A DNA stretch of 61,924 nucleotides from an uncultured Nitrososphaerales archaeon. Its GTDB lineage: Archaea; Thermoproteota; Nitrososphaeria; Conexivisphaerales; UBA164. The notes beneath the pieces are model-generated. The model was not told where the DNA came from and ran no database searches. It saw only the letters and a list, made by a program, of their open reading frames with translations. The stretch lies in the NCBI GenBank assembly GCA_964343315.1, contig CAYFJA010000002.1, positions 1 to 61,924 of the forward strand. The letters are read 5' to 3'. Position 1 is the first letter of the stretch, and the number at the start of each line of letters is the position of its first letter. The position numbers and the translations under genes are program-made. Of this stretch, positions 1 to 61,924 are shown in pieces.

Positions 1-660
1 ATAAACGCTTATTTTATACAACAGTCAAGGTGGTCTTTTGGAAGTTTTCAAATAATTAAAAAGATTTTAAGATCCGACCTAAGTTTTACAGCTTTTTTAG
101 ATTATTTATCTGGCTGGTTCTACTGGGTAGAAGTTGGACCTTTAACAGTTTTTCAAATCCTAGCTCCAGTTATCTTTATTCTTTTTGGATATCCTATAGT
201 TAAGATAAACCCAACTCTTTATGCTTCAATATACATACCTTTTGTAATTTTTTCGTTTTCATTTTATGGGCTTGTTATGAAGGGAAAAGAGTATGGAATA
301 AAAGGGTTCTTTTATCACCAATTTTTAGAGTACATGGAATTTTATCCGGTGACTCTATCTTTTATAGCTTGGATTCTGGGAAGGAAGATTCCGTTTAGGG
401 TAACCCCTAAGGGCAAAAAAGTAAAATTTAACAAGCAACTCGTGGCTCCTGCAATTTTTCTTGTATTACTCTACTTAACCTTGACAAAAGGAATTTTAAT
501 TTTACTTCATTTTAACATTAACAGTTTATCATTTAAAGAAGCAATAATTGTAAATGAAGGATGGGCAGCTTTTCACACGATATTTTTAACTGGAGGTCTT
601 TACATTTCTATAAAAAGTTTGTTTTATAAAGTCGAGCCAACAGCTTATATCGCGACTTAA
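1..660 (+). CDS. Family-2 (cellulose-synthase-like, processive) glycosyltransferase, C-terminal part; the 5' end lies outside the window
   Basis: Frame 1 is open from base 1 (INAYFIQQSRWSFGSFQ...). This gives the QxxRW motif of processive GT2 enzymes, followed by hydrophobic TM-like segments and FRVTPKGKK. Track ORF 277..660 is only the part after an internal Met. Confidence 0.65.
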   Translation: MNAYFIQQSRWSFGSFQIIKKILRSDLSFTAFLDYLSGWFYWVEVGPLTVFQILAPVIFILFGYPIVKINPTLYASIYIPFVIFSFSFYGLVMKGKEYGIKGFFYHQFLEYMEFYPVTLSFIAWILGRKIPFRVTPKGKKVKFNKQLVAPAIFLVLLYLTLTKGILILLHFNINSLSFKEAIIVNEGWAAFHTIFLTGGLYISIKSLFYKVEPTAYIAT

Positions 661-960
661 AGTTAATTTAATTAAAATTGTTTTTAATGCGTTCAAATTA
701 ACAAAAATCTGCTATAATTTACGATTAGTTCGGTTTAACGATCAAAAATCATAACGCCAAAGAATAATTTTTATTAAAACAAAAAGCAATTAAAAAATAA
801 CGTAAAGGCGTATTCCTAATTTCAGCTAGATGCGTTAAAATTTACCATACATTAAGGTTTAATAAACTTAACAGAATAAAATCCAATGCTAATTATTAAT
901 AAAGAATCTTTATTTTATTTGCTTTACCTTTTAAAAAGCCGAAAGATTAAAATCTGATAG

Positions 961-969
961 ATAAAAATA
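961..969 (+). promoter_or_regulatory. TATA-like box (ATAAAAATA) that could drive a leader-tRNA-Ala-archease transcript
   Basis: No AT-rich box lies at -25/-30 of the tRNA itself (that region is GC-rich). The nearest TATA-like element is about 85 nt upstream of the tRNA 5' end. Confidence 0.3.
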
Positions 970-974
970 GTTAG

Positions 975-1052
975 TAAGCCCAGTCTAATGGCTTGTCTTA
1001 CGACGGGCGGACTGACCGAAAGGGATGAGGACAGGAAGTGAGCCAGACAAAT
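975..1052 (+). ncRNA. GC-rich leader upstream of tRNA-Ala with partial C/D-box sRNA architecture (weak call)
   Basis: A GC-rich island in an otherwise very AT-rich 390-bp spacer. It contains CUGA (1012-1015), a 9-nt spacer, AUGAGGA (1025-1031), a 12-nt spacer and CAGA (1044-1047). This matches the D'/C'/guide/D spacing of the sRNA at 43094..43162. No acceptable 5' C box was found. Confidence 0.3.
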
Positions 1053-1124
1053 GGGCCGGTAGTTCAGGGGTAGAACGCCCGCCTTGCACGCGGGAGGTCG
1101 GGGGTTCGAGTCCCCCCCGGTCCA
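1053..1124 (+). tRNA. tRNA-Ala (anticodon UGC)
   Basis: Hand-folded cloverleaf: acceptor GGGCCGG/CCGGUCC with the G3:U70 alanine identity pair, anticodon arm CCCGC-CUUGCAC-GCGGG, T arm GGGGG-UUCGAGU-CCCCC, discriminator A. CCA is not encoded. Confidence 0.9.
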
Positions 1125-1127
1125 TGG

Positions 1128-1553
1128 GTGAGTTTTATGAAAATAAAAGAGCTTGAATACATGGGCGATGCCTACTTAGAAATTAGAGGAAAGGACCTTA
1201 ACGAATGTTTTCAAGGGGCCGCTATAGGTCTTCTGAACTTGATTTATAACGTTAAAAAGGTTGAGCTTAAGGAGGAATTTGAGGTTACGATAGAAGGCTA
1301 CGATTTAAAAAACCTCCTGTACAAATGGTTGGAGTTCCTGCTCATAAAGCTCACAGCCGAAAGGTTCGCTCCTGGTAAGATAGAAACTAACTTAGACGAA
1401 ACAAAACTGAGCCTTCGCTCAAAGGTTATGGGGGAAACCTATTCTCCAAAAAAGCACGGTTTCAAAAGAGAAGTTAAAGCTATAACATACCACTTAATGG
1501 AAATAAACAAAGATAAAGGTAATTGCCTTATTAGGTATCTGGTTGACTTGTAA
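1128..1553 (+). CDS. Archease (activator of the RtcB tRNA-splicing ligase)
   Basis: GDAYLEIRGKDLNECFQGAA at the N-terminus and EVKAITYHLMEI near the C-terminus match archease-family signatures, and the ~140 aa size fits. The track start is GTG at 1128; ATG at 1137 (MKIKELEY) is more likely. Confidence 0.8.
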   Translation: MSFMKIKELEYMGDAYLEIRGKDLNECFQGAAIGLLNLIYNVKKVELKEEFEVTIEGYDLKNLLYKWLEFLLIKLTAERFAPGKIETNLDETKLSLRSKVMGETYSPKKHGFKREVKAITYHLMEINKDKGNCLIRYLVDL

Positions 1554-1820
1554 TTGAACTTTGAGGAAGAAATAGAAAAGCTGTTCAATGAGCTATTTCA
1601 TGAGGAAGACCCTAGGAAAAAGTTTGAGCGCGTGGAGTTGCTAATCCTCTTGATAAAGCTTGCTCACAACCTAGAAGTCCCATTTACATACGAAGGAAAA
1701 GGCTCTTTAAGCTTAGCTTATGAGCATTATAAAAACAAAAGATACTTTGAAAGCGTTGTAGAGCTGAGAAAGGTTAAGAGAGATCTGATGAAGAGCGCTA
1801 AAAAGGGGGCTTTGGGTTAA
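1554..1820 (+). CDS. Hypothetical small helical protein (TTG start abutting the archease stop codon)
   Basis: An 88-aa ORF with no recognisable motif. Coding status is inferred only from position and charged helical composition. Confidence 0.35.
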   Translation: MNFEEEIEKLFNELFHEEDPRKKFERVELLILLIKLAHNLEVPFTYEGKGSLSLAYEHYKNKRYFESVVELRKVKRDLMKSAKKGALG

Positions 1821-2787
1821 ATTCTTTCAAAATTTTAATCAGCTTGCTGTTTTCGTTCTTCTTCTTTACTGAAAACCTTATGTAGCCTGAAAGCCCAAAG
1901 GACGTGCAGTCCCTAACTAAAATCTTATTTTCTCTCAACTTTTGCAAAAGAGCTTGAAAGTTTTCAACTTTAGCCAAGAAAAAGTTAGCATCAGTTTTAA
2001 GCCCCAAATAATTTGATATCCTTCTTGTTTCTTTTTTAACCTTAGGGATAGTTTGTTTTAAAAACTCTTCGCCTTCTTTGCTAAGAATTCCCCTTAATGC
2101 AGCGCATCCGAACGCGCCCAGAGACCAAGGCATTTTGAATTCCTTCATTTTTTCTATGATGTTTTTAGGGCCATAAGCGTAACCTATCCTTATCCCAGGT
2201 ATGCCGAATATTTTTGTAAAGCTCCTCAAGCCTATAACGTTTTCTTTTAATAAAAATTTGTCCTTACCGGTAAACGGCATAAATGATTCATCTATTATTA
2301 ACATTGAGTTAGCTTTGAGTAACTCGTCTGAAAGCTCTTCCAAAAACTCATAATATTTTCCTGTAGGATTATCGGGGTTTACAACAAAATAAGCGGAATT
2401 TTTTATTATTGGGAAGTCGTCAAGGTTTGGGAGCAACTTGTTTATGGTCTTAGATCTTTTGTTGAACAAAAAAGCTAGCCTTTTGATCTCTGAATAGGTA
2501 TATTCTGGATAAACTATATACTCTAGGTCTTTAACAGCGTAAAAGGCCATATAATATAGCTCGGTTACCCCTGCTCCCAAAGCTACCTCTGTTCCCACTT
2601 CTTTTTTAATTGTTTCTTCGTACCTTTCCTCGCAATAAGGGTACCTCTCGATTTCAGCTTTGATTAAATACTTTTTTAAGAAGCTAGGATAATAAGGGTT
2701 CACTGACTGCGAAAAGTCGATGAAATCTTTCTCCCACTCTCTAGCACCACCGTGGTAAACTGAATGCATATGAAAGGAATACAACAA
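1798..2787 (-). CDS. cobD: L-threonine-O-3-phosphate decarboxylase / class I-II aminotransferase-fold protein (CobD type)
   Basis: HGGAREW...IDFSQSVNPYYP at the N-terminus and the PLP-lysine motif SFTKIFGIPGIRIGY. It is the last gene of the cobS-cobY-cbiB string. Confidence 0.7.
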   Translation of the reverse strand: MLYSFHMHSVYHGGAREWEKDFIDFSQSVNPYYPSFLKKYLIKAEIERYPYCEERYEETIKKEVGTEVALGAGVTELYYMAFYAVKDLEYIVYPEYTYSEIKRLAFLFNKRSKTINKLLPNLDDFPIIKNSAYFVVNPDNPTGKYYEFLEELSDELLKANSMLIIDESFMPFTGKDKFLLKENVIGLRSFTKIFGIPGIRIGYAYGPKNIIEKMKEFKMPWSLGAFGCAALRGILSKEGEEFLKQTIPKVKKETRRISNYLGLKTDANFFLAKVENFQALLQKLRENKILVRDCTSFGLSGYIRFSVKKKNENSKLIKILKEFNPKPPF

Positions 2788-3634
2788 GCGCTATAAAAGC
2801 GTATGAAACAAGGGTCAAATAAACGCTGGCCTTCTCAACGTCTTTCGCTTCCGGCAATCTTCCAGAGCCTATCACGTAATTACCTTTTTTGACCAACCTT
2901 AATTTTAGAATTTTTGAAAAAAGAAGCATCGGATACTTTCCGTTCATCCTTAACCCCTTTTTTACTCTTATGTCTTTAAATGATCCCTTACCGTAAACCA
3001 GAAAGGTTATAAAATAGAAGATCCTAGCGGGCAAATAGTTTGCTATGTAGTCCACGAAAGCGGCAAATTTTCCAAATTTTATATGAGTAGGATCCCTATA
3101 TCCGATCAAAGCATCGGCCGTATTTATAGCCCTATAAATCAGAGCTCCCGGCAAACCAAAGATCAAATAATAAAAAAGGGGGCTTACGACAGAATCAACC
3201 AAATTTTCTGCTCCAGACTCTATAGCCGCCGAATAAAGAAAGCTTTTGCTCAGGCTTACGTCCCTGCTCACTATCTCAGATACCCTAGCCCTCAGAAGGC
3301 TCTCGTCATCGATCGCGCAGGACCTAACCTTTTTTATCAGAAGCCCAGAAGAAAAAGCGGACTTCAAAAGAAATATGTATATTATTGCTCCTATAGGGTA
3401 AAACATCAATGCTTTGCATCCCACTAAAGCTAAAAGGCCTGCTAAAGCATAAGTAACCAAAGAAGATAACGTTCCGACTGCTAAGTCAATTTCGCTTCCT
3501 TTTCTTAAATATGATTTGTCAATTTTAGCCAGAACGCTGCCTACCCAAAATGTTGGATGCATTAAGTTTGGATACTCTATAAAAACGTCAATCGCTACTG
3601 CAATAAGGAGAAGCAGCCATTTCTGTACAACCAT
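2741..3634 (-). CDS. cbiB: Adenosylcobinamide-phosphate synthase (CbiB)
   Basis: Polytopic membrane protein with N-terminal MHPTFWVGS (HP..xxG signature) and ~300 aa size. Operon context with cobS and cobY. Confidence 0.75.
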   Translation of the reverse strand: MVVQKWLLLLIAVAIDVFIEYPNLMHPTFWVGSVLAKIDKSYLRKGSEIDLAVGTLSSLVTYALAGLLALVGCKALMFYPIGAIIYIFLLKSAFSSGLLIKKVRSCAIDDESLLRARVSEIVSRDVSLSKSFLYSAAIESGAENLVDSVVSPLFYYLIFGLPGALIYRAINTADALIGYRDPTHIKFGKFAAFVDYIANYLPARIFYFITFLVYGKGSFKDIRVKKGLRMNGKYPMLLFSKILKLRLVKKGNYVIGSGRLPEAKDVEKASVYLTLVSYAFIALVVFLSYAFSLPRWC

Positions 3635-4128
3635 TCCTTTACAGACTCTAAGTCGTGCATCACATTTATGCTTATCGAGAGCTGCTTATCATCGAAGAAA
3701 TAAAGCTCATCTTTATCGGAGCCTGGAAAAACGTAATTTAGCCCAACGTAAGAAGTTTTTCCGTTAACCTTAACGGCAGCAGCGAGGCTTTTATTGCCAG
3801 CCTTTTTTAAGAATTCTTCTATCTGGTTGGTTTTTACGAATAAAGCATCTGATGCAACCAAAAGAAAAGGTCTTTTTAGCAGGCCCAGCAAATACTTGAC
3901 GTCTTCGGGATATCCTAAACCCGGAGTTTCAATCATCTCAGCCCCCAAAAACTTCAAGAACAGGAGCTTCTCCATTTCCTGGCCTGTAACTGCCACGTGA
4001 ACCTTTGGAAAGATCTTTTTTAACTTAACGTATGCTATCCAAGCCAAAGGCAGGCCGCAGAAGCTTAAGGTAAGCTTGTCGTATCCAAGCCTCCTGCTTC
4101 TACCCCCAGCCATCAGAATGCAGTACAT
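3595..4128 (-). CDS. cobY: Adenosylcobinamide-phosphate guanylyltransferase, archaeal type (CobY; MobA-like NTP-transferase fold)
   Basis: N-terminal ILMAGGRSRRLG nucleotide-binding loop and ~180 aa size. It lies between cobS and cbiB with overlapping ends. Confidence 0.65.
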   Translation of the reverse strand: MYCILMAGGRSRRLGYDKLTLSFCGLPLAWIAYVKLKKIFPKVHVAVTGQEMEKLLFLKFLGAEMIETPGLGYPEDVKYLLGLLKRPFLLVASDALFVKTNQIEEFLKKAGNKSLAAAVKVNGKTSYVGLNYVFPGSDKDELYFFDDKQLSISINVMHDLESVKEWLYRNGCFSLLQ

Positions 4129-4838
4129 AGTATCATCATAGCTATTGCTCTAGAAAATTCAACTGAAGCTCCAATTACGTCGCCGTTTGACGATCCGTAA
4201 AGTCTTAAGCTATATCTATAAAAAAGATAACCTATAAGAAGCCCTAAAAAGTTTAATAGGTAATACACTCTTATGATCGGAAGTAAAATTAACGAAACGA
4301 GAAGATAATAAATTACATATGATTTCTTGAACCTCTCAGAAAAAACCCTTCCTAAGCCCTCTCTATAATTTTTGCCCAGAAGGCTGCCTATTATTGAAGC
4401 CCTTCCGGTCATGTCTGAAGCTGCAAAAAACGCTAAAGATTCTAAATAGTCAGAAGGGTTAAGCTTGAGCGAAAAGGCTATCATCGAAGATAAAAGAAAG
4501 TACAAAAATATAGCCCCAGCTACGCCTATGTGGGGGTCTTTCAGAACCTTAATTTTTTCTTCTACCCCTCCCTTAGCAAAGAGGCTGTCAGCAAAATCTG
4601 AAAAGCCATCCAAGTGCATTATACCTATTATTAAATATACGGAAACAACTGAGAGAGCAGAAGCAGCAAGGCTTCCAAAAACCTTTGCGCCAAAATACCT
4701 TACTGCCCCAGCTATCGCTCCAACCAAAACAGAAATCAGAGGTAGTAAATAAATAGAATCAGCCGCCTTTACTAAATCTCCTTTGAAAGGCAAAAGCGTA
4801 AAAAAAGAAAAGATGTCCTTTAATCCAAAATACTTCAA
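4113..4838 (-). CDS. cobS: Adenosylcobinamide-GDP ribazoletransferase (cobalamin-5'-phosphate synthase, CobS)
   Basis: Membrane protein with FTLLPFKG at the N-terminus and the HLDGFSDFADSLF motif typical of CobS. Confidence 0.8.
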   Translation of the reverse strand: MKYFGLKDIFSFFTLLPFKGDLVKAADSIYLLPLISVLVGAIAGAVRYFGAKVFGSLAASALSVVSVYLIIGIMHLDGFSDFADSLFAKGGVEEKIKVLKDPHIGVAGAIFLYFLLSSMIAFSLKLNPSDYLESLAFFAASDMTGRASIIGSLLGKNYREGLGRVFSERFKKSYVIYYLLVSLILLPIIRVYYLLNFLGLLIGYLFYRYSLRLYGSSNGDVIGASVEFSRAIAMMILCTAF

Positions 4839-4848
4839 TTCTTAGCTT

Positions 4849-5235
4849 TTACTGGATCTGAATTTGAGTTTTCTCTTTTAGCGTGAGCGTTATAGTTAAA
4901 ACGCCGTTCTCGTATTTTGCGGTTGCCCCTTTTTCTGTATCAACGCTTTCGGGGAGCAGAATCCTTTTCTTGATCTTAAGAGGCCTTTGCTTCCACAGAT
5001 AATCTATACCTTCCTTTTCTTTCCTTTCAGCTGCTATAGTAAGGACGTTCTCTTCTAAGGATAGCTTTATTTCCTCCTTGTTGAAGCCGGCCAGGTCTGC
5101 AATAACGATAAGGTTGTTTCCTTCCTCGTATATATCAACTGGTGGCATGATTATTTCGAAAACTTCGCGTGATTTTTCGCTTATTGCCTTTGCTAAATCG
5201 CTCAAAGCACCTTTTATCATTAGTTTAAAATTCAT
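4849..5235 (-). CDS. hsp20: Small heat-shock protein, Hsp20/alpha-crystallin family
   Basis: PPVDIYEEGNNLIVIADLAGFNKEEIKLSL...ATAKYENGVLTITL is a canonical alpha-crystallin domain. Confidence 0.9.
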   Translation of the reverse strand: MNFKLMIKGALSDLAKAISEKSREVFEIIMPPVDIYEEGNNLIVIADLAGFNKEEIKLSLEENVLTIAAERKEKEGIDYLWKQRPLKIKKRILLPESVDTEKGATAKYENGVLTITLTLKEKTQIQIQ

Positions 5236-5442
5236 CTAGAAGCTTAAAAACGTTTACTTTCTTTTAGGAACGTCATAAAAATTAACAAATTTAAGTGTAC
5301 GGTTTATAAATTTAACTAACAACTAAAACGTTAATAATCATCAGTAAGAAGTCGTTGATTTTTATTTATAAATCATTTTTTAGCGCACTTTTATTATAAA
5401 TCCTGGTTTAACAAAGCCTCAAAATAAAAATAATATGCAGCA

Positions 5443-5955
5443 CTAAGCATCCTTTTTTGTAACTTTAACCTTGTAAACATAAAGGCTTTCGAAAAAGATT
5501 TTCTTTTCTTTCCTACAGTAAGTGAGACCCATGCTTTTTATAAAATCTTCGAGCTCATTATAATTTGAAAGGGAAGACACTAAAAAATAAATAAGGCCGT
5601 TGGGCTTCGTGAGCCGCAGGCTTTCTTTTAAAAAGCCGAAAGCTATTTCAATGCCTCCCTTACCTCCGTCCACGGCTATATCTATGATTTTATCTGAAGG
5701 AAGGTAAGGGGGGTTAAAGAAAATAAGCTCAAACGAAGATTCCCTAAACGGACACTTCCTGCAGTCAGCTAACACAAAATCTATCTCTTCTGGTATTTTG
5801 CTCGGCTTAACGAGGTCACAACCGACCTTAAAGCTACCTTTAAGCGAACTTATTATATAGCAACTCCCGCATCCCATTTCAAGCATAATGTTAGCTACAG
5901 CTTCACTTAGTTGATCCAGAAGAAATAGCGTATCTTCAGCAGGTTTGTATTCCAA
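5443..5955 (-). CDS. HemK/Mtq2-type N5-glutamine (release-factor) methyltransferase-like protein
   Basis: YKPAEDTLFLL at the N-terminus, SAM loop LEMGCGSC, and the catalytic NPPY motif (FFNPPYLP). Confidence 0.7.
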   Translation of the reverse strand: MEYKPAEDTLFLLDQLSEAVANIMLEMGCGSCYIISSLKGSFKVGCDLVKPSKIPEEIDFVLADCRKCPFRESSFELIFFNPPYLPSDKIIDIAVDGGKGGIEIAFGFLKESLRLTKPNGLIYFLVSSLSNYNELEDFIKSMGLTYCRKEKKIFFESLYVYKVKVTKKDA

Positions 5956-6601
5956 CTTCTCTCATTACTTCTTCTGGCGATAGCTCAAACACTTTTCTTG
6001 AAGGATCTATGCGGGATTTCTCAAACCTTTTGGTCATCCTTTTTAATACTAAAGAAATCTTATCTTTACCCAAGGCGCAATCCCTGATCCTCTTAGCGTA
6101 AAAAAATGTAGCATGAACTTTGGGCTTTGGGACATATGCCTCGCTCGGGACGTCCAAAAGCTTTCTGTACTCAAAAAAGTGGTTAAAAATCACGCTCAGG
6201 CCGCTGTAACTTCTATCGGATGGTTTAGCTGCTATCTTAGAGAAGAATTCTGCCTGTACTATCGCATAAACCTCGTTGATTGGGTTTTCAACGAGCCAAA
6301 TCAAAAACTTTCTTGACTTGCTGAACGGAAGGTCTGTGAAGACAATTTCGTCGGGCTCCGGCTTATGCTTAAATGCATCTTCATTATAAACCTCTACGTT
6401 TTTAAGCTTTGAAGCTTTCTTCAGAAGTATTTTATAAAGGACCTTGTTTGTTTCAAAGGCCCTAACTCTTTGGGATATCTCTGCGAGTTTTACGGTGAAG
6501 TTACCGTAACCGGCTCCTATCTCAAAAAACTTTCTTCCTTTAGGCAAATAAACGAGCAGCCTGCTTATGTAATCTTCCTTCATAAACCTTAGATCTTTCA
6601 T
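5936..6601 (-). CDS. KsgA/Dim1-like rRNA adenine dimethyltransferase family protein (short form)
   Basis: SAM loop FEIGAGYGNFT, acidic AFETNK, EDAFK, and TDLPFSKSRKFLIWL, which corresponds to the NLPYxIS motif. Confidence 0.55.
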   Translation of the reverse strand: MKDLRFMKEDYISRLLVYLPKGRKFFEIGAGYGNFTVKLAEISQRVRAFETNKVLYKILLKKASKLKNVEVYNEDAFKHKPEPDEIVFTDLPFSKSRKFLIWLVENPINEVYAIVQAEFFSKIAAKPSDRSYSGLSVIFNHFFEYRKLLDVPSEAYVPKPKVHATFFYAKRIRDCALGKDKISLVLKRMTKRFEKSRIDPSRKVFELSPEEVMREVGIQTC

Positions 6602-6828
6602 TTCTTTTCCACGTATACTTCTTTTCCTTTCTCAACTTGAGCCTTACCGTTGTACTTAACAAGAACGTAGGGCGATGAAACTGGGCCAAAAACTTCAACA
6701 ACCCTACCAATTTCGGTTTTGTCTTTTAAGTAAACTGTTTCGTTTATTTCTGGGATCTCCTCTGCCTCAATTACTACGTTGCCGGATTTAGTTAGGTGAA
6801 GGATTTTTCCTATTCTCTTTAAACCCAC
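6598..6828 (-). CDS. gar1: H/ACA ribonucleoprotein subunit Gar1
   Basis: 76 aa; IGRVVEVFGPVSSPYVLVK is the Gar1 signature. Confidence 0.8.
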   Translation of the reverse strand: MGLKRIGKILHLTKSGNVVIEAEEIPEINETVYLKDKTEIGRVVEVFGPVSSPYVLVKYNGKAQVEKGKEVYVEKK

Positions 6829-7067
6829 AAGAATATAATTTTAATGCATTTAATAAAAATTTTCTTCAACAATTAGTTTTTATGATTGTAGCTTTTCCAA
6901 TTTAGAACTTCCTGCTTTAAAATTATCCGATTGAAATTCAACGATTCTGCGCATTGGCAAAATTTTTGTTTAGTTAAACATTCTTCAAAATGTTCGCGCC
7001 AAAATTTTGAAAAGCGCGCCTGAGCTAGATCGATAAGCTTTAATAAAAATAAAGCTGTATACATTGT

Positions 7068-7313
7068 GTGTTGGAGGATAAAATAGAAGTTAAAATAGAA
7101 ATAGAGGGAGAAAAAAGGTTTCTGGAAAGCTTTAAGAAAGCGATTGAGCCTGATAACGTAAACTTCCCAGAAGGAGTAAGCCTAAAAGTGAATTTGGAGG
7201 ACGAAAAGCTCATTATAACTGGAGAAAGCAGCAAAAAAGCGATTATGTCTCTATTGAACTCGCTAGACGAAATACTGGAGTTGGCTAAGGCAGTGCAGAG
7301 GGGTGCAGTCTAA
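7068..7313 (+). CDS. pcc1: KEOPS subunit Pcc1-like protein
   Basis: 81 aa; AIEPDNVNFPEGVSLKV...LIITGESSKKAIMSLLNSLDEILELA resembles the archaeal Pcc1 pattern. Confidence 0.5.
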   Translation: MLEDKIEVKIEIEGEKRFLESFKKAIEPDNVNFPEGVSLKVNLEDEKLIITGESSKKAIMSLLNSLDEILELAKAVQRGAV

Positions 7314-7315
7314 AA

Positions 7316-8572
7316 ATGCTGAGAATAATCAAAGATAGGCTGGAGGAATACAGAGAGTCGCTAAAAAGAAGAAACTCGGATTTTCCGCTGGACAGGTTAT
7401 TAGACCTTGACGAAAAAAGGAGGAGCCTGATAAATCAAATAAACCAGCTGAGGCATCAGAAAAACGTTCTTGATGCGCAGATAGCCAAAAAGGTAAAGGC
7501 TGGACAAAGCGTTGAAGAAGATAAATTAAAAGTAAACGAGATCGACAAAGAACTGAAAGCAAAGGAAGAAGAGCTTGAATCGGTTGAAAATGAAATTAAC
7601 CAGTTGCAGCTGAGAATGCCGAACTTTGTTGACCCATCTGTGCCGATAGGGCCCGACGAAAGCTATAACCAAGTTGTTAGGACATGGGGCGAAGCAGGAA
7701 AGACCGGTCCTGACCATATTGAAATAGGCTTGAAACTGGACCTAATAGACCTGGAAAGGGCTGCAAAGACAAGCGGCGCTAGGTTTTACTATCTGAAGAG
7801 AGATTTGGTTAGGTTGAACTACGCTCTTATAAGCTACGGATTAGACTTTGGGATTAAGAAAGGATACACGCTTCTACAGCCTCCGTATATGTTGAGAAGA
7901 GCTATAGTTGAAAGCGCAGTAGACCTTTCAGCTTTTGAAGAGGCTATTTATAAGATTGAAAACGAAGATCTCTACCTTTTAACGACGGCCGAGCATGCGA
8001 TTTTAGGATATCATTATGATGAAATTCTTGACGAGAACTCCCTTCCGTTAAAATACGTAGGAATCTCTCCGTGCTTTAGGAAGGAAGCAGGAGCTCACGG
8101 CAGGGACACAAAGGGTATCTTTAGGGTTCACGCTTTTGAAAAGGTTGAGCAGTTCATATTCAGCAAACCAGAGGAATCATGGAAGTACCACGAAGAGCTC
8201 ATAAGGAACGCAGAGGAATTCTTTCAAAGCTTAGAAATACCCTACAGAGTGGTTAACGTGTGCACCGGAGAGCTGGGAGCATGCGCAGCCAAAAAGTACG
8301 ATTTAGAGGTTTGGCTCCCTGGACAAAACAAGTACAGAGAAGCAGTTTCATGCTCGAACTGCTTAGAATGGCAGGCTGTAAGGGCTAAAATCAGGTACAA
8401 GAAAGGCAATGAGACCGTTTACGTGCATACACTAAATTCAACTTTGGTTGCTACTGAGAGGGCTCTGATAGCGATCATGGAAAACCACCTTCAGCCGGAC
8501 GGAAGAATAAAGATACCAAAGCCATTAATTCCCTACATGAACGGACAGGAGTATATAGGACCAGCGAAGTGA
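7316..8572 (+). CDS. serS: Seryl-tRNA synthetase
   Basis: N-terminal coiled-coil arm and class II core motifs (FRKEAGAHGRDTKGIFRVHAFEKVEQF, TLNSTLVATERALIAIMEN). Confidence 0.95.
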   Translation: MLRIIKDRLEEYRESLKRRNSDFPLDRLLDLDEKRRSLINQINQLRHQKNVLDAQIAKKVKAGQSVEEDKLKVNEIDKELKAKEEELESVENEINQLQLRMPNFVDPSVPIGPDESYNQVVRTWGEAGKTGPDHIEIGLKLDLIDLERAAKTSGARFYYLKRDLVRLNYALISYGLDFGIKKGYTLLQPPYMLRRAIVESAVDLSAFEEAIYKIENEDLYLLTTAEHAILGYHYDEILDENSLPLKYVGISPCFRKEAGAHGRDTKGIFRVHAFEKVEQFIFSKPEESWKYHEELIRNAEEFFQSLEIPYRVVNVCTGELGACAAKKYDLEVWLPGQNKYREAVSCSNCLEWQAVRAKIRYKKGNETVYVHTLNSTLVATERALIAIMENHLQPDGRIKIPKPLIPYMNGQEYIGPAK

Positions 8573-9624
8573 AAGCTTTGATAGAATCGAGGATAAAGAA
8601 GCTTTCTGACGAAATAAGCAAAGAGGGATGCGATGGTTACATAGCAACGAGAGCTCATAACATTTTTTACTTTACTGGGTTTTGGGGGTCAGGCTACTTT
8701 CTTTTAAAAGGCGAAAGAGCAAAGCTGTTAACCTCTGTGCTGGAACTAGACAGAGCAGCAAGATCATCCTCTGTCCCCGTTGAGAAGATTAGCAAGAGCA
8801 TAGCAGAAGAAATAGAATCTTTCTTTGGACAGAGCAAGGTTTGTATTGATGAATCTTTTGCTTCAACATACATCCAGCTATCTGAAAAAATCTCATTAAA
8901 AAGGTCTTTAGCCGCTGAAAGGCTTAGGGAAGTAAAGGATTCAGAAGAGAAAAGCGCTTTAGCCGAAGGAGGCAAGATCATGGACTTGGTTTTTGAAAAA
9001 GCGTTGGTAAAGATAAAGGAAAATATTTCTGAAAGAGAGCTTTACTCAGAAATTGTCAAAGAAATAATTAGCCTTGGCGCGGACGTAATACCTTACGAGG
9101 ATACAATTGGAACAGAAATAGTTGCATTCGGCCCAAACACTGCGTATCCGCACTATTCGCCCCCAGGGGACTATAAGCTAAAACCTGGCGATCCGATTCT
9201 TTTGGACCTTACTTTAAGATTTAAAGGATACATAGTGGATTTTACGAGGACGGTTTTTTATAAAAGCGCTAGCGAAAAGCAAAAAGAAGTTTACTACAAA
9301 GTTAAGGAGGCGCAGGAGCTCGGGATCAAGATGCTGAAGCCCGGGGTAAAAGCTAAAGACTTAGACTTAGCTGTGAGGGAGTTCTTTAAAGAAGAAAAAG
9401 ATAGGTTTGTTCATTCGTTGGGACACGGAATAGGGTTGGAAGTTCATGAGCTACCTTATATATCCTCGCGGAGCGAGGATGCTGTAAAAGAAGGAAGCGC
9501 TGTTACTATCGAGCCCGGGCTCTATTATCCTGGGTTTTTGGGCGTAAGGATCGAAGATTCCTTGATCGTTGAGAGCGAGCCCAAAAACCTGTTTAAAGCA
9601 ACAAAAGATCTTTTAATTGTTTAA
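8569..9624 (+). CDS. M24-family Xaa-Pro dipeptidase/aminopeptidase
   Basis: Pita-bread fold metal ligands: DFTRT, HSLGHGIGLEVHE, TIEPGLY, RIED. Confidence 0.85.
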   Translation: MKALIESRIKKLSDEISKEGCDGYIATRAHNIFYFTGFWGSGYFLLKGERAKLLTSVLELDRAARSSSVPVEKISKSIAEEIESFFGQSKVCIDESFASTYIQLSEKISLKRSLAAERLREVKDSEEKSALAEGGKIMDLVFEKALVKIKENISERELYSEIVKEIISLGADVIPYEDTIGTEIVAFGPNTAYPHYSPPGDYKLKPGDPILLDLTLRFKGYIVDFTRTVFYKSASEKQKEVYYKVKEAQELGIKMLKPGVKAKDLDLAVREFFKEEKDRFVHSLGHGIGLEVHELPYISSRSEDAVKEGSAVTIEPGLYYPGFLGVRIEDSLIVESEPKNLFKATKDLLIV

Positions 9625-9626
9625 TT

Positions 9627-11078
9627 TCACTTAAAGAACCTCTTTGTGTTTCCTAGGGTTTTATAATCTATGTCCTTTACGTTAACTAAGAACGGAAGGT
9701 AGTTGGCCACCTTACCTATAACCAAACATTTCCTAGGGGAGAGCGATCTAACTATATTCTTTATCGTGTCAGCATCTACCGTTGAAGCCTGTGAAATCAT
9801 TTCCAAGTCTTTTTCGTTTACGAAGTTAAAAAGAAAAATGTTGTCAGCCTGCCTGTACACTGTTGGATCGAGCGAATCCGGCTGGTTTGTGATAAAAGTA
9901 ATATAAATTCCAAAGTGCCTCATTCTAGTTATGGCATCTTCCCAGTAAGTTTGATCAAAGTAAAGGTGAGCTTCCTCTGCAAAAACAAAAACTGGGGGTA
10001 TTTCATTTTCCTCTAAGAGATCTATGAGCTTTGAAAGCATTATCTGGACCAAAATCCTCCTTGCTAAAGGCGAGATCTTAGCCATTTCTAAAAGGAAGGC
10101 TGCTCCCTTAGGCTTGCTGCTTATGTTACCCTTAATATCAAAGTTAACGTAATCAGAATTTGTGAAAAGCTTAGATGATAAGAGTGAATAATACCTAGAG
10201 ATCAAAGCCTCTTTAACCATTTCGTTGCTGTTATAATTCGTTATCTTCTGGTAGAGGTTTCTGAGAGATATGTCTGATTCTTCGCTCATGGCATCCCAAA
10301 TCTTTAAGAACTCCCTAACCGTTATTGCCGGTGTGTCTAGCGCGTGAGTTAAAATCTCCGTAAAAACCCTTTTCCCGATGTACTTCAGCGTAAAAACTAA
10401 GTTATTTCCTGGCTCAAGTATAAGCGTTCTATCGTAAACGTCAGAAAAATCTCCTTTCTTGTTGTAAATTATTCCATTGTATTCGTTATTCAGATCAAAA
10501 ACAAAAACGTACGCTCCGAGTTTAACCAGTTCCGTTAACAACAGCTTAGCTAAGTGAGACTTTCCGGATTCTTTTTTGCCGGTAATTATCGTTAGAGAGC
10601 CGTCCAAGTCTTCAGCCGCTATTACAGCTTTTTCGCCCGTCGAAGTGTAGCCAATCTCTATCGGGTAAGCCGGCGTTTTCTGAATGTATTTGCTAACTTC
10701 GCTGAGCCCAACCTTTCTTATGGAGCTAAAAACTCTGCTGGGAGGCCAAACTATTTCGTTAGTAAATCTGTTTTCTATTATGCTTCCTCTAATCTTGCAT
10801 TTCAGAAGCCTAGCGTCCTTTATCAGGATTAGAAGGGAACTTACGTTGTTTGGATCTATGTGCGTTATTTTTTCTGAAGAAAAAACTTCATCCCTAAGTA
10901 TTTCTTCATCTATCCCTGTAGGATCTAAGTAGCTTACTTCGTAAACTTGAGTTAAGAGCTTATTGCCGCTGGTTTCGTCCTCAATAATCAGGTATTCTCC
11001 TCTATCTACTTTCTCATTCGGAAGCGCTATTATTTTAATTTCGTCCCCTGACTTTGACAATATTCTCATGCTTTTCAC
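9627..11078 (-). CDS. herA: HerA-like (DUF87/FtsK-HerA superfamily) hexameric ATPase
   Basis: N-terminal HAS-barrel-like segment, Walker A ITGKKESGKSHL, Walker B VFVFAEEAH, ~480 aa. The GTG start overlaps the stop of the upstream NurA gene (GTGA); an ATG lies 9 nt downstream. Confidence 0.7.
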   Translation of the reverse strand: MKSMRILSKSGDEIKIIALPNEKVDRGEYLIIEDETSGNKLLTQVYEVSYLDPTGIDEEILRDEVFSSEKITHIDPNNVSSLLILIKDARLLKCKIRGSIIENRFTNEIVWPPSRVFSSIRKVGLSEVSKYIQKTPAYPIEIGYTSTGEKAVIAAEDLDGSLTIITGKKESGKSHLAKLLLTELVKLGAYVFVFDLNNEYNGIIYNKKGDFSDVYDRTLILEPGNNLVFTLKYIGKRVFTEILTHALDTPAITVREFLKIWDAMSEESDISLRNLYQKITNYNSNEMVKEALISRYYSLLSSKLFTNSDYVNFDIKGNISSKPKGAAFLLEMAKISPLARRILVQIMLSKLIDLLEENEIPPVFVFAEEAHLYFDQTYWEDAITRMRHFGIYITFITNQPDSLDPTVYRQADNIFLFNFVNEKDLEMISQASTVDADTIKNIVRSLSPRKCLVIGKVANYLPFLVNVKDIDYKTLGNTKRFFK

Positions 11079-12109
11079 CTCACGTAACCGAGGAGAAACT
11101 TCCTCATGTTTTCATCGTAAAGTATTTTTGAAGCATTTTGAGCAACCAAAGCCTTTATTCCCTGAACTTCGCTGGAGACAAAAAGAGAAAGCAAATGAGC
11201 TCCTATCAGGCTTTCTGGGTAACCTTTTACGAGCTTATCAGACTTTATAAGGCTTGAAAAGCATTCATCCGGATCCCCGTTATAGATGTCTGCCCTAAGA
11301 ACTATTGACCCTGGGTCCAGCTTAACCAAAAATTTTCTGCCGATTTCGTTTTTTGATATGTTGTTTATCAGTTCGGTTATCTCTAAGTACCTGAGCTTGT
11401 TATCGTAAAAAGAATTGTATAAAGACCTCAAGGCTTTTAAGCTGCTTGTCTTGCTTATTCCGATAAAGGTGACCCTATCCTTGTATTTCTCCATGATATA
11501 CCCTAAATCTAACCTCCCCAAATAAAACGGGGGCTCTTTGAGAGAGCCGTCAACTAAGGCTATACCGCTGCCTATTTCATTTATCAACATTTCAAAAAGC
11601 ATGTTTTCAATAACGTGCCTTGCGAACTTTAAAGCGAGCTGTTTATCTATTACAACGCTGTAACCCAGCCTTCCGCCTATTACGGCTTCGATCTTTTTTA
11701 TGTTGCTTATTCCTAAGTATATAGCTATAGGGCCAAACTTTTTTAGAGTGACTTCCCTATTTTTTATTATATAGGCCCCACCCTTAACTGCATAGATTCC
11801 TCCTTCTTCTGTCTCTGCTATTGATGTTGAACTGGAATCAACAGCAACTATATTCCTAACTGATCCTTTTTCGAGGTTTATTTCGTTAGCTAAAGCTTTA
11901 GTGGGCGTTTCCCAACCTTCTATAGGCCTGAATTCCCCAATAGAATCGTCAGTAAATATGATCTGCTTGCCCCTTATGTTTGAAATATCCAAAATTTCAT
12001 TGAATAAGCTATTGAATATAATTTCGTCATCTACATATTCGTAAAGGCTCCTCATATTATTAGAAAGGTTTATTTGTTTGGCCAACTTGATCAACAATAG
12101 GTTAAACAA
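11075..12109 (-). CDS. nurA: NurA-domain nuclease
   Basis: NurA acidic motifs VAVDSSS and ALVDGSL, and operon pairing with HerA. The true start is probably Met19 (MRSLYEYV, about 12055), because 12109 lies only 12 bp from the divergent gene. Confidence 0.65.
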   Translation of the reverse strand: MFNLLLIKLAKQINLSNNMRSLYEYVDDEIIFNSLFNEILDISNIRGKQIIFTDDSIGEFRPIEGWETPTKALANEINLEKGSVRNIVAVDSSSTSIAETEEGGIYAVKGGAYIIKNREVTLKKFGPIAIYLGISNIKKIEAVIGGRLGYSVVIDKQLALKFARHVIENMLFEMLINEIGSGIALVDGSLKEPPFYLGRLDLGYIMEKYKDRVTFIGISKTSSLKALRSLYNSFYDNKLRYLEITELINNISKNEIGRKFLVKLDPGSIVLRADIYNGDPDECFSSLIKSDKLVKGYPESLIGAHLLSLFVSSEVQGIKALVAQNASKILYDENMRKFLLGYVR

Positions 12110-12121
12110 GGTAGGATATAA

Positions 12122-12520
12122 ATGTTGCGCAATTTGGACAACAATAACACCAACAATATAAAGATAAAGCTAAAGAAAGGAGATTGGGAAATAGAGGTGG
12201 AATGCCCTGAGGACAAGATAAACGAAATCATACCAAAAATTTTAGCCTCAATACCTATTCAACAACAAGAACAACAACAAGCAAGGGAGTCAATAAGAAA
12301 GGGAGTTACCTGCAAAGACCTTTTGGTCCAGCTTTGGAAAGAGGGTTGGTTTGCGCAGGAAAGAGAGCTTTATGAAGTTGACGAAGAGCTTCAAAGAAGG
12401 GGTTACCATTATGATAGGTCGGCAATTGCGCATGCTCTTACAGATTTGGTTAGAGAAGGTGTACTGAGCAGAAGCGGTAGCCCAAGGAGCTATAAATATT
12501 CGCAAAAATACCCACCCTAG
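12122..12520 (+). CDS. Hypothetical protein with a small N-terminal beta domain, a Q-rich linker and a C-terminal winged-helix-like domain
   Basis: QQQEQQQ linker; C-terminal YDRSAIAHALTDLVREGVLSRSGSPRSYKY looks like a recognition helix plus wing. Divergent from nurA-herA. Confidence 0.45.
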   Translation: MLRNLDNNNTNNIKIKLKKGDWEIEVECPEDKINEIIPKILASIPIQQQEQQQARESIRKGVTCKDLLVQLWKEGWFAQERELYEVDEELQRRGYHYDRSAIAHALTDLVREGVLSRSGSPRSYKYSQKYPP

Positions 12521-12585
12521 ACAATTTTGGCTATATGTTTTAAAAAAGTTTTTAAAAAGAAATTACAAAAATAATAGCGTAAAAG

Positions 12586-13059
12586 TTGAGTTCAAACGTA
12601 ATACATCCGTCCACAAGGGTTGCTGACCTTTTAGGGCTTCTTTTAGTTTTAAAGAACGAGTTTGGGGGCAAAACGGATTTGTTTGAGCTTGAGGAAAGGT
12701 TAGAAGTAGATCTAGACGACTTCATGCCTATAGTTTACACAGCTAACGAGCTCGGCTTTGTAACGATAGGAGTGGGGGATATCATAATAACTGACAAAGG
12801 GCTGGAGTTCTTGGACTCTAACCTTAAGAGAAGGAAGGAAATAATAAAAGAGTCTTTAAAGATGATCGAGCCTTTTAAAACCGCGGCAGAACTTAAAGTT
12901 TTCACCATAGAGAGCTTGAACAAGGCTCTGCTTAAAAAAGGAATAGCTGACTTCAACTCTGCTGAAGGCAGGCATAACTTGGAGCTTTTGCTTAACGAAT
13001 GGGGGATTTATTCTGGATTTTTAACAATAAAAGACAACAAATACGTCGTAAACGCATAG
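12586..13059 (+). CDS. Stand-alone protein resembling the C-terminal AAA-associated domain of NitT/TauT-type ABC ATPases
   Basis: LLGLLLVLKNEFGGKTDLFELEERLEVDLDDFMPIVYTANELGFVTIGVGDIIITDKGLEF matches my memory of that domain family. TTG start. Confidence 0.45.
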   Translation: MSSNVIHPSTRVADLLGLLLVLKNEFGGKTDLFELEERLEVDLDDFMPIVYTANELGFVTIGVGDIIITDKGLEFLDSNLKRRKEIIKESLKMIEPFKTAAELKVFTIESLNKALLKKGIADFNSAEGRHNLELLLNEWGIYSGFLTIKDNKYVVNA

Positions 13060-13107
13060 GTTTTTATAACAAACTACTTAAATATAGTATTCGTATAGTT
13101 AAAATAC

Positions 13108-14928
13108 GTGTGCAGAATATTTGCTGCAGCCCTTAAAGAGGGCAGGGTCAGCCCAATACTGAAGGCCGGACTTAAAAGGTTAGAGTACGGAGGCTATGAC
13201 TCAGCAGGTATGGCTACTACGATAGATGGGAGGCTGGAGATCAAAAAAGGCGTAGGAAAGATAGATGATGTTGATAAAGCAGTTAATTTTGAAGCTTTGG
13301 AAGGTAAAGTTGGGATAGCACACAACAGATGGGCGACTCACGGCTATCCTACAGTTACCAACGCTCACCCCCTTACTGATTGCACTGGCAATATAGCAGT
13401 TGTTCACAACGGCGTGATTGAGAATTTCTTAGAGATAAAACAGGAGCTTGAGATGAAAGGTCATGAATTCAAGTCTAGAACGGACACGGAAGTTGTTGCT
13501 CACTTGATAGAAGAAGAGCTGAAAGAAGGGAAAAGCTTTGTTCAGGCATCTTTTGCAGCCGCGAAGAAGCTAAGGGGTTCTTACGCTCTTGCTGTTCTGT
13601 ACGCTAAAGAACCCGATACTATTGTTCTTATAAAAAACGAGAGCCCGCTTTATATAGGAATAGGGAAAAACGGGAATTTTGCGGCCTCTGACCCAGTTGC
13701 GTTTGCAGATCAAGCCAATTTGATGATACCTCTGGAAGATAAGGAGCTTGCATTTATAACTCCGCATGAATATAGAATATATTCGATTGAAACTGAAAAA
13801 GAGATCGTTAAGCAGCCGATGAGCTTAAACTTAACGCCTCAGATGATCGAAAAGGGTGGGTTTCCCCACTACATGCTAAAGGAGATATTTGAGCAACCAG
13901 TTTCCTTGGAGTACACTAGGAACGTGCAGAGACCTTACCTAGAAGCAGCCGCAGAAATAATGAGCAGGTCAAAAGTGAACTTTTTGATAGGTGCGGGGAC
14001 CTCATATCATTCGTGCTTAGCTGGAAGCTATATGTATTCTAAATTAGCTGGATTGGCTACAATTCCTGTGATAGCAAGTGAGTTCATTCAGCAGTACGGA
14101 AACGTCCTTGATCCTGACACATCGCTTTTGTTAGTTTCTCAATCTGGCGAAACTGCTGACGTGCTGAAGGTTGCAAGCTACGCTAGGATGAAGGCAAGCA
14201 CAGTCATGGCTATAACAAACGTCGTAAGTTCTACAATTACGAGGCTTTCTAGGCTTTATATAGTTCAACAGGCTGGACCTGAGATCGGCGTTGCGGCTAC
14301 AAAAACCTACACTTCACAGCTTTTGGTTCACCTACTCTTAGCCCTGGAGATAGGTAAAAGAAGGGGAAAGATAAGCCAGAAAGATTACGATGAATATTAT
14401 TCAAAGATAAAGGCTATACCAAAGCTAGCAGAACAGGTTCTTAAATCGACTGAAGAAAAGGTTAAGGAGCTGGCAAAAGAGCTAAAGGACTCAACTCATA
14501 TATTTTACCTTGGAAGAGGAATAAACACGGCTACAGCTTATGAAGGAAGGCTTAAAATGCTCGAAGTAGCCTACATACCTTCAAGCGCGTTTTCTGCAGG
14601 AGAAAGCAAACATGGACCTATAGCCCTTATCGAGAAGAACACACCGGCCATATTTATTGCGCCTTCCGATGGGTCTAGGAAGGTGATTTTGGGGAACATA
14701 ATGGAGCTGAAATCTAGGGGCGCAAGGATAATTACATTAGGCGAAGAAAAGGATAGGGAGCTTAAAGAGGTATCTGACTTTTACGTAGATATGCCTGAAG
14801 TCGATGAGCTTCTTACGCCAATAGTATATGTGCTCCCTCTCCAGCTTCTCGCTTATTACACAGCTGTTTTAAAAGGGCTTGATCCAGATAAGCCCAGAAA
14901 CTTAGCTAAATCGGTTACTGTAGAATAA
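13108..14928 (+). CDS. glmS: Glutamine--fructose-6-phosphate aminotransferase (isomerising)
   Basis: GTG-Cys N-terminal nucleophile (MCRIFAA), the glutaminase motif HNRWATHG, two SIS domains, and a C-terminal NLAKSVTVE. Confidence 0.95.
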   Translation: MCRIFAAALKEGRVSPILKAGLKRLEYGGYDSAGMATTIDGRLEIKKGVGKIDDVDKAVNFEALEGKVGIAHNRWATHGYPTVTNAHPLTDCTGNIAVVHNGVIENFLEIKQELEMKGHEFKSRTDTEVVAHLIEEELKEGKSFVQASFAAAKKLRGSYALAVLYAKEPDTIVLIKNESPLYIGIGKNGNFAASDPVAFADQANLMIPLEDKELAFITPHEYRIYSIETEKEIVKQPMSLNLTPQMIEKGGFPHYMLKEIFEQPVSLEYTRNVQRPYLEAAAEIMSRSKVNFLIGAGTSYHSCLAGSYMYSKLAGLATIPVIASEFIQQYGNVLDPDTSLLLVSQSGETADVLKVASYARMKASTVMAITNVVSSTITRLSRLYIVQQAGPEIGVAATKTYTSQLLVHLLLALEIGKRRGKISQKDYDEYYSKIKAIPKLAEQVLKSTEEKVKELAKELKDSTHIFYLGRGINTATAYEGRLKMLEVAYIPSSAFSAGESKHGPIALIEKNTPAIFIAPSDGSRKVILGNIMELKSRGARIITLGEEKDRELKEVSDFYVDMPEVDELLTPIVYVLPLQLLAYYTAVLKGLDPDKPRNLAKSVTVE

Positions 14929-16179
14929 TTATATTTCCCTTATCTGCCCTTCCCCATAAATGATGTACTTGGTCGTAGTTAGCTCTTTTATCCCCATTGG
15001 CCCCCTTGCGTGGAGCTTTTGAGTGCTGATCCCAACCTCGGCGCCAAATCCAAACTGCTCGCCGTCTGTAAACCTTATCGATGCGTTTACATAGGTGCAA
15101 GCTGCGTCCACGTTCCAAGTAAAGTATTCAGCGTCCTTTAGGTTGTTCGTTATTATAGCTTCTGAATGCTTGGTGCCGTGTTCATTTATATGCTGAACGG
15201 CTTCCTCAACAGAGTCTACGACCTTTATTGCTATTGTTAGATCCATGTATTCCGTGTCCCAGTCTTCTTCTGTCGCCGGCTGAATTTCAGGGACTATCTT
15301 TCTTGCCTTTTCGTCGCCTTTGACCAAAACGTTATATTTCCTGAGCTCTTGGTAAAGCCTTGGGAGGTAAGCTTCAGCGATGTCTTTATGTATAAGGACC
15401 TTTCTGACAGCGTTGCACACAGCTGGCCTCTGAACTTTAGCGTTGATAATGATTCTGGTAGCCATGTCCAGGTCAGCGTCATAATTGACGAAGATGTGGT
15501 TGTTGCCTGCGCCTGTTTCTATTACTGGAACCGTTGCGTTTTTCCTTACGTATTCTATAAAGGAAGCGCTTCCTCTTGGTATTATGAGGTCTATATAATT
15601 ATTGAGCTTTATCATGCGGTCAACTATGCTCCTGTCAGTGTTTTCTATCAGTTGTATAGCTTCCTTATCAATTATTCCTTCTACGCTCTCCCTAAGAACC
15701 TTAACTATAGCCTTGTTTGAGTTTATAGCTTCCGATCCGCCCCTTAAGATCACTGCGTTTCCTGACTTAATCGCTAATCCAGCTATATCTATCGTAACGT
15801 TTGGCCTTGATTCATAAACTACCCCAATTACACCTAAGGGAACCCTAACTTTGTATATCCTTAGCCCATGAACGGTCTTCCATCCTTCTACAACTTCACC
15901 TATCGGATCGGGGAGCTGAGCTACTTTCCGCAACCCATCTGCGGCTGATTTCAGCCTTTTTTCATTTAGGATTAGCCTGTCGAGGAGTGGGTCTCCGGGA
16001 TTCTGCTTTTGAAAGTTTTTCACGTCTAGCTCATTGGCTTCTAAAATGTAATCTTTGTTTTTCATCAAGCCTTCGGCCATAGACTCTAGGGCTTTCCTTC
16101 TGACAGGATCAGTTGACCTAGACAAGCTGTACCAAGCCTTCTTAGCTAACTGAGCTTTCTCTATCAGCTCGTCGCCCAT
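14929..16179 (-). CDS. proA: Gamma-glutamyl phosphate reductase
   Basis: Aldehyde-dehydrogenase fold with ProA-type motifs (VYESRPNVT, catalytic CNAVRKVLIH, HGTKHSEAIIT, GPMGIKELTTTKYII). Confidence 0.9.
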   Translation of the reverse strand: MGDELIEKAQLAKKAWYSLSRSTDPVRRKALESMAEGLMKNKDYILEANELDVKNFQKQNPGDPLLDRLILNEKRLKSAADGLRKVAQLPDPIGEVVEGWKTVHGLRIYKVRVPLGVIGVVYESRPNVTIDIAGLAIKSGNAVILRGGSEAINSNKAIVKVLRESVEGIIDKEAIQLIENTDRSIVDRMIKLNNYIDLIIPRGSASFIEYVRKNATVPVIETGAGNNHIFVNYDADLDMATRIIINAKVQRPAVCNAVRKVLIHKDIAEAYLPRLYQELRKYNVLVKGDEKARKIVPEIQPATEEDWDTEYMDLTIAIKVVDSVEEAVQHINEHGTKHSEAIITNNLKDAEYFTWNVDAACTYVNASIRFTDGEQFGFGAEVGISTQKLHARGPMGIKELTTTKYIIYGEGQIREI

Positions 16180-16262
16180 ATATTAAAATGGGGAAATTAG
16201 GCTTAAATTTAAATGTTTTTAAGCTAAAAAGAAGCTATTCTTAAAAGAGGAGAAAATAGAAC

Positions 16263-17108
16263 ATGAGCGAAACGAAGTTCTTAGTTTACATTCCAGACTC
16301 AGTTATAAGCGAAAGACAGGGACTCATGAACAAAACTGAAAAGGTAGGTTTGATAGCAAGGGCTGCGGCCATTTTTGGCGTTGAGGAAGTTAACATATAT
16401 CACGACGAACTCCACGGAACCCATCAAGATTTAGAGCTGTTCGCTGAACTCTTGAACTACCTGCTAGTGCCTCCCTATTTGCGAAAGGTTGCTTTTCCCA
16501 TTAAAGAGGATTTCAAATATGTTGGAATGCTTCCTCCTTTAAACATCGAAAGCCATCTTATAACAAAAAAGGATAACATAAGGTTCGGCTACGTCATACA
16601 GAAAGAAGGGAAGTTTTACGTAGAGACCGGTTTAGAGGAACAGATAGAGCTAAACTCTTTTCAGGGTATAGAAAAAGGTTCAATTATACCAATCAAGATA
16701 ATAAAGGAGAAAGGTAAACTTTACGCTATCAAGCATCCTTTCCCTGGCTACTCTGGTTTTGAAATAAAAAAACACTATAGCTTGAAACAGGCGATAGACA
16801 AGGCTAGATCGAGCGGATGGCCGATAATATTTACATCAAAGGAAGGAAAACCGATATCCAAGGAATGGGATAGCCTAAAGTCAGCTTTTAAGGACAAGAA
16901 AAAGCTTAACGTATTTTTCGGTTCCCCAAAAAGGGGGCTGGAAGAGATGCTGGATGAAAAATACAAAGAATACGGCTATTGGCTTAACATGGTTGAAGGG
17001 CAAAAGGTAAAGAGCGTGAGAACGGAAGAAGCGTTATACATATGTCTGGGACAGCTAAATACTCTAGTCAGGCAGATTAACCCTGAAAACGTCCAAAGTA
17101 AAACCTAA
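16263..17108 (+). CDS. SPOUT-class putative RNA methyltransferase (DUF171 / C9orf114-like)
   Basis: The N-terminus LVYIPDSVISE...KVGLIARAAAIFGVEEVNIY and the ~280 aa size are typical of this family. Confidence 0.55.
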   Translation: MSETKFLVYIPDSVISERQGLMNKTEKVGLIARAAAIFGVEEVNIYHDELHGTHQDLELFAELLNYLLVPPYLRKVAFPIKEDFKYVGMLPPLNIESHLITKKDNIRFGYVIQKEGKFYVETGLEEQIELNSFQGIEKGSIIPIKIIKEKGKLYAIKHPFPGYSGFEIKKHYSLKQAIDKARSSGWPIIFTSKEGKPISKEWDSLKSAFKDKKKLNVFFGSPKRGLEEMLDEKYKEYGYWLNMVEGQKVKSVRTEEALYICLGQLNTLVRQINPENVQSKT

Positions 17109-18185
17109 AACATCTCCTGGTTTGAAAGGCTTTTCTAAAATTATCTTATCTTTTTCAGTTTCTCTTAAGCCAAATAAATTATAGAGGTTTATGCCGCTGT
17201 CAAACCTACCCATGCCGCAACACATTTCTTTTTCAAAGAAAACGCTACTGAAGAAAAAGCTCTTGATCCAGACCTTTTTGGACTCCCTGCCAACTATTTT
17301 AATTTTGTTCAGGCGCTCAAGGGTTTTTAAAGCCTCTTCGTCGCAACCATGCGATAGTTTAACGCAGAGCTTAGCGTCTATCGTAAACTGGGAGCTGAGC
17401 CTTAAGCCCCCTTTGATTTCGTAGAAGCTAACCATCCTAAAATTATTTGGCAAAAATTGATTTAAAATAAGAGGAGCAATTTTTCTTAACTTTATCGAGC
17501 TAAATATTAAATAAACGGGGTACCCATTTCCATAAAAATTAGCCTCAGACATATCCTTTAAAGGCCAAATGAGCTTTGGGACTGAAGCTTTTAAAAACGC
17601 TGGAAGCTCAAAGAGGAGCCATGATTCTAAAGATTCATCTTTTTCTTTCCCTGTCCAGGAACACGAAGGACATCCCTTACCGCCGCAAACCTTGCACGGT
17701 CCTGCTAAAAGCCTTGTGTTTCTCTCTTTTATGAAGCTTGCCTTAAATATTGCCTTTTTCTCGATTACGTACATAGACTTAGATCCAGAAGTAAAGTCTA
17801 AAATCAAATTGACGTCAGGGCTCGAGCTTACTTTAATCTTCAAACTTTTGCTCAGGCTTTTCCTTAATGAGTTGGCTAAAGCTTTTCTTAATGGTATATA
17901 ATCGGTAATGTCATTTTCCAAGACTATCTTTTCCTCAGTCTTTTCCAAATTTTCAGGCAACCTAACGCCAACGTTAAAGCTTCTTACTAAGTATTGCTTG
18001 AGCAAAGCCTTTGATTTTGAAATTATCTCTCTGTCAGACATTAGCCCGCCGCAAAGAGCGCAGGCCTTCCTGTTCTTTTTAGCTCTTTTGATGCTATTCA
18101 TGCTAGGATTTTTAACAAATCTTTTTAAACAATGGTCACAAGCTTTAAACGATTCCAAAAGCAGATCTTCAAGGTCTTCTTTCAT
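17064..18185 (-). CDS. pus10: Pus10-like tRNA pseudouridine synthase (divergent)
   Basis: N-terminal Zn-ribbon CDHCLKRF...CALCGG, a second Cys cluster CKVCGGKGCPSCSWTG, and a GNGYPVYL segment resembling the Pus10 GxGRPF core. Confidence 0.5.
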   Translation of the reverse strand: MKEDLEDLLLESFKACDHCLKRFVKNPSMNSIKRAKKNRKACALCGGLMSDREIISKSKALLKQYLVRSFNVGVRLPENLEKTEEKIVLENDITDYIPLRKALANSLRKSLSKSLKIKVSSSPDVNLILDFTSGSKSMYVIEKKAIFKASFIKERNTRLLAGPCKVCGGKGCPSCSWTGKEKDESLESWLLFELPAFLKASVPKLIWPLKDMSEANFYGNGYPVYLIFSSIKLRKIAPLILNQFLPNNFRMVSFYEIKGGLRLSSQFTIDAKLCVKLSHGCDEEALKTLERLNKIKIVGRESKKVWIKSFFFSSVFFEKEMCCGMGRFDSGINLYNLFGLRETEKDKIILEKPFKPGDVLGFTLDVFRVNLPD

Positions 18186-18326
18186 CCTTTCTCACGGTTT
18201 AACCTCAAGGTTTATCAAATTATTTATAGTATTGAACTATTAAAGGCTTACAAACGAAAAACATCGCTCCTTTAAAGAAAAATAAAAAGATAAACGTTAA
18301 TAGCATTTTTAAAAATAATTTAAACG

Positions 18327-19241
18327 TTGAAAGTTACCGTAGGCATACCATCAATTCTAAGAAAAACGCTGGAAAATACATTAAGATGCTTGAGTAAACA
18401 ATCCTACAAAAATTTTGATATAATATTGGTTTATAAAGGAGAACTTAGGGAAAGCGTAAAGAGATTTAACAGAAAGCTAAAGATTAGTTTTATAGAACAG
18501 AAAGAAGGCTTCCTTGAAGAGGCTTACAATGAAATTCTAAAGATTTCCGATTCAGACCTTTTGCTTTTTACAGATGACGACGCGTGCCCTAGCCCAACCT
18601 GGGTAGAAGATCACGTCCAGTTCCACGATAAAAACCCGAAGGTCGGAGTTGCGGGAGGAATTGTGCATGGTAAGATATGGAAAAACTACCCAAATTATGC
18701 TTATGAGCTTTTTAAAGGATCAGAGCTCATGGAGGAGGCTGACGAAGCGTTCAAAGAATATGTTGGCTACTTGACAAAAACAGGGTTAAGCGTAGACAGG
18801 GGAATGCACAAAAACAACGAAAAAACATTAGCTGTTGCTGGAGTTAACATGAGCGTAAAGAAGCCCGCTTACGAGGGCTTTCAAGCTTACACCTACAGCA
18901 TATTTGCTAGTTATATTGAAACACAGATTTCATTAAATGCTTTAAAGAGAGGATATGATTCAGTTAGATTTCCAAAGGCATATGTGTACCATAAAAAGCT
19001 CTTCTCTCTTTCTGTTCCGACAAAACAAAACGAAAGGAAATTGATCATAGAAAAATACTCTTTCCCTTACATAGCAGATAAATTCTACAAACTAGACCAA
19101 AACCTCTTGCAGTTGTTGGCAATAAAGATGACTGGTTACCCGCAGCTTGGTCTCTGCGCCGCGTTAAGGGGGTTAAAGGAAACGGTTAGACCAAATGAGT
19201 TTAGAAAAATATTATTAGAAACATATAATTCTGTTTCATAA
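18327..19241 (+). CDS. Family-2 glycosyltransferase
   Basis: VGIPSILR...CLSKQSYKNFDIILV and the FTDDDACPSPTW (DxD) motif. TTG start. Confidence 0.7.
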   Translation: MKVTVGIPSILRKTLENTLRCLSKQSYKNFDIILVYKGELRESVKRFNRKLKISFIEQKEGFLEEAYNEILKISDSDLLLFTDDDACPSPTWVEDHVQFHDKNPKVGVAGGIVHGKIWKNYPNYAYELFKGSELMEEADEAFKEYVGYLTKTGLSVDRGMHKNNEKTLAVAGVNMSVKKPAYEGFQAYTYSIFASYIETQISLNALKRGYDSVRFPKAYVYHKKLFSLSVPTKQNERKLIIEKYSFPYIADKFYKLDQNLLQLLAIKMTGYPQLGLCAALRGLKETVRPNEFRKILLETYNSVS

Positions 19242-19366
19242 ACCTAAACTAAAATAGGAGTAATGTTCGTTAATAGAGCCTCAGAACCGACTTTAAGAAT
19301 GACATTCAGTTAAGAAAAGCGCGGCTTAAAGGCTTTTATATACTTACGATCATATAATAAATCTAG

Positions 19367-20605
19367 ATGGACTCTTTAATTTCGTATATAACCATCTTTT
19401 TTATAACCGCAGCTCTAATCTTTATTGGATTTTTTGGAGAAATATTTTACAAAAAGGCCGGAGTTTCTGAGTACATATTTTTAATCTTAATAGGAATTTT
19501 CTTAGGGCCAATTCTAAAGATCTTTCCTTATTCGCTTATAGTTCAAATACTGCCATATGTTGCTCAGCTTACTCTTGCTATGATAATGCTTGAGATCGGA
19601 TTAAACATAAAGTTAGAAGATTTTTTAAAGGAAGGAAAGAGCGCCATTCTTAGAACCATCTTCTATGTGAGCATCTCTATTATCATTATATTTTACGTGT
19701 TTAAGTTTGTTTTTGATTGGAGCGATTATTCTTCTTTTTTCTTAGCAACAATTATAGGAGGCGAAACGACGACCGCTGTTGTTCCATATTTAGCAAAGAA
19801 GTTAGAAGACGACCGGTTCTTCATAAATGTGTCATTGGAAGCAAGCTTAAACAGCGTGGTTTTAATTGTCCTCTTTACTTTTGGTCTAAATTCTTATTTA
19901 GCTTCTGTTCCGTTCAGCATAGTAGGTTTTAACAGCATAATAACGTCAATAATATCTCAGATAAGCATAGGGGTTTTTATTGGGTTTATCGGCGCTATAA
20001 TTTGGATAGAATTTGCAAAAAGGTTCTGGTTAGAGGAGTTCTTTTATATAGCAACGATAGGCTACACTTTAGCGCTTTACGCGTTCATTTCCTTAGCCAA
20101 CGGAAGCCCAATACTTGGAGTGCTTACTTTTGGTTTTGTTCTTTTGAATAACAAAGATTTTGCAAAAATTTTTAGGATGCAGATGAACGAACAGATACTT
20201 GACCTTCAGGTTAACTACGTTAAGACCTTTCAAAAAGAAATAACTTTCTTCCTGAGAACTTATTTCTTCTTTCTTTTGGGCCTCGTTATTACCATAGACA
20301 AACTTTTCAGCTTGCTAACATATGAATATTTGGCTGTTGCCGTTTTAGCTCTCTTAGCCAGCAGGTTTATTGCAGTTAAAGTATCTACTGCAGTTAAATC
20401 CTATGAAAAGGCTTACTTTGTTATGATGGCTCAGGGACTAACGCCTGCCGTTCTTTCTTCGCTTGCCCTTTACTACGCCCTCCCTGAAGCTCATTACATA
20501 GTAACATTAACCTCATTAATTATCATCGTTACCAACGCCATCACCGTTGCTGGTTGGGCAAAAGCATCCTCATCGCTCGCAAAGAATAAAGAAACCATTA
20601 AATGA
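19367..20605 (+). CDS. Cation/proton antiporter (Na+/H+ exchanger family, CPA type)
   Basis: About 11-12 hydrophobic helices. The N-terminal GEIFYKKAGVSEYIFLILIGIFLGP is typical of the family. Confidence 0.7.
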   Translation: MDSLISYITIFFITAALIFIGFFGEIFYKKAGVSEYIFLILIGIFLGPILKIFPYSLIVQILPYVAQLTLAMIMLEIGLNIKLEDFLKEGKSAILRTIFYVSISIIIIFYVFKFVFDWSDYSSFFLATIIGGETTTAVVPYLAKKLEDDRFFINVSLEASLNSVVLIVLFTFGLNSYLASVPFSIVGFNSIITSIISQISIGVFIGFIGAIIWIEFAKRFWLEEFFYIATIGYTLALYAFISLANGSPILGVLTFGFVLLNNKDFAKIFRMQMNEQILDLQVNYVKTFQKEITFFLRTYFFFLLGLVITIDKLFSLLTYEYLAVAVLALLASRFIAVKVSTAVKSYEKAYFVMMAQGLTPAVLSSLALYYALPEAHYIVTLTSLIIIVTNAITVAGWAKASSSLAKNKETIK

Positions 20606-20644
20606 TCCAAAAAGTTTTTAATTTAATTTAGAAGAGTTTTACAC

Positions 20645-20983
20645 ATGGGAGGAAATAAAAAGAAGACCCTAGCGGCTATGGAAAAAGAACAGATGAGGGA
20701 AGAGCTCAAGAAACAGGGATTGTTGCAAAAGAAGAAAGAGAAAAAGCCAGAAGAAAAGAACAAATCAAAGTCTGAATTTATAATGACTCTCAGCGAAGCA
20801 GAAGTCATGAAAGTAATAAAGGGCATGCCTTATGTTACGCCTTATCAGCTTTCTAAAGCTACTGGAGTAAAAGTGAGCGTTGCAAAGGACTTCCTCGAGC
20901 AGCTGAGGAGCAAGGGCTACATAAAGATTGTGGGAGGAACGAGCGGAAGATATATTTATGTGCCTGTTTCGGTTGCAGCTTAG
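20645..20983 (+). CDS. rps25e: Ribosomal protein S25e
   Basis: Lys-rich N-terminus, then a wHTH core VTPYQLSKATGVKVSVAKDFLEQLRSKGYIK. Confidence 0.8.
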   Translation: MGGNKKKTLAAMEKEQMREELKKQGLLQKKKEKKPEEKNKSKSEFIMTLSEAEVMKVIKGMPYVTPYQLSKATGVKVSVAKDFLEQLRSKGYIKIVGGTSGRYIYVPVSVAA

Positions 20984-21106
20984 AAAATTATATAAAAACT
21001 TTGTTTACTTTTTTATACAAATCAAGCTTATCTTGGTCAAATGTTTGAAATTTTATACAGATAAATTTAAAAAGGGAGAGGTTAAAGGTTTATACAAATA
21101 ATAAAA

Positions 21107-22441
21107 ATGGAAAAAACAACTCTATTAATAAAGGAAGAGAAAACCTCGTTTACACAAGCTATCTATGATGAGCAACTCCTGAGGTATTTAGCAGAAAAGG
21201 TTGGTACACCATACTACTTAACTGATGAGAGCATTATCGCTAAAAATTATGAAAGGTTAAAACAAGCTTATTCTGCATTAAAGATTCCTACAATAATAGC
21301 TTACTCGGTAAAGGCAAACTTTAACCCATTCATACTCAACTTTTTGAGCAAACTAGACAGCTACTTTGATGTTACTTCGCCCGAAGAGCTTTACTTTTTG
21401 CTAAAGTCTGGGGGAAGGCCGGAAAACGTTATTTACACGAGCGTTACCGAAACAGAAGATGAGTACAGGTCCGTTATGTCAAAGGGAGTTAGAAGAATAG
21501 TTGTGAGTTCTATGCGTGGAATGTACAACGCGATAGAGGCAAGCAAACTTCTAAACGTTGTGCCTGAAATAAGCATAAGGGTCAACCCTGAAGTTCAGGT
21601 CAGAGCTGAAGTAAGGTCTGCGATGAAGGTAAGCAAGTTTGGAGTGCCCCTTAACGGAACTAACCCAGAATCTGCTTATAAGATGGCCAAGATCTTGGTT
21701 AACGAGAGATCTGTAAAGTTCGGAGGCTTTCACTTCCACCTTGGTTCACAGCTAGAAGATCCTAACGCTTACAATTTAGCCCTCGAAAAGATCAAACAGC
21801 TTATATTTAAACTAAAGAAGGAGATGGAGTTCAAGATAAGCTTCTTGGACATCGGAGGCGGAACGCCAGTTAACTACGGAGTTAAAGTTCCCACCCCCGA
21901 AGAAATAGTGAAAACAATTTCAGATAAGATCAATGAGCTGATAGAGGTGAACGGTGACTTCTTTACTTTAGCCGTTGAGTCTGGCAGGTATATAGTGGCC
22001 GAATCAACGTCCATGGTTTCAAAGATAGTTAACGTAAAGTACTATGGAAACAAAAAAATCATCTACTTAGATTCTGGTTATCACTATCTATTAGACATAG
22101 CGCTCCTTCAGCAGGTTTACCCGCTTGAAGTTGTTGGCGGGAAAGAAAACGGGGAGGACAAACCGATAGTTGCCGGAAGGCTCTGCGATTCCATGGACGT
22201 CTTCCAGGTTGGACCGGAATCCAAGCTCGGAGGAGCAGAACCCGGAAAGCTGGTTTTGATCAAGAACGTCGGAGCCTACTCAATCGTATTTAACATGCCT
22301 TTCCACAGCCAGGTAAAGCCGGCCGTCGTGTATAAGACCAGCGACGGAAAGTACTACTTAGCCAGGAAGAGGCAGGAGCTCGAAGATTTGTACAAGGAAG
22401 AAGGCGGAGATCTTTTAAAGGAAAAGCTACAGATCGTTTAG
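21107..22441 (+). CDS. PLP-dependent fold-III decarboxylase (diaminopimelate/ornithine/carboxynorspermidine decarboxylase family)
   Basis: PLP lysine in AYSVKANFNP, plus HFHLGSQ, DIGGGTPV, GRLCDSMD and VGAYS. The substrate cannot be assigned by eye. Confidence 0.8.
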   Translation: MEKTTLLIKEEKTSFTQAIYDEQLLRYLAEKVGTPYYLTDESIIAKNYERLKQAYSALKIPTIIAYSVKANFNPFILNFLSKLDSYFDVTSPEELYFLLKSGGRPENVIYTSVTETEDEYRSVMSKGVRRIVVSSMRGMYNAIEASKLLNVVPEISIRVNPEVQVRAEVRSAMKVSKFGVPLNGTNPESAYKMAKILVNERSVKFGGFHFHLGSQLEDPNAYNLALEKIKQLIFKLKKEMEFKISFLDIGGGTPVNYGVKVPTPEEIVKTISDKINELIEVNGDFFTLAVESGRYIVAESTSMVSKIVNVKYYGNKKIIYLDSGYHYLLDIALLQQVYPLEVVGGKENGEDKPIVAGRLCDSMDVFQVGPESKLGGAEPGKLVLIKNVGAYSIVFNMPFHSQVKPAVVYKTSDGKYYLARKRQELEDLYKEEGGDLLKEKLQIV

Positions 22442-23209
22442 CTCCTTCGTTAGTTCGGCTATAAGTTCCAGCAGTCTTTTTTTGGTTTTTTCTTCAACCT
22501 GACCGAACTTAAGGTATTGAGAGAGGTCCTTAAGCGAGCTTACGCTAAGCTTAGAGAGCTGGTGAAAGAAATAGACGCTAGCTTCAAGCTCCTTTTTATT
22601 TTTGATCAGCGAGTCAATCTTCAGGAAAAACAGCTTTGCTTCGTCCTTTGGCAAGAAGTTAGTAAGCGCTTCTGCCCTTGCCTTTAAGATTTCGCCCATG
22701 TTTGAGTCGATCTGCAAAGATTCAAATATCACGTTTAAGTATTCGTGATTCTTTTTGTTTATTTGCCTGAAAACGTGGGAGGGACTAAGGGAAGATTCCG
22801 ATAGCACGACAGCTGGCTCTATCAGCCTGCCAGCCGCTGCATATATTGCAGTTGGGCCCAAGAGCTTTAAATTAGAAAGAAAGTTAAGGGATTCTTTGAG
22901 CCCTTTCTCTAAAACATTTTTCATGTATGCTTCTTTTTCTAAAAATAGCTGATAAGCGGAAAAAGATGGGTCGTATAGAATCTTAACTTCCTCCTTTAAA
23001 AAATGCTGCTTTTCGCTTACCCCTCTCACGGCTATTTTGCTTTCTCTGTCCACATAGAATAATCTCTCTTCTGATGGGTAAACGAAAACGTCCATCAAGC
23101 AGTAATCATAGTTGAATTCTTTAACATAACAGCCTGCTAAAAATATGGACTTGTTTGGGAAGGCATTGATAAGCTCGTTCAACTGCTCCCTGCTTAAAGC
23201 TGAGCTCAT
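22427..23209 (-). CDS. Hypothetical protein (N-terminal alpha/beta part, C-terminal helical part)
   Basis: A 260-aa ORF with protein-like composition and no diagnostic motif. Confidence 0.4.
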   Translation of the reverse strand: MSSALSREQLNELINAFPNKSIFLAGCYVKEFNYDYCLMDVFVYPSEERLFYVDRESKIAVRGVSEKQHFLKEEVKILYDPSFSAYQLFLEKEAYMKNVLEKGLKESLNFLSNLKLLGPTAIYAAAGRLIEPAVVLSESSLSPSHVFRQINKKNHEYLNVIFESLQIDSNMGEILKARAEALTNFLPKDEAKLFFLKIDSLIKNKKELEASVYFFHQLSKLSVSSLKDLSQYLKFGQVEEKTKKRLLELIAELTKELNDL

Positions 23210-23264
23210 TCCGTTAATAATAAATTAGGATACGTTAATTTAATCGTTTGCTGATCTAAATATT

Positions 23265-23777
23265 ATGGTGTTGGTTGAGTTTGAAGGGAAAAAGCCTTTT
23301 GTCCATCCCAGCAGCTACGTTGCTTCTTCTGCTATTTTGATCGGTGACGTAAGAGTAAAGGAAAACGCGAGCGTTTGGTTCAACTCTGTTCTTAGAGCGG
23401 ACGAAAGCTCGATAGAAATTGGAGAAAACGCAGCTATATTGGAGGGAGTTATCATCAAGCCTGAGTCAAGCTCATGCGTTGTTGGAAACAAAAGCGTGGT
23501 GGGCAAGGGCTCAATTCTTGAGGGGGTAATAATTGAAGAAGGCGTCGTCGTTGGGGCAGGTTCGATATTGCTGGAGAACGCAAGGATAGGTAGAGGGAGC
23601 TTCATAGCTGCAGGAAGCTTGATACCTCAACACATGGTTGTCCCAGAAAACAGCCTAGTCATGGGAAACCCCGCGAAGGTCGTCGGAGAGATAAAGCCCC
23701 AGCACAGAAAGTACGCCGAAGAAAGTTGGAGAAAATTCTTAATATTAAAGGATTCTTATAAAATGATGTCGTTATAA
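23265..23777 (+). CDS. Left-handed beta-helix protein of the gamma-carbonic-anhydrase/YrdA/PaaY family, lacking the metal-binding histidines
   Basis: Hexapeptide repeats and GSLIPQHMVVPENSLVMGNPAKVV align with the YrdA family. The three Zn-ligand His positions read K, K and E. Confidence 0.8.
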   Translation: MVLVEFEGKKPFVHPSSYVASSAILIGDVRVKENASVWFNSVLRADESSIEIGENAAILEGVIIKPESSSCVVGNKSVVGKGSILEGVIIEEGVVVGAGSILLENARIGRGSFIAAGSLIPQHMVVPENSLVMGNPAKVVGEIKPQHRKYAEESWRKFLILKDSYKMMSL

Positions 23778-25346
23778 ATGAATAAAGAGAACGACGAAGG
23801 AAACGTGGAGTACAAGCTTTTACTTGAAAAGCTCGATGATGAAAAGGCTGAAAGACTTGCCGCACAAATGCTCTATAGGCTGAACGAAGGCCATGGGGAA
23901 GCATTTTATATAGTTGGTCTTTCAGACGACGGCGAGCCTATAGGGTTATCCGACGAAGAGCTTGAAACTTCGCTAAAAAACTTACAGTTAATCGCTCAGA
24001 AAGCTGGAGCAACAATTCAGATAGTTAGGACGGTTTTAGGGGAAAAGGGAGCTATAGCTGAAGTGTACGTAAGGCGAAGCAGGGATTATCCGCCGGTCGA
24101 GATATCAGTTGCCCTACTAGGAAATGTGGACGCGGGAAAATCTACGCTCAAAGGGGTCTTAACTTTTTCAACTCTAGACAACGGCAACGGCTACGCCATG
24201 TCCCTTGTTGCTAGGTACCTTCACGAGATTAAGATGAGAAGGACTTCTTCTGTTTCAATTCACCTGCTGGGTTTTGATTCAAACGGAAGGGCTGTGAACG
24301 ACGCCCTTCAAAGCTATAATGAGGCTGAGATATACTTAAAGAGCAACAAAATAGTTCACCTTATAGATTTAGCTGGCCACGAAAAGTACTTAAAAACAAC
24401 TTTGAAAGGCTTGCTTGGAACCCTGCCCGATTACAATATTATAGTTGTCTCATTAAACAGCGGACCTGTGGGTTCCTTTAAGGAGCACCTGGGTCTTTCT
24501 GTAGCCCTTAAGATACCAGTTATAATCGTTTTCACAAAGCTGGACATGGCCGTCAAGCCTGTTGCTGAAATGAGCGTTAACGAAGTTGTAAAAGTGCTCA
24601 AGATGCCGGGAATAGACAAGATACCTTTCTTTGTCAAGGATGATTCGGACCTGGTTGTTGCCTCTAAGAATGTGGCCAACGGGAGGATAGTTCCTATATT
24701 CTTTGTATCAAACAAGACCGGTGAGGGCATAGACCTTTTAAAGAGATTCCTGAACTTCCTCCCCAAGAGAATAAATTGGGAAGAAAGGAGAAAAGAAAAG
24801 CTGCTTATGTACATAGATGACATATTTAGAGTCAACGGGGTTGGTACTGTAATAAGCGGGCTTATTAAATCTGGAAGTATAAGCGAAGGGCAGGAAGTTT
24901 ATGTAGGCCCATTTAGCGATGGGTCTTATAAGAGGGCCACAGCATCTTCTATATATAAGAACAGAGTCCCGATAAAGTCGGCTTATGCTGGGGAATACGT
25001 CACCATAGGTTTAAACAAAGTTTATCCAGAAGAGCTCAGGGCAGGGATGGCTATCCTGAGCGACGCAAGCTTGGCTAAGGCAGTTTGGAGGTTTAGGGCT
25101 GACGTTAGGGTGCTACATCATCCAACTTTGATCAAGCCTGGGTATGAGCCTGTCATTCAATTAAACACGATAAAGGAAGTGGCTAAGATAATTCAGTCTG
25201 AACCTCCGTACTTAAAGACTGGGGAGTTCGGGAACGTGATCTTTCAGTTCAAGTACAGGCCCGCTTACATAACAGAAGGAGAAACGTTTGTTTTTAGGGA
25301 AGGAAAAGCAAGGGGGATAGGGAGAATAACGGAAATTATTCGCTAG
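23778..25346 (+). CDS. GTPBP1-like translational-type GTPase (EF-Tu domain II/III containing)
   Basis: NVEYKLLL N-domain, G1 GNVDAGKST, G3 DLAGHEKY, G4 TKLD, and a beta-barrel domain II GTVISGLIKSGSISEGQ. The start codon directly follows the stop of the upstream gene. Confidence 0.8.
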   Translation: MNKENDEGNVEYKLLLEKLDDEKAERLAAQMLYRLNEGHGEAFYIVGLSDDGEPIGLSDEELETSLKNLQLIAQKAGATIQIVRTVLGEKGAIAEVYVRRSRDYPPVEISVALLGNVDAGKSTLKGVLTFSTLDNGNGYAMSLVARYLHEIKMRRTSSVSIHLLGFDSNGRAVNDALQSYNEAEIYLKSNKIVHLIDLAGHEKYLKTTLKGLLGTLPDYNIIVVSLNSGPVGSFKEHLGLSVALKIPVIIVFTKLDMAVKPVAEMSVNEVVKVLKMPGIDKIPFFVKDDSDLVVASKNVANGRIVPIFFVSNKTGEGIDLLKRFLNFLPKRINWEERRKEKLLMYIDDIFRVNGVGTVISGLIKSGSISEGQEVYVGPFSDGSYKRATASSIYKNRVPIKSAYAGEYVTIGLNKVYPEELRAGMAILSDASLAKAVWRFRADVRVLHHPTLIKPGYEPVIQLNTIKEVAKIIQSEPPYLKTGEFGNVIFQFKYRPAYITEGETFVFREGKARGIGRITEIIR

Positions 25347-26883
25347 GCTGGGCTTTTGTCTGCACTTCAAGCTCGTTCAGGGCTAAGTAATAGCTTTCTT
25401 CAGGGCTCTTTCTGTAGCTGTTTATAGCTGAAATCACGTTGTCTATCCTGCGAATCCCCTTAACAGACATCCACTTTAAATATACCTCCCTCCTCTTGAG
25501 ATCTTCCTCAAACTCGCTTCTGCTTATTCCATAACGTTCTTCTAATAGCTTTGCGACCACGCTGTTTCCAGTATATTCTATTACGTCCTGCTTTGGATCC
25601 CACTTGAAGGAATCTACAGTTAACACGTTTCCGCTCTTATTATCATAACCTAAAATTTCTGAGAGCTGAATTAGCTTCCTCATGACCTTCTTCCCGTAGC
25701 TAACCCTAAGCTGAAGGCCGATGATGTTTAAAGTAGTAGCTATGAACTCCTTCGGTATGTTCATCGGCTGTGTTGACAGCCTTTCTATGACTGCCTCGAC
25801 CGTTTCAGCGTGTATTGTAGATAAGCCCCCGTGCCCTGTGGCTATGGCCTGAAGCAGGGTGTAAGCCTCTTCGCCCCTTACTTCTCCCACTATTATAAAG
25901 TCAGGCCTCTGTCTAAGCGCTTCCTTCAATAGGTCAAAGAGCGTAATGTTTTGGGCAAAAGCAGTCTTGACTTCTCTAGTAACTGAAGCTATCCAGTTCT
26001 CCCTGTAAAGGTTAAGCTCCCTTGTGTCTTCTATCGTTACCACCTTATAGTTTTGAGGAATAAAAACGGTAAGAGCGTTGAGAGTTGTTGTTTTTCCGCT
26101 TGCTGTTCCCCCGGCCAAAAGGATTGAGAGCTTGTGCTCGATGGCTATCCAAAGGTAGGCCGCTAGCTTAGCTGTGATCGTCCCAAAGTTTATAAGATCT
26201 ATGACCGTTATAGGATCAGTCCTGAACTTTCTTATTGTGAAGTTTGTCCCTCTTCCAGTAACTTCGCTCCCCAAAGTGATCTGGATCCTGTGACCTTCAG
26301 GTAGCGATGCGTCAATCATTGGGGTCGAATAGCTTATAGCTCTACCGCTCTTGTAAGCTAGCTTAAGGACAAAAGAGTCAAGCTCATCCTTGCTAGAGAA
26401 GTAAACGTTGCTTGGCAGGCTTTCGTAAAATCTGTGCCAGACATATATAGGAATGTTTGGGCCGTTGCATGATATGTCCTCTATTTCTTCATCGTGAATC
26501 ATTGCTTCTATCTTGCCGTAACCAAGAAGGTCCCTTTTAACGTAGTAGTATACCTTTTCCCTCTTTTCTTCAGCTTTCAGCTCTTTTAGCCTGCTGTCTA
26601 TGAGCTTCTTCATTTCTTCCCAAACCTTATCCTGAGATTCTTGAGGAACGTAAGGCATCTTTTCAAAAAGATACTTTTTGACGTCCTCGACAAGCTTAAC
26701 TTCCTCTGGGCTTAACCTTGGCTCTAAAACATAGTAAATGTAGTCTCCCTTTTGATCTAAAGCTATTCCCACGTAAACCTCCCCAAGAGATTCAAGCTTT
26801 TTCAAGTCTACAAACTGAACGTTAGCCTCCTGCTCGCTCTCCTTCTGAGCCGGCTCTACTTTCTTCTTTTTCTTCCAGAACAT
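25336..26883 (-). CDS. Type IV pilus/archaellum-type assembly ATPase (FlaI/ArlI/PilB-GspE superfamily)
   Basis: YYVLEPRLSPEE N-domain motif, Walker A LLAGGTASGKTTT, TIEDTREL (Asp box), IIVGEVRGEEA (Walker B), and His box GHGGLSTIHA. Confidence 0.85.
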   Translation of the reverse strand: MFWKKKKKVEPAQKESEQEANVQFVDLKKLESLGEVYVGIALDQKGDYIYYVLEPRLSPEEVKLVEDVKKYLFEKMPYVPQESQDKVWEEMKKLIDSRLKELKAEEKREKVYYYVKRDLLGYGKIEAMIHDEEIEDISCNGPNIPIYVWHRFYESLPSNVYFSSKDELDSFVLKLAYKSGRAISYSTPMIDASLPEGHRIQITLGSEVTGRGTNFTIRKFRTDPITVIDLINFGTITAKLAAYLWIAIEHKLSILLAGGTASGKTTTLNALTVFIPQNYKVVTIEDTRELNLYRENWIASVTREVKTAFAQNITLFDLLKEALRQRPDFIIVGEVRGEEAYTLLQAIATGHGGLSTIHAETVEAVIERLSTQPMNIPKEFIATTLNIIGLQLRVSYGKKVMRKLIQLSEILGYDNKSGNVLTVDSFKWDPKQDVIEYTGNSVVAKLLEERYGISRSEFEEDLKRREVYLKWMSVKGIRRIDNVISAINSYRKSPEESYYLALNELEVQTKAQPSE

Positions 26884-26945
26884 TTATATTAACATAATTT
26901 ATAAAAGCTAACCTATTTATAAGCGTAAAGCTTAAAAACTTTTTA

Positions 26946-27413
26946 TTACGGGTTTGAGCTTTTATAGTATCTTTTAGGGACAAAACAGTCGTAAGGTTTT
27001 CCTCCGTTTATCCTTTCCATAGCTTCTTCTATTTCAGCCTCAGAAATTTCTAGCCATTTTTCGTCCCACTTTATTTCTTCGAGCTCCAAAGTTGTTTTTC
27101 CTGTCTGAACGTCCTTTATGACCTTCCAGACAGCGGTTCCGTAGAAAGGCTTAACGAGCTTGCTGTCGTTAAGCTCGCACCTTGCTGTAGCTAAACCTCT
27201 TTCCACATAGTAAACGCAGTGCCTGCAGTAGGAGCTCATCCAGATTATATCTCTTTGAGGCTTAAAGTACTTCAAAAGCTCTTCTATGAACTTCTTTTCT
27301 TTCTTCTTGTGAGCTTCTATCAGCTGCTGCCTGCCTTCTTCAGTCTCCACGTAATAATCTAAGTTATCTGTAAAATCTTGGTAAAAGCTCTCTTCGTCCT
27401 CGCTTTTACTCAT
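26946..27413 (-). CDS. Hypothetical protein with an acidic N-terminus and a Cys-containing core
   Basis: A 155-aa ORF with CRHCVYY...RCEL...DCF and no recognisable family. Confidence 0.4.
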   Translation of the reverse strand: MSKSEDEESFYQDFTDNLDYYVETEEGRQQLIEAHKKKEKKFIEELLKYFKPQRDIIWMSSYCRHCVYYVERGLATARCELNDSKLVKPFYGTAVWKVIKDVQTGKTTLELEEIKWDEKWLEISEAEIEEAMERINGGKPYDCFVPKRYYKSSNP

Positions 27414-27465
27414 TACAATTCAAGTTTTACCTTTCTTAATATAAAACCATTTCCAATCTTACCTG

Positions 27466-27993
27466 TTATGGGAAGTAGCTGCCAGCCAGCTTTGCTTCTA
27501 AGGCCCTGAAAACTTCATCTTTTTTCAAAAAAGACAGCCCGCACCTTGAACCAACAACCTCAATGTAAAGGTAAACGTCCGGGTTCTTGACGTTGGGTTT
27601 TAAGCTTAAAGAACTCGTGACTCTCTTTATAAGCTCCCCCCACCTTATCTTGCTCAGCCTGATCTCGGCCTCTATCTTGTAAGTTAAATTGCCGGGCAAT
27701 TTTTGGGAAGCTTCTGAGGCTACCTTTGCTATCTCATCTAATTCAGAACTGCAGTTGTGCGTTATGGGAATGAACCTGAGGATCCTTTTAACGCTCCAGG
27801 GATCTTCGTAAGCTATCCTCCAGAGCTTCTTCGAAGCTAATACTGGATCCCCGCTTAGCCTACCGTAAACTACGCTGTTAAGCTGTGTCTCGAAAAAAGT
27901 TATTGGCTCAAAATCTGAAAGGTGAAGCTTAAGCTCCTTCTCCAGCTCTTTCTTTAAATTCCTGTATGTTGTAGAAACAAAATTAAACTCCAA
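27466..27993 (-). CDS. Stand-alone THUMP-domain RNA-binding protein (probable)
   Basis: About 175 aa. The C-terminal pattern YKIEAEIR...PDVYLYIEVVGSRCGLSF resembles the THUMP beta-alpha-beta end. Confidence 0.45.
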   Translation of the reverse strand: MEFNFVSTTYRNLKKELEKELKLHLSDFEPITFFETQLNSVVYGRLSGDPVLASKKLWRIAYEDPWSVKRILRFIPITHNCSSELDEIAKVASEASQKLPGNLTYKIEAEIRLSKIRWGELIKRVTSSLSLKPNVKNPDVYLYIEVVGSRCGLSFLKKDEVFRALEAKLAGSYFP

Positions 27994-29119
27994 TCGCTTT
28001 AAATATGCTGTTCATCCCATTAATAATATTTTCCCTAGAGGTGGCGTAGGAGATTCTTATGTAACCAGAGTAAGATTCTCCGAAGGCAGCACCGCTAGTG
28101 ACGCTCACATTAGCCTTTTCTAAAAGGTATTCAGCTGGGTCTTGATCTTTAATGAACCTTCTGAGGTTTATGAAGAAGTAAAACGCGCCTTTGGGCTTAA
28201 CGTAGCTTATGCCCTTCTTGTCTAGCATTTCAATGACTATCTTTCTCCTCTCAGAGAACTCCTTCACCATAGCTTCTACGTCATCCTTGCATTCTTTCAG
28301 GGCTGTAACTGCAGCCGCCTGAACGAAAGTTGCAGGAGAAGTTGCCGTGTGACCCTGTATCTTTGCCATCTGTTTTATAATTGATGGCTCTGCAACTGCA
28401 AAGCCAAGCCTCCAACCAGTCATAGCATATGATTTGCTGAAACCGTTTATCAGAATCAACCCTTCCTCGTACTTGATGTATTTGCTAAAGGATACAAAGC
28501 TGTCTTCATACACCAGCTTTTCGTAGATTTCGTCGCTTATAACAAAAATGTTGTGCTGAAGAGCTAAATCTGACAGCTCTTTTACAACAGAATCGCTGTA
28601 CACAGCTCCTGTTGGGTTGTTGGGGGAGTTAACTATGATCGCCCTAGTCCTTTCGCTTATCCTTTTCTTAATCGAGTCTACATCTGGGTAGAAGCCTTCG
28701 TCTGTGTCTACTTCAACTGGATTACCGCCAGCAAGCTTTACAACTTGTTTATAGCTAGGCCAAGCAGGGTTTAATATTATAACTTCATCCCCAGGGTTTA
28801 AGATAGAGTACAAAGCGTAAAAAATCGCCTGCTTTGATCCCGGGGTTGCGATGACATAGCTTTGGTCTACACCATAAACTTCTCCTATGGCTCTTCTAAG
28901 CTGAGGAATTCCCGCTGAAGGAGCGTAGTGGGTTAATCCGTTGAGCATAGCCTGATAAGCCGCATCTATTATCTTTTTAGGCGTGGAGAAATCAGGTTCC
29001 CCAACGTCCAATTTATAAACCTTAATTCCTTTTGATATCATTTCGTTTGCCTTTTCAGAAGCCTTAAGGGTAGCTGATTCCTCAAGCTCAAAGAGCCTTT
29101 TAGGGGGCGAATACTTCAT
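27983..29119 (-). CDS. Class I aminotransferase (aspartate aminotransferase type)
   Basis: LDVGEPDF, NSPNNPTG, and the PLP-lysine motif NGFSKSYAMTGWRLGF. Confidence 0.9.
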   Translation of the reverse strand: MKYSPPKRLFELEESATLKASEKANEMISKGIKVYKLDVGEPDFSTPKKIIDAAYQAMLNGLTHYAPSAGIPQLRRAIGEVYGVDQSYVIATPGSKQAIFYALYSILNPGDEVIILNPAWPSYKQVVKLAGGNPVEVDTDEGFYPDVDSIKKRISERTRAIIVNSPNNPTGAVYSDSVVKELSDLALQHNIFVISDEIYEKLVYEDSFVSFSKYIKYEEGLILINGFSKSYAMTGWRLGFAVAEPSIIKQMAKIQGHTATSPATFVQAAAVTALKECKDDVEAMVKEFSERRKIVIEMLDKKGISYVKPKGAFYFFINLRRFIKDQDPAEYLLEKANVSVTSGAAFGESYSGYIRISYATSRENIINGMNSIFKAIGV

Positions 29120-29177
29120 CGCTAAACTTAACTTTAGGGTATATTTAAATTATATTGCTCGAATAGGTAGTTAATGT

Positions 29178-30197
29178 ATGAGCGTTAAAAAATTCGTGTA
29201 CGAAAAGCCTGGAGGGACTGAAGTGATAAAGGTCGTTGAGGATAAGGAGCCTAAAGCTGAGCAAGGCAAAGTCATAGTTAGGCCTCTGTTTGGGTCAGTT
29301 AATCATGTAGACATATGGGGAAGAATGGATCTGCCTGGACAGCCGTTCCCGCGAGTCTTCGGCTCGGACGTAGCAGGGGTGGTAGAAGATCCCTCTGATA
29401 CCCCCTTAAAGAAAGGAGAAAAGGTTGTTCTATATCCGATGGACTTCTGCTCTACGTGCGAGAACTGCTTAAAAGGTTATGAAAACAGCTGCTTTTACAG
29501 GAAGATATACGGAGTTCACGAAGACGGCTTCTTCTCAACGCTTGTCAGCGTTCCTTACAGGAACGTTTTAAAACTGCCTGATAACGTTTCATTAGAATAT
29601 GCGGCTGCGCTTCCGGTTGCTTACACCACAGCTTACCATGCTTTAATAGACAGAGCTAACTTAAGGCCATCTCAAAAAGTTCTTGTTCTTGGAGCTAGCG
29701 GAGGGGCTGGGCTTGCGGCTATTCAGATAGCAAAGTCTGTTGGGGCCTATGTTGTAGGGACAACGAGCTTTGATTGGAAGGGAGAAATTCTCAGGAAGGC
29801 TGGGGCAGACGAAATTTTGAAGCCCGATGAAAAGCTAGAAGAAGAGGCCCAGAAGCTCACAAACGGACTGGGCTTTGACGTAGTGTTTGATTCACTTGGC
29901 GGGGCCTACACGGCAAGGGCATTAAACTTAGTTAAAAGGGGAGGGAAAATAGTAAACATGGCTATGACCACTGGGGCTTCCGTAAACTTTAACTTGAGAG
30001 CCCTGTACGCTAACAACATAGATTTAATTGGAGTCTACCTTGGGACAAGAAGGGACCTGCTTGAGCTTTTAAACCTTGTTTCTTATTCAAGGCTTAAGCC
30101 CATCATAGACAGCGTTTATCCAATAGAAGAGGTTGCTAAAGCACAAGAAAAAATGGAAAGAAGGTCCCACGTGGGGAAGATCCTTCTTAAGTTTTAA
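29178..30197 (+). CDS. Zinc-type alcohol dehydrogenase / quinone oxidoreductase (MDR superfamily)
   Basis: A GroES-like N-domain with a Cys cluster (CSTCENCLKGYENSC) and the Rossmann motif LVLGASGGAGLAAIQ. Confidence 0.85.
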   Translation: MSVKKFVYEKPGGTEVIKVVEDKEPKAEQGKVIVRPLFGSVNHVDIWGRMDLPGQPFPRVFGSDVAGVVEDPSDTPLKKGEKVVLYPMDFCSTCENCLKGYENSCFYRKIYGVHEDGFFSTLVSVPYRNVLKLPDNVSLEYAAALPVAYTTAYHALIDRANLRPSQKVLVLGASGGAGLAAIQIAKSVGAYVVGTTSFDWKGEILRKAGADEILKPDEKLEEEAQKLTNGLGFDVVFDSLGGAYTARALNLVKRGGKIVNMAMTTGASVNFNLRALYANNIDLIGVYLGTRRDLLELLNLVSYSRLKPIIDSVYPIEEVAKAQEKMERRSHVGKILLKF

Positions 30198-30493
30198 ACC
30201 TTAATTATCTTTCCGTACCTTCCCAAAGATAGCCTCTTTTCGTTCCTAAAGCTTCCCACGTAACCGTTTATTACTCTTATTTTATCGCCAACGCTGACCA
30301 TCTCTATCTGCTCGTTCCAGAGGTTCAGAACTATGCTGCCGCTCTCATCCTCTAAAATCGCATCTGCCACATTCGCTAACGTACCGTCCCTGAGCCTTAC
30401 CTCCTTTGGTTCTCCCTTCTTAACTATCTTTCCCTCAACCTTCACCTTTGCGCTTCCGACTGATAGATCTCTTATTTTCAACGCATAAAGCAT
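30194..30493 (-). CDS. ssb: Single OB-fold ssDNA-binding protein (crenarchaeal SSB-like core, no acidic/RGG tail)
   Basis: The pattern KVEGKIV...VRLRDGTLANVADAILEDESGSIVLNLWNEQ...VGDKIRVINGYV mirrors the Sulfolobus SSB OB domain. Confidence 0.6.
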   Translation of the reverse strand: MLYALKIRDLSVGSAKVKVEGKIVKKGEPKEVRLRDGTLANVADAILEDESGSIVLNLWNEQIEMVSVGDKIRVINGYVGSFRNEKRLSLGRYGKIIKV

Positions 30494-30564
30494 GACTTTA
30501 TAACTTAAAAAGGGTTATGTTAAAAAATTAATACAAGAACAAAAACAAATTAAGAGTACTTATA

Positions 30565-31290
30565 TTAAGGTTGAGGCTGCGTCAAAACAAACTCAAGCCT
30601 CTTGTTGTGGGCCCCTTTGTTTTCAAACTTGATTATCTTTATGCCCCCAATTTCTGATATGTTCCTTACGTGCGTTCCGCCGTCCATCTGCTGGTCAAGC
30701 CCCTTAATCTCTACTACTCTAACAACTTCTAGCTTATTCAGAAGCTCTTGACCGGGCTTTGTCCTAGCTAATTCTGGGATGCTGAGCGCTTCTTCCTTTT
30801 TTAAGAATTTTACTACCACTTCTCTCCCTTTTTTAATTTCTTCGTTTACCATTCTCTCTATATCTCCTGTCATTTCCCTCTTAAGTTCGGGAAAGTCAAC
30901 GTCTATTCTAGCCTTTTCATAATAAATTTGCCCGCCCGTCAGAAAGGCTTTACCGTAGTTTTTCCTCAAGAGAGCATCTATGAGGTGAATTGCTGTGTGA
31001 TACTTCATGTAAGTGTACCTTTTGTCCCAATCTAGTAGACCCTTAACTCTTTTCCCAAGAAGGCTTATGTCTTTCTTAACAAAGTGCACGACCCTTTCTT
31101 CTTCTTTGCTTACGCTGTAAACTTCAAACTTTTCACCTTCACTGATGATCCAACCGACATCGTTTGGCTGTCCTCCGCCCCCAGGATAAAAAGCCGTTCT
31201 GTCTAAGATTATTTTATCGCTGTCCTCTTCTATTACTTGGGCCTCGAACTCCTTTACGTAAGAGTCAGTCAAATATATTAGCTCAGTCAT
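30565..31290 (-). CDS. alaX: AlaX-M trans-editing protein (alanyl-tRNA synthetase editing-domain homolog)
   Basis: Zinc motifs HTAIHLI and DGGTHV, an N-terminal beta-barrel FYPGGGGQPND, and 241 aa. Confidence 0.85.
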   Translation of the reverse strand: MTELIYLTDSYVKEFEAQVIEEDSDKIILDRTAFYPGGGGQPNDVGWIISEGEKFEVYSVSKEEERVVHFVKKDISLLGKRVKGLLDWDKRYTYMKYHTAIHLIDALLRKNYGKAFLTGGQIYYEKARIDVDFPELKREMTGDIERMVNEEIKKGREVVVKFLKKEEALSIPELARTKPGQELLNKLEVVRVVEIKGLDQQMDGGTHVRNISEIGGIKIIKFENKGAHNKRLEFVLTQPQP

Positions 31291-31958
31291 AGCTCAACAG
31301 GCTTTCCGGGCTCTAGTATCAGGACCTCAGTTGAAGGCCTGAGCTTTTTAACTTTGTCTGAAAAGACCTTAGGATCCTGCTTGATTAAGTCAAAGGTATT
31401 ATAATGCATGGGAACAGCATACCTAGGAGCAATGAGCTGGACTGCTACAGCAGCCTGCTCAGGGTCCATCGTGAAGAACCCACCTATAGGGAGCATCGCC
31501 ACGTCCGGGCTGTAAACTTCCCCTATTAACTTCATGTCTCCAAAAAGTCCTGTGTCTCCTGCATGGTAAACGGAGAAGTCCCCAAGCTTTATAACGGCTC
31601 CCGTGGGCGAGCCCTTGCTGGAGCTGTGAAATGCTGGAGTTAAATAAACCTTTACGTCTTCCTTAAGAACTGCAGGACCGCCTATGTTCATGCCTATCCC
31701 CTTTCCTCCGTTTGACTCTATGTAGTTTGCGAGCTCGTAAGTAGCTACAACTGGGGCGCCTGTCCTCTTAGATATTGTTATAGCTTCACCCAGGTGGTCG
31801 TCGTGATCGTGGGTTACCACAATATAATCAGGCTTAACTTCTTCCGGCTTTTTAGGGGAAAGCGGGTTTGTAAGCCATGGATCTATAAGGATGCTCAAGC
31901 CCTTGTAAGAAAGCTCAAAAGCTGCGTGTCCAAGCCAAGTTATTTTAACCTTGCTCAT
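31287..31958 (-). CDS. UPF0173-family metallo-beta-lactamase-fold hydrolase
   Basis: ITWLGHAAFEL and VTHDHDDHLG (HxHxDH) motifs. Confidence 0.85.
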   Translation of the reverse strand: MSKVKITWLGHAAFELSYKGLSILIDPWLTNPLSPKKPEEVKPDYIVVTHDHDDHLGEAITISKRTGAPVVATYELANYIESNGGKGIGMNIGGPAVLKEDVKVYLTPAFHSSSKGSPTGAVIKLGDFSVYHAGDTGLFGDMKLIGEVYSPDVAMLPIGGFFTMDPEQAAVAVQLIAPRYAVPMHYNTFDLIKQDPKVFSDKVKKLRPSTEVLILEPGKPVEL

Positions 31959-32000
31959 GAGCTTAAATTAGAAGCCTCATAAATAATTTTTACTGTAACC

Positions 32001-32576
32001 CTAAAGGGTCCCGAAGCGCGGGTCCCTTTTTATGTTTCTGCTCTTAATGTTTGGGTACGGAGAGTCAAGCCTAACTACTTCGAGTTTTATGCCTCTCTTT
32101 TTAGCCTCTTCTTTTATCCAGGCCTCATCGTGGACCTGATCATAGCCTAGAGCTACTATATCTGGCTTTACCTTCTCGACGGTCACCATCAGGTCATTTT
32201 TATCGCCTAAAATTGCAGCATCAACGTACTTAATTGAGCTGACCAACTCAAGCCTCATGCTTTCGTTGTGCATAGGCTCAACGCCCTTGAACTTCTTAAC
32301 GTTTTCGTCTCTGGCAACAACAACGACGAGCACGTCCCCTAACTCTTTTGACTTCTTCAAGAAATAAACGTGACCTGGATGTATTATGTCAAAAACTCCC
32401 CCAGCAAGGACAACCTTTATCAGCGACCTTCCTTTTTCTGTTAATTCGCCTTCATCGTTTATTAGACCTTCAGACTTTAGCTTTAGCTTAATCTCCTCTT
32501 CTACCTTTTCGCCCGTAAGATTTGAAAGGTAAACTTGTTTTACAGCTTCTTTTAAAGCGCTCTTTTTAACTTCCAA
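32001..32576 (-). CDS. ribL: Cytidylyltransferase-fold FAD synthase (RibL-like) with an N-terminal extension of about 55 aa
   Basis: LAGGVFDIIHPGHVYFL (HxGH) nucleotidyltransferase core. The N-terminal extension LTGEKVEE...GLINDEGELTEKG looks winged-helix-like. Confidence 0.65.
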   Translation of the reverse strand: MEVKKSALKEAVKQVYLSNLTGEKVEEEIKLKLKSEGLINDEGELTEKGRSLIKVVLAGGVFDIIHPGHVYFLKKSKELGDVLVVVVARDENVKKFKGVEPMHNESMRLELVSSIKYVDAAILGDKNDLMVTVEKVKPDIVALGYDQVHDEAWIKEEAKKRGIKLEVVRLDSPYPNIKSRNIKRDPRFGTL

Positions 32577-32994
32577 TTTTGACTATCTGTGGGTCGTAAA
32601 ACACTATTTCGTACCAAACGTACTTTCCGTCTTCTCCAAGATAATATGCTCCAAGAGGTTCTAGATTTACGTAAACCTTCTTAGCCCTCTCTATGGCTAT
32701 CTGCTCCTTTGATTTTTGTCCTGAGATAAGCTTTGAGCCCAAGTGTTTCTGCCTCCTCCCAGACCTGGGCCTCTGAATCTTCATGCCGCCCTTGCTTACC
32801 CTTACTCTTACAACTACAAATCCTGGCTTTTCTTTATAGCCCAACGCTCTAGCCCTGTCTAGCCTAGTTGGCTTTTCGACCCTCACTATCCTAGGCTCGC
32901 TTCTCCACTTGATTAGATATTGCTTGTACTCAGGAGGCTTTTCCTTATAATATCTCTGCCATGTTTCATTTATATAATCGTACATGTTCTTCAT
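32566..32994 (-). CDS. rpl15e: Ribosomal protein L15e (C-terminally short form)
   Basis: YKQYLIKWRSEPRIVRVEKPTRLDRARALGYKEKPGFVVVRVRVSKGG is canonical L15e. The ORF ends just after YEIVFYDPQ, without the basic C-terminal tail. Confidence 0.85.
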   Translation of the reverse strand: MKNMYDYINETWQRYYKEKPPEYKQYLIKWRSEPRIVRVEKPTRLDRARALGYKEKPGFVVVRVRVSKGGMKIQRPRSGRRQKHLGSKLISGQKSKEQIAIERAKKVYVNLEPLGAYYLGEDGKYVWYEIVFYDPQIVKIGS

Positions 32995-33920
32995 AGCCCG
33001 AGCGCCTCTATGAGCCTCTGGACGGTTAGCGTGCCGGCCAGCCTTTGTGCTTCGACGGTTTCCCCTCCGATATGAGGGGTAAGTATAACGTTATCTAGGC
33101 TTAAGAGCTCCTTGTTCGTTGGGGGTTCAACCTCAAACACGTCCAAGGCAGCACCAGCTATTATTTTGTTCTTCAGAGCGTAAACTAAGTCGTCCTCCTT
33201 TATAACGTTTCCCCTAGAAGTGTTTATTATGAAAGCGGTTGGCTTCATGAGCTTAAGCTTATCGATGGTTATCAGGTGATAAGTAGAAGGCCCTCCTGGC
33301 ACGTGGATCGTAACGAAGTCTGAGCTCTTCAAAAGCTCGTCGAGTTCAACCTGCTTAGCTTGAAGCTCTGAGAGCGTCTTTTCGTCAACTTTTATCACAT
33401 CGTACACGAGGATGTTCATGCCCAAGGCTTTAGCAACCTTAGCCACGCCCCTTCCTATCCTACCAAAACCAACTATTCCCAAAGTTTTCCCGCTCAGCTC
33501 ATGCCCTAAGAACTCTGTCTTCAGCCACTTACCTTCCTTCATGGTTCTGTCTGCTTTGCACATGAACCTGCTTAAAGCTACCATAAAGCCTATAACAAGC
33601 TCAACAACAGACTGGGTCAGCGATTCTGGAGCGTTTACTACTTTTATTCCCCTTTCTTTTGCGGCCTCAAGATCGATGTTGTCAAGCCCAACTCCCGCCC
33701 TGCCTATGGCCTTTAGCTTTTTCCCGGCTTCTATTATCTCTCTAGTGACCTTCGTCCTGCTCCTGACCAAAAGTGCATCGTAGTCCTGAACTGAATTCTT
33801 GAGCTCCTGATAGCTTATTGTAGGTTTATAATCAACTTCAAAACCCTTTTCCTTAAGCATCTTAATGGCTTCTTCGTCGATGGGATCGCAAACTAGCACT
33901 TTCATTCTGGTCACTGCCAT
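32991..33920 (-). CDS. D-isomer-specific 2-hydroxyacid dehydrogenase (phosphoglycerate dehydrogenase / glyoxylate reductase type)
   Basis: NAD motif GIVGFGRIGRGVA, catalytic INTSRG, ALDVFEVEP and TPHIGG. Confidence 0.9.
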   Translation of the reverse strand: MAVTRMKVLVCDPIDEEAIKMLKEKGFEVDYKPTISYQELKNSVQDYDALLVRSRTKVTREIIEAGKKLKAIGRAGVGLDNIDLEAAKERGIKVVNAPESLTQSVVELVIGFMVALSRFMCKADRTMKEGKWLKTEFLGHELSGKTLGIVGFGRIGRGVAKVAKALGMNILVYDVIKVDEKTLSELQAKQVELDELLKSSDFVTIHVPGGPSTYHLITIDKLKLMKPTAFIINTSRGNVIKEDDLVYALKNKIIAGAALDVFEVEPPTNKELLSLDNVILTPHIGGETVEAQRLAGTLTVQRLIEALGL

Positions 33921-33960
33921 CCTTCTAATTTTTAAGAATATAAATATTCCCTAATCTTAA

Positions 33961-34242
33961 TTAAATCAGCTTAAGAGATTCTAAAGCGTTCAAAATGCCT
34001 TTGTCGCACCTTAAGTTTAAGCTGCTCATGCTTTCGCACCAATCTTTTTCTATGACGGCAAAGGCCTCACCGTATATTTCCTTTAGAGCTTGAACGAGCT
34101 TCTTTGGGTCGTCCAGGTAGTTTTCTTTTGTTATTCCAAAAGCGTGCATTAAGTGCCACTCGACAACCTTTCTCACCGTTTCTCCTCCGTACTTTTCTAT
34201 AGAATTTAATAGATCTAGCCAGACCTGCTCCCGCGGATCCAT
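33961..34242 (-). CDS. Small helical protein, paralog A of a tandem pair (unknown family)
   Basis: 93 aa. It aligns almost without gaps to ORF 34307..34597 (shared GGE.V, W.L.H, P..(L/F)V..LKE.YG, IE, KG(I/L)). It has its own AT-rich upstream spacer. Confidence 0.5.
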   Translation of the reverse strand: MDPREQVWLDLLNSIEKYGGETVRKVVEWHLMHAFGITKENYLDDPKKLVQALKEIYGEAFAVIEKDWCESMSSLNLRCDKGILNALESLKLI

Positions 34243-34306
34243 TTAGTTTAATATACCTTATAATAGTATATAAACAAATTTGTCCAAAACTTTCAAACCA
34301 AGCATT

Positions 34307-34597
34307 TTACGTTTGCTCTTCTTTAAACTTCTTCAAAGTTTCGACTAACCCTTTTCCTGGGTTAATCCCATAAGCCTTTGAAATCTTCTCAACTAAATGA
34401 TTTTCAATTATAGGTTCAAAATCACCGTATACTTCTTTTAAAAACGAAACAAATTCTTCCGGTTTTTTAATAACGTCGTCTAGGCTCATGTTGTGCTGAT
34501 GGTTTAAGTACCAGAGCAAGGAATTTACGACGGCTTCCCCACCAAAATCCTTCAACGCATCGTAAATAACTTTTGATAATGATGTTTTGCCTTTCAT
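34307..34597 (-). CDS. Small helical protein, paralog B of a tandem pair (unknown family)
   Basis: 96 aa. Its ATG directly abuts the TGA of the upstream KaiC-like gene. It is a paralog of 33961..34242. Confidence 0.5.
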   Translation of the reverse strand: MKGKTSLSKVIYDALKDFGGEAVVNSLLWYLNHQHNMSLDDVIKKPEEFVSFLKEVYGDFEPIIENHLVEKISKAYGINPGKGLVETLKKFKEEQT

Positions 34598-35854
34598 TCA
34601 CTTCACCTCAACAAAGTTTAACTCTCCCTTTTCTGCGTCTAATTCGACAGCATAAAGCTCGCTAACCGGCTTCAAGCTTTTCCAGAAGATGTAATTTCCC
34701 TTTCCGCTAAGAGACCTTTTAGCTGTAGCGTATTTAGCGCTTATCCTTAAAGCTTTAAACGAAGGGTAGCCGTACGTAATAGCAAGCCTGTTTAACCTAA
34801 TGTTCATCTTAACTAAGTTTTCCACCAAAAATTCATACCCATTAGGGTCTTTTAAAGCTAGCTCTTCGTTAGATGCTAAGTTAATTATGTTTATTTTTGG
34901 GCCCCTCATAGCTAAACTTTCAATATAACCGTAAACTTTTTTCCAATCGAATCCCAAAGCTTCGTAAGGGACTTCATATATGCTCACGTTTTCGTAAAGC
35001 GAACCCAAAAGGTTCTTGAAGTCGCTCATCAAAGCATCCTTATCTTCGCTCGGGCCAGGCCAATAACCTACCTTATAGCCTCTTAGGACAAAGTCCGAGG
35101 CGGCAAAAACCCAAAAGTACCTTAAATATGTTGGCGGTATGCTTTCGTCTACTTCGTATAAAATATTATATCCAAAGAGCTTTTCAAGTTCAAACTCAGC
35201 TATTTTTGGCCTTGAAATTTTTTGCAACAGCGATGGTTTAAGAAGGGATTCGGGGCTAAATTCTTTTAAAAACCTAATTCCGTTAGAGATAGTAAAGTAA
35301 TACGTGCTTTTTTCTATCGGAAAGCTCCTGTCTTTGATTACTTCTGCCTTTCTCACTTTGCTGCCAAGCACTTCATCGTAGCTTAGGTTTACCACCGCAT
35401 CAGAAACGTACCTAAAGTCCAAAGAACCCATTATGGCCGGCCCCTCAGCTAAGAGAATTAAGGTCCCATCTTTATTTTTTGCAGCCGTGTATAGTAACTG
35501 AATAAATGTTCTCAAAGAGCTAGGCTCGTTTACGCCATAAAGCATAGAGTTAATCGAATCTACAACAACTATTTCGCCCTTCATTAACCCGTTCATAATA
35601 ATGCTGTAAACATGAGAAGGATCGCCTGTTATCATACTTACGACCCCAAAGCTCCCTTTATAGTTTGGGTCGATCTGCGCGAGCTTATCGGTTAGCGATT
35701 TTTCCGGCTCTGAATACGTTATGTATGTGCAGCTTTCCTTTTTGCTGCAAGCTAACAAAGCTAAGTAAGTCTTACCTACACCAGGGTCACCTGAAACCAA
35801 TATAACGTAACTTTTAGTTGTTAAAACATCAACCAGATCCCTTCCCATTCGCAT
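34598..35854 (-). CDS. KaiC/RecA-superfamily ATPase with an intact N-terminal and a degenerate C-terminal RecA-like domain
   Basis: Walker A VSGDPGVGKTYLAL and Walker-B-like IVVVDS in residues 1-190. The second half (~200-418) has similar length and beta-strand patterning (YNILYEVDE...) but no GxxGxGK[ST]. Confidence 0.65.
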   Translation of the reverse strand: MRMGRDLVDVLTTKSYVILVSGDPGVGKTYLALLACSKKESCTYITYSEPEKSLTDKLAQIDPNYKGSFGVVSMITGDPSHVYSIIMNGLMKGEIVVVDSINSMLYGVNEPSSLRTFIQLLYTAAKNKDGTLILLAEGPAIMGSLDFRYVSDAVVNLSYDEVLGSKVRKAEVIKDRSFPIEKSTYYFTISNGIRFLKEFSPESLLKPSLLQKISRPKIAEFELEKLFGYNILYEVDESIPPTYLRYFWVFAASDFVLRGYKVGYWPGPSEDKDALMSDFKNLLGSLYENVSIYEVPYEALGFDWKKVYGYIESLAMRGPKINIINLASNEELALKDPNGYEFLVENLVKMNIRLNRLAITYGYPSFKALRISAKYATAKRSLSGKGNYIFWKSLKPVSELYAVELDAEKGELNFVEVK

Positions 35855-35947
35855 GTAAAATATTTTTAAGCATTTTAATATTTAAGTTTTTATTTTCGAA
35901 AAATATGATCCGTTTACTGTAAAAATTTTGCAAAAATACTTTCAAAA

Positions 35948-37330
35948 CTATACATTTTCTACCTTTCTCCAAAATGTTCCGTACCTAGTGTCAATCAGCT
36001 TTACGTGAATATTTAATAGTTTTCGTCTTATCTCGTCCGCTTCTTGAAACTTTTTCATTTTCCTTAGCTCATCCCTCTTTTTAATTTCTGCCTCTATCAT
36101 TTCCTTTTCTTCTTGGCTAACTTGAGGGAGCCTAAACCCGAAAACGTCGAAAAGCTCGTTGAAGAAGGTAAGCTTCGATGCAACCTTAACTGAAAGGGCT
36201 CCTGAAGTCCACAGCTTGTTAATGCTCCTAGAAGCCCTAACCATTTTAGCTAGAGCCTGAGGTGTGTTTAGGTCTTCCTTAAGGTCTTCGTAAGCTGACT
36301 TTAGTTCGCTTACTATATTTTCCACTTCAGCGTCTTGATCGAACTCAAAGGGTTGCCTTAGGTTATAGGCTGCTTCTTCAATTATTTTCCACGTTTCAAC
36401 TGCTTCTGCAATTTTGTTTTCGCTGAACTCAAGCTGGGACCTGTAATGGGTGCTTAACGCCCAAACCCTTAGCGTGTTCGGGCCGTACTGCTTTAGGAAA
36501 TCTTTGATGTATATCACGTTGTGCAAGCTCTTGCTCATCTTTTCCTTTCCAAACTTTACGAGCCCTACGTGAACCCAAGCCTTTGCTAAAGGCTTCCCTG
36601 TGAGCGATTCGCTCTGGGCTATTTCGTTTTCGTGGTGAGGAAATATTAAATCTTCACCGCCTCCATGTATGTCGATCGTTTCCCCCAAGTTCTTTCTAAT
36701 CATAGTAGAGCACTCTATGTGCCACCCAGGCCTTCCCTTACCAAAGCTGCTTTCAAAAAGAGGCTCTTCTTTGTATTTTTTCCAAAGGGCAAAGTCCAAA
36801 GGATCCTTTTTCTTTTCGTTTACGTCGACCCTAGCTCCGGCCAGAAGCTCCTCTCTTTTTATCTTTGAAAGCTTTCCGTAGTCCTTAAACTTGCTTACTT
36901 CAAAGTAAACCCCATCTTCAGTTTCGTAAGCGTAGCCTCTTTCAACTAGCCCCTTTATGAATTCGTCCATGTCTTTTATGTGCTCCGTTGCTCTTGGATA
37001 AACGTCTGCTCGCATTAAGTTCAAAGCGTCAGAATCTTCTAAGTAAGCTTTGATGAACCTTTCAGAAACATCCTTGTAGCTTAGGCCCAGCTCCTTGGCC
37101 CTGTTGATTATTTTATCGTCTATGTCGGTGAAGTTTTGAACGTACTTAACCTTAAAGCCCTCCTTCTGCAACAGCCTCCTCAAAACGTCAAAAACTATGA
37201 AAACTCGGGCGTGGCCAACGTGGCTGTAGTCATAAACCGTGACCCCACACACATAAATCTTAACCTCAGGGTTTACGCTAGGGTCAAAAGCAACCATCTC
37301 CCTGGACAATGTGTCGCTGAGCTTTATCAC
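35948..37330 (-). CDS. cysS: Cysteinyl-tRNA synthetase
   Basis: Class I HIGH (YDYSHVGHAR) and KMSKS motifs, and the Zn-binding GRPGWHIECS. Confidence 0.95.
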   Translation of the reverse strand: MIKLSDTLSREMVAFDPSVNPEVKIYVCGVTVYDYSHVGHARVFIVFDVLRRLLQKEGFKVKYVQNFTDIDDKIINRAKELGLSYKDVSERFIKAYLEDSDALNLMRADVYPRATEHIKDMDEFIKGLVERGYAYETEDGVYFEVSKFKDYGKLSKIKREELLAGARVDVNEKKKDPLDFALWKKYKEEPLFESSFGKGRPGWHIECSTMIRKNLGETIDIHGGGEDLIFPHHENEIAQSESLTGKPLAKAWVHVGLVKFGKEKMSKSLHNVIYIKDFLKQYGPNTLRVWALSTHYRSQLEFSENKIAEAVETWKIIEEAAYNLRQPFEFDQDAEVENIVSELKSAYEDLKEDLNTPQALAKMVRASRSINKLWTSGALSVKVASKLTFFNELFDVFGFRLPQVSQEEKEMIEAEIKKRDELRKMKKFQEADEIRRKLLNIHVKLIDTRYGTFWRKVENV

Positions 37331-37393
37331 GACTAATTAACTTTTTTTAAACAATAAAAAACTTTACTTTTAAAAGCCAGAGAGATTATGCTT

Positions 37394-37945
37394 TCAGCTT
37401 CTTGCAAATGAGCTTATCGCTTTAGCTAGCCTAATGGAGTTATCTATAAGCTGGGCTATATATCTCTTTGAAGCTTCGTCTGTAAGCTTTCCCTCTGAGT
37501 CAAACTTCTTGTCGGCGTTTACCACAAACACTTCTGGCCCAGGAACAAGGATGGCGCCCAAGCTCTTCAAAACTATCCAGAGGTGCTCCTGAGCCCTCGG
37601 CCCTCCCAAGGATCCTGTAGAAGCAGACATGGTTGCCACAACCTTCCACTGAAACGGATTGCTTTCTAAAGGATATGAAACCCAATCAAGCAAGCTCTTT
37701 AAAGACGCTGAATAGCTGTGGTTGTGCTCTGGCGTTGATATGAAAACAAGGTCGGCTGAGCGTATCTTTTCTTTCAGCGACCTTATCTCCTGAGGCTCTT
37801 CTCCGCTTTCTCTGTACAAAGGATAGCTTCCCGCTAAAACCAGCTCCTTTTCAGCCTCCTGCGGCAGCATTTCAAAAACGTTTTTTAAAAGCAATGTGTT
37901 GTAAGCCCTCTCACCCCAAGACCCAGAAATACCAAGAACCTTCAT
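37394..37945 (-). CDS. NAD(P)H-dependent FMN reductase (flavodoxin-like fold)
   Basis: MKVLGISGS...ADLVFISTPEHNHSYSASLKSLLDW pattern. Confidence 0.75.
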   Translation of the reverse strand: MKVLGISGSWGERAYNTLLLKNVFEMLPQEAEKELVLAGSYPLYRESGEEPQEIRSLKEKIRSADLVFISTPEHNHSYSASLKSLLDWVSYPLESNPFQWKVVATMSASTGSLGGPRAQEHLWIVLKSLGAILVPGPEVFVVNADKKFDSEGKLTDEASKRYIAQLIDNSIRLAKAISSFARS

Positions 37946-37975
37946 AAATGATTTTAAAAAAAGATCGTTTTAAAC

Positions 37976-38575
37976 TTAACTTATCGTTTTAATTTTCCTT
38001 TCTTTGAGCTCCACGAAAAGCCTATCCATCTTTTCTCTAGTCTTTTTTAGCTTATAGTTTGCGTCGTATATAAGCTCTTTAAAGTATTCTTTTGGCGCTA
38101 AAACAACGCCATCCTTTGCCAGTAAAGCATCTACCCTTTCCACGCTCTGAACTTCTAGGTTTACCCTTTCTTGGCTTACGCTAAGTATCCCCGAATGCTT
38201 TAGCCCAATCTTCTGGACTAAAGATAAGAGCTCGAGCGCTTTATCTAGGCTCTTTATTGAAACGTGCAGAATAAAAGGTTCTTGCTTTAAGTATATTAGG
38301 TTTTTATAAACGTTAGCTCCCTCAGTAAGAGCTTCCCAGGCTTCCTCAGGATCAACCTGATAGTGTGACTTGAAAAATATCTTCGAGAGGTTCTTCTTCC
38401 ATGAAGGATGAACGGATATGAGTATTATCCTTCCGGCGCAGGAAGATGTGCTGAAAAAATAATCAAAAGAGTTTATGAGGTCAAGCAGAGGTATAATAGG
38501 CTCATCCACCAAACCTTTCTTCTTTGCTTCCTCTAACCTTTTCATGTATTTTTCCTTTATAGAACCAAAGTCCAA
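37976..38575 (-). CDS. taw3: tRNA wyosine-derivative methyltransferase Taw3 (TYW3 family)
   Basis: VDEPIIPLLDLINS...FSTSSCAGRI signature, and ~200 aa. Confidence 0.7.
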   Translation of the reverse strand: MDFGSIKEKYMKRLEEAKKKGLVDEPIIPLLDLINSFDYFFSTSSCAGRIILISVHPSWKKNLSKIFFKSHYQVDPEEAWEALTEGANVYKNLIYLKQEPFILHVSIKSLDKALELLSLVQKIGLKHSGILSVSQERVNLEVQSVERVDALLAKDGVVLAPKEYFKELIYDANYKLKKTREKMDRLFVELKERKIKTIS

Positions 38576-38610
38576 CTTAACTTATATTTCATAATTAAAA
38601 AATAAAACGA

Positions 38611-39012
38611 TTACCTAACTAATATCACCGTTATCGGAGCGTTTGCTACAACTGACAAAGCTACAGAACCAGTGACGATGTCAGGGTTTGAGGTCAACCC
38701 CCTTGCCCCCATGATGACTGCGTCGTAGCTCCCCTCATTTATCTCCTGAAGAATTTCGTTCGCGACGCTGGAATCATAAGAAGGCCTTCTGACCTTTACG
38801 TTAAAGGGCAGCTTTCTCTTGAGCTTTTTCTCGATGACGCCCTTTACTTCTTCTTCTGTACACGCTGAACAGACGTTAAGCACAACTACCTCAGAGCCGT
38901 ACCTCATGTTAAAGTCAAGGGCCAGCTCCAGAGCCTTCACGCTAAGCTCAGAGCCGTCAACCGGAACGAGCAGCTTCCTGAACCAGAAGCTTATCTTATA
39001 AGACGGCTCCAT
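38611..39012 (-). CDS. Universal stress protein (UspA family)
   Basis: LVPVDGSELS...VIMGARGL...GSVALSVVANAPITVILVR. Confidence 0.85.
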   Translation of the reverse strand: MEPSYKISFWFRKLLVPVDGSELSVKALELALDFNMRYGSEVVVLNVCSACTEEEVKGVIEKKLKRKLPFNVKVRRPSYDSSVANEILQEINEGSYDAVIMGARGLTSNPDIVTGSVALSVVANAPITVILVR

Positions 39013-40037
39013 TACAATATCCTCCCCCTCATAAGCCCAAGGGTTTTATCCGTTAAGCTCATGGACTCTTCCTTAGGTTTTATGCCAAGGACAGCCCTTA
39101 TAGCATCTATGTTTTCGGGGACAACGATTGATTCTTGGTGAACAGCGTATGTTAGAGCAAGCTCGCTTCCTGACGCATAAACAGAACCTTCAAACAGAAC
39201 AACTTCAGGAACATCGTTTCTAAGCCTCCCCAAATCCCTCATTATTTCTATCACCTCAGCTGTAGACGCAACTTTAGATACTTTGCTAAGGGAGACTATC
39301 CTCCTGGAGCCTGTTAAGGCTTCTAGCGCTTTTTCTTTATCAGCGCTACCCTCTACTTCTATATTTAGCGCGTGAACGTGCATAAGCGTGGTTGGAACCA
39401 CGTATGCCATGGTAAATATATCCAAATCCCTTAAAACTGTCTTTACGTCGAGGGCGTGATGGCTAGGAAGATCCACTGGGTTTAGAGTAACTGAATTTAT
39501 CGGACCTTTCTTAACTTCCCTAGGATCGGCGGCCCTCCTTATCAGTACAGCCCTAGCCTTCTTTATTTTATAGAGATTCTTAAGAGAACACAGAACCCTT
39601 AACAAAGCGGTAGTGTTGCAAGATACGACCCTCACGAACCTTTTGCCTATGGCTTCTTCAAAGTTGCAAAGGGAAGAAAAGGAAACCTCAGCTACTTCCG
39701 CTTCTTCCCCTCCCTGGAAAATTGCCGGCTTCTTTAATTTTTCATATATCTGTTTGTTTTTAGCGCCCACCCCATCGGGAGTTGCGTCTACAACTATGTC
39801 TGAGGCCGATACCATGTCTTCAACAGTCCCCTCAACGTTTAACCCAGCCTCCTTAAATTTTTCTAAGTTTTCCTTTGGAGCAAATATTCTTATGCCTTTT
39901 CTTTCAGCTAAAAAGGCTTCGTAATCTGGGTTTAGCTTGGCTACGCCTACTAGCTCCATGTCTTCCTGCTTTAAAACAGCTTCAGCTACCCTTTTTCCTA
40001 TGGTCCCATATCCGTTGACCGCTACCTTAACCTTCAT
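39012..40037 (-). CDS. gap: Glyceraldehyde-3-phosphate dehydrogenase, archaeal type II
   Basis: VAVNGYGTIGKRVA Rossmann motif, catalytic VSCNTT, and 341 aa typical of archaeal GAPDH. Confidence 0.9.
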   Translation of the reverse strand: MKVKVAVNGYGTIGKRVAEAVLKQEDMELVGVAKLNPDYEAFLAERKGIRIFAPKENLEKFKEAGLNVEGTVEDMVSASDIVVDATPDGVGAKNKQIYEKLKKPAIFQGGEEAEVAEVSFSSLCNFEEAIGKRFVRVVSCNTTALLRVLCSLKNLYKIKKARAVLIRRAADPREVKKGPINSVTLNPVDLPSHHALDVKTVLRDLDIFTMAYVVPTTLMHVHALNIEVEGSADKEKALEALTGSRRIVSLSKVSKVASTAEVIEIMRDLGRLRNDVPEVVLFEGSVYASGSELALTYAVHQESIVVPENIDAIRAVLGIKPKEESMSLTDKTLGLMRGRIL

Positions 40038-41319
40038 TTTTAACCACCTTCATCGAAGCGCTCAGCGCTTCGAGGGCTGGAAGCCTTTCGCCTGCTAGGA
40101 ACAAAAGAAGCGCTCCTCCTCCGGTTGATAGGTGAGCTTTCCCTCTTGATTCGCTCAAGTTAAGAGAACTTGCCACGCTCAAAAGGTGACCTCCCCCAAC
40201 TATTACAAAAGCTTGGCTGGCAAAAGCTGTCTTTAGCAAGCTCTCAGTTCCTGCTCTGAACCTCTCGTCTTCTATTACGCCCATAGGCCCTCTTAGAACA
40301 ACTACCTTTGATTCGTTCAGCAAGGTTGAATAAACGTTTATAGTTTCTGGGCCAACGTCTTTTATCCTTCCTTTTATCTCCGTTATGTACACGCTTTCAA
40401 CCTCCCCGTTTTCTTTTTCCACCAAAAAGTCTACCGGGATCTCAACTGGCGCTCCGGAGAGAAGTATCTTTCTGGCCCTAGGAATTAAAGGAATAAGCCC
40501 GTTCTCTTCTAAAACCTTTTTATTTTCTTCCCCGATGTTTATTCCCTTTGCTAACGCGAAGACTTCGGCCACAAGCCCGCCCAAAAGTATCCTGTCTGCT
40601 ATTCTCTTCTTTGAAAGAAACTCTATTATCCTTAAGCTGTCAAGGACCTTGCCTCCTCCGAGGACAAAAACCTTAGGGGAGTCCTCGCTGTTAAAAACTT
40701 TGGATAGAGCCGTGAGCTCCCTTTCCATGAGCCTTCCTACTGCTGATGGCAAAAGCTTAGGAAATCCAACTAGGCTTGGCTGACTCCTGTGCGCTGTAGC
40801 AAACGCATCGTTAACGTATGCGTCAAAAAGAGGGGCAAGCCTCCGCACCAAGTAGGTTTTGCTCTGAACCTCAGGTTCCGCTTCAATAAGCTCCTCAGAA
40901 GCTAGCCTAATGTTGTCTAGCATCAAAACCTCTCCGCCTTTAAGGTTCTTTATTTCGTTTACCGCACAGGGCCCAAAGATATCGCTGATGAACTTAACCT
41001 CGACCCCAAGCTCTTCTTCTAAAGCCTGCCTGTGGGGCTCTAGGGTTATGAAGTCGTCGTCGCCGGGCCTTCCCTGGTGAGTCACAACAACCAACGCGCT
41101 TCCTTTATTCAAAATCTCTTTTATTGTTTGCACGTGGGCTTTTATCCTGCTTTTATCCAACAAAGACTTACTGTTAGGATCAACCGGCGAGTTAAAGTCT
41201 ACCCTAAGAAGAACTCTTTTGCCGGAAACGTCAACGTCGTCTAAGGTAGGGAGCGTCAGGTCCCAAACCTTTATCATCGACAAAGAGTTGTTTTTAATAT
41301 TTATAAATCTAAAATTCAC
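40027..41319 (-). CDS. pgk: Phosphoglycerate kinase
   Basis: VLLRVDFNSP, ATAHR and STGGGA motifs. The first 14 residues look non-native; the start is probably the Met at 41277 (MIKVWDL). Confidence 0.9.
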   Translation of the reverse strand: MNFRFINIKNNSLSMIKVWDLTLPTLDDVDVSGKRVLLRVDFNSPVDPNSKSLLDKSRIKAHVQTIKEILNKGSALVVVTHQGRPGDDDFITLEPHRQALEEELGVEVKFISDIFGPCAVNEIKNLKGGEVLMLDNIRLASEELIEAEPEVQSKTYLVRRLAPLFDAYVNDAFATAHRSQPSLVGFPKLLPSAVGRLMERELTALSKVFNSEDSPKVFVLGGGKVLDSLRIIEFLSKKRIADRILLGGLVAEVFALAKGINIGEENKKVLEENGLIPLIPRARKILLSGAPVEIPVDFLVEKENGEVESVYITEIKGRIKDVGPETINVYSTLLNESKVVVLRGPMGVIEDERFRAGTESLLKTAFASQAFVIVGGGHLLSVASSLNLSESRGKAHLSTGGGALLLFLAGERLPALEALSASMKVVKNEG

Positions 41320-43088
41320 ACGTAATAGTATTCCTTCTTCTCCTTCTGTTCTCTGTCCAGCTTGCTTCCTGGCTTGTTAACCCTGGGCCTGCCTGTCTCT
41401 TCGTCCCTTCTGTACGTAAGACCCATCTGCATCAAAAAGCTGTTCATGGCTTCTCTTTTTTGAAGGGGTCCCACAGCATATCCTGAAACATTTGGAGTCC
41501 CGTTGAAGACCATTATTGCGTCAGATATCAAATCGACCAGCATTAGGTCGTGGTCTATCACTATCCCGGCCCTGCCCTTCCTCTTTATGTACGTTGGAAG
41601 TATCCTCGATAGGGCAATCCTGTCCTCCACGTCAAGGAAGGCAGAAGGCTCGTCGAGAGCATAAAAGGTTGCGTCCTGAAGCAGGCAAGCCGCTATTGCA
41701 ACCTTCTGAAGCTCCCCTCCGCTGAGCTGGGAGAGGTATTTCTGCATAAGCTTATCTATCCTCAGGGGTCCTATCAAAAGGTTCAGGTTTTCTGTTGTGT
41801 TCCAGTCAAACTTTGATAGCACAGACTCAACCGTTGTATCTTCTAAAACTTCGAGGTACTGAGGTTTATAAGATATCTTAATTCCAACCTGGGCTTTGCC
41901 ATCGTCGTCCTTCTCAACCCCAGCTAGGACCTTCAAGAACGTTGTCTTACCTATGCCGTTTGGGCCAAGGCCCCCTATTATCTGCCCTTCCTTAACGTCC
42001 TTTCCCTCAACGGTTAAAACAAAGCCCGGATAAGATTTCTTAAAAGAAGGTATCGAGAAAAGAACGTTCGACTCCTCTGGAGGACTTAGGTCAGGGTTCT
42101 TGAACTTAATGTTGTAGGTCCTTATCCTTACGTTTTCAGCCTTAATTTCTCCCTCGATAAGGGAGTTTATCCCTTCTGAGCTGGTCATGGGCCTGGATAC
42201 TATGCCGTAAACAGCGGGCTCTCCGTAAAGTATATGAATGTAGTCGCTGGCATAGTCCAGGAAGGTCAGGTCGTGCTCAACCAAAAACACCCCCGACTTT
42301 TCTGCTATCCTCTTTATCACTTTAGCTACTGCGTGCCTGTTGAATACATCAAGGTATGAGCTCGGCTCATCAAGGAAGTAATAGTCTGCCTTTCTCGTTA
42401 GAGCTACGGCAACCGCAACCTTCTGAAGCTCTCCCCCGCTCAGCTCTGAAACCTGCTTTTCAGCTATCTTGTCGATTTCAAGCTCTTTGATTATCTCTTC
42501 GTTCTCTCCTTCAGAGTACTTTTCGATCAGCTCCTTTGCTGTACCTTTGAAGACCTTGGGGATCTCATAAATCGCCTGTGGCTTTATTGAGACCTTGATC
42601 TCCCCGTTCTTTAAAGCTCTGAAATAGTCTGCAAATACTGTCCCCTTGAAAAACTTTATTACATCATCCATGGTTACCTGCCCTTCGTAGTTCCCGAGGT
42701 TGGGAACAAGGCTGCCTGAGAGGATCTTCAAGGCTGTGCTCTTCCCGATGCCGTTCATCCCAACAGCCCCCACAACCTTTCCCTTTCTTAGCATAGGAAG
42801 CCTGTACAGCCTGAATGAGTTTGGCCCGTACTGATGGACCTTCTCTTTGCCGAACTCGCTGGGCAAATTGACTATTCTTATTGCTTCATATGGACACTTC
42901 TTTTCGCAGATCCCGCATCCAATGCACAGGGCTTCGTTTATAACAGGATACCCGTCTTCCCCAAACTCAACGACCTTTTTGCCTGAAATCTGCGGCGGAC
43001 AGAACCTCTGACACTCGTGGTTGCACTTGTCGAACCTACAAGAATCCCTGTCTATGACTGCAACCTTCAGGCTAGTCATATAATTCAC
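41316..43088 (-). CDS. abce1: ABCE1 / RNase L inhibitor ribosome-recycling ATPase
   Basis: An N-terminal 2x[4Fe-4S] Cys cluster (CIGCGICEKKCP), two ABC cassettes (GMNGIGKST, GPNGIGKTT) and two LSGGELQ signatures. The track start is GTG at 43088. ATG at 43079, preceded by AGGUGA, is more likely. Confidence 0.95.
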   Translation of the reverse strand: MNYMTSLKVAVIDRDSCRFDKCNHECQRFCPPQISGKKVVEFGEDGYPVINEALCIGCGICEKKCPYEAIRIVNLPSEFGKEKVHQYGPNSFRLYRLPMLRKGKVVGAVGMNGIGKSTALKILSGSLVPNLGNYEGQVTMDDVIKFFKGTVFADYFRALKNGEIKVSIKPQAIYEIPKVFKGTAKELIEKYSEGENEEIIKELEIDKIAEKQVSELSGGELQKVAVAVALTRKADYYFLDEPSSYLDVFNRHAVAKVIKRIAEKSGVFLVEHDLTFLDYASDYIHILYGEPAVYGIVSRPMTSSEGINSLIEGEIKAENVRIRTYNIKFKNPDLSPPEESNVLFSIPSFKKSYPGFVLTVEGKDVKEGQIIGGLGPNGIGKTTFLKVLAGVEKDDDGKAQVGIKISYKPQYLEVLEDTTVESVLSKFDWNTTENLNLLIGPLRIDKLMQKYLSQLSGGELQKVAIAACLLQDATFYALDEPSAFLDVEDRIALSRILPTYIKRKGRAGIVIDHDLMLVDLISDAIMVFNGTPNVSGYAVGPLQKREAMNSFLMQMGLTYRRDEETGRPRVNKPGSKLDREQKEKKEYYYV

Positions 43089-43093
43089 CTAAA

Positions 43094-43162
43094 ATGGGGT
43101 CAGATCGTCGCGAGGTCCTCATAGCCTTTGCTCAGACTGGAGCGGTGTAGCCTCATCCCCAC
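43094..43162 (-). ncRNA. C/D-box sRNA candidate (2'-O-methylation guide), 69 nt, directly upstream of abce1
   Basis: The minus strand reads GUGGGG-AUGAGGC-(14 nt)-CUGA-(9 nt)-AUGAGGA-(12 nt)-CUGA-CCCCAU. These are near-consensus C and C' boxes, exact D' and D boxes, a canonical 12-nt D guide, and a 6-bp terminal stem (GUGGGG/CCCCAU). It is a GC-rich island in an AT-rich spacer. A TTAAA-type box lies about 22-32 nt upstream (43182..43195). Confidence 0.55.
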
Positions 43163-43328
43163 TTTTTTCTTTAAATACATGAATTTAACTTTAACTAAAA
43201 TAACATGATTTTTCAAACCGTAACTTTTCAAATAAATCCATTTTATCGTTTAAATTCCTAAAGCTTTGTTCATTTTACAAAAATTTTACGCAGCTCTTGG
43301 GTTAAGCAACGCTAACAGATTAAAGCAG

Positions 43329-44120
43329 TTAAATTCTTTCTATTAAATCCTTGTACCAGCTAGCGTCCTGCTGAAGCAGCTCTGGAACGCTCAGGTCTAT
43401 CCTCATTGGGGTCACAGAGATTTCTTCTAGCTCAAACACGGCCTGCGCGTCAGAACCCTCAGGGTACTTACCAAGCCTCTTTCCCCAAAGCCAGTAATAC
43501 TCCCTGCCCCTCGGATCAAGCCTCTTGTCGAGGTAGTGGTCGTATTTTATGGGAGAGATGCTCGTTATCCTTGCCTTTGTTTTCTCAGTAACTTTTATCG
43601 GAAAGTTAACGTTGAGGAGCTGGGAGTTTGACGGAAGCCCCCTTTCAAGCACAAACTTAGCTATCTTTGAAGCTACTTCTGCTGGCTTTTCAAACTCATC
43701 TAAGCTTACGTAAGGGTAGAGTATGTACTCGTCGCTTATCCTTTTTGAGAACGCTATCGCTTTGTACCCCAATATAGCAGCCTGAAGGGCTCCTGCCACT
43801 GTTCCGCTAGAATATATGTCCTGCAGACCTGTGTTGTCGCCCAAGTTTATCCCAGTTGCAACGAGGTCAGGCTTTTTATCCAAAGTTATGTGGGCGATGA
43901 CTATCGCGTCAGCAGGCGAACCTGAGCAGATTAAGCCCTTTACGCCCTCTATTTCTGCATTCCTGATCCTTAAAGGCTTGTGAAAAGTTAAGCTCATGCT
44001 GCTTCCGCTTCTTGGGCCTTCTGGTATAGCGAAAGTTACTTCATCTATTTTTGATAGCTGTCTTATTAAAGACCTTAATCCAGGGCTGGCAGGGCCATCG
44101 TCGTTGCTAACAAGAATCAT
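43329..44120 (-). CDS. surE: 5'/3'-nucleotidase SurE
   Basis: MILVSNDDGPASPGL N-terminal signature, GINLGDN and YSGTVAGA. Confidence 0.9.
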   Translation of the reverse strand: MILVSNDDGPASPGLRSLIRQLSKIDEVTFAIPEGPRSGSSMSLTFHKPLRIRNAEIEGVKGLICSGSPADAIVIAHITLDKKPDLVATGINLGDNTGLQDIYSSGTVAGALQAAILGYKAIAFSKRISDEYILYPYVSLDEFEKPAEVASKIAKFVLERGLPSNSQLLNVNFPIKVTEKTKARITSISPIKYDHYLDKRLDPRGREYYWLWGKRLGKYPEGSDAQAVFELEEISVTPMRIDLSVPELLQQDASWYKDLIERI

Positions 44121-44127
44121 TTTCCAT

Positions 44128-44334
44128 CTATAAGTACACTATCTTTTCCTTGTCTTTAAACTCAGCTAAGATTTTGTCGGCTTCCTCGGGGCTTCCGACG
44201 TAAGTGTAAAGGTACTTCTTCATCCTGAGCTTTATCTTTGAATAATCCTTTCTCTTAACCACTATTATCTTTTTAGCGCTCTTCATCAGCTCCATCAAGG
44301 TCTGTAAGTCGTAGATCTGCCTAGGCATAAGCAC
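44128..44334 (-). CDS. rpl38e: Ribosomal protein L38e
   Basis: MPRQI...KIKLRMKKYLYTYVGSPEEADKI aligns with eukaryotic RPL38 (MPRKI...[24 protein letters not shown]). Confidence 0.8.
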   Translation of the reverse strand: MLMPRQIYDLQTLMELMKSAKKIIVVKRKDYSKIKLRMKKYLYTYVGSPEEADKILAEFKDKEKIVYL

Positions 44335-44380
44335 TTTTTTATCGCCCTACATTTATATTTTACTTAATTTAATTAACGGC

Positions 44381-45352
44381 ATGGCCAAGCTTAGCCTAGA
44401 TGCCCTGAAAAAATACGTTTTCTCTAGAAGCGGGGCGAAGCTTGATGAAGTTATAAGGGGTCCAGGCGTAGGTGAAGATGCGGCGGTGGTAAAGGTTGAT
44501 GGCCTTTACTTGGTTGCTCACACAGACCCCATAACTGCCGCGAGGAAAAACCTCGGAAAGCTAGCCATTTACGTATCTTCTAACGACATTGCAGTAAAGG
44601 GGGTTAGGCCAAAGTATGCGCTCGTTAGCCTTTTGTTAAGGGAAGATGCTGATGAAAGCGAAATAGACGAAATAACTGAGCAGATAGACCAAACCTCAAA
44701 AAAGTTGGGCATAGGAGTTGTCGGGGGACACACAGAGATAGTCGAGGGGCTTAAGTTCAACGTTGCCGTCGTAACGCAGCTGGGGATATCTCAGAGGGAA
44801 CCATTAGACATTACCAATATAAAGGAAGGGGATTTGCTTATTCAGGTAAAGGAAGCAGCTATAGAAGGAACAAGCGTAATAGCTGGAGACTTTCCTGACC
44901 TTGTAGTTCAGTTTGACGAGGGCGCCCTCGAGCTCGCAGCTTCTTATGTAGACGAAGTTTCTGTTCTAAGCGAAGCTATGGATCTGGCTGAAATTGGCGT
45001 CAGGGCCATGCACGACCCGACCGAAGGCGGTTTGATCGGAGGCGCAACCGAAATGGCCCTCGCATCAGGGCTTAAAGCGGTGGTTGAGGAAGAAAAGATA
45101 CTGATCAAGCCCTTAACAAGATCTATATGCTCTCACTTGAACCTTGACCCGCTCAAGCTTCTCTCGAGCGGATCGGTGCTTGCTGCCGCTGACGGTGAAA
45201 CCGCAAAAAGAATTCTAGACAGATTTGGGGAAAAAGCTTCTGTTATAGGAAGGTTTGAGAAGGGTGAACCGTCGCTTGTGCTCATCAGGAAAGATAAGAC
45301 CGAGGTCTACAAAGAACCTCCTCAGGACGAAATCTATAAGCTTAACCCATGA
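44381..45352 (+). CDS. AIR-synthase-related protein (PurM/ThiL/HypE superfamily)
   Basis: GPGVGEDAAVVKVDGLYLVAHTDPIT and VVGGHTE motifs. Confidence 0.7.
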   Translation: MAKLSLDALKKYVFSRSGAKLDEVIRGPGVGEDAAVVKVDGLYLVAHTDPITAARKNLGKLAIYVSSNDIAVKGVRPKYALVSLLLREDADESEIDEITEQIDQTSKKLGIGVVGGHTEIVEGLKFNVAVVTQLGISQREPLDITNIKEGDLLIQVKEAAIEGTSVIAGDFPDLVVQFDEGALELAASYVDEVSVLSEAMDLAEIGVRAMHDPTEGGLIGGATEMALASGLKAVVEEEKILIKPLTRSICSHLNLDPLKLLSSGSVLAAADGETAKRILDRFGEKASVIGRFEKGEPSLVLIRKDKTEVYKEPPQDEIYKLNP

Positions 45353-46187
45353 TCTGCGCTTTCTTTTTCAGCTGCTCCAGAAGCTCCGGGACCTTGCTTA
45401 GAGGCTTTCCGGTTGCGTTGTACCTAACAGCTTGAATTTCAGCCAAAATGCTCAGAGCTATGTCTATCGGCTCTTCCCCGCCTCCTACGTCTAGGCCCAT
45501 AGGAGCTCTAAGAACCTTCAGCTTTTCCTCGTCGTAAAGCTTGTAAAGCTCGCTTAGATATCTTAAAGTTTTCACCGGGCTAGCTACAACTCCTATGTAC
45601 TTGAACTCATACTTGAGAAGCTCTTTTATTATTTCGAGCTCTTTGTCTGCAGAATAGTACATTACAGCGACGTACACGTTGCTCCCCTTGGGGATCTTTG
45701 AGACAGCTTCTTTTGGCTCTGCTACAACGATTTCTGAAGCCTCTGGAAACCTATCTTTGTTAGCGAACTCAGGCCTGTCGTCAGCAATGACTATCCTGAA
45801 GCCAAGCTGGCTTGCCAAGTTTGAAAGAGCCTTTCCTACGTGTCCGGCTCCAAATATTACGAGAACGTCTGGGGGAAGCACAACTTTAAAGTAAAGGGTA
45901 ACGGCTCCCCCGCACGCTGAGCCGAGCTCGCTTGTTGCAGGTATGTCCACGATCCCTCCCTTTCCTTCTTTTATCATCTGGACGGCTTTATCAACCGCAA
46001 ACTTTTCTAACGCTCCTCCCCCTATGGTCCCAAAGCTTGATCCGTCAGCAGAAACTATCATGAGGGACCCTTCGTGCCTCGCTGCGTGTCCCTTGTAGCT
46101 TGCAACGAAAACAAAAGCAAAGCCAACGCCTTTTTTGATCAGCTCCAGAGCTTTTTCAGCCACTTCAGCAACCTCTCTGGCAGACAT
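45342..46187 (-). CDS. XdhC/CoxI-family accessory protein with a Rossmann domain
   Basis: An N-terminal XdhC-like segment (GSLMIVSADGSSFGTIGGGALE) and VIFGAGHVGKALSNLASQLGFRIVIADDRPEF. Confidence 0.7.
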   Translation of the reverse strand: MSAREVAEVAEKALELIKKGVGFAFVFVASYKGHAARHEGSLMIVSADGSSFGTIGGGALEKFAVDKAVQMIKEGKGGIVDIPATSELGSACGGAVTLYFKVVLPPDVLVIFGAGHVGKALSNLASQLGFRIVIADDRPEFANKDRFPEASEIVVAEPKEAVSKIPKGSNVYVAVMYYSADKELEIIKELLKYEFKYIGVVASPVKTLRYLSELYKLYDEEKLKVLRAPMGLDVGGGEEPIDIALSILAEIQAVRYNATGKPLSKVPELLEQLKKKAQIMG

Positions 46188-46248
46188 AAAATAAAGTTAA
46201 CAAACCTGTTTAATAAGGATTTATATTAAACTTTTTTGTTTTAAAAAA

Positions 46249-46419
46249 TCACTTTCCCTTTAAGTATTCCGTGTACCCGCACTTACCGCAGTACCAGCGG
46301 TCTTTATGCTTGGCTAAAAATACACCCTGCCCGCACTTTGGGCAGAACCTGTTCAGCCTCTTCACAGTGCTTCCCTGTACTTGGTAAAGCTTCCAAATCT
46401 GAACTACTTTTCCCTTCAC
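46249..46419 (-). CDS. rps27ae: Ribosomal protein S27ae (zinc ribbon); below the ORF-track length cut-off
   Basis: Hand translation: [56 protein letters not shown]. The GTG start overlaps the S24e TGA (GTGA), and the S24e-S27ae gene order is conserved. Confidence 0.8.
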
Positions 46420-46733
46420 TTCTTCTCAGCCTTCTTCTTTCTCATCTCATCGTATGCCTTCTTCTTTTCCTCCTTTGGAAGCATCCTCAGCCAAATGTAC
46501 TTTTTGAGGTGCATCTTTGCCAGCTTTTCGTCATCATAAACATAGAAAAGGCCCCTCAGCTTTCTAAGCCCAAAAGATCCCTCAAGGTAAATAGGGATCA
46601 CTTTTTCAGGGCTCTTGTTCAGCTCCTTAGCGACTATTTCGACAGCCTGCTTCCTGCTTATCTTTCCGTTCCCGTCGCTAAATTCGTACTCGACCTCAAG
46701 CCTCTTTAGGAACGGGTTGTAGAAAGTTTTCAT
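46416..46733 (-). CDS. rps24e: Ribosomal protein S24e
   Basis: [13 protein letters not shown]...[15 protein letters not shown]...[13 protein letters not shown], with a Lys-rich tail. Confidence 0.8.
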
Positions 46734-46761
46734 CCTCTCTTAACATACAAAAGATTTGCTT

Positions 46762-48357
46762 TTAAGCGTTATCATGATCTTCGCTTAAAAGCGATTCTTT
46801 CAAGACTTTCCTGTAGTAGTTCAGCAGGTCCGGCCTCAGCATAACTAAGAAGGGCAGCAGGTACTTTTGCTCTAAAGCTTCTGAGTATACCTCCTTTGAT
46901 TCGCCGTAGCCCTTCTTAAAGCTCAAAATAAAGGGCTTCGCCAGCTCCTGATCCTTCAAAAAGTAAAACGAGTAGTACATGAACTCTGCTATGTCCCAGC
47001 CCATGTCCTCTATTGATGCGTTCTCTTTAAACTGCTCCAGGTCTATCAAAAACACTTTTTCTCCCGAAACCAAAAAGTTCTCTGGCTTTGAGTCGCCTAG
47101 CGCAAAGCCTCCCCTGTGAACTTCAGCAAAAGTTTTACCGACCTCCTCAAATATTTTGTTGTAATCCTCTTGGCCTTGATAAGACTTAACGTAGTCAAGC
47201 AGGCTCCTTCCATCTAAGTACTCCTTAACAAGATACTTTTTGCTAACGGATACAGCCACAACCTTCTGAGAATTGATCCCTAAGCTACCCAAGAGCAGGG
47301 AACCTAAGTATTCGTTGTACATCCTTTTAACGGGGTTCATTTCAAAAGGCTTAATCGGCCTCCCGGCTATGCCTAGCATTATCCACTTGAACTCGCTCTT
47401 CCCCTTAAAGCTCTTAACAACGTACTTTTTTCCCTCAGACTCAACGACCTTTATCCCATAAAATGGGTTCAGGAGCCCGCCTATCTTTTCAACGCTCACA
47501 GCGTTGAGCTCCTTTTCCGGCGTACCTTCCAGCACCTTTGCCCCTCCATCTAGCTGGAGGAGGGCTTCGGGCTTCTTTAGGTAAACGTTTACGTCCTTTA
47601 AGCTCCTTGACCTCTTAACCTTTGAAACCAGCTCGTTTAAAACGACATCCGGGGTAACCTTTCCGCTCATCCCGTGAAAGATGTACTGCTTTAGGGCCAG
47701 CTGCAGGTAGTAAAGGTCGTCAACGAGGTAGGGTTGGGGAATCTGAGCCCCTTTCTTAACTCTAACAAAGCCATCTTTTAATTCTAGGAACGGCAAGCTC
47801 TCAGAAGCCCTCTTAAATCCATCGAGCGTAAGGGGTAGGTTTCTTTCAATCCTTTCCTTAGAATAAGTGTTGGCGTAGCTGTAGAGCGCTGGAGGGTAAA
47901 TCTGATACCTCTTCTTAAGCTTGGAGAACAAAAAGTACTCCAACGGTATGTTCATGTGGTACAAAAAGTCCTGATACTCTTTGTATAGCTGATAAGTTTC
48001 TTCCAGAATAACCCTCTTTTTGTACCTCACTTCAACCTCCTTAAGCTCCTCCTCCCCAAATACAGGCAAGTAAGGGTTAAGGAGCCTTCCTACGACGAAC
48101 TCGCCTAGAGCAGACTTTTCCGCATCCTCATAAGTCTCCTTAACGTCTGAAGCAAGGAGAGAGTAGCTGTACTTTCCGCTGAAGTAATAGTAGCGCACCT
48201 TTTCCTTAAAGCTTTGACAAAGAGCTAAAAGGTCCACGTCGCTGTCCTTTTTCGCATAGCCTGCAACTGTGCTGCCGTAGACCGCTAAAGCCTTAACATC
48301 TACCCCCTTGAGCTTTTCTAAGACATCTTCCTTTATAGCTTCTAAGTCTAAGTCCAA
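46762..48357 (-). CDS. Fusion protein: N-terminal minimal nucleotidyltransferase domain plus C-terminal atypical (RIO/Bud32/Kdo-kinase-like) protein-kinase domain
   Basis: NTase motif YGSTVAGYAKKDSDVDLLAL (GS-x9-DxD). Kinase-like VVKSFKGK (Lys), KEYLDG hinge, catalytic loop LGDSKPENFLV, and metal-binding LIDLEQF. Confidence 0.6.
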   Translation of the reverse strand: MDLDLEAIKEDVLEKLKGVDVKALAVYGSTVAGYAKKDSDVDLLALCQSFKEKVRYYYFSGKYSYSLLASDVKETYEDAEKSALGEFVVGRLLNPYLPVFGEEELKEVEVRYKKRVILEETYQLYKEYQDFLYHMNIPLEYFLFSKLKKRYQIYPPALYSYANTYSKERIERNLPLTLDGFKRASESLPFLELKDGFVRVKKGAQIPQPYLVDDLYYLQLALKQYIFHGMSGKVTPDVVLNELVSKVKRSRSLKDVNVYLKKPEALLQLDGGAKVLEGTPEKELNAVSVEKIGGLLNPFYGIKVVESEGKKYVVKSFKGKSEFKWIMLGIAGRPIKPFEMNPVKRMYNEYLGSLLLGSLGINSQKVVAVSVSKKYLVKEYLDGRSLLDYVKSYQGQEDYNKIFEEVGKTFAEVHRGGFALGDSKPENFLVSGEKVFLIDLEQFKENASIEDMGWDIAEFMYYSFYFLKDQELAKPFILSFKKGYGESKEVYSEALEQKYLLPFLVMLRPDLLNYYRKVLKESLLSEDHDNA

Positions 48358-49013
48358 TTCAAGAACCTCTTCAAAGACTCCTCAGGAGAGTAGTTTAATA
48401 TTGAATAGACGCTTACCCTAACTGTGTTTTGCTCAGGCGAAATGTACTCTGTGGGAAGGTTTTTGTTTATCCACCTGCTGATGGTCTTTTTGTTCAAAGC
48501 TTCGTCCTTTAAGCCTACGTCAAACTTTTCCCTCAGAAGCCTGATTATTTTCTTACCCTTCCTAAAAACAGCCTCCGGGCTGTATAGCTCTCCCTGATCT
48601 GCGAACGCAGATTCAAAGACGCTTACAGATATCTCTGAGGAGGATATGCTGAAGCTCTTTATCTTAGCTGCAAAGTTTATGTAGTGGAGCATCTCGTGAG
48701 CAAGAACCGCAAGAAGCGTGTCCTTTGATGAGTACAAAACCAGAGGAGGGGTTAGCTGAACAAGCAGGTACAATCTGTCCTGATAGGTCAAAGGATAAAA
48801 CCTAGAATAAATTATAGAGGCTTCGCCAGCAATACCCTTCATCGCTAAGGCTTTCGGATAAACGTACCAATCAGGATACTTAATCCCAGAAGCCTTCTCA
48901 ACGCTCTTAATAGCTTCTTCTACCTTCTCCCTTGAAGATAGGATCTTTTCGTAAATCTCTAAAGGGATTTCTTTTTTATTTAAGCTCTCGCTAAGAGCCG
49001 CCAGAGGGTCCAT
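48348..49013 (-). CDS. Putative zinc metallopeptidase/hydrolase (HExxH)
   Basis: LAVLAHEMLHYINF is the only diagnostic motif. 221 aa; overlaps both neighbouring genes. Confidence 0.45.
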   Translation of the reverse strand: MDPLAALSESLNKKEIPLEIYEKILSSREKVEEAIKSVEKASGIKYPDWYVYPKALAMKGIAGEASIIYSRFYPLTYQDRLYLLVQLTPPLVLYSSKDTLLAVLAHEMLHYINFAAKIKSFSISSSEISVSVFESAFADQGELYSPEAVFRKGKKIIRLLREKFDVGLKDEALNKKTISRWINKNLPTEYISPEQNTVRVSVYSILNYSPEESLKRFLNWT

Positions 49014-49158
49014 AACTAACCTCTATATATAAAGCTCCTTTATAACCACATCTTTTGCAGAAGTAGAAGTTTGTTGGAGCTCCTGAGACGATCTCAGATA
49101 AAGGAAATAGCGGGGCGCCGCACTTTGGGCAAACCTTTATCTTCTTTGTTCCGCTCAT
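48991..49158 (-). CDS. Small zinc-ribbon protein (55 aa); below the ORF-track length cut-off
   Basis: Hand translation: MSGTKKIKVCPKCGAPLFPLSEIVSGAPTNFYFCKRCGYKGALYIEVSYGPSGGS (CPxC...CxxC). Its ATG overlaps the SUI1 TGA (ATGA), and its 3' end overlaps the next gene by 23 nt. Confidence 0.45.
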   Translation of the reverse strand: MSGTKKIKVCPKCGAPLFPLSEIVSGAPTNFYFCKRCGYKGALYIEVSYGPSGGS

Positions 49159-49457
49159 TGCATGACTATGTTTTCTTCCTTGAACCCGAGCTCAACTAAA
49201 TACTTAACTATTTTGTCCCTGTGGTCTCCCTGAAGGATTATGCTTTCGTCCTTTGCCGTCCCGCCGCACGCGAGCTTCTTCTTAAGCTTCTTAGCTATCT
49301 CTTCTATGTTTATGCCCTTTGTATCGGAGAACTGAATTATAGTAGTTGGCTTGTTGTACTTCCTTGTTTCCAGCTTTACAAAGATCCTAGCGGTTTCCTT
49401 TGATATTTCCTCTGGTATTAAATCGTTCGTGTACACGAATGGCTCGAAATCATCCAT
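49155..49457 (-). CDS. sui1: Translation initiation factor aSUI1 (eIF1 homolog)
   Basis: IFVKLETRKYNKPTTIIQ...KLKKKLACGGTAKDESIILQGDHRDKI is the canonical SUI1 domain. Confidence 0.9.
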   Translation of the reverse strand: MDDFEPFVYTNDLIPEEISKETARIFVKLETRKYNKPTTIIQFSDTKGINIEEIAKKLKKKLACGGTAKDESIILQGDHRDKIVKYLVELGFKEENIVMQ

Positions 49458-49616
49458 TCTTTAATCAGTAAAAGTATCAAAATTCCTATATTTAAATTTA
49501 TTCCTACAGTTTTACTATTCAGGGAATCGATATCTTTTTGGACAAAAAAGCTAGCTGAACATTAAAAATCAGAAAAAGTAGACAAAGATTATAAAGGGAT
49601 CCATAGAACAAAAATT

Positions 49617-49955
49617 ATGAAAGTTTTGTTCTTTATAATTACAGGGAAAGAAAACCCAGAAAGGTTCAGCCTCGCTCTAACCATAGCTTCAAGGTCTGCT
49701 ATGAACAAAAGGTATGATGACCTGAAGGTGATATTCTACGGCCCAGCAGAAGACTACCTAACGAGCATTTCCGGGCAGGACCTAGAGAACTTTAACTACT
49801 TGTTGAAAAATGGCCACGTGGACAGCGCTTGCGTAAACTATGCAGCTGGAAAAAACATAAAGGATCAGCTCACAAAGCTTGGAATAAATTTGCAGCCAAC
49901 CGGAGAGAGGCTTGCCTACTTTGTTAACCAGGGGTACGAGGTAGTAACCTTCTAA
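49617..49955 (+). CDS. DsrE/DsrF-like family protein
   Basis: 112 aa. MKVLFFIITG...VIFYGPAE...VDSACVNYA resembles the DsrE-like fold with a candidate active Cys. Confidence 0.5.
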   Translation: MKVLFFIITGKENPERFSLALTIASRSAMNKRYDDLKVIFYGPAEDYLTSISGQDLENFNYLLKNGHVDSACVNYAAGKNIKDQLTKLGINLQPTGERLAYFVNQGYEVVTF

Positions 49956-49956
49956 A

Positions 49957-51204
49957 TCACTTTTCTCTCCAGGCCAGGGCTGCGTATATCACGAATATTA
50001 GAAGACCATTGAAGAAAGCGAAGATCCCGAGGGAAAGGTAAAGCAGGGAAGGAACCTGAGCCATTAGCTGAATCAGGTAATCTAAGACCGATGAGAGCGT
50101 TGAAACCTGCAGCGTTTCAGCAACTTTTAAGGCAAACTGAACGCCGTACGAGCTTGCTAAAGCTTCTGCTACTGGGACTGGAGGTACCACAGCGTACGGA
50201 GCGTGGGCAAGCAGGTTTATTGTTTCAGATAGGTCAAGGATAGCTACAGATAATATTCCCGAAGCTATTCCGGCTAGCCTGCTCTTCTTGAAGAACGAAA
50301 AGATGAGAAGCAAAAACGTAATTAAAGCCAAAGCTAAGTCTGCGTAGAAGGGGCCGGTAAGTGAATACGTGGGCTTAAAGACAGAAAGAAGGTCTGAAGG
50401 GACGTAGCTCGGAGGGGAGCCGAATATAGACCAGGCCATCGTTGCAGAGTTGAGGTAAACTTCGTAGAGGTATACAGAGGTAAAAGCTGCGTAAAGCAGA
50501 CCAAAAACGAGGGCCAGCTTCTTTCCTATGGATATCCCTAAATCTTGGTGCGGAAGACCTCTGTACCTCAGGCTAAAGCCAAATAACATTATCAGCCCGG
50601 TGAAGGCCAAGGCGGCTGACATCGTGCTGGCGAAGAGAGGTAGGTAAAGCGGGTTTTGAACGGCCTGATAAACGTTGACTGACAGGTCAAAGCCTATAAC
50701 GGACGATGGATCTGGGGTAATGTAGGTCCCAGCGGGGTAGGCTGTATAAGCGAAAACGAGCCTGAACATGAGAGGGATTATTGATGCGGAGATCGCTAAC
50801 AAAACTCCTAAAATAGCGTGGTTCCTGTGAGACCACCTTGAGTAGGTTCTGTAGTAGAGTCCTATAACAGGTATAGTTATGATAACCCCAGCTATTATAG
50901 CTGTGGCCCAGACCGGCCAAAGTATCACCCCGGCTAGGTTTGTGAAGACAGGCATTAGCCCTGCCAAGAAAACCGTAACTATAGTTCCGAAAACCCCTCC
51001 TATCGCATAAACCGCTATCAAGTAGTTCAGCAAAACCTTGTTAAGCTCGAGGTACCTGCTGTCGTTTCTCTTCCAGCCTATGTATTCTATGAACGGGGTT
51101 GTCCAAAGTATCCCTAGAACAGTATAAACTAAGGGCAGGTGCACGTCAAAGGCCCAGGAGAGAAGCCCGCCGACAGCTGATACGCTCGAAACCATACCTC
51201 TCAC
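49957..51204 (-). CDS. Cytochrome bd-type oxidase subunit II-like membrane protein (divergent)
   Basis: About 9-10 hydrophobic helices. The start overlaps the stop of the CydA-like gene (51201..51204). The assignment rests on position and topology, not on motifs. Confidence 0.5.
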   Translation of the reverse strand: MRGMVSSVSAVGGLLSWAFDVHLPLVYTVLGILWTTPFIEYIGWKRNDSRYLELNKVLLNYLIAVYAIGGVFGTIVTVFLAGLMPVFTNLAGVILWPVWATAIIAGVIITIPVIGLYYRTYSRWSHRNHAILGVLLAISASIIPLMFRLVFAYTAYPAGTYITPDPSSVIGFDLSVNVYQAVQNPLYLPLFASTMSAALAFTGLIMLFGFSLRYRGLPHQDLGISIGKKLALVFGLLYAAFTSVYLYEVYLNSATMAWSIFGSPPSYVPSDLLSVFKPTYSLTGPFYADLALALITFLLLIFSFFKKSRLAGIASGILSVAILDLSETINLLAHAPYAVVPPVPVAEALASSYGVQFALKVAETLQVSTLSSVLDYLIQLMAQVPSLLYLSLGIFAFFNGLLIFVIYAALAWREK

Positions 51205-52598
51205 CTCCTGCTAACGTAAACCCAAATCCCGTATACCGCTACGAACGGTATCGCTAGGGCAACAAAGGTCAAAAGCGCCACTTCCCAGATAGGCATGCTC
51301 AAGCTCACGTTCAACAGAGCTGAAACGGGGACCCCGGTTATCGTTGGAGGCCCTGAGTTGCTGGGAACGCTGCTCACAAATATCAGAGGATACCTTCCGC
51401 TCTCTGCGCTTAACGCTCCTCCTATTCCTGCAACTATTCCTGAGAACGGGATCAGGTACTGGGAGACAAGCTCTAGGGGCCTCTGAAGCTTGTACAGCCA
51501 ACCAAATCCAACCTTCCCCAGATTTTCCCCAAAAGCATAGTCTAAGCCCAAAGCCAAAGCTAAAATGCCCAAAACTATCCCAAAGCCAACCATCATAACC
51601 AAATAAGCGAAAGTAACGTAAGTTGGGGGCCTTATGCTTGCTGGCCAGCTGTAATAGCCCCAGAACTGATGGTTAAGCGTCCCGTAAGCAACAAAGCTGG
51701 TTAGCGGGTCAACCCTTAAACCGCTCCAGTACATTCCCTCAAAGACGGCTAGCTTTAGCGGATCTTCCTGAACTACGAGCTCGCCCTGGAAGTGCCCGAG
51801 GACCAAGCCTTGAATTCCTGTCAACACGGCGAGCGGCAAGAGCATGTGGTTTAAAACCTTCTTTCTGACTGGGTCTTTGTCCCTCACATATTTGTAAATG
51901 TAAACTCCAGCTATAAGAGACCAGCTTGATATCACAGCGGCAAGGATACCGTGAAATATGAATATCTGAGCCCCGGCCCAGTACATGTTAAACATCTGCG
52001 AAGGCTTCTCCCATTCTAAGATATAGGTTATAGCTTTAGAAATCGACTGTCCGCTCTGGGCCAGGTTAACGATCTCCAGACCTGGAGGCCTCATAGAAAG
52101 AGAAGCCATCACCGCAAGTATGTTGTACGCGCTCCAGTAGCCCCCGAAAGCGGCAACTATACCGATGGCAAAGTGAGCCCAGCCGTTCTTAATTTTGTCC
52201 CAAGTGAACGTGTAAAGAGGGAGGACGACAACTTCGAACAGAAAAGCAAAGAGCTCTATGTAAAAAGGAAGGGCTATCGCGCCTATAATAGCAACAAAGT
52301 TGCTCCAAACTGTGACCAAGCCGAACTCCACTAGAGTTCCGTAAGCTGCGCCAACTCCAAATATGATGGTTGATATAACAGAAAACATCCTAGCCTTTGC
52401 AAGCATTCTTTCATCCTTAGTCCTTAGGTAGCTGTATTCTAAGACCAAAGCTAAAGCTATAGTCCCTAAAAAGGAAGAAGCTAAGCTTAAGTGCGCTATT
52501 ATACCAGAAGCTGACAGAACTCTTAAAGGAGTTAAAGGAACGCTCACAATTGTATTTATTTTTATTGGTAAAATATAAATTTTGTTTACTAAAACCAA
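51201..52598 (-). CDS. cydA: Cytochrome bd-type quinol oxidase subunit I (CydA-like)
   Basis: An N-terminal His-containing helix (IIAHLSLASSFLG) and GAAYGTLVEFGLVTVWSNF, corresponding to the GxxxGxxxEFQFGTNW motif. Confidence 0.7.
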   Translation of the reverse strand: MVLVNKIYILPIKINTIVSVPLTPLRVLSASGIIAHLSLASSFLGTIALALVLEYSYLRTKDERMLAKARMFSVISTIIFGVGAAYGTLVEFGLVTVWSNFVAIIGAIALPFYIELFAFLFEVVVLPLYTFTWDKIKNGWAHFAIGIVAAFGGYWSAYNILAVMASLSMRPPGLEIVNLAQSGQSISKAITYILEWEKPSQMFNMYWAGAQIFIFHGILAAVISSWSLIAGVYIYKYVRDKDPVRKKVLNHMLLPLAVLTGIQGLVLGHFQGELVVQEDPLKLAVFEGMYWSGLRVDPLTSFVAYGTLNHQFWGYYSWPASIRPPTYVTFAYLVMMVGFGIVLGILALALGLDYAFGENLGKVGFGWLYKLQRPLELVSQYLIPFSGIVAGIGGALSAESGRYPLIFVSSVPSNSGPPTITGVPVSALLNVSLSMPIWEVALLTFVALAIPFVAVYGIWVYVSRR

Positions 52599-52643
52599 AA
52601 ATTTTTAGTGCGTTTGTTTAAAAAATAAATAAAAAATGAAAAT

Positions 52644-54872
52644 TTATCGAATCGTCCTCTTTATTTCTTCAGCAAGCCTTTCGTACCTTTCTATGTCTGC
52701 CCTTGTTAGCGAAGGCTTAACTATTTTCAAGGCTTCCTCAAAGTGCTTCTTCTCAACGGGCTTCGCGTGCTCAAGCTTCTGCTCCACCGTTTCCCTCAGA
52801 GCAAGCATAGCCGCCTCCCTCACGAGGGAAGCTAAGTCAGCTCCTGTGTATCCTTCGGTCCTTGAAGCTAGCTCCTTTAAGTAGGCGTAGTCGTTTGCTG
52901 TAACTTCATCAGCAAGCTTCATCTTCTTTGTGTGCACCCTAAGGATCTCGTACCTTGCCTGTTCGTCCGGTGGCGGGACGTAAACTAATCTGTCAAACCT
53001 TCCTGGCCTCAACAGAGCTGGGTCAAGTATGTCGGGCCTGTTCGTAGCAGCTATGACCACAACGTTCTTTAGAGGAGCTATTCCGTCCATCTCAGCCAGA
53101 AGCTGGTTTACTATCCTATCAGTGGCCCCGCTGTCAAACCTGGAGCCCCTTGAGGGAGCTATGGAATCAATCTCATCGAAGAATACTACGCATGGGGCGG
53201 CCATCCTAGCCTTCTTGAATATCTCCCTTATGGCCTTTTCCGACTCCCCAAACCACTTGCTCAGAACTTCAGGACCCCTTACGGCTATAAAGTTAGACTG
53301 ACTTTCTGTAGCTACTGCTTTAGCCAGCAGGGTCTTCCCAGTTCCCGGAGGACCGTACAACAATATTCCCTTAGGAGGCTCAGTCCCTATCTCTTCAAAG
53401 TACTTGGGGTATTTAAGGGGCCATTCAACCATCTCCCTTAGCTCCTGCTTTACCTTCTCGTATCCTCCTATATCTTCCCACCTTACTTCAGGAATCTCTA
53501 CTATTACTTCCCTGAGCACAGTTGGCTGAACGTACTTTAAAGCCTCTAAAATGTCCTTTCTCCTGAGCCTTAGCTTGCTGAGCTTCTCCGGCGGTACTGT
53601 AGCTTGCTCTACGTCTATTTCCTTTTTGTCTATGGCTTCCCTGAGCCTTATCATAGCGGCTTCCTTTACTAGGGCTGCTATGTCTGCTCCTGTGTATCCG
53701 TTCGTCATCTCGGCTATCTCTTCTAGGTCTATCTTATCCTCAGGAGAGCAAATCTTCTTGCTGATTTCTTCATCGCCGCACTGCGGAACGTTCCTAAGGT
53801 GAACGCTCAGTATTTCTTTTCTGGCCTGCTTGTCCGGCATCCCTATGTAGATTTCCCTGTCAAACCTTCCTGGCCTCCTAAGAGCCTCGTCAACGTCGTC
53901 AGGCCTGTTTGTTGCTCCTATAACGACTACCTGACCTCTTTCTTGCAGACCGTCCATAAGCGTTAACAGCTGAGCAACAACCCTCCTCTCAACTTCCCCT
54001 GTAACTTCAGCCCTCTTTGGGGCCAAAGCATCTATCTCGTCTATGAATATTATGCTGGGCGCGTTCTTCTTAGCTTCCTCAAATATGTTCCTCAGGTTCT
54101 GCTCAGATTCCCCGTAGTATTTGCTCATTATCTCCGGGCCGTTTATGGTCACAAAGTAGGCGTTTGATTCGTTCGCTACTGCTTTAGCCAGCAGAGTCTT
54201 ACCGGTTCCCGGAGGTCCTATGAGCAGAACTCCCTTCGGGGGCTCTATGCCCAAGTGCCTGAATATCTCGGGGTGCCTTAGAGGCAGCTCTATCATCTCC
54301 CTTATCTTCCTCTTCGCTTCTTCTAGGTCGCCTATGTCTTCCCAGGAGACCTTCGGGGCGTAAACTTCAGTTTCCTTCACAGGCTCCGACTTTATCTCAA
54401 CCTCTGTGCTTTCGTCGACGTAGGCAACAGGGCCTGGGATAACTGAGGTGACAACGAACTTTAGGGATTCGCTGTAGTAAGGAATCACTATCACTGAGTT
54501 CCTCCAGACAGGCTTCCCCAACAGGTATTCTTCTTTGAAGTACTCAGGATCTGCCTGTATCTGAACGTCAACAGGTGCCAAATTGACCTTTTCGGCCCTA
54601 GGTATGTTTGCCTTTTTAACCACGACTTCATCTCCTATCCCGACCCCTGCTCCCTGTCTGAGAGTCCCGTCCAGCCTTATAATGTCCCTGTCTTCATCCT
54701 CATATGAAGAGGGCAGAGCTTGAGCGTAAACGCTCTTCTTGCCGACTATTTCGATGTAGTCCCCAGCTGAAAGGCCGAGCCTGCGCATTATCCTCTGAGG
54801 TATTCTTGCTATGAACCTTCCGACGTCCCTTCCCTTAGCTTCTTCAACCGTAAGTCTAACTTCGTTGCTCAT
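52644..54872 (-). CDS. cdc48: CDC48/VCP/p97-type AAA+ ATPase
   Basis: An N-domain (double-psi barrel region) and two AAA modules with Walker [14 protein letters not shown] (twice), Walker B IIFIDEID and VVFFDEID, and SRH regions. Confidence 0.95.
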
Positions 54873-54917
54873 GATTATAATTTAGATGTGATGTTTAATA
54901 AGCTTTATAGAAATGTA

Positions 54918-55004
54918 CGGGCCCGGTGGGATTCGAACCCACGACCCTCGGGTTAAAAGCCCGATGCTTTAGGCCTCTCGTCTACCTGGCTGAGCTACGG
55001 GCCC
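54918..55004 (-). tRNA. tRNA-Lys (anticodon UUU) with a 13-nt insert (probable non-canonical intron) in the D arm
   Basis: Minus strand: GGGCCCG-UA-GCUC-AGCCAGGUA-GA[CGAGAGGCCUAAA]GC-A-UCGGG-CUUUUAA-CCCGA-GGGUC-GUGGG-UUCGAAU-CCCAC-CGGGCCC-G. Removing the bracketed 13 nt restores a 74-nt cloverleaf. CCA is not encoded. Confidence 0.8.
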
Positions 55005-55030
55005 AGCGAAAGTAAATTTGATTTTGCAAA

Positions 55031-55039
55031 TTTAAATAT
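55031..55039 (-). promoter_or_regulatory. TATA box for tRNA-Lys
   Basis: The minus strand reads ATATTTAAA, centred about 28-30 nt upstream of the tRNA 5' end. Confidence 0.4.
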
Positions 55040-55137
55040 TATGCTAGATCTTTCAAGCTTCAAATAAAAAATATTTTCCTTTTTGTCAAATGCTTCAGAA
55101 CCCCTAAGTTAATTTTAGCCGATAAAAACAAAAAATT

Positions 55138-56256
55138 GTGAAAGGGGTCTTTAAGGATAAGAGCAAATTATACCCTACTTATGTTCCTGACGAGCTTCCC
55201 CACAGAGAAGAGAAGCTGAGGGCTATGAAAGATAGCTTGGAGGAGAGCCTGAGCGGGAATTCTCTGATTATACTTCAGATTATAGGAGAGGTTGGAACAG
55301 GAAAAACGGTTAGCCTTCTGAAGCTAAGCAGAGATTACGGGGGAGAAAGGATTAAGTTCGCTTACTTAAACCCCAGACAGCACGGGACCTCTAGGGTTTT
55401 GCTGTACAGGCAGATATGCAGGTCTCTGGCGCCTGAGGCTTATTCTTCAAGCTACAGCCCAGAGGAGCTCCTTCAGGCCGCTGTGAGGGGCCTCACGAAG
55501 CAAAACGCTAAAGGTGTAATCATGTTTGACGACCTTGACTACTTTTTGGTTAGGTCCAAAGAGCCAGTTGTTTACAACTTAACTAGGCTTTACGAGATAT
55601 TCCCGCTAGAAAAGCTTCCCATAACTTTGGTTATATTTACAGCCAAGAGCCTAAAGTTCAGGGATTACCTTGAGAGGTCTGAGCTCAGCTCCCTCGGCAA
55701 CAGGGTTCTATTCTTTGAGAGGTACAGCAGGGAGCAGATATTTGACATACTTCAAAAGAGGGCTGAGGAAGCTTTCCTCCCGGGAAGGGTAGACGAAAAG
55801 GTTCTTGAGTTCATCTCAGAGATAACCGCTTCGCCTCCTATAAACGGGGACATAAGGTACGCTATAGACCTGCTTTTAAACTCGGGCTTAGCGTGCGAGG
55901 CTGAAGGCTGCTCTAAGATAACCGTAGACCACGTCAGGAAGGTGGTGAGCATTACTTCGCCTTATATAACTCAGGAGGACATAGCAAGCCTGGACGAGGG
56001 ACTCAAGAAGGCTCTCTTAGCTGTGGTTAGGGCGTTGAAAACGTCTCAGGAGCCTTACGTTTCTCTTGACAAAATATACACAACTTACTCTGAAATAAGC
56101 AAGGAAAAAGATGGGCTGAAGGATCTCGTGGAGAAGCTTCAGGAGCTTGATTCCCGCGGGATAATAGAAGTGAAGGGGCTCACTAAGATCGGGATTACTG
56201 GGGCGCCGCTTGAAAGCTTAGCAAGCTTTTTAGAGGCTTCTCTCCAAAACTCTTAA
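55138..56256 (+). CDS. Orc1/Cdc6 AAA+ protein (divergent, short paralog)
   Basis: LYPTYVPDELPHREEKL N-terminus, Walker A IGEVGTGKT, Walker B VIMFDDLD, sensor-2 GDIRYAIDLL, and a C-terminal winged-helix region with an atypical wing. GTG start. Confidence 0.85.
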   Translation: MKGVFKDKSKLYPTYVPDELPHREEKLRAMKDSLEESLSGNSLIILQIIGEVGTGKTVSLLKLSRDYGGERIKFAYLNPRQHGTSRVLLYRQICRSLAPEAYSSSYSPEELLQAAVRGLTKQNAKGVIMFDDLDYFLVRSKEPVVYNLTRLYEIFPLEKLPITLVIFTAKSLKFRDYLERSELSSLGNRVLFFERYSREQIFDILQKRAEEAFLPGRVDEKVLEFISEITASPPINGDIRYAIDLLLNSGLACEAEGCSKITVDHVRKVVSITSPYITQEDIASLDEGLKKALLAVVRALKTSQEPYVSLDKIYTTYSEISKEKDGLKDLVEKLQELDSRGIIEVKGLTKIGITGAPLESLASFLEASLQNS

Positions 56257-56286
56257 AACGCAACAGCACATTATTTATTATATAAT

Positions 56287-56565
56287 ATGATTATTGAAGA
56301 TGTTTTAGGCTCAAAGACAAAGCTTAAAGTCATTAAGGTTCTCTCTGAGTCTAGCGCTCCTCTTTCTCTGTATTACATTCAAAGAAAGACCGGGCTGAGG
56401 AGGTCCTCATTAAAGAGCGCCATAGAGGGGCTTTCCAAAGCTGGCTTGGTTAAGGAGGTTGAAGGGCTCAACGTCAAGAAGTACGAGATAAACTCAAACA
56501 GCCCTGAAGCGAAGAAGCTTATTTCTTGTCTGATCGAGCTAGGATACATAAACACTAGGCTCTAA
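56287..56565 (+). CDS. Small winged-helix DNA-binding protein
   Basis: 92 aa. KVIKVLSESSAPLSLYYIQRKTGLRRSSLKSAIEGLSKAGLVKEV is a typical HTH plus wing. It lies 30 nt downstream of orc1/cdc6, and its 3' end overlaps the convergent polymerase gene. Confidence 0.55.
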   Translation: MIIEDVLGSKTKLKVIKVLSESSAPLSLYYIQRKTGLRRSSLKSAIEGLSKAGLVKEVEGLNVKKYEINSNSPEAKKLISCLIELGYINTRL

Positions 56566-58347
56566 AGGCTCCTCAAGCATCGGCTTAAGGCCTAACGGAT
56601 GAAGCACCGTCTCTGCAGCAGAAAGCAGCATCAGCAAGTACTTTTTCCAGTCAACGTCTTCTTTCGCAAGCTCCGGCCCTCTCCTTCCGATAAAATACTT
56701 AGCCTTATCCCCGGCCCTCAGCCCAAGCTCCTCAGCTACTATTTTTTGGGCTACGTTTGTCTTGTAGCTTTCTGGGTCCTTGCCTACCCTCTTTTCTATC
56801 AAAAGCAGCTCCGGGTCCAGAGACCCTTCCCTCAAAGCTTTAGCGTACCTCCTAACTATTTGGGCCGCTTTAGAAGCTTTCTCCTTTGCTTCTTCTAAGC
56901 TTTCACTGAAGTATATTTCCTTAATCAGCTCCTCTTGCATAAGCTTTACTAGCTTTGGATAGTCGGACCTCCTGAGCTCTATCCCCCTAGCCTCAACCTC
57001 TCCATCATAAGTAACTCCAAAATACCTCTTTATGGCTACGATCCCTTCTAAGGACTTAGCCTTAACGAAGGCTATAGACTTAAAGTGCTTGTCAACAACT
57101 GCAGGTATTCCAGTTTTGCTGGATATCTTTTCTGCTAAGGCCTTGTAGTCTTCCAGCTTTGCCCCTTCTTTGTGCAGGAACAAGGAGTCCACGTCAGCGT
57201 AAATGAGTGTAAATCCTTCGTTTTCAGCGATCTCCTTTGCCTTAAGCAGGATCTTCCTCGAGCTTAGGTTTATTTCTTCAAAGGCGTAGTGGTTTCCGAA
57301 CCTGTTAAGGGCGCACCCAGATATCCCGTACTCGCTCACCAAAATTATCTTCAGCGAGTCTGACCTGGCCTTGTAAAGCTCAGCCTTTTCTTTTTCCCTT
57401 TCTTCCCTGTAAAGCTTCTTAAACGTCAACCTCCTGCTTATCCAGAAGTCGACGACTTCAGGAATGAGCCAGCCGTGCCCGGAGTAGCTTATCTTTTCCT
57501 TTCTTATTATGTTTGGGTACTCAGACTCAAAGTCTATTGCGGCTACGTTAAAGTAAACGCCCGGCTTTTCTGCAGGTATCGTGTACCCTCCCCTGTCCCT
57601 CTTTAAAAACTCATGAAGGCTTTCTGAAGGCTCTGAATAGTGAAGCTTCGGGACAGCGAAGCCCTGAGATATAAGCGTGAACGCGTTTCTTGAGTCTATG
57701 ACCTTGTTGCTGCTCCACCTAGCCGCCAAGCCGAGAGGAAGAAAAGCGAAGATGCTCCTCTCCTGAACGTAAGCAAGGCCCTGCTTCGAGCACTCAAACC
57801 ACTGGGCCCCGTTCATAGCTATCCTGCCCGCGCAGGAGCCCTGGAGCTCGTCTACAGGGTCATCGGACCTCTTTTTTACTTCTGAGCAGCTCTTTCCGCA
57901 GACGATATCTGCTTCGGGGTCCTGGCCAACGTAAAGGGGCATGGGCTCAGGGTCGTAGTCAAGCGGGATGGGCGAGAGGTCTTGAACGTACAGCTTCCTC
58001 CCGGGCTCAACCTTAAGCTCTGTGAAGAGGAACTTCTGAATGGGGAGCAGGTCGTCGTAGACTTCTGCCCTTCTGTCAGCCTTCAGCTTCTTAACGAGCC
58101 AGCCGTAAGACTCCCAGCTCGGCTCAACCAGGGCCATGTCCTTCTCTCCGCCCCCAACCAGCTTTCTCCTTACAACGCTTACCTTTGCTACCTCAGATAG
58201 GTCTTGAACTAGGGACTCATCCTTAAAGTCAACCAGTATGTAGGGCGAATAGCTGAACACCTTCCTGTAAAAAGTGCCCCCTTCGCTCAAGAGCCAGACG
58301 TAGGCTTTGCCATGCTTGTAGTAAGCGTCGAAGAGCCATCCCTTCAT
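56539..58347 (-). CDS. Family-B DNA polymerase lacking the 3'-5' exonuclease domain (PolB2/Dpo2-like)
   Basis: PolB N-terminus GWLFDAYYKHGKAYVWLL, motif A IDFESEYPNII (DxxSLYPSII), motif B KIILVSEYGISG (KxxxNSxYG) and motif C IYADVDSLF (YxDTDS). Only ~280 aa precede motif A and no DxE Exo-I motif was seen. The ATG overlaps the upstream TGA. Confidence 0.75.
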   Translation of the reverse strand: MKGWLFDAYYKHGKAYVWLLSEGGTFYRKVFSYSPYILVDFKDESLVQDLSEVAKVSVVRRKLVGGGEKDMALVEPSWESYGWLVKKLKADRRAEVYDDLLPIQKFLFTELKVEPGRKLYVQDLSPIPLDYDPEPMPLYVGQDPEADIVCGKSCSEVKKRSDDPVDELQGSCAGRIAMNGAQWFECSKQGLAYVQERSIFAFLPLGLAARWSSNKVIDSRNAFTLISQGFAVPKLHYSEPSESLHEFLKRDRGGYTIPAEKPGVYFNVAAIDFESEYPNIIRKEKISYSGHGWLIPEVVDFWISRRLTFKKLYREEREKEKAELYKARSDSLKIILVSEYGISGCALNRFGNHYAFEEINLSSRKILLKAKEIAENEGFTLIYADVDSLFLHKEGAKLEDYKALAEKISSKTGIPAVVDKHFKSIAFVKAKSLEGIVAIKRYFGVTYDGEVEARGIELRRSDYPKLVKLMQEELIKEIYFSESLEEAKEKASKAAQIVRRYAKALREGSLDPELLLIEKRVGKDPESYKTNVAQKIVAEELGLRAGDKAKYFIGRRGPELAKEDVDWKKYLLMLLSAAETVLHPLGLKPMLEEPLEPSVYVS

Positions 58348-59216
58348 TCCTTCTTTCTTTCTGCCTCCTTCTTCAGCTTCAAGACCTCAGAGTACACCTT
58401 TATGAGAGCCATGAAGACCATAGCGTCGTAAACGGTAGCAACGTCCAAGGCGCTCATTGAAGCTGTCTCAGAGCTCCAGAGCCTTTTCAGCTCCTCATAT
58501 GCTTCCCTATCATCCCCCCTGAGCAGAGGGAGCAGCTCTTCGTCCAGAGCCTTCAAGTACTCTTCAAACCTCTCCCTAAATGACCTCGTCAGCCTCCCCA
58601 TCCAGCCCACCTCAAAGGTCTTCTTTGAGCGAAAGGGCTTTAGGACCTCCACTTCAACGCCTCCTTGGGATCTCCTGAGGCTTATTATGTAGTTTGACAG
58701 GGACCTGACCAAGCTTGTTGACTCTGGCTCTCCTTCCCCCTTAGTTAAAGCTATGAGAGGGGCGCCGGAAGCCACAGAAGCTTTGAGCATAGCGTGGAAG
58801 GCTGAGTTTGTTTCTTCCGGGCTGCTTATGAAAGAGTCCAGGCCGTGGTAAACGTAAAGCCTGTAGCCTTCCTTAAAGTGCCTTCTAGCTTCCAGGAGCC
58901 TCTGGGGGCTGTGAACGGAAACTTCAGTTATGTTTTTAGCTATGCTTGAAAACTCGAGGCATTTGGACTTTGCTATAAACCCTATGAGGTCCTGGTCTAT
59001 TATCTTTCTCTCAGAGTAATAGTCCGTAGCGTTTACGTAAAGAACAGGGCCTGAGCTTGCGGCCTCAACGACGTAGAAGTACATGGCAAGCTCTGCGAGG
59101 TCACCGAACATAAGGTAAGAGCTTTCTCCTCTTAAGCCCCCTATGAGCTCGTCGAGAGGGCTGAAGCCCCTTAGCTCAGATCCCTCTTTGATTTCAGAAG
59201 CCTTTACGAAGCTCAA
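58344..59216 (-). CDS. RecA/RadA-fold paralog with a degenerate P-loop, plus a C-terminal helical domain
   Basis: GFSPLDELIGGLRGESSYLMFGDLAELAMYF parallels the RadA/KaiC entry (LDelLgGG...G.pGsGKT), but the Walker A is replaced by GDLAELAM. The TTG start overlaps the upstream TGA. Confidence 0.5.
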   Translation of the reverse strand: MSFVKASEIKEGSELRGFSPLDELIGGLRGESSYLMFGDLAELAMYFYVVEAASSGPVLYVNATDYYSERKIIDQDLIGFIAKSKCLEFSSIAKNITEVSVHSPQRLLEARRHFKEGYRLYVYHGLDSFISSPEETNSAFHAMLKASVASGAPLIALTKGEGEPESTSLVRSLSNYIISLRRSQGGVEVEVLKPFRSKKTFEVGWMGRLTRSFRERFEEYLKALDEELLPLLRGDDREAYEELKRLWSSETASMSALDVATVYDAMVFMALIKVYSEVLKLKKEAERKKE

Positions 59217-60106
59217 AGGACACCGGCCTCTCCTATAAAGAACTCAGCCTCAGCCTGGGGCAGAGATGGGCTGTCGACGAGCTTTGCGAACCTACGATCC
59301 CCTTTCTTATATAAGAAGACCCTGTGAGTCACTGAGTGCGCCAAGACGTTTCCCCCCGCAGGCCTCAGCCTTTCTAACGCGAACGGGTTTGGGCTTGAAG
59401 TTACCTGGTTGGTTATAACAACGGCTGAGCCGTAAGCCTCAGAGATCTCCTTGAGCTTGAAAAGAAGAAGCCCGAGCCTCTGCTGCCTCTCCTGAAGGCT
59501 TTCTCTTCCAAGAAACTCAGCCCTGAAAGGGCTAACTATGCTGTCAATAACTATCAGCCTTACGTTTTCCCTGCTCAGTAGATGCGGCAGCTGAAGCACG
59601 CTCTCTTCAAGGCTTTGATATCCTACAGCCCTGCTGTAAAATATGTTGTCAAGAACTTCGCTTCTGTCCAGGCCCCTTGCCGAAGCTATCTCAGAGACCC
59701 TCTCAGCCCTGAAGGTTCCTTCGGAGTCTATGTAAGCAACCTTTCCCCCAAACCCTCCTTCCTCAGCCTTAAGCTGGCAGAGAACGCTGAGCGTTACGCA
59801 GACCTGCGTCTTGCCTGTTGAAGCTTCTCCGTAGAACTCTGTTATGGATCCCTGCTCAACTCCTCCTCCTAGGACCTTATCAAGCCCCCTGCTCCCGGTG
59901 CTGCACCTTAAGGCTTTTGACTGAAGCCTGTAGACTTCAGATGCCTGGACAAATCCTGAGCTTGAAAGCTCTCTGCTGAGGAGGAAGGTTTGGCTTGGCT
60001 TAACGCCGAGGCCCAAAGGGGCAGGGCTGCTCAGAAGGGTCTGCCCCAACAGCCTCCTCCCAGCCGATCCCATGAGATGCTTTTTGCAAGAATAATATTT
60101 AAGCAA
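59213..60106 (-). CDS. RadA/Rad51-type recombinase core without the N-terminal HhH domain
   Basis: STGSRGLDKVLGGGVEQGSITEFYGEASTGKTQVC (Walker A), KVAYIDSEGTFRAERV, LIVIDSIVSPFRAEFLGRESLQERQQRL, ITNQV and PAGGNVLAHSVTHRV. The likely true start is Met12 at 60073, about 24 nt downstream of an AT-rich box. Confidence 0.8.
   Translation of the reverse strand: MLKYYSCKKHLMGSAGRRLLGQTLLSSPAPLGLGVKPSQTFLLSRELSSSGFVQASEVYRLQSKALRCSTGSRGLDKVLGGGVEQGSITEFYGEASTGKTQVCVTLSVLCQLKAEEGGFGGKVAYIDSEGTFRAERVSEIASARGLDRSEVLDNIFYSRAVGYQSLEESVLQLPHLLSRENVRLIVIDSIVSPFRAEFLGRESLQERQQRLGLLLFKLKEISEAYGSAVVITNQVTSSPNPFALERLRPAGGNVLAHSVTHRVFLYKKGDRRFAKLVDSPSLPQAEAEFFIGEAGVL
60091..60103. promoter_or_regulatory. Shared AT-rich (TATA-like) box between the divergent radA-like and folB-like genes
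   Basis: AATAATATTTAAG is the only AT-rich element between ATG 60073 (minus) and ATG 60136 (plus). The plus-side spacer is a purine-rich, SD-like GGAGAGGGGGAGGGG. Confidence 0.3.
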
Positions 60107-60135
60107 AGGAGGACAAGAAAGGAGAGGGGGAGGGG

Positions 60136-60480
60136 ATGCCTTCTAAAGTTGGAGTAAAAGGGCTGAAGCTCAAGTGCAGGGTTGGGGTTGATCCTGGGGA
60201 GGAGCTGTTTGATAGGACCATTTTCGCTGATATAATTGTTGAGCTTGCGGATGAGTACAAAGGAGGCTTAGGGTCTACCGTCAGCTACAGCGAACTAGCT
60301 AAGAAGGTTAGAGAAAGGGTTGAAGGGAAGAGGTTTGAGCTTATAGAGGACGTAGCCAGGGAGATAGCTGGAGCCATAAAGGAGTTCAGGAACGTAAAGT
60401 CCTTTAAAATAAAGGTTGTGAAGCCCTACGTGCCTGAAGGAGCGTCGCGCGCTTTCTTCGTATACGAGGAGGTTTGCTGA
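60136..60480 (+). CDS. Dihydroneopterin aldolase-like T-fold protein (FolB/MptD-like)
   Basis: GLKLKCRVGVDPGEE...STVSYSELAKKV...FELIEDVAREIA...IKVVKPYVP follows the FolB pattern (G.hGv..E, tvdY, LiE.lA, v.v.Kp.ap). Confidence 0.55.
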   Translation: MPSKVGVKGLKLKCRVGVDPGEELFDRTIFADIIVELADEYKGGLGSTVSYSELAKKVRERVEGKRFELIEDVAREIAGAIKEFRNVKSFKIKVVKPYVPEGASRAFFVYEEVC

Positions 60481-60890
60481 TGAAGAAGCCAAGCGCATTT
60501 AACAGGCTCAGCGAAAGAGACAAAGCTGACCTGATAAACGCTATCAAGGACGACAAGTACTGGAAGGTCAGCGAGGGAGACAAAAGGTACTACTTCGCTG
60601 TCATACTTACTAGGGGAAGGACCCCTTCTTACAGAGGAAGGTACGTAAAGGTAACTGGATTTAAAACTGTTGAAGCTGATGACAGGGTTGCCTGGTTCTG
60701 CAGGAGGTACAGGGTTGGGGTCGTAGACTACAAGAGCAGAAAGCTGCTGGGGGTCTTGACTTGGAAGGCATTCAAAAAGCTGATTAAGCGCGGGGACCTG
60801 ATAGTCGGGCTCATAAACAGCGGAAGCCTTCCGCCGTACATAAACGAAAAGGCCGCTGACGAGCTGCTGAAAGAAGATTTTAAAGCTTAG
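60474..60890 (+). CDS. Hypothetical basic protein
   Basis: A 138-aa Arg/Lys-rich ORF that overlaps the folB-like gene by 7 nt. No motif recognised. Confidence 0.4.
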   Translation: MLMKKPSAFNRLSERDKADLINAIKDDKYWKVSEGDKRYYFAVILTRGRTPSYRGRYVKVTGFKTVEADDRVAWFCRRYRVGVVDYKSRKLLGVLTWKAFKKLIKRGDLIVGLINSGSLPPYINEKAADELLKEDFKA

Positions 60891-61215
60891 AGCCTTCGAG
60901 CTTGCTCAGTATTTCTTCAGATACGCTTATGCACTTTTTCAGCATCTCCCTGTGCTCTAGTAGGAGCCTTTTTCCTTCCTCGGTTATCCTGTAGACCTTA
61001 ACTTTCCTGTTGTTTATGACCTTTGAATAAGGGGTTATGCACTTCTTGTTCTGGAGGTGCTTGAGCAGAACGTAAATGTAGCCGCTGGGAACATCACCGA
61101 ACTCATTAACTATTATCTTTCTGAGCGCGTAGCCGTGCTTCTCCCCTTCAGATAAGAGAACGTAGAGGATGAAGAGGGAGATGATCCCCCTTATCAGAGT
61201 CCTTTCCTTTGCCAT
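60880..61215 (-). CDS. PadR-family transcriptional regulator
   Basis: ILYVLLSEGEKHGYALRKII...GYIYVLLKHLQNKKCI...KVYRITEEGKRLL. Confidence 0.8.
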   Translation of the reverse strand: MAKERTLIRGIISLFILYVLLSEGEKHGYALRKIIVNEFGDVPSGYIYVLLKHLQNKKCITPYSKVINNRKVKVYRITEEGKRLLLEHREMLKKCISVSEEILSKLEGSKL

Positions 61216-61297
61216 CGAGTTAAAGTTGAAAAAGGTTAGATAAAACCTTTTCAGAAAGCGAGGAAAGGTTTTTTAACTAAATAATTTATCTATTATC

Positions 61298-61804
61298 ATG
61301 CACAGATTTCACGGTCACCACGGCTTAAGGAGGTTTGCCTATGACGTCAACGAAGTCGTTGATTTCCTTGAGATAAAGCCGGGGATGAGGGTAGCGGACC
61401 TTGGAGCAGGGGATGGGTACTTTTCGAAAGCATTTAAAGAAAAGGGGGCGGAAGTCTACGCGTTTGACATAGACGATTATTATTTTGAAGAGATGCAGAA
61501 GCAGGGGATAAAGACCGTTAAAGCAGACCTCTGCGGAGAGATAGAGGGCAGCTTTGACCTCGCTTTCTTAGCTAACGTTTACCACGACCTGGCTTACGAG
61601 TGCAGGAGCTCAATATTAAACAACTTAAAAAGGGTAGCTAAAAAGGTGGCCATCCTTGACTTTAAGGAAGGGGTACCGTTCGGACCTCCGTGGAAGATCA
61701 AAAAAGAGGAAGTGATAAAGGACCTTGAAGGAGCGGGCTTTGAGCTGGAAAAAGAGAAGGACCTCAGGTTTCACTACCTGCTTGTCTTTAAGAAAAAAGA
61801 GTAA
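61298..61804 (+). CDS. Class I SAM-dependent methyltransferase
   Basis: VADLGAGDGYFS (motif I), VYAFDID (motif II) and DLAFLANVYHD. Confidence 0.75.
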   Translation: MHRFHGHHGLRRFAYDVNEVVDFLEIKPGMRVADLGAGDGYFSKAFKEKGAEVYAFDIDDYYFEEMQKQGIKTVKADLCGEIEGSFDLAFLANVYHDLAYECRSSILNNLKRVAKKVAILDFKEGVPFGPPWKIKKEEVIKDLEGAGFELEKEKDLRFHYLLVFKKKE

Positions 61805-61849
61805 AGATTAAAGAAAAACCTAAAAACGCGTCTTTTTATAGAATAAATA

Positions 61850-61924
61850 GCTCCGGTCGTATAGTCCGGTCAAGTATGTCGGCCTCTCGAGCCGAAGACC
61901 CGGGTTCAAATCCCGGCCGGAGCA
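61850..61924 (+). tRNA. tRNA-Glu (anticodon CUC); ends at the window edge
   Basis: GCUCCGG acceptor pairing with CCGGAGC, anticodon arm UCGGC-CUCUCGA-GCCGA, T arm CCGGG-UUCAAAU-CCCGG, discriminator A at 61924. Confidence 0.85.

Follow-up and report, generated by a model that had tools for sequence, protein, structure and literature searches.

KaiC-like ATPases have been proposed as the main archaeon-specific signalling hubs and, to our knowledge, hardly any of them has been studied except those of the archaellum and of the gas-vesicle system. Makarova, Galperin and Koonin, writing in mBio in 2017, reportedly predicted by computer that KaiC-like hubs work with 'Death-domain-like' adaptors. DUF3227/NitrOD5 has been described as a response-regulator output domain and as part of a KaiC-linked 'archaeal Death domain-like' family (Galperin 2018, PMC5847659, main text and Table S5) and the same paper attributes the KaiC link to Makarova 2017. 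Our literature search on DUF3227/PH0832 found nothing beyond Galperin 2018 (PMC5847659). In haloarchaea, GvpD lowers the level of GvpE in a P-loop-dependent manner and gvpDE are co-transcribed (PMC4390858).

The locus described here shares with the modules predicted in 2017 a KaiC-family ATPase that adjoins a small, all-helical DUF3227-type gene in an archaeon, the presence of multiple family copies per genome, and a domain that is also the output of Thaumarchaeota REC-NitrOD5 regulators. It differs from them in that its small-protein subfamily falls below the PF11537 threshold, the second ATPase domain appears degenerate, small Conexivisphaerales-like genomes carry an unusually large expansion of the family, and a four-helix PH0832 fold is predicted, without a detectable death-fold match. 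We regard the locus as a real further example of the module predicted in 2017 and not as a new kind of system, because the pair had been predicted and the second small gene beside it appears to be a separate resident gene. The reading that we prefer, with a probability of roughly 0.6, is a conserved KaiC-type ATPase–A switch/adaptor module beside a separately promoted paralog, B, of a stand-alone clade. As such, the locus adds a clean and compact case, in which the gene of an ATPase whose domains are predicted to be active in one half and dead in the other is placed stop-to-start with that of a predicted DUF3227 adaptor.

Layout of the locus and its host

The window analysed is a stretch of archaeal DNA of 61,924 nt, in which a trio of genes is flanked by cysS and a serA-like gene:

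34598..35854 (-): ATPase gene, 418 aa; two-domain KaiC-family ATPase with an architecture that appears to resemble that of GvpD
34307..34597 (-): small protein A gene, 96 aa; predicted four-helix DUF3227/NitrOD5/PH0832-fold protein, stop/start-coupled to the ATPase
33961..34242 (-): small protein B gene, 93 aa; DUF3227-like paralog of a distinct, separately conserved 'stand-alone' clade

All three open reading frames are real, lie on the minus strand and occupy the positions given in the initial annotation, whose reading of the junctions was also accurate: the TGA of the ATPase directly adjoins the ATG of A in the sequence, and the AT-rich spacer between A and B measures 64 nt at 22 % GC. No clear compositional contrast had been claimed for the block. 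GC3 does lie somewhat lower in the ATPase (0.43) and A (0.38) than in B (0.50), cysS (0.50) and the serA-like gene (0.53), but the difference is modest and taw3 (0.43) is as low as the ATPase.

The host belongs to the Nitrososphaeria, close to Conexivisphaerales, has a small genome and is not a member of Thermoprotei. Thermoprotei, suggested earlier as the comparison group, was misplaced, as the relatives found were Nitrososphaeria/Conexivisphaerales MAGs. Related loci came from an alignment-based scan, a single ATPase query having given none.

A two-domain KaiC-family ATPase with a single P-loop

The ATPase divides into two halves of the following composition:

35255..35854 (-): N-terminal RecA/KaiC domain, predicted to be active, aa 1–200 (motif scan, 19-sequence alignment, HMM alignment to KaiC CI/CII)
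35768-35791 (-): Walker A GDPGVGKT, aa 22–29 (motif scan)
35555-35572 (-): Walker B IVVVDS, aa 95–100 (motif scan)
34601..35191 (-): C-terminal P-loop-less domain of predicted RecA fold, aa ~222–418 (AF2 and Foldseek)

An intact KaiC/RecA N-domain had been proposed and was borne out, with both motifs present and a score of 52.9 bits (E=4e-14) on Pfam KaiC (PF06745), whose cutoff is 26.6; PF06745 was matched by 19/19 ATPase homologs. HMM alignment to KaiC CI/CII placed E49 with the KaiC catalytic Glu, E78, and K174-D-R176 with the KxR motif. Among the 19 homologs, both Walker motifs, the catalytic acidic residue and KDR were invariant or nearly so, the invariant columns of the 19-sequence alignment being G22, P24, G27, K28, T29, D99, K174, D175 and R176. 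The N-terminal domain is thus predicted to be catalytically competent.

Apart from GDPGVGKT and IVVVDS, the window ATPase contains no Walker A or Walker B-like motif, and a motif scan found no second Walker A in this protein or in 19/19 family members. The second half had been interpreted as the degenerate member of an active-plus-degenerate duplication. The AF2 model of the ATPase (pLDDT 89, pTM 0.85) agrees with this as far as fold is concerned: the order of strands and helices in the C-half parallels that of the N-half, with DESIPP in place of Walker A after strand 230–235 and INIINL in place of Walker B. The top 50 Foldseek matches were all KaiC, with E-values down to 4e-20 and alignments of 450–490 columns against full two-domain KaiC. 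The model therefore supports the C-half as a probable degenerate RecA/KaiC-fold domain. At the level of sequence the duplication left no signal: hhalign of the N-half against the C-half gave a probability of 1.6 %, albeit in a consistent register, and the C-half had no Pfam match in 19/19 members. With hhalign of the halves not significant, it is the predicted structure only that speaks for an internal duplication.

Cyanobacterial circadian KaiC, which provided the best structural matches, has the same tandem two-domain RecA-like architecture. The window ATPase differs from it in having no second P-loop and in being ~100 residues shorter, and neither kaiB nor kaiA is among the locus neighbours, which are cysS and two DUF3227-like genes predicted to encode four-helix proteins. 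A bona fide circadian KaiC was rejected on the single P-loop and on NCBIfam equivalog scores of 40 versus 408 and 11.4 versus 546 bits (NF006799 / TIGR02655).

The architecture can also be compared with that of GvpD. In the haloarchaeal gas-vesicle clusters, GvpD is a P-loop ATPase of the KaiC family whose C-terminal region lacks a P-loop, and gvpD shares a transcript with the gene after it, which codes for a smaller helical regulator (PMC4390858). The window ATPase had no direct match to GvpD_P-loop (PF07088) or GvpD_bR2 (PF20440) at E<=1, and PF07088 was matched weakly in 3/19 ATPase homologs. Order-level relatives passed both of these Pfam models, and hhalign of the full-length ATPase family against these GvpD-passing relatives gave 99.4 %; the C-half alone against their GvpD_bR2-bearing region gave E=6e-5 and a probability of 65 %. 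By these profile comparisons the architecture appears to resemble that of GvpD. The partners differ, that of the window being a 96-aa acidic DUF3227-like protein and GvpE a ~190-aa leucine-zipper-like activator. The locus contains no gvp genes, and a genome search with PF00741 (gvpA) gave no match, the controls likewise giving none.

Small proteins A and B are divergent DUF3227/NitrOD5 members

Paralogy of A and B, as stated in the initial annotation, was evident by BLASTP, in which they are 27 % identical across 82 aa with a single gap (E=1e-12), and the shared motifs listed there correspond to conserved columns of the small-protein family alignment. The description of both as of unknown family can now be replaced. 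By profile, transitive links and fold they fall in the DUF3227/NitrOD5/PH0832 superfamily, and both are divergent members of DUF3227/NitrOD5 (PF11537). The PF11537 model scored 21.3 bits on A (E=2.9e-4) and 16.4 bits on B (E=0.01), both below the cutoff of 27, and sub-threshold NitrOD5 matches (E<0.01) were seen in 8/19 small-protein homologs, with none listed above the cutoff. The small-family profile, A3, matched PDB entry 2p9x (PH0832) over residues 24–94 at E=5e-4, and the PH0832 fragment itself scored 116.8 bits on PF11537. Searched against 1.8e9 proteins, the same profile matched P0024 (E=9e-15) and P0027 (E=1e-12); these two (32.7 and 35.8 bits, respectively) and P0078 pass the PF11537 cutoff, which links the small family to PF11537 transitively. 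The profile also matched REC-NitrOD5 response regulators.

The AF2 model of A (pLDDT 90) has four helices and aligned by Foldseek with 2p9x over 95 columns at a TM of 0.82/0.83 and a probability of 1.00. No other credible fold was found for this model, the next Foldseek matches having probabilities of <=0.14. PH0832 of Pyrococcus horikoshii, the structural representative of PF11537, matches A in length and in its four-helix fold, but sequence identity with A is only ~20 %. The six-helix Death fold (DD/PYD/CARD) had no structural support here, as PYD structures 2do9 and 9lji gave TM values of 0.23–0.26 with probabilities of <=0.06 and E>3, and the model of A has four helices. Both A and B are acidic (pI 5.9 and 5.1), which makes a DNA-binding role unlikely for either. 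The subfamily appears in public databases as 'hypothetical protein' without a Pfam domain, and proteins listed merely as such thereby gain a family assignment.

The ATPase–A pair is a conserved module

A small-protein homolog lies on the same strand and <=27 nt downstream at 29/58 related ATPase 3' ends, and the boundaries of the two genes are 0–1 nt apart in >14 loci. The association, for which a check of neighbourhood conservation had been proposed, is therefore present among the Nitrososphaeria/Conexivisphaerales relatives; it also occurs in more distant families of this order (L042-L047) and a single time in another family of the class (L054). The pairing is not obligatory, since 29/58 ATPase genes lack a small gene beside them and 16 small genes stand as orphans. 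Several clades are common to the ATPase and partner trees. Taken together, the ATPase and A form a conserved two-gene module that has been repeatedly duplicated in this lineage. The many natural paralog pairs, with a conserved orphan adaptor, make the lineage useful for work on specificity and for co-evolution-based interface prediction, and the set also serves the choice of constructs for a first biochemical test of the 2017 hypothesis.

One element upstream of the pair may bear on its transcription:

35877..35886 (-): TATA-like box CTTAAATATT, with its centre ~28 nt before the ATG of the ATPase (sequence reading)

At the orthologous loci L014 and L015, AT-rich TTAAAT/TTAAATA elements are found in the corresponding position. 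As archaeal TATA boxes standardly lie at about -26/-27 from the transcription start site, CTTAAATATT is likely to be the promoter of a leaderless ATPase–A transcript.

The proposal of a regulatory module made of the ATPase and a small helical partner remains plausible, as the link is kept in related genomes. In such a module the ATPase would oligomerize like other KaiC/RecA-family rings, and its ATP-bound or hydrolysis state would govern the availability, conformation or stability of the small helical protein, which would be the adaptor or output element of the switch. The ATPase would then take the part played by the REC domain in thaumarchaeal REC-NitrOD5 regulators and by GvpD towards GvpE in haloarchaea. 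An ATP-driven switch with a helical adaptor/output protein is the likely function; co-transcription of the pair, oligomerization and an interaction between the ATPase and A are what we infer.

Small protein B as a separate gene

The initial annotation took the ATPase to be co-transcribed with both small genes and took A and B to be a tandem duplication. Extended to function, this reading is of one operon that arose by local tandem duplication, in which A and B would both be adaptors of the ATPase, for example as an A:B heterodimer on the hexamer. The two genes do lie next to each other on one strand and are clear paralogs, and two more genomes (L014 and L015) keep the ATPase–A–B trio. Because A is not followed by a strong oligo-T terminator, transcription may run on into B, and PH0832 was crystallized with four chains, which makes oligomerization in the family plausible. 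We nevertheless consider a single operon of this origin rather unlikely. In the small-protein tree A and B are not sister clades, and B belongs to a separate clade (support 100/99) that takes in the stand-alone genes of L052 and L053. Four genomes of the genus (G003, G001, G007 and G008) carry a B-type gene by itself at this cysS/serA-like junction, where they lack the ATPase–A pair. A second small gene accompanies only 3/~30 modules, and the GC3 of B (0.50) agrees with that of the flanking genes, unlike that of the ATPase and A. Only A is stop/start-coupled to the ATPase, and B is preceded by a conserved element of its own:

34267..34274 (-): TATA-like box TTTATATA in the A–B spacer, centred ~28 nt upstream of the B ATG (sequence reading)

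In L014 and L015 this box recurs as CTTAAATA with unchanged spacing, although the proteins are no more than ~50 % identical, and it is likely to be B's own promoter. On this comparative evidence, neither the tandem duplication nor the transcript shared with both small genes is upheld, and B appears to be a separate resident gene beside the ATPase–A module. At the cysS/B site, cysS identities give three roughly equidistant lineages and so favour neither insertion nor loss of the ATPase–A pair there.

Wider readings of the module

A broader reading would have these small-genome Nitrososphaeria, with up to about 10 ATPase paralogs per genome of ~1.1–1.5 Mb, run a combinatorial, fast-evolving network of KaiC switches and adaptors, in which a DUF3227-type adaptor of its own co-evolves with most ATPases and conserved orphans such as B act in trans; we hold this to be quite unlikely. 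Under it, B would be the cognate partner in trans of a partner-less ATPase paralog of 407/408 aa, which forms the most divergent clade of the ATPase tree, as B does of the small-protein tree. Alternatively, B would heterodimerize with A and so couple two ATPase switches. If the network reading were true, the family would dominate signalling in a lineage that has few two-component systems.

The conserved signalling module that we prefer also has to be weighed against a selfish, mobile or conflict cassette of the defence or toxin–antitoxin kind, which would explain the copy number and the fast evolution of the ATPase–A pair. Up to about 10 ATPase matches occur in some genomes of ~1.1–1.5 Mb, with many copies at contig ends in a repeat-like manner, and between the same genomes identity is 47 % for the ATPase and 53 % for A, versus 71 % for cysS and 85 % for the serA-like gene. 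At a site that is otherwise syntenic, some genomes have the pair and others do not, and its GC3 is below that of its neighbours. Against this, PADLOC returned no match to any defence family, no nuclease or toxin domain was found, and the surroundings of 25 paralogous modules showed neither a transposase or integrase nor any further recurrent mobility gene or recurrent third gene, the flanks being diverse housekeeping genes. The homologs of the small proteins are, moreover, response-regulator output domains (PMC5847659), and a cassette of this kind is very unlikely. A further rival would make the window ATPase an accessory to assembly or to a motor, in the manner of ArlH/FlaH of the archaellum or of a KaiC-like protein associated with pili, with the small protein as structural cofactor. 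Although such roles are reported for KaiC-like single-domain ATPases (PMC8978795, PMC10117864), this is extremely improbable, as no pilin, archaellin, ArlI/J or platform gene lies beside any of the 25 loci examined and the window ATPase, unlike ArlH, has two domains.

Organization of the locus

The KaiC-like ATPase and small protein A constitute a two-gene module (ATPase-A) of a kind that had been predicted before; this example is unannotated. The three ORFs lie where the initial annotation had placed them, all on the minus strand.

34598–35854, minus strand: KaiC-like ATPase, ORF of 418 aa
34307–34597, minus strand: small protein A, ORF of 96 aa
33961–34242, minus strand: small protein B, ORF of 93 aa
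34267–34274: TATA-like box TTTATATA in the A–B spacer, centred ~28 nt upstream of the B ATG and kept in orthologous loci
35877–35886: TATA-like box before the ATPase, read in the sequence and similar to the box before B

The ATPase stop codon (TGA) directly abuts the ATG of A, and A and B are separated by an AT-rich spacer of 64 nt (22 % GC), both as first described. The presence of TATA-like boxes before successive same-strand genes seems to indicate a promoter apiece and argues against a tricistronic operon in which both small proteins serve one ATPase as adaptors, a model that we regard as unlikely. From standard archaeal promoter geometry, we infer two leaderless transcripts, one carrying ATPase-A and the other B. 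GC3 was 0.50 for B, like its neighbours, and lower for the ATPase (0.43) and A (0.38). A further TATA-like ATATTTATATT lies in the 40 nt that separate B from the serA-like gene (33921–33960).

The ATPase

The only Walker-type motifs in the ATPase were GDPGVGKT (aa 22–29) and IVVVDS (aa 95–100), and a motif scan found a second Walker A in none of 19 homologs, in agreement with the description of an intact N-domain followed by a half lacking a P-loop. The N-half passed Pfam KaiC PF06745 (52.9 bits versus a cutoff of 26.6), whereas the NCBIfam circadian KaiC equivalog scored 40 bits against a cutoff of 408 bits; judged by sequence, the ATPase is far from a bona fide circadian KaiC. The P-loop, D99, the acidic residue E49 (aligned to KaiC E78) and a K174-D-R176 motif were invariant or nearly so in the 19-sequence alignment. 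The C-half had no Pfam match in any member, and the similarity of the two halves by hhalign was not significant (probability 1.6 %). The AlphaFold2 (AF2) model (pLDDT 89, pTM 0.85) contained a second alpha/beta domain in which strands and helices follow the same order as in the first, and the best 50 Foldseek matches in the PDB were all full-length two-domain KaiC proteins (450–490 aligned columns, E down to 4e-20), with a low TM of ~0.4 because the inter-domain orientation differs from that of KaiC. Predicted structure thus supports the proposed active-plus-degenerate duplication.

Distant homologs of 444–469 aa from other families of the same order passed both GvpD_P-loop (PF07088) and GvpD_bR2 (PF20440), and aligned with the window ATPase family over its full length (hhalign probability 99.4 %; C-half alone E=6e-5). 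The window ATPase itself had no direct GvpD Pfam match; its alignment to these relatives suggests a GvpD-like architecture. GvpD, whose architecture is related, shares its transcript with the gene that follows it, gvpE, and lowers GvpE levels in a P-loop-dependent manner (PMC4390858).

The ATPase family is expanded in related genomes. Whole-genome searches found three copies in the window's genome (contigs C2, C49 and C15) and up to 10 matches in certain genomes of ~1.1–1.5 Mb from the same genus or family; a 5.8-billion-protein index contained only three close relatives of the window ATPase. The two paralogs outside the window (C49:2865-4088, 407 aa; C15:14631-15710, 359 aa, with an internal deletion) are two-domain ATPases with no DUF3227-like gene beside them, A and B being the only small homologs in this genome. 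Contigs of metagenome-assembled genomes (MAGs) are often interrupted within the ATPase gene, so that usually just the C-half and the partner gene remain (contig-end breaks in relatives G001, G002, G003, G008 and G015, e.g. G008:C67:1-723, G002:C42:3-722 and G015:C17:3-500). Such breaks would fit a collapse of the assembly at the multi-copy conserved N-domain, and per-genome copy numbers are therefore probably underestimated.

Family and fold of the small proteins

A and B are genuine paralogs, as a proper pairwise alignment confirmed (BLASTP, E=1e-12; 27 % identical across 82 residues, one gap). All copies of the small protein lack a Pfam domain, and the sole name from any source was 'hypothetical protein'. 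The family can nevertheless be named, contrary to the initial annotation, as DUF3227, now NitrOD5 (PF11537). The two proteins gave sub-threshold matches (E=2.9e-4 and 0.01), as did 8 of 19 homologs. A 19-sequence profile matched PDB 2p9x, the crystal structure of Pyrococcus horikoshii PH0832 (E=5e-4, residues 24–94), and the PH0832 fragment from that search scored 116.8 bits on PF11537. AF2 modelled small protein A as four helices (pLDDT 90), and this model resembled 2p9x (TM 0.82/0.83, probability 1.0), with no other credible structural match by Foldseek. HMMER scanning of 1.84 billion representative proteins returned 673 clusters at E≤1e-3, and best matches including P0024, P0025, P0027 and P0078 passed the PF11537 cutoff. 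The profile also matched REC-NitrOD5 response regulators of 216 aa in other Nitrososphaeria, at their C-terminal domain. No structural resemblance to a death fold was seen (PYD matches reached TM 0.23–0.26). Both proteins are acidic (pI 5.9 for A, 5.1 for B), and direct DNA binding therefore seems unlikely.

Domain doublets also occur in tandem in several proteins of ~210–225 aa, and P0030 (502 aa) has two DUF3227-like domains (aa 192–259 and 325–408) within long low-complexity acidic or Ser/Pro-rich linkers.

Linkage of the ATPase and small protein A

The association recurs in related genomes, in MAGs titled Nitrososphaeria, Nitrososphaerales, Conexivisphaerales or Thaumarchaeota archaeon rather than in the Thermoprotei originally suggested for comparison. 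A small-protein homolog lay ≤27 nt downstream on the same strand at 29 of 58 ATPase 3' ends, and 29 of 48 small genes were directly behind an ATPase, with ORF boundaries 0–1 nt apart in >14 loci. Pairing extended to other families of the order (L042–L047) and, once, to a different family of the class (L054:2074-4100 in G194). There, a bona fide double-P-loop KaiC (PF06745, 332 bits, two stretches) precedes a 161-aa protein with a DUF3227-like domain by 131 nt, indicating that the link extends to a two-domain KaiC that is fully active. In the ATPase tree, one clade was partner-linked, three subclades had no partner and the outgroup did have one, so that the link looks ancestral, with losses; several clades were common to the ATPase and partner trees. 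No recurrent third gene or mobility gene was found around the modules and PADLOC gave no defence match; we consider a selfish or defence-type cassette improbable.

Galperin et al. point to a 2017 paper for a link of the DUF3227 family with KaiC-like ATPases (PMC5847659). In our proposal, the ATPase would be an ATP-driven KaiC-type switch, and its state would be coupled to a small helical protein serving as adaptor or output. The 2017 paper reportedly put forward the idea that KaiC-like ATPases serve in archaea as signalling hubs to which such adaptors are linked. The switch–adaptor reading draws on two analogies, GvpD/GvpE and the role of NitrOD5 as the output domain of REC-NitrOD5 response regulators (PMC5847659). 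That the ATPase is instead a filament-assembly accessory is very improbable. The value of the module lies in annotation and in a rich natural set of paralogs for testing the KaiC-hub hypothesis.

B as a separate gene

The overall reading of the initial annotation stands for the active/degenerate ATPase and the A/B paralogy, but its tandem-duplication story needs correcting: in addition to its own conserved TATA-like box and neighbour-like GC3, B belongs to a separate clade and occurs alone at the syntenic site. A and B (each from the window and orthologous loci L014 and L015) fell into distinct clades (support at least 100/98), the B clade having a long stem and also holding stand-alone genes. 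Four genomes of the genus (G003, G001, G007 and G008) have a lone B-type gene flanked by cysS and the serA-like gene, with no ATPase-A, in the same syntenic position as in the window. Identities in cysS gave three roughly equidistant lineages and favoured neither insertion nor loss of ATPase-A at the site. Compared with G004/G005, the window shows much greater divergence in the ATPase (47 % identical) and A (53 %) than in cysS (71 %); its serA-like gene shares 85 % identity with that of G003/G007/G008.

Several genomes of the genus (L052:931-5146, L053:582-4794 and L001:2102-7887) carry a partner-less ATPase paralog (408–413 aa), an MFS transporter, cysS and then B, with ATPase-A between cysS and B in L001. 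Both this partner-less ATPase and B belong to the most divergent clade of their respective trees and, speculatively, B might be the detached partner of this ATPase.

Other stand-alone DUF3227-like subfamilies have conserved contexts (L056:2898-3185, L057:2681-2968, L058:2582-2869; L059:2611-2901, L060:2716-3000, L061:2513-2797). One adjoins a 527-aa gene (N-terminus MKVSSVEE...), which we tentatively take to be an NAD(P)HX epimerase/dehydratase, and another, in a sister genus, is flanked by a large helicase-like gene and a methyltransferase-like gene. Downstream of B, the serA-like 2-hydroxyacid dehydrogenase is intact (304–309 aa) in the window and other relatives and split into two ORFs of 149 and 142 aa in G005 (L001:7999-8873 / L014), likely through a frameshift or assembly error.

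Follow-up and report, generated by a model that had tools for sequence, protein, structure and literature searches.

A RadA-type recombinase gene as the probable first cistron of a PolB2 mutasome operon in Conexivisphaerales

A tightly packed gene trio in an archaeal window (the whole 61.9-kb stretch of DNA analysed here) raises the question why a RadA-type recombinase, a P-loop-less paralog and a family-B polymerase should be encoded in one chain. A preliminary description suggested a recombination-associated or damage-tolerance module, of a kind for which it knew no precedent. In our reading, the locus is very probably a PolB2 translesion-synthesis (“mutasome”) operon of a Conexivisphaerales archaeon, with a RadA gene as its first cistron.

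Re-reading of the sequence confirmed three chained minus-strand ORFs (59213–60106, 58344–59216 and 56539–58347) and both stop/start overlaps, TTGA and ATGA (Table 1). Overlaps of 4 nt are the commonest kind in prokaryotic operons. In eight related loci the gene 1/2 and gene 2/3 junctions are both ATGA overlaps, so the coupling proposed in the preliminary description is conserved. The longest ORF of gene 1 begins at TTG 60106, a start that was rejected because it would put the TATA box inside the gene; translation almost certainly begins at ATG 60073 instead. This TATA box, a predicted archaeal promoter, is kept in the window and four related loci, 21–25 nt ahead of the ATG (TTATATCC in L009; TTAAATAT in the window, L001, L004 and L005), and a distance this short implies that the transcript is leaderless or nearly so. 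In the C-rich box upstream of it, CCCCTC.CC is invariant in the alignment of five upstream regions. The box adjoins the start codon of the divergent folB in the window, and it is a candidate promoter element of the operon (operator or BRE-proximal). The Sulfolobales Orc1-2 motif ANTTTC (PMC6061795) is not conserved in the operon upstream regions.

Table 1. Positions of the operon genes, their motifs, junctions, candidate control elements and neighbours in the window
Feature	Position	Strand	Remark
Gene 1, RadA-type recombinase, 286 aa	59213-60073	-	ATPase core intact; without HhH N-terminal domain
Gene 1 FxxA polymerisation motif GFVQA	59942-59956	-	present
Gene 1 Walker A GEASTGKT	59807-59830	-	present
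Gene 1 Walker B	59540-59560	-	present
Gene 1 L1 loop	59480-59524	-	present
Gene 1 L2 loop	59333-59410	-	present
Gene 2, iRadA::PPB2 fusion, 290 aa	58344-59216	-	residues 1 to ~200 ATPase-dead RadA fold; 206-290 PPB2
Gene 2 N-terminal FVKA motif	59199-59210	-	
Gene 2 GDLAELAM	59082-59105	-	replaces P-loop
Candidate internal ribosome-binding site GAGGTG and ATG	58608-58613; 58599-58601	-	predicted free 85-aa PPB2, starts MGRLT
Gene 3, PolB2, 602 aa	56539-58347	-	polymerase motifs intact; exonuclease core (~100 aa) deleted
Gene 3 motif A IDFESEYPNII	57505-57537	-	intact
Gene 3 motif B KIILVSEYG	57325-57351	-	intact
Gene 3 motif C YADVDS	57184-57201	-	intact; DVD
Gene 3 cysteines C150, C154, C172, C186	57790-57900	-	at exonuclease-deletion scar
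TTGA overlap	59213-59216	-	gene 1 stop / gene 2 TTG start; GTC CTT TGA / TTG AGC
ATGA overlap	58344-58347	-	gene 2 stop / gene 3 start; GAA TGA / ATG AAG
TATA box TTAAATAT	60095-60102	-	21 nt upstream of gene 1 ATG; candidate archaeal promoter
C-rich box CCCCTCCCCCTCTCC	60121-60135	-	~18 nt upstream of TATA box; conserved
Winged-helix protein (wHTH), 92 aa	56287-56565	+	HTH_IclR/TrmB-like matches; convergent with gene 3
Orc1/Cdc6-family AAA+ protein, 372 aa	55138-56256	+	neighbour typical of PolB2 operons

Gene 1 scores 273.5 bits against the RadA equivalog NF003301 (curated cut-off 259) and stays far below the RadB cut-off (119.5 vs 172.4 bits); with all its motifs present, it is the RadA-type recombinase with intact P-loop that had been proposed. 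The match covers profile positions 65–313 of 316, and since it begins only at position 65, the HhH domain is missing. A domain hidden upstream by a mis-called start is excluded, as folB begins at 60136 on the other strand and leaves no room. The absence of HhH thus stands; counted from the ATG at 60073, about 39 residues precede the FxxA motif. In the clade of the window, the catalytic residues of RadA are invariant, and 42–61 unalignable residues stand where the HhH domain would be. Compared with canonical archaeal RadA (NF003301 / TIGR02236; PDB 1pzn, 2bke), the core is about half identical and retains Walker A and B, L1, L2 and FxxA, whereas the dsDNA-binding HhH domain is lacking, the gene evolves unusually fast in its clade and it is encoded within a polymerase operon.

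Gene 2 had been read as a P-loop-less RecA-fold paralog from its LDELIGGL entry and GDLAELAM segment; this is right but incomplete, since the C-terminal PPB2 domain (last 85 residues) was missed. Comparison with RadA by hhalign gave 99.8% probability (E 6e-28), with Walker A and Walker B replaced, the latter by VYHG. The AF2 model combines a RecA-like core (pLDDT >90) with three helices at the C-terminus and a tail (residues 1–11) that is disordered, and its top Foldseek matches are Dmc1/RAD51/RadA (probability 1.00), with chains of RAD51 paralog complexes (PDB 9svx, 9q29) among the top structural neighbours. Pfam Rad51 is matched by 23 of 30 members of the gene 2 family, whose 98 representative clusters contain two-domain proteins or stand-alone proteins of ~90 aa that begin from an MGR(L)T methionine. 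Homologs have PF26485 (DUF8156) on record, but the copy of Pfam searched gave no match to it; the PPB2 assignment is based on the MGRT-like motif, on the model with its three helices and on homology to stand-alone proteins that occupy the published place in the gene order. In related genomes both domains are separate genes (~237 and ~100 aa) between RadA and PolB2, in keeping with the published iRadA-PPB2-PolB2 order. Stand-alone PPB2 homologs (84–100 aa) start exactly at the internal-ATG methionine of gene 2, GGGTGG is found at the position of the candidate internal site in L001, L004 and L005, and iRadA-PPB2 fusions are reported to carry an internal SD (PMC11791011).

Gene 3 proved to be a PolB2-like polymerase without exonuclease, as had been suggested, with motifs A, B and C present and the exonuclease region deleted in the alignment. 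D272, K333, Y340, G341 and D387 are invariant among PolB2 sequences, and D385 is aspartate in 43 of 50. Structural comparison of the AF2 model (pLDDT 91.6) finds KOD, 9N and Pol II, the TM-score being 0.74 over the query but 0.60 over the target. From motif B to motif C, gene 3 is close to the DVD-type Culexarchaeota PolB2 of the published data set, while it is very distant from Sulfolobales Dpo2 and far below the cut-off of the nearest NCBIfam model (199 bits; curated cut-off 516). The enzyme is predicted to be able to polymerise and unable to proofread. The four cysteines at the deletion scar are kept in 11–12 of 12 short PolB2s (600–622 aa) and are together absent from 38 longer relatives; their region is modelled at pLDDT ~95 with almost no regular secondary structure, and they may form a zinc knuckle.

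Together, genes 2 and 3 correspond to an operon described before, that of iRadA, PPB2 (arCOG07300) and PolB2, the predicted PolB2 “mutasome” (Makarova, Krupovic & Koonin 2014, PMC4104785; Timinskas, Timinskas & Venclovas 2025, PMC11791011), which supports the proposed damage-tolerance role. Fusions of iRadA with PPB2, neighbouring orc1/cdc6 genes and the retention of DxD in TACK PolB2s are already part of its description. The locus agrees with it in the single-strand iRadA-PPB2-PolB2 order, the ATPase-dead RadA fold without N-terminal domain, the ~90-aa three-helix PPB2 with its MGRT-type N-terminal arm, the fusion with internal SD, the inactive exonuclease, the retained DxD motif and the adjoining orc1/cdc6. 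It differs in that the first, translationally coupled cistron is an ATPase-intact RadA, that the exonuclease core is not merely inactivated but deleted, with a Cys4 cluster in its place, and that iRadA retains an FxxA-like N-terminal tail. The absence of any precedent therefore fails for the inactivated paralog and the polymerase and appears to hold for the active RadA as first gene, which is mentioned in neither PMC4104785 nor PMC11791011; Rad51 is absent from the 20 commonest neighbour domains (PMC11791011 Table S1). What appears to be new is a working recombinase gene built into a known damage-tolerance module.

The trio is not confined to this genome and was found in several deep lineages. 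Gene order and overlaps are as in the window in L001–L009, and a full-length RadA stands immediately upstream of iRadA(-PPB2)-PolB2 in L010/L011, L041, L042 and L044–L047. Among GTDB species representatives, RadA lies directly upstream of iRadA(-PPB2)-PolB2 in 11 of 27 operons, including all Caldarchaeales found, and the linkage also occurs in several other Conexivisphaerales lineages. The flanking genes vary among RadA-linked loci, indicating that the RadA adjacency itself is conserved. About 60% of related operons are without radA, and L043, from a sister clade with short PolB2, has lost it from the operon, so RadA is not an obligate part.

Gene 1 could also be the ordinary, sole RadA of the lineage, which stands beside the PolB2 operon by ancestry and shares its damage-inducible regulation without any mechanistic link; we take this as a serious possibility, with the balance somewhat against it. 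In the NJ tree, operon-linked RadAs cluster by organismal lineage with ammonia-oxidiser RadAs nested among them, and between orders they are 45–57% identical, like ordinary RadAs. Gene 1 is the positional ortholog of the full-length RadAs in other Conexivisphaerales (FolE2 or FolB upstream, iRadA downstream), the linked RadA of Caldarchaeales is highly conserved (83–92%), and a search of 5.8 billion proteins returned no full-length RadA closer to gene 1. The published AlphaFold-Multimer model of S. islandicus PolB2 with active RadA also scored poorly (0.28), in a set that did not include the RadA and iRadA pair (PMC11791011). However, co-regulation needs no stop/start overlap as tight as that of RadA and iRadA, the adjacency has persisted in four or more deep lineages although the flanking genes differ, and HhH loss together with an accessory-like rate in the clade is unusual for a sole housekeeping recombinase. 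Identities within the clade are 62–67% for RadA, 63–75% for PolB2, 51–77% for iRadA and 88–95% for CDC48. The RadA/PolB2 identity ratio is 0.9–1.0 there vs 1.2–1.45 in other lineages; RadA of this clade changes at least at the pace of the accessory genes, which is not so for operon-linked RadAs of other lineages.

This rate anomaly, and the loss of HhH throughout the clade, would fit a specialised second RadA as well, a dedicated subunit for the mutasome or for recombination-associated synthesis, with a canonical HhH-containing RadA elsewhere in charge of general recombination; the portion of the genome covered is 61.9 kb. We consider this rather unlikely. No second RadA copy lies within the window, and the searches gave no candidate for one: the best matches of gene 1 are the NTD-less clade (57–62%), followed by P0017 (50%), which is operon-linked too. 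The lone stand-alone candidate examined, P0027 (L048), was rejected as it comes from an unrelated organism, whose M24 peptidase is only 35% identical to that of the window. Moreover, gene 1 scores above the cut-off for RadA equivalogs, and none of its catalytic or DNA-binding loops is lost. Decay of the operon, with a domain-less RadA, a dead paralog and a deleted polymerase as relics becoming pseudogenes, is highly improbable: domains are lost in two of the three genes, PolB2 is split into three ORFs in L009 and only RadA and an orphan PPB2 are left in L012, but the three ORFs are intact, constant in length and show 50–63% identity in eight or more sequence clusters that stem from different samples, no catalytic residue varies in RadA or PolB2, conservation extends to the overlaps, the promoter and the internal SD, and the deletion scar has gained four conserved cysteines in a high-confidence model.

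For a PolB2 mutasome operon headed by RadA, the following working is proposed. A single leaderless transcript would start ~21 nt downstream of the TATA box, and the two overlaps would couple translation of the three cistrons into RadA, iRadA::PPB2 and PolB2, while free PPB2 is probably also translated from the internal SD/ATG. If these proteins behave like their homologs in the modelled Sulfolobus complex, a PPB2 trimer would join PolB2 and iRadA to form the mutasome, which would extend primers across or past lesions. More tentatively, its platform or substrate might be RadA filaments that form on ssDNA where there are gaps, stalled forks or D-loops. The flexible F-x-x-A tail of iRadA could plug into the RadA core at the filament end, a docking that would resemble the way in which RAD51 paralogs cap RAD51 filaments or RecA activates Pol V. 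The N-terminal [FIM]-x-[RK]-A-S motif is kept across the iRadA subfamily, and it is equally conserved in operons without an adjoining radA, thus not tracking the linkage. The adjacency of RadA and the operon might reflect shared damage regulation alone.

Among known systems, RAD51 paralog complexes and euryarchaeal RadB act on or with the recombinase filament, and like gene 2 they are RecA-fold paralogs in which catalysis is reduced or absent; gene 2 differs in its fusion to PPB2 and its tie to a polymerase, and there is no sequence-level orthology. With the E. coli Pol V mutasome (UmuD'2C-RecA-ATP) the likeness is purely functional, an analogy drawn already in PMC11791011: a lesion-bypass polymerase joins a RecA-family subunit via a filament-type interface and a small oligomeric subunit inserts an N-terminal arm. 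However, Pol V is a Y-family enzyme that takes active RecA from the RecA* filament tip, whereas here the built-in RecA-family subunit is dead and another gene of the operon encodes the active recombinase.

The Orc1/Cdc6 and wHTH genes adjoining the operon had been overlooked in the preliminary description. The wHTH gene overlaps the 3' end of gene 3 by 27 nt, and its orthologs (90–96 aa) adjoin the Orc1 gene in operons of three distinct layouts. Orc1/Cdc6 orthologs (36–57% identity) are found beside the operon in L001–L008, L043 and L044, and the pair goes with the operon in three different orientations. orc1/cdc6 is enriched beside polB2 (PMC11791011), and in S. islandicus dpo2 is induced by the DDR regulator Orc1-2 (PMC6061795); the pair is likely the damage-responsive regulator of the operon.

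The GC content of the operon genes (0.50–0.535) is indeed higher than that of the first 20 kb of the window (0.385–0.394). The immediate neighbours are intermediate (0.47–0.495) and the first 20 kb consists of ordinary housekeeping genes, indicating a gradient rather than an island.

Operons combining PolB2 with an inactivated RadA and a helical protein of about 90 aa (arCOG07300), often located beside an Orc-family gene, were predicted by Makarova et al. 2014 (PMC4104785). Timinskas et al. 2025 (PMC11791011) named the two partners iRadA and PPB2, modelled a PolB2-iRadA-PPB2(3) 'mutasome', noted that PPB2 has a conserved MGRT arm at its N-terminus, and reported fusions of iRadA with PPB2 that contain an internal Shine-Dalgarno sequence as well as an enrichment of orc1/cdc6 and DUF72 neighbours around polB2. 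The window shows the same adjacent iRadA-PPB2-PolB2 order on one strand, but differs in having an intact RadA gene within the operon, while in S. islandicus the genes for PolB2 and active RadA are unlinked. The preliminary description knew of no published module like the trio; two-thirds of it, namely iRadA/PPB2/PolB2, was already published (PMC4104785, PMC11791011), while its linkage to RadA is mentioned in neither paper. The interpretation is partly supported, and it had missed the PPB2 fusion and an Orc1/Cdc6-winged-helix gene pair nearby. The recurrent RadA linkage, an HhH-less and fast-evolving RadA, and an exonuclease-deleted PolB2 with four cysteines look new.

The chain of three minus-strand genes holds, since both overlaps can be read from the sequence: gene 1 ends in ...GTC CTT TGA, which overlaps TTG AGC TTC of gene 2 (TTGA), and gene 2 ends in ...GAA TGA, which overlaps ATG AAG GGA of gene 3 (ATGA). 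An ATGA overlap is found at both junctions in 8 related loci.

Features of the operon and of the neighbouring gene pair (window coordinates unless a related locus is named)
Feature	Position	Strand or orientation	Remark
Gene 1 ORF as listed	59213-60106	-	TTG start
Gene 2	58344-59216	-	ORF
Gene 3	56539-58347	-	ORF
C-rich box CCCCTC.CCCC	60121-60135	-	upstream of TATA box; same position in related loci L001, L004, L005, L009
TATA box TTAAATAT	60095-60102	-	21 nt upstream of gene 1 ATG at 60073
Putative internal ribosome-binding site GAGGTG	58608-58613	-	six nt before internal ATG
Internal ATG of PPB2	58599-58601	-	candidate start of free PPB2
Four cysteines CxxxC...C...C of gene 3 (residues 150-186)	57790-57900	-	exonuclease deletion scar
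Orc1/Cdc6 gene and winged-helix gene (92 aa)	55138-56565	+	downstream of and convergent with gene 3
Orc1/Cdc6-winged-helix pair, locus L043	2498-3923	divergent	ortholog pair
Orc1/Cdc6-winged-helix pair, locus L044	8377-9904	same strand	ortholog pair

The fold of gene 2 emerged only from an exhaustive profile search together with profile-profile and structure comparison. Family scans (Pfam, NCBIfam) gave no match, close homologs form only seven clusters among 5.8 billion proteins, and a profile of these seven returned noise only against PDB sequences. A profile searched against 1.84 billion cluster representatives yielded 98 clusters, which fall into two groups: full-length matches of 320-370 aa, and proteins of about 90 aa which match residues 206-287 only and start exactly at Met206 (MGRLT). 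Most of the longer relatives (23 of 30) have a Pfam Rad51 match. The family profile aligns with RadA at 99.8% probability (hhalign), with GDL---AELAM facing GEASTGKTQ and VYHG facing VIDS, and in this way the P-loop and the Walker B aspartate are replaced; G....GK[ST] is absent from every family member. The AF2 model (pLDDT 79.7, core >90) consists of disordered residues 1-11, a RecA-like core and three C-terminal helices, and Foldseek matches it to Dmc1/RAD51/RadA with probability 1.00. Gene 2 thus has the properties of iRadA, which are a RadA/Rad51 fold, replaced ATP-binding residues and no N-terminal helical domain, and the RecA-fold paralog without P-loop proposed earlier is confirmed.

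Residues 206-290 of gene 2 begin with MGRLT, which is invariant in the clade, and are homologous to stand-alone proteins of 84-100 aa that start at the same Met and are located between iRadA and PolB2. With 85 aa, three helices in the model (213-231, 235-251, 265-289) and an MGRT-like N-terminal arm, this part is predicted to be PPB2. A PF26485 (DUF8156) match is precomputed for homologs and was not returned by the Pfam scan run here. GGGTGG occurs in relatives at the position corresponding to the putative internal ribosome-binding site. Judged by these sequence features, gene 2 fits the published iRadA-PPB2 fusion exactly. In L012 (3383-4775), a related locus, a full-length RadA gene is followed by an orphan PPB2-like gene of 88 aa (DUF8156), with no iRadA or PolB2 nearby; this is either an operon remnant or an independent RadA-PPB2 pairing.

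Gene 3 matches Pfam DNA_pol_B in the palm/thumb region only, and PF03104 (exonuclease) has no match in it. Its motif B-C stretch closely resembles the DVD-type Culexarchaeota PolB2 in the supplement of PMC11791011, and all examined homologs lie downstream of iRadA/PPB2. Gene 3 is not a Dpo2 of the Sulfolobales kind, in which the first aspartate of motif C is replaced (IID/IVD): its motif C is DVD with both aspartates kept, and it scores 198.8 bits against the equivalog NF004416 (cut-off 516). The palm/thumb match, the motif B-C stretch and the gene context argue for membership in the PolB2 group, whose nearest kin are archaeal PolB3/PolB1, with a score below the NF004416 cut-off. TACK PolB2s near the root also keep DxD, together with more of the exonuclease domain (PMC11791011). 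Across 50 homologs the catalytic residues of gene 3 vary little or not at all. In structure comparison its AF2 model (pLDDT 91.6) resembles family-B polymerases of archaea and Pol II of E. coli, covering about 60% of them (TM-score 0.60, normalised to the full-length target).

What is missing is the exonuclease core. About 100 alignment columns, spanning the region of Exo I and the helix that follows Exo II, are deleted, residues 121-187 of the model contain no exonuclease fold, and members of the short Conexivisphaerales clade have 600-622 aa compared with 690-720 aa in relatives, a loss of about 100 exonuclease-core residues. This deletion and the lack of PF03104 bear out the description of gene 3 as an exonuclease-less, PolB2-like polymerase. 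The four cysteines gained at the deletion are nearly invariant in 12 short PolB2s and together absent from 38 longer relatives. Their region is modelled with pLDDT of about 95 and almost no secondary structure, and may form a zinc knuckle that holds the scar together.

Other variation was seen in PolB2 homologs. In L009 (5451-7195; GCA_023270075.1), the PolB2 gene is broken into three ORFs of 97, 223 and 237-286 aa, which reflects either frameshifts caused by poor assembly quality or a genuine pseudogene. Some homologs of 805-898 aa contain an intein domain (PF14890), for example at L013 7048-9744 and in the proteins P0259, P0284 and P0300. Many PolB2 relatives of 690-720 aa have L-x-x-W-[LIM]-like C-termini (LEGWL, LERWL, LDDWL) resembling archaeal PCNA-binding motifs; the window PolB2 ends with LEPSVYVS, which contains no convincing motif.

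With 273.5 bits, gene 1 scores above the curated cut-off for RadA (equivalog NF003301, 259 bits), and the alignment covers profile positions 65-313 of 316. Against P. furiosus Rad51/RadA (1pzn) it gives an E-value of 1e-62, with a core about 50% identical. Both Walker motifs (Walker A: GEASTGKT), the DNA-binding loops L1 and L2 and the FxxA polymerisation motif are all kept, so that the RadA-type recombinase with intact Walker A and without HhH, as it was first described, stands. Orthologs form nine clusters (286-307 aa; Conexivisphaerales or Nitrososphaeria by NCBI name), none of which matches PF14520 (HhH; 0 of 9), while most other RadAs do. The N-terminal 42-61 residues of all clade RadAs are unalignable and contain no G-h-G hairpin. 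The first hairpin of the RadA HhH is usually G-[VI]-G-P-x-T. In full-length RadAs of other Conexivisphaerales this hairpin is already degenerate (VDGIAERAEEKL or VDGIEERIEHRL), indicating that HhH loss looks progressive; the window's clade may represent the last stage of a gradual decay. Degenerate forms (GIAERA, GIEERI, GVEAGA, GMEERT) were likewise seen in operon-linked full-length RadAs from Conexivisphaerales and related lineages, at L041 2960-3940, L042 3079-4041, L017, L019 and L021.

An active RadA as an operon member is mentioned neither in PMC4104785 nor in PMC11791011, and the 20 most frequent neighbour domains of polB2 do not include Rad51 (PMC11791011). The sole published test, a model of PolB2 with active RadA from S. 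islandicus, gave a poor score (PMC11791011). A full-length RadA with Walker A is encoded immediately upstream of iRadA(-PPB2)-PolB2 at L010/L011, at L041 and L042 (two further Conexivisphaerales MAGs), and at L044-L047 (deep-branching type), so the co-occurrence is not confined to this genome. A broad alignment of 32 sequences was too diverse for a genome scan and a narrower one was used. RadA was linked in 11 of 27 operons of GTDB species representatives, including every Caldarchaeales locus, a proportion that is indicative only since the narrow iRadA pattern favours one subfamily and missed the clade to which the window belongs. The operon-linked RadA is missing in Methanosuratincola, several Nitrososphaerota lineages and L043 (sister clade with a short PolB2). 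The repeated tight linkage in Conexivisphaerales, Caldarchaeales and other deep Nitrososphaerota-related lineages suggests that active recombinase and mutasome cooperate, like bacterial RecA and Pol V, and names concrete proteins for probing such cooperation.

Gene 1 could also be the housekeeping RadA of its lineage. In the NJ tree, operon-linked RadAs cluster by organismal lineage and form no single paralog clade, with ammonia-oxidiser RadAs nested inside. In other Conexivisphaerales the positional ortholog of gene 1 (pterin genes upstream, iRadA downstream) is a full-length RadA. The closest full-length RadA in the protein search is at most 50% identical, and the nearest ones are themselves operon-linked. 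The window contains no second RadA within its 61,924 nt, and the stand-alone RadA P0027, considered as a second copy, comes from an unrelated organism. Evidence for a functional shift comes from the rates of divergence: linked RadA in other lineages is much better conserved than its partners (86% vs 51/60%, 92% vs 71/77% and 76% vs 62/63% identity), whereas RadA in the window's clade is as divergent as its partners or more (67% vs 77/75% and 62% vs 51/63%), with CDC48, 4 kb away, at 88-95% in the same comparisons. The hairpin decay in full-length Conexivisphaerales RadAs points in the same direction.

Because the TATA box is conserved and folB runs divergently, a mis-called start that hides an HhH domain is ruled out. 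The TTG start of the listed ORF is 30 nt from the folB start codon with the TATA box inside the ORF, leaving no room upstream for a missed exon or start. Since the TATA box is conserved and the ATG is placed downstream of it, gene 1 has 286 aa, and its transcript is probably leaderless. Both the TATA box and the C-rich box are conserved in five aligned upstream regions. The complement of the C-rich box (GGAGAGGGGGAGGGG) is immediately 5' of the divergent folB ATG in the window and could serve there as the folB ribosome-binding site; in relatives, the box is >100 nt away from folB. RadB is rejected by scores below both cut-offs (119.5 vs 172.4 bits for TIGR02237; 88.4 vs 278 bits for NF006861). 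Horizontal transfer or a GC island is rejected in view of the similar GC and GC3 of neighbours, conserved synteny with CDC48 and cytochrome bd, and the housekeeping content of the AT-richer first 20 kb.

The Orc1/Cdc6 paralog is always accompanied by a winged-helix protein of 90-96 aa. Three layouts were found, which are convergent (window, L001-L008), divergent (L043) and upstream on the same strand (L044-L047, where two DUF72 genes accompany the pair), and the retention of the pair beside the PolB2 operon in three orientations suggests a two-component regulator. In S. islandicus, Orc1-2 is a damage-response regulator inducing dpo2 (PMC6061795). The Orc1/Cdc6 neighbour is the one support at this locus for the predicted damage induction and complex assembly. 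The Sulfolobales Orc1-2 operator ANTTTC (PMC6061795) was looked for in the operon promoter and is not conserved there.

The best-supported reading is a PolB2 complex for lesion bypass or extension, co-expressed with a recombinase from one leaderless, translationally coupled transcript and probably controlled by the Orc1/Cdc6-winged-helix pair. To our knowledge, Sulfolobus genetics and in-silico models are the only sources on what the PolB2 mutasome consists of and how it acts. In this subfamily of iRadA, a motif [FIM]-x-[RK]-A-S is retained at the N-terminus, where RadA has its polymerisation motif, and the AF2 model shows it as a flexible tail. A PolB2 loop fills the iRadA pocket in the published model (PMC11791011), so the tail would be free for the pocket of a RadA protomer at the filament end, and by docking there it would recruit PolB2 to gaps or D-loops coated with RadA. 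We regard this proposed docking as possible though rather doubtful. Archaeal family-B polymerases extend RadA-made D-loops in vitro (PMC7407445), and no correlation was found between the FxxA-like iRadA tail and the presence of an upstream radA. By analogy with Pol V, RadA might even be a fourth dedicated mutasome component: a fast-evolving RadA without N-terminal domain, possibly in an organism with no RadA other than this HhH-less one, would form short filaments on ssDNA of damaged templates, and the FxxA tail of iRadA would cap the end and load PolB2 at the 3' terminus, which would be the archaeal, family-B equivalent of Pol V activated by RecA*. This extended scheme seems unlikely. If the linkage reflects co-regulation only, the locus is an ordinary, compact member of a known operon family. 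The window's clade is in addition a natural experiment on domain roles, with a RadA minus HhH and a minimal PolB2 in which four cysteines replace the exonuclease domain.

Along the window, GC climbs steadily from 0.385 (first 10 kb) to 0.483 (50-60 kb), and the parts checked are all housekeeping. At 9627-12109, two genes overlap by 4 nt: one encodes an ATPase of 483 aa with weak similarity to HerA/CedD (DUF87), the other a protein of 344 aa that lacks a family match. The two may be a HerA-NurA-type or DNA-translocation pair.
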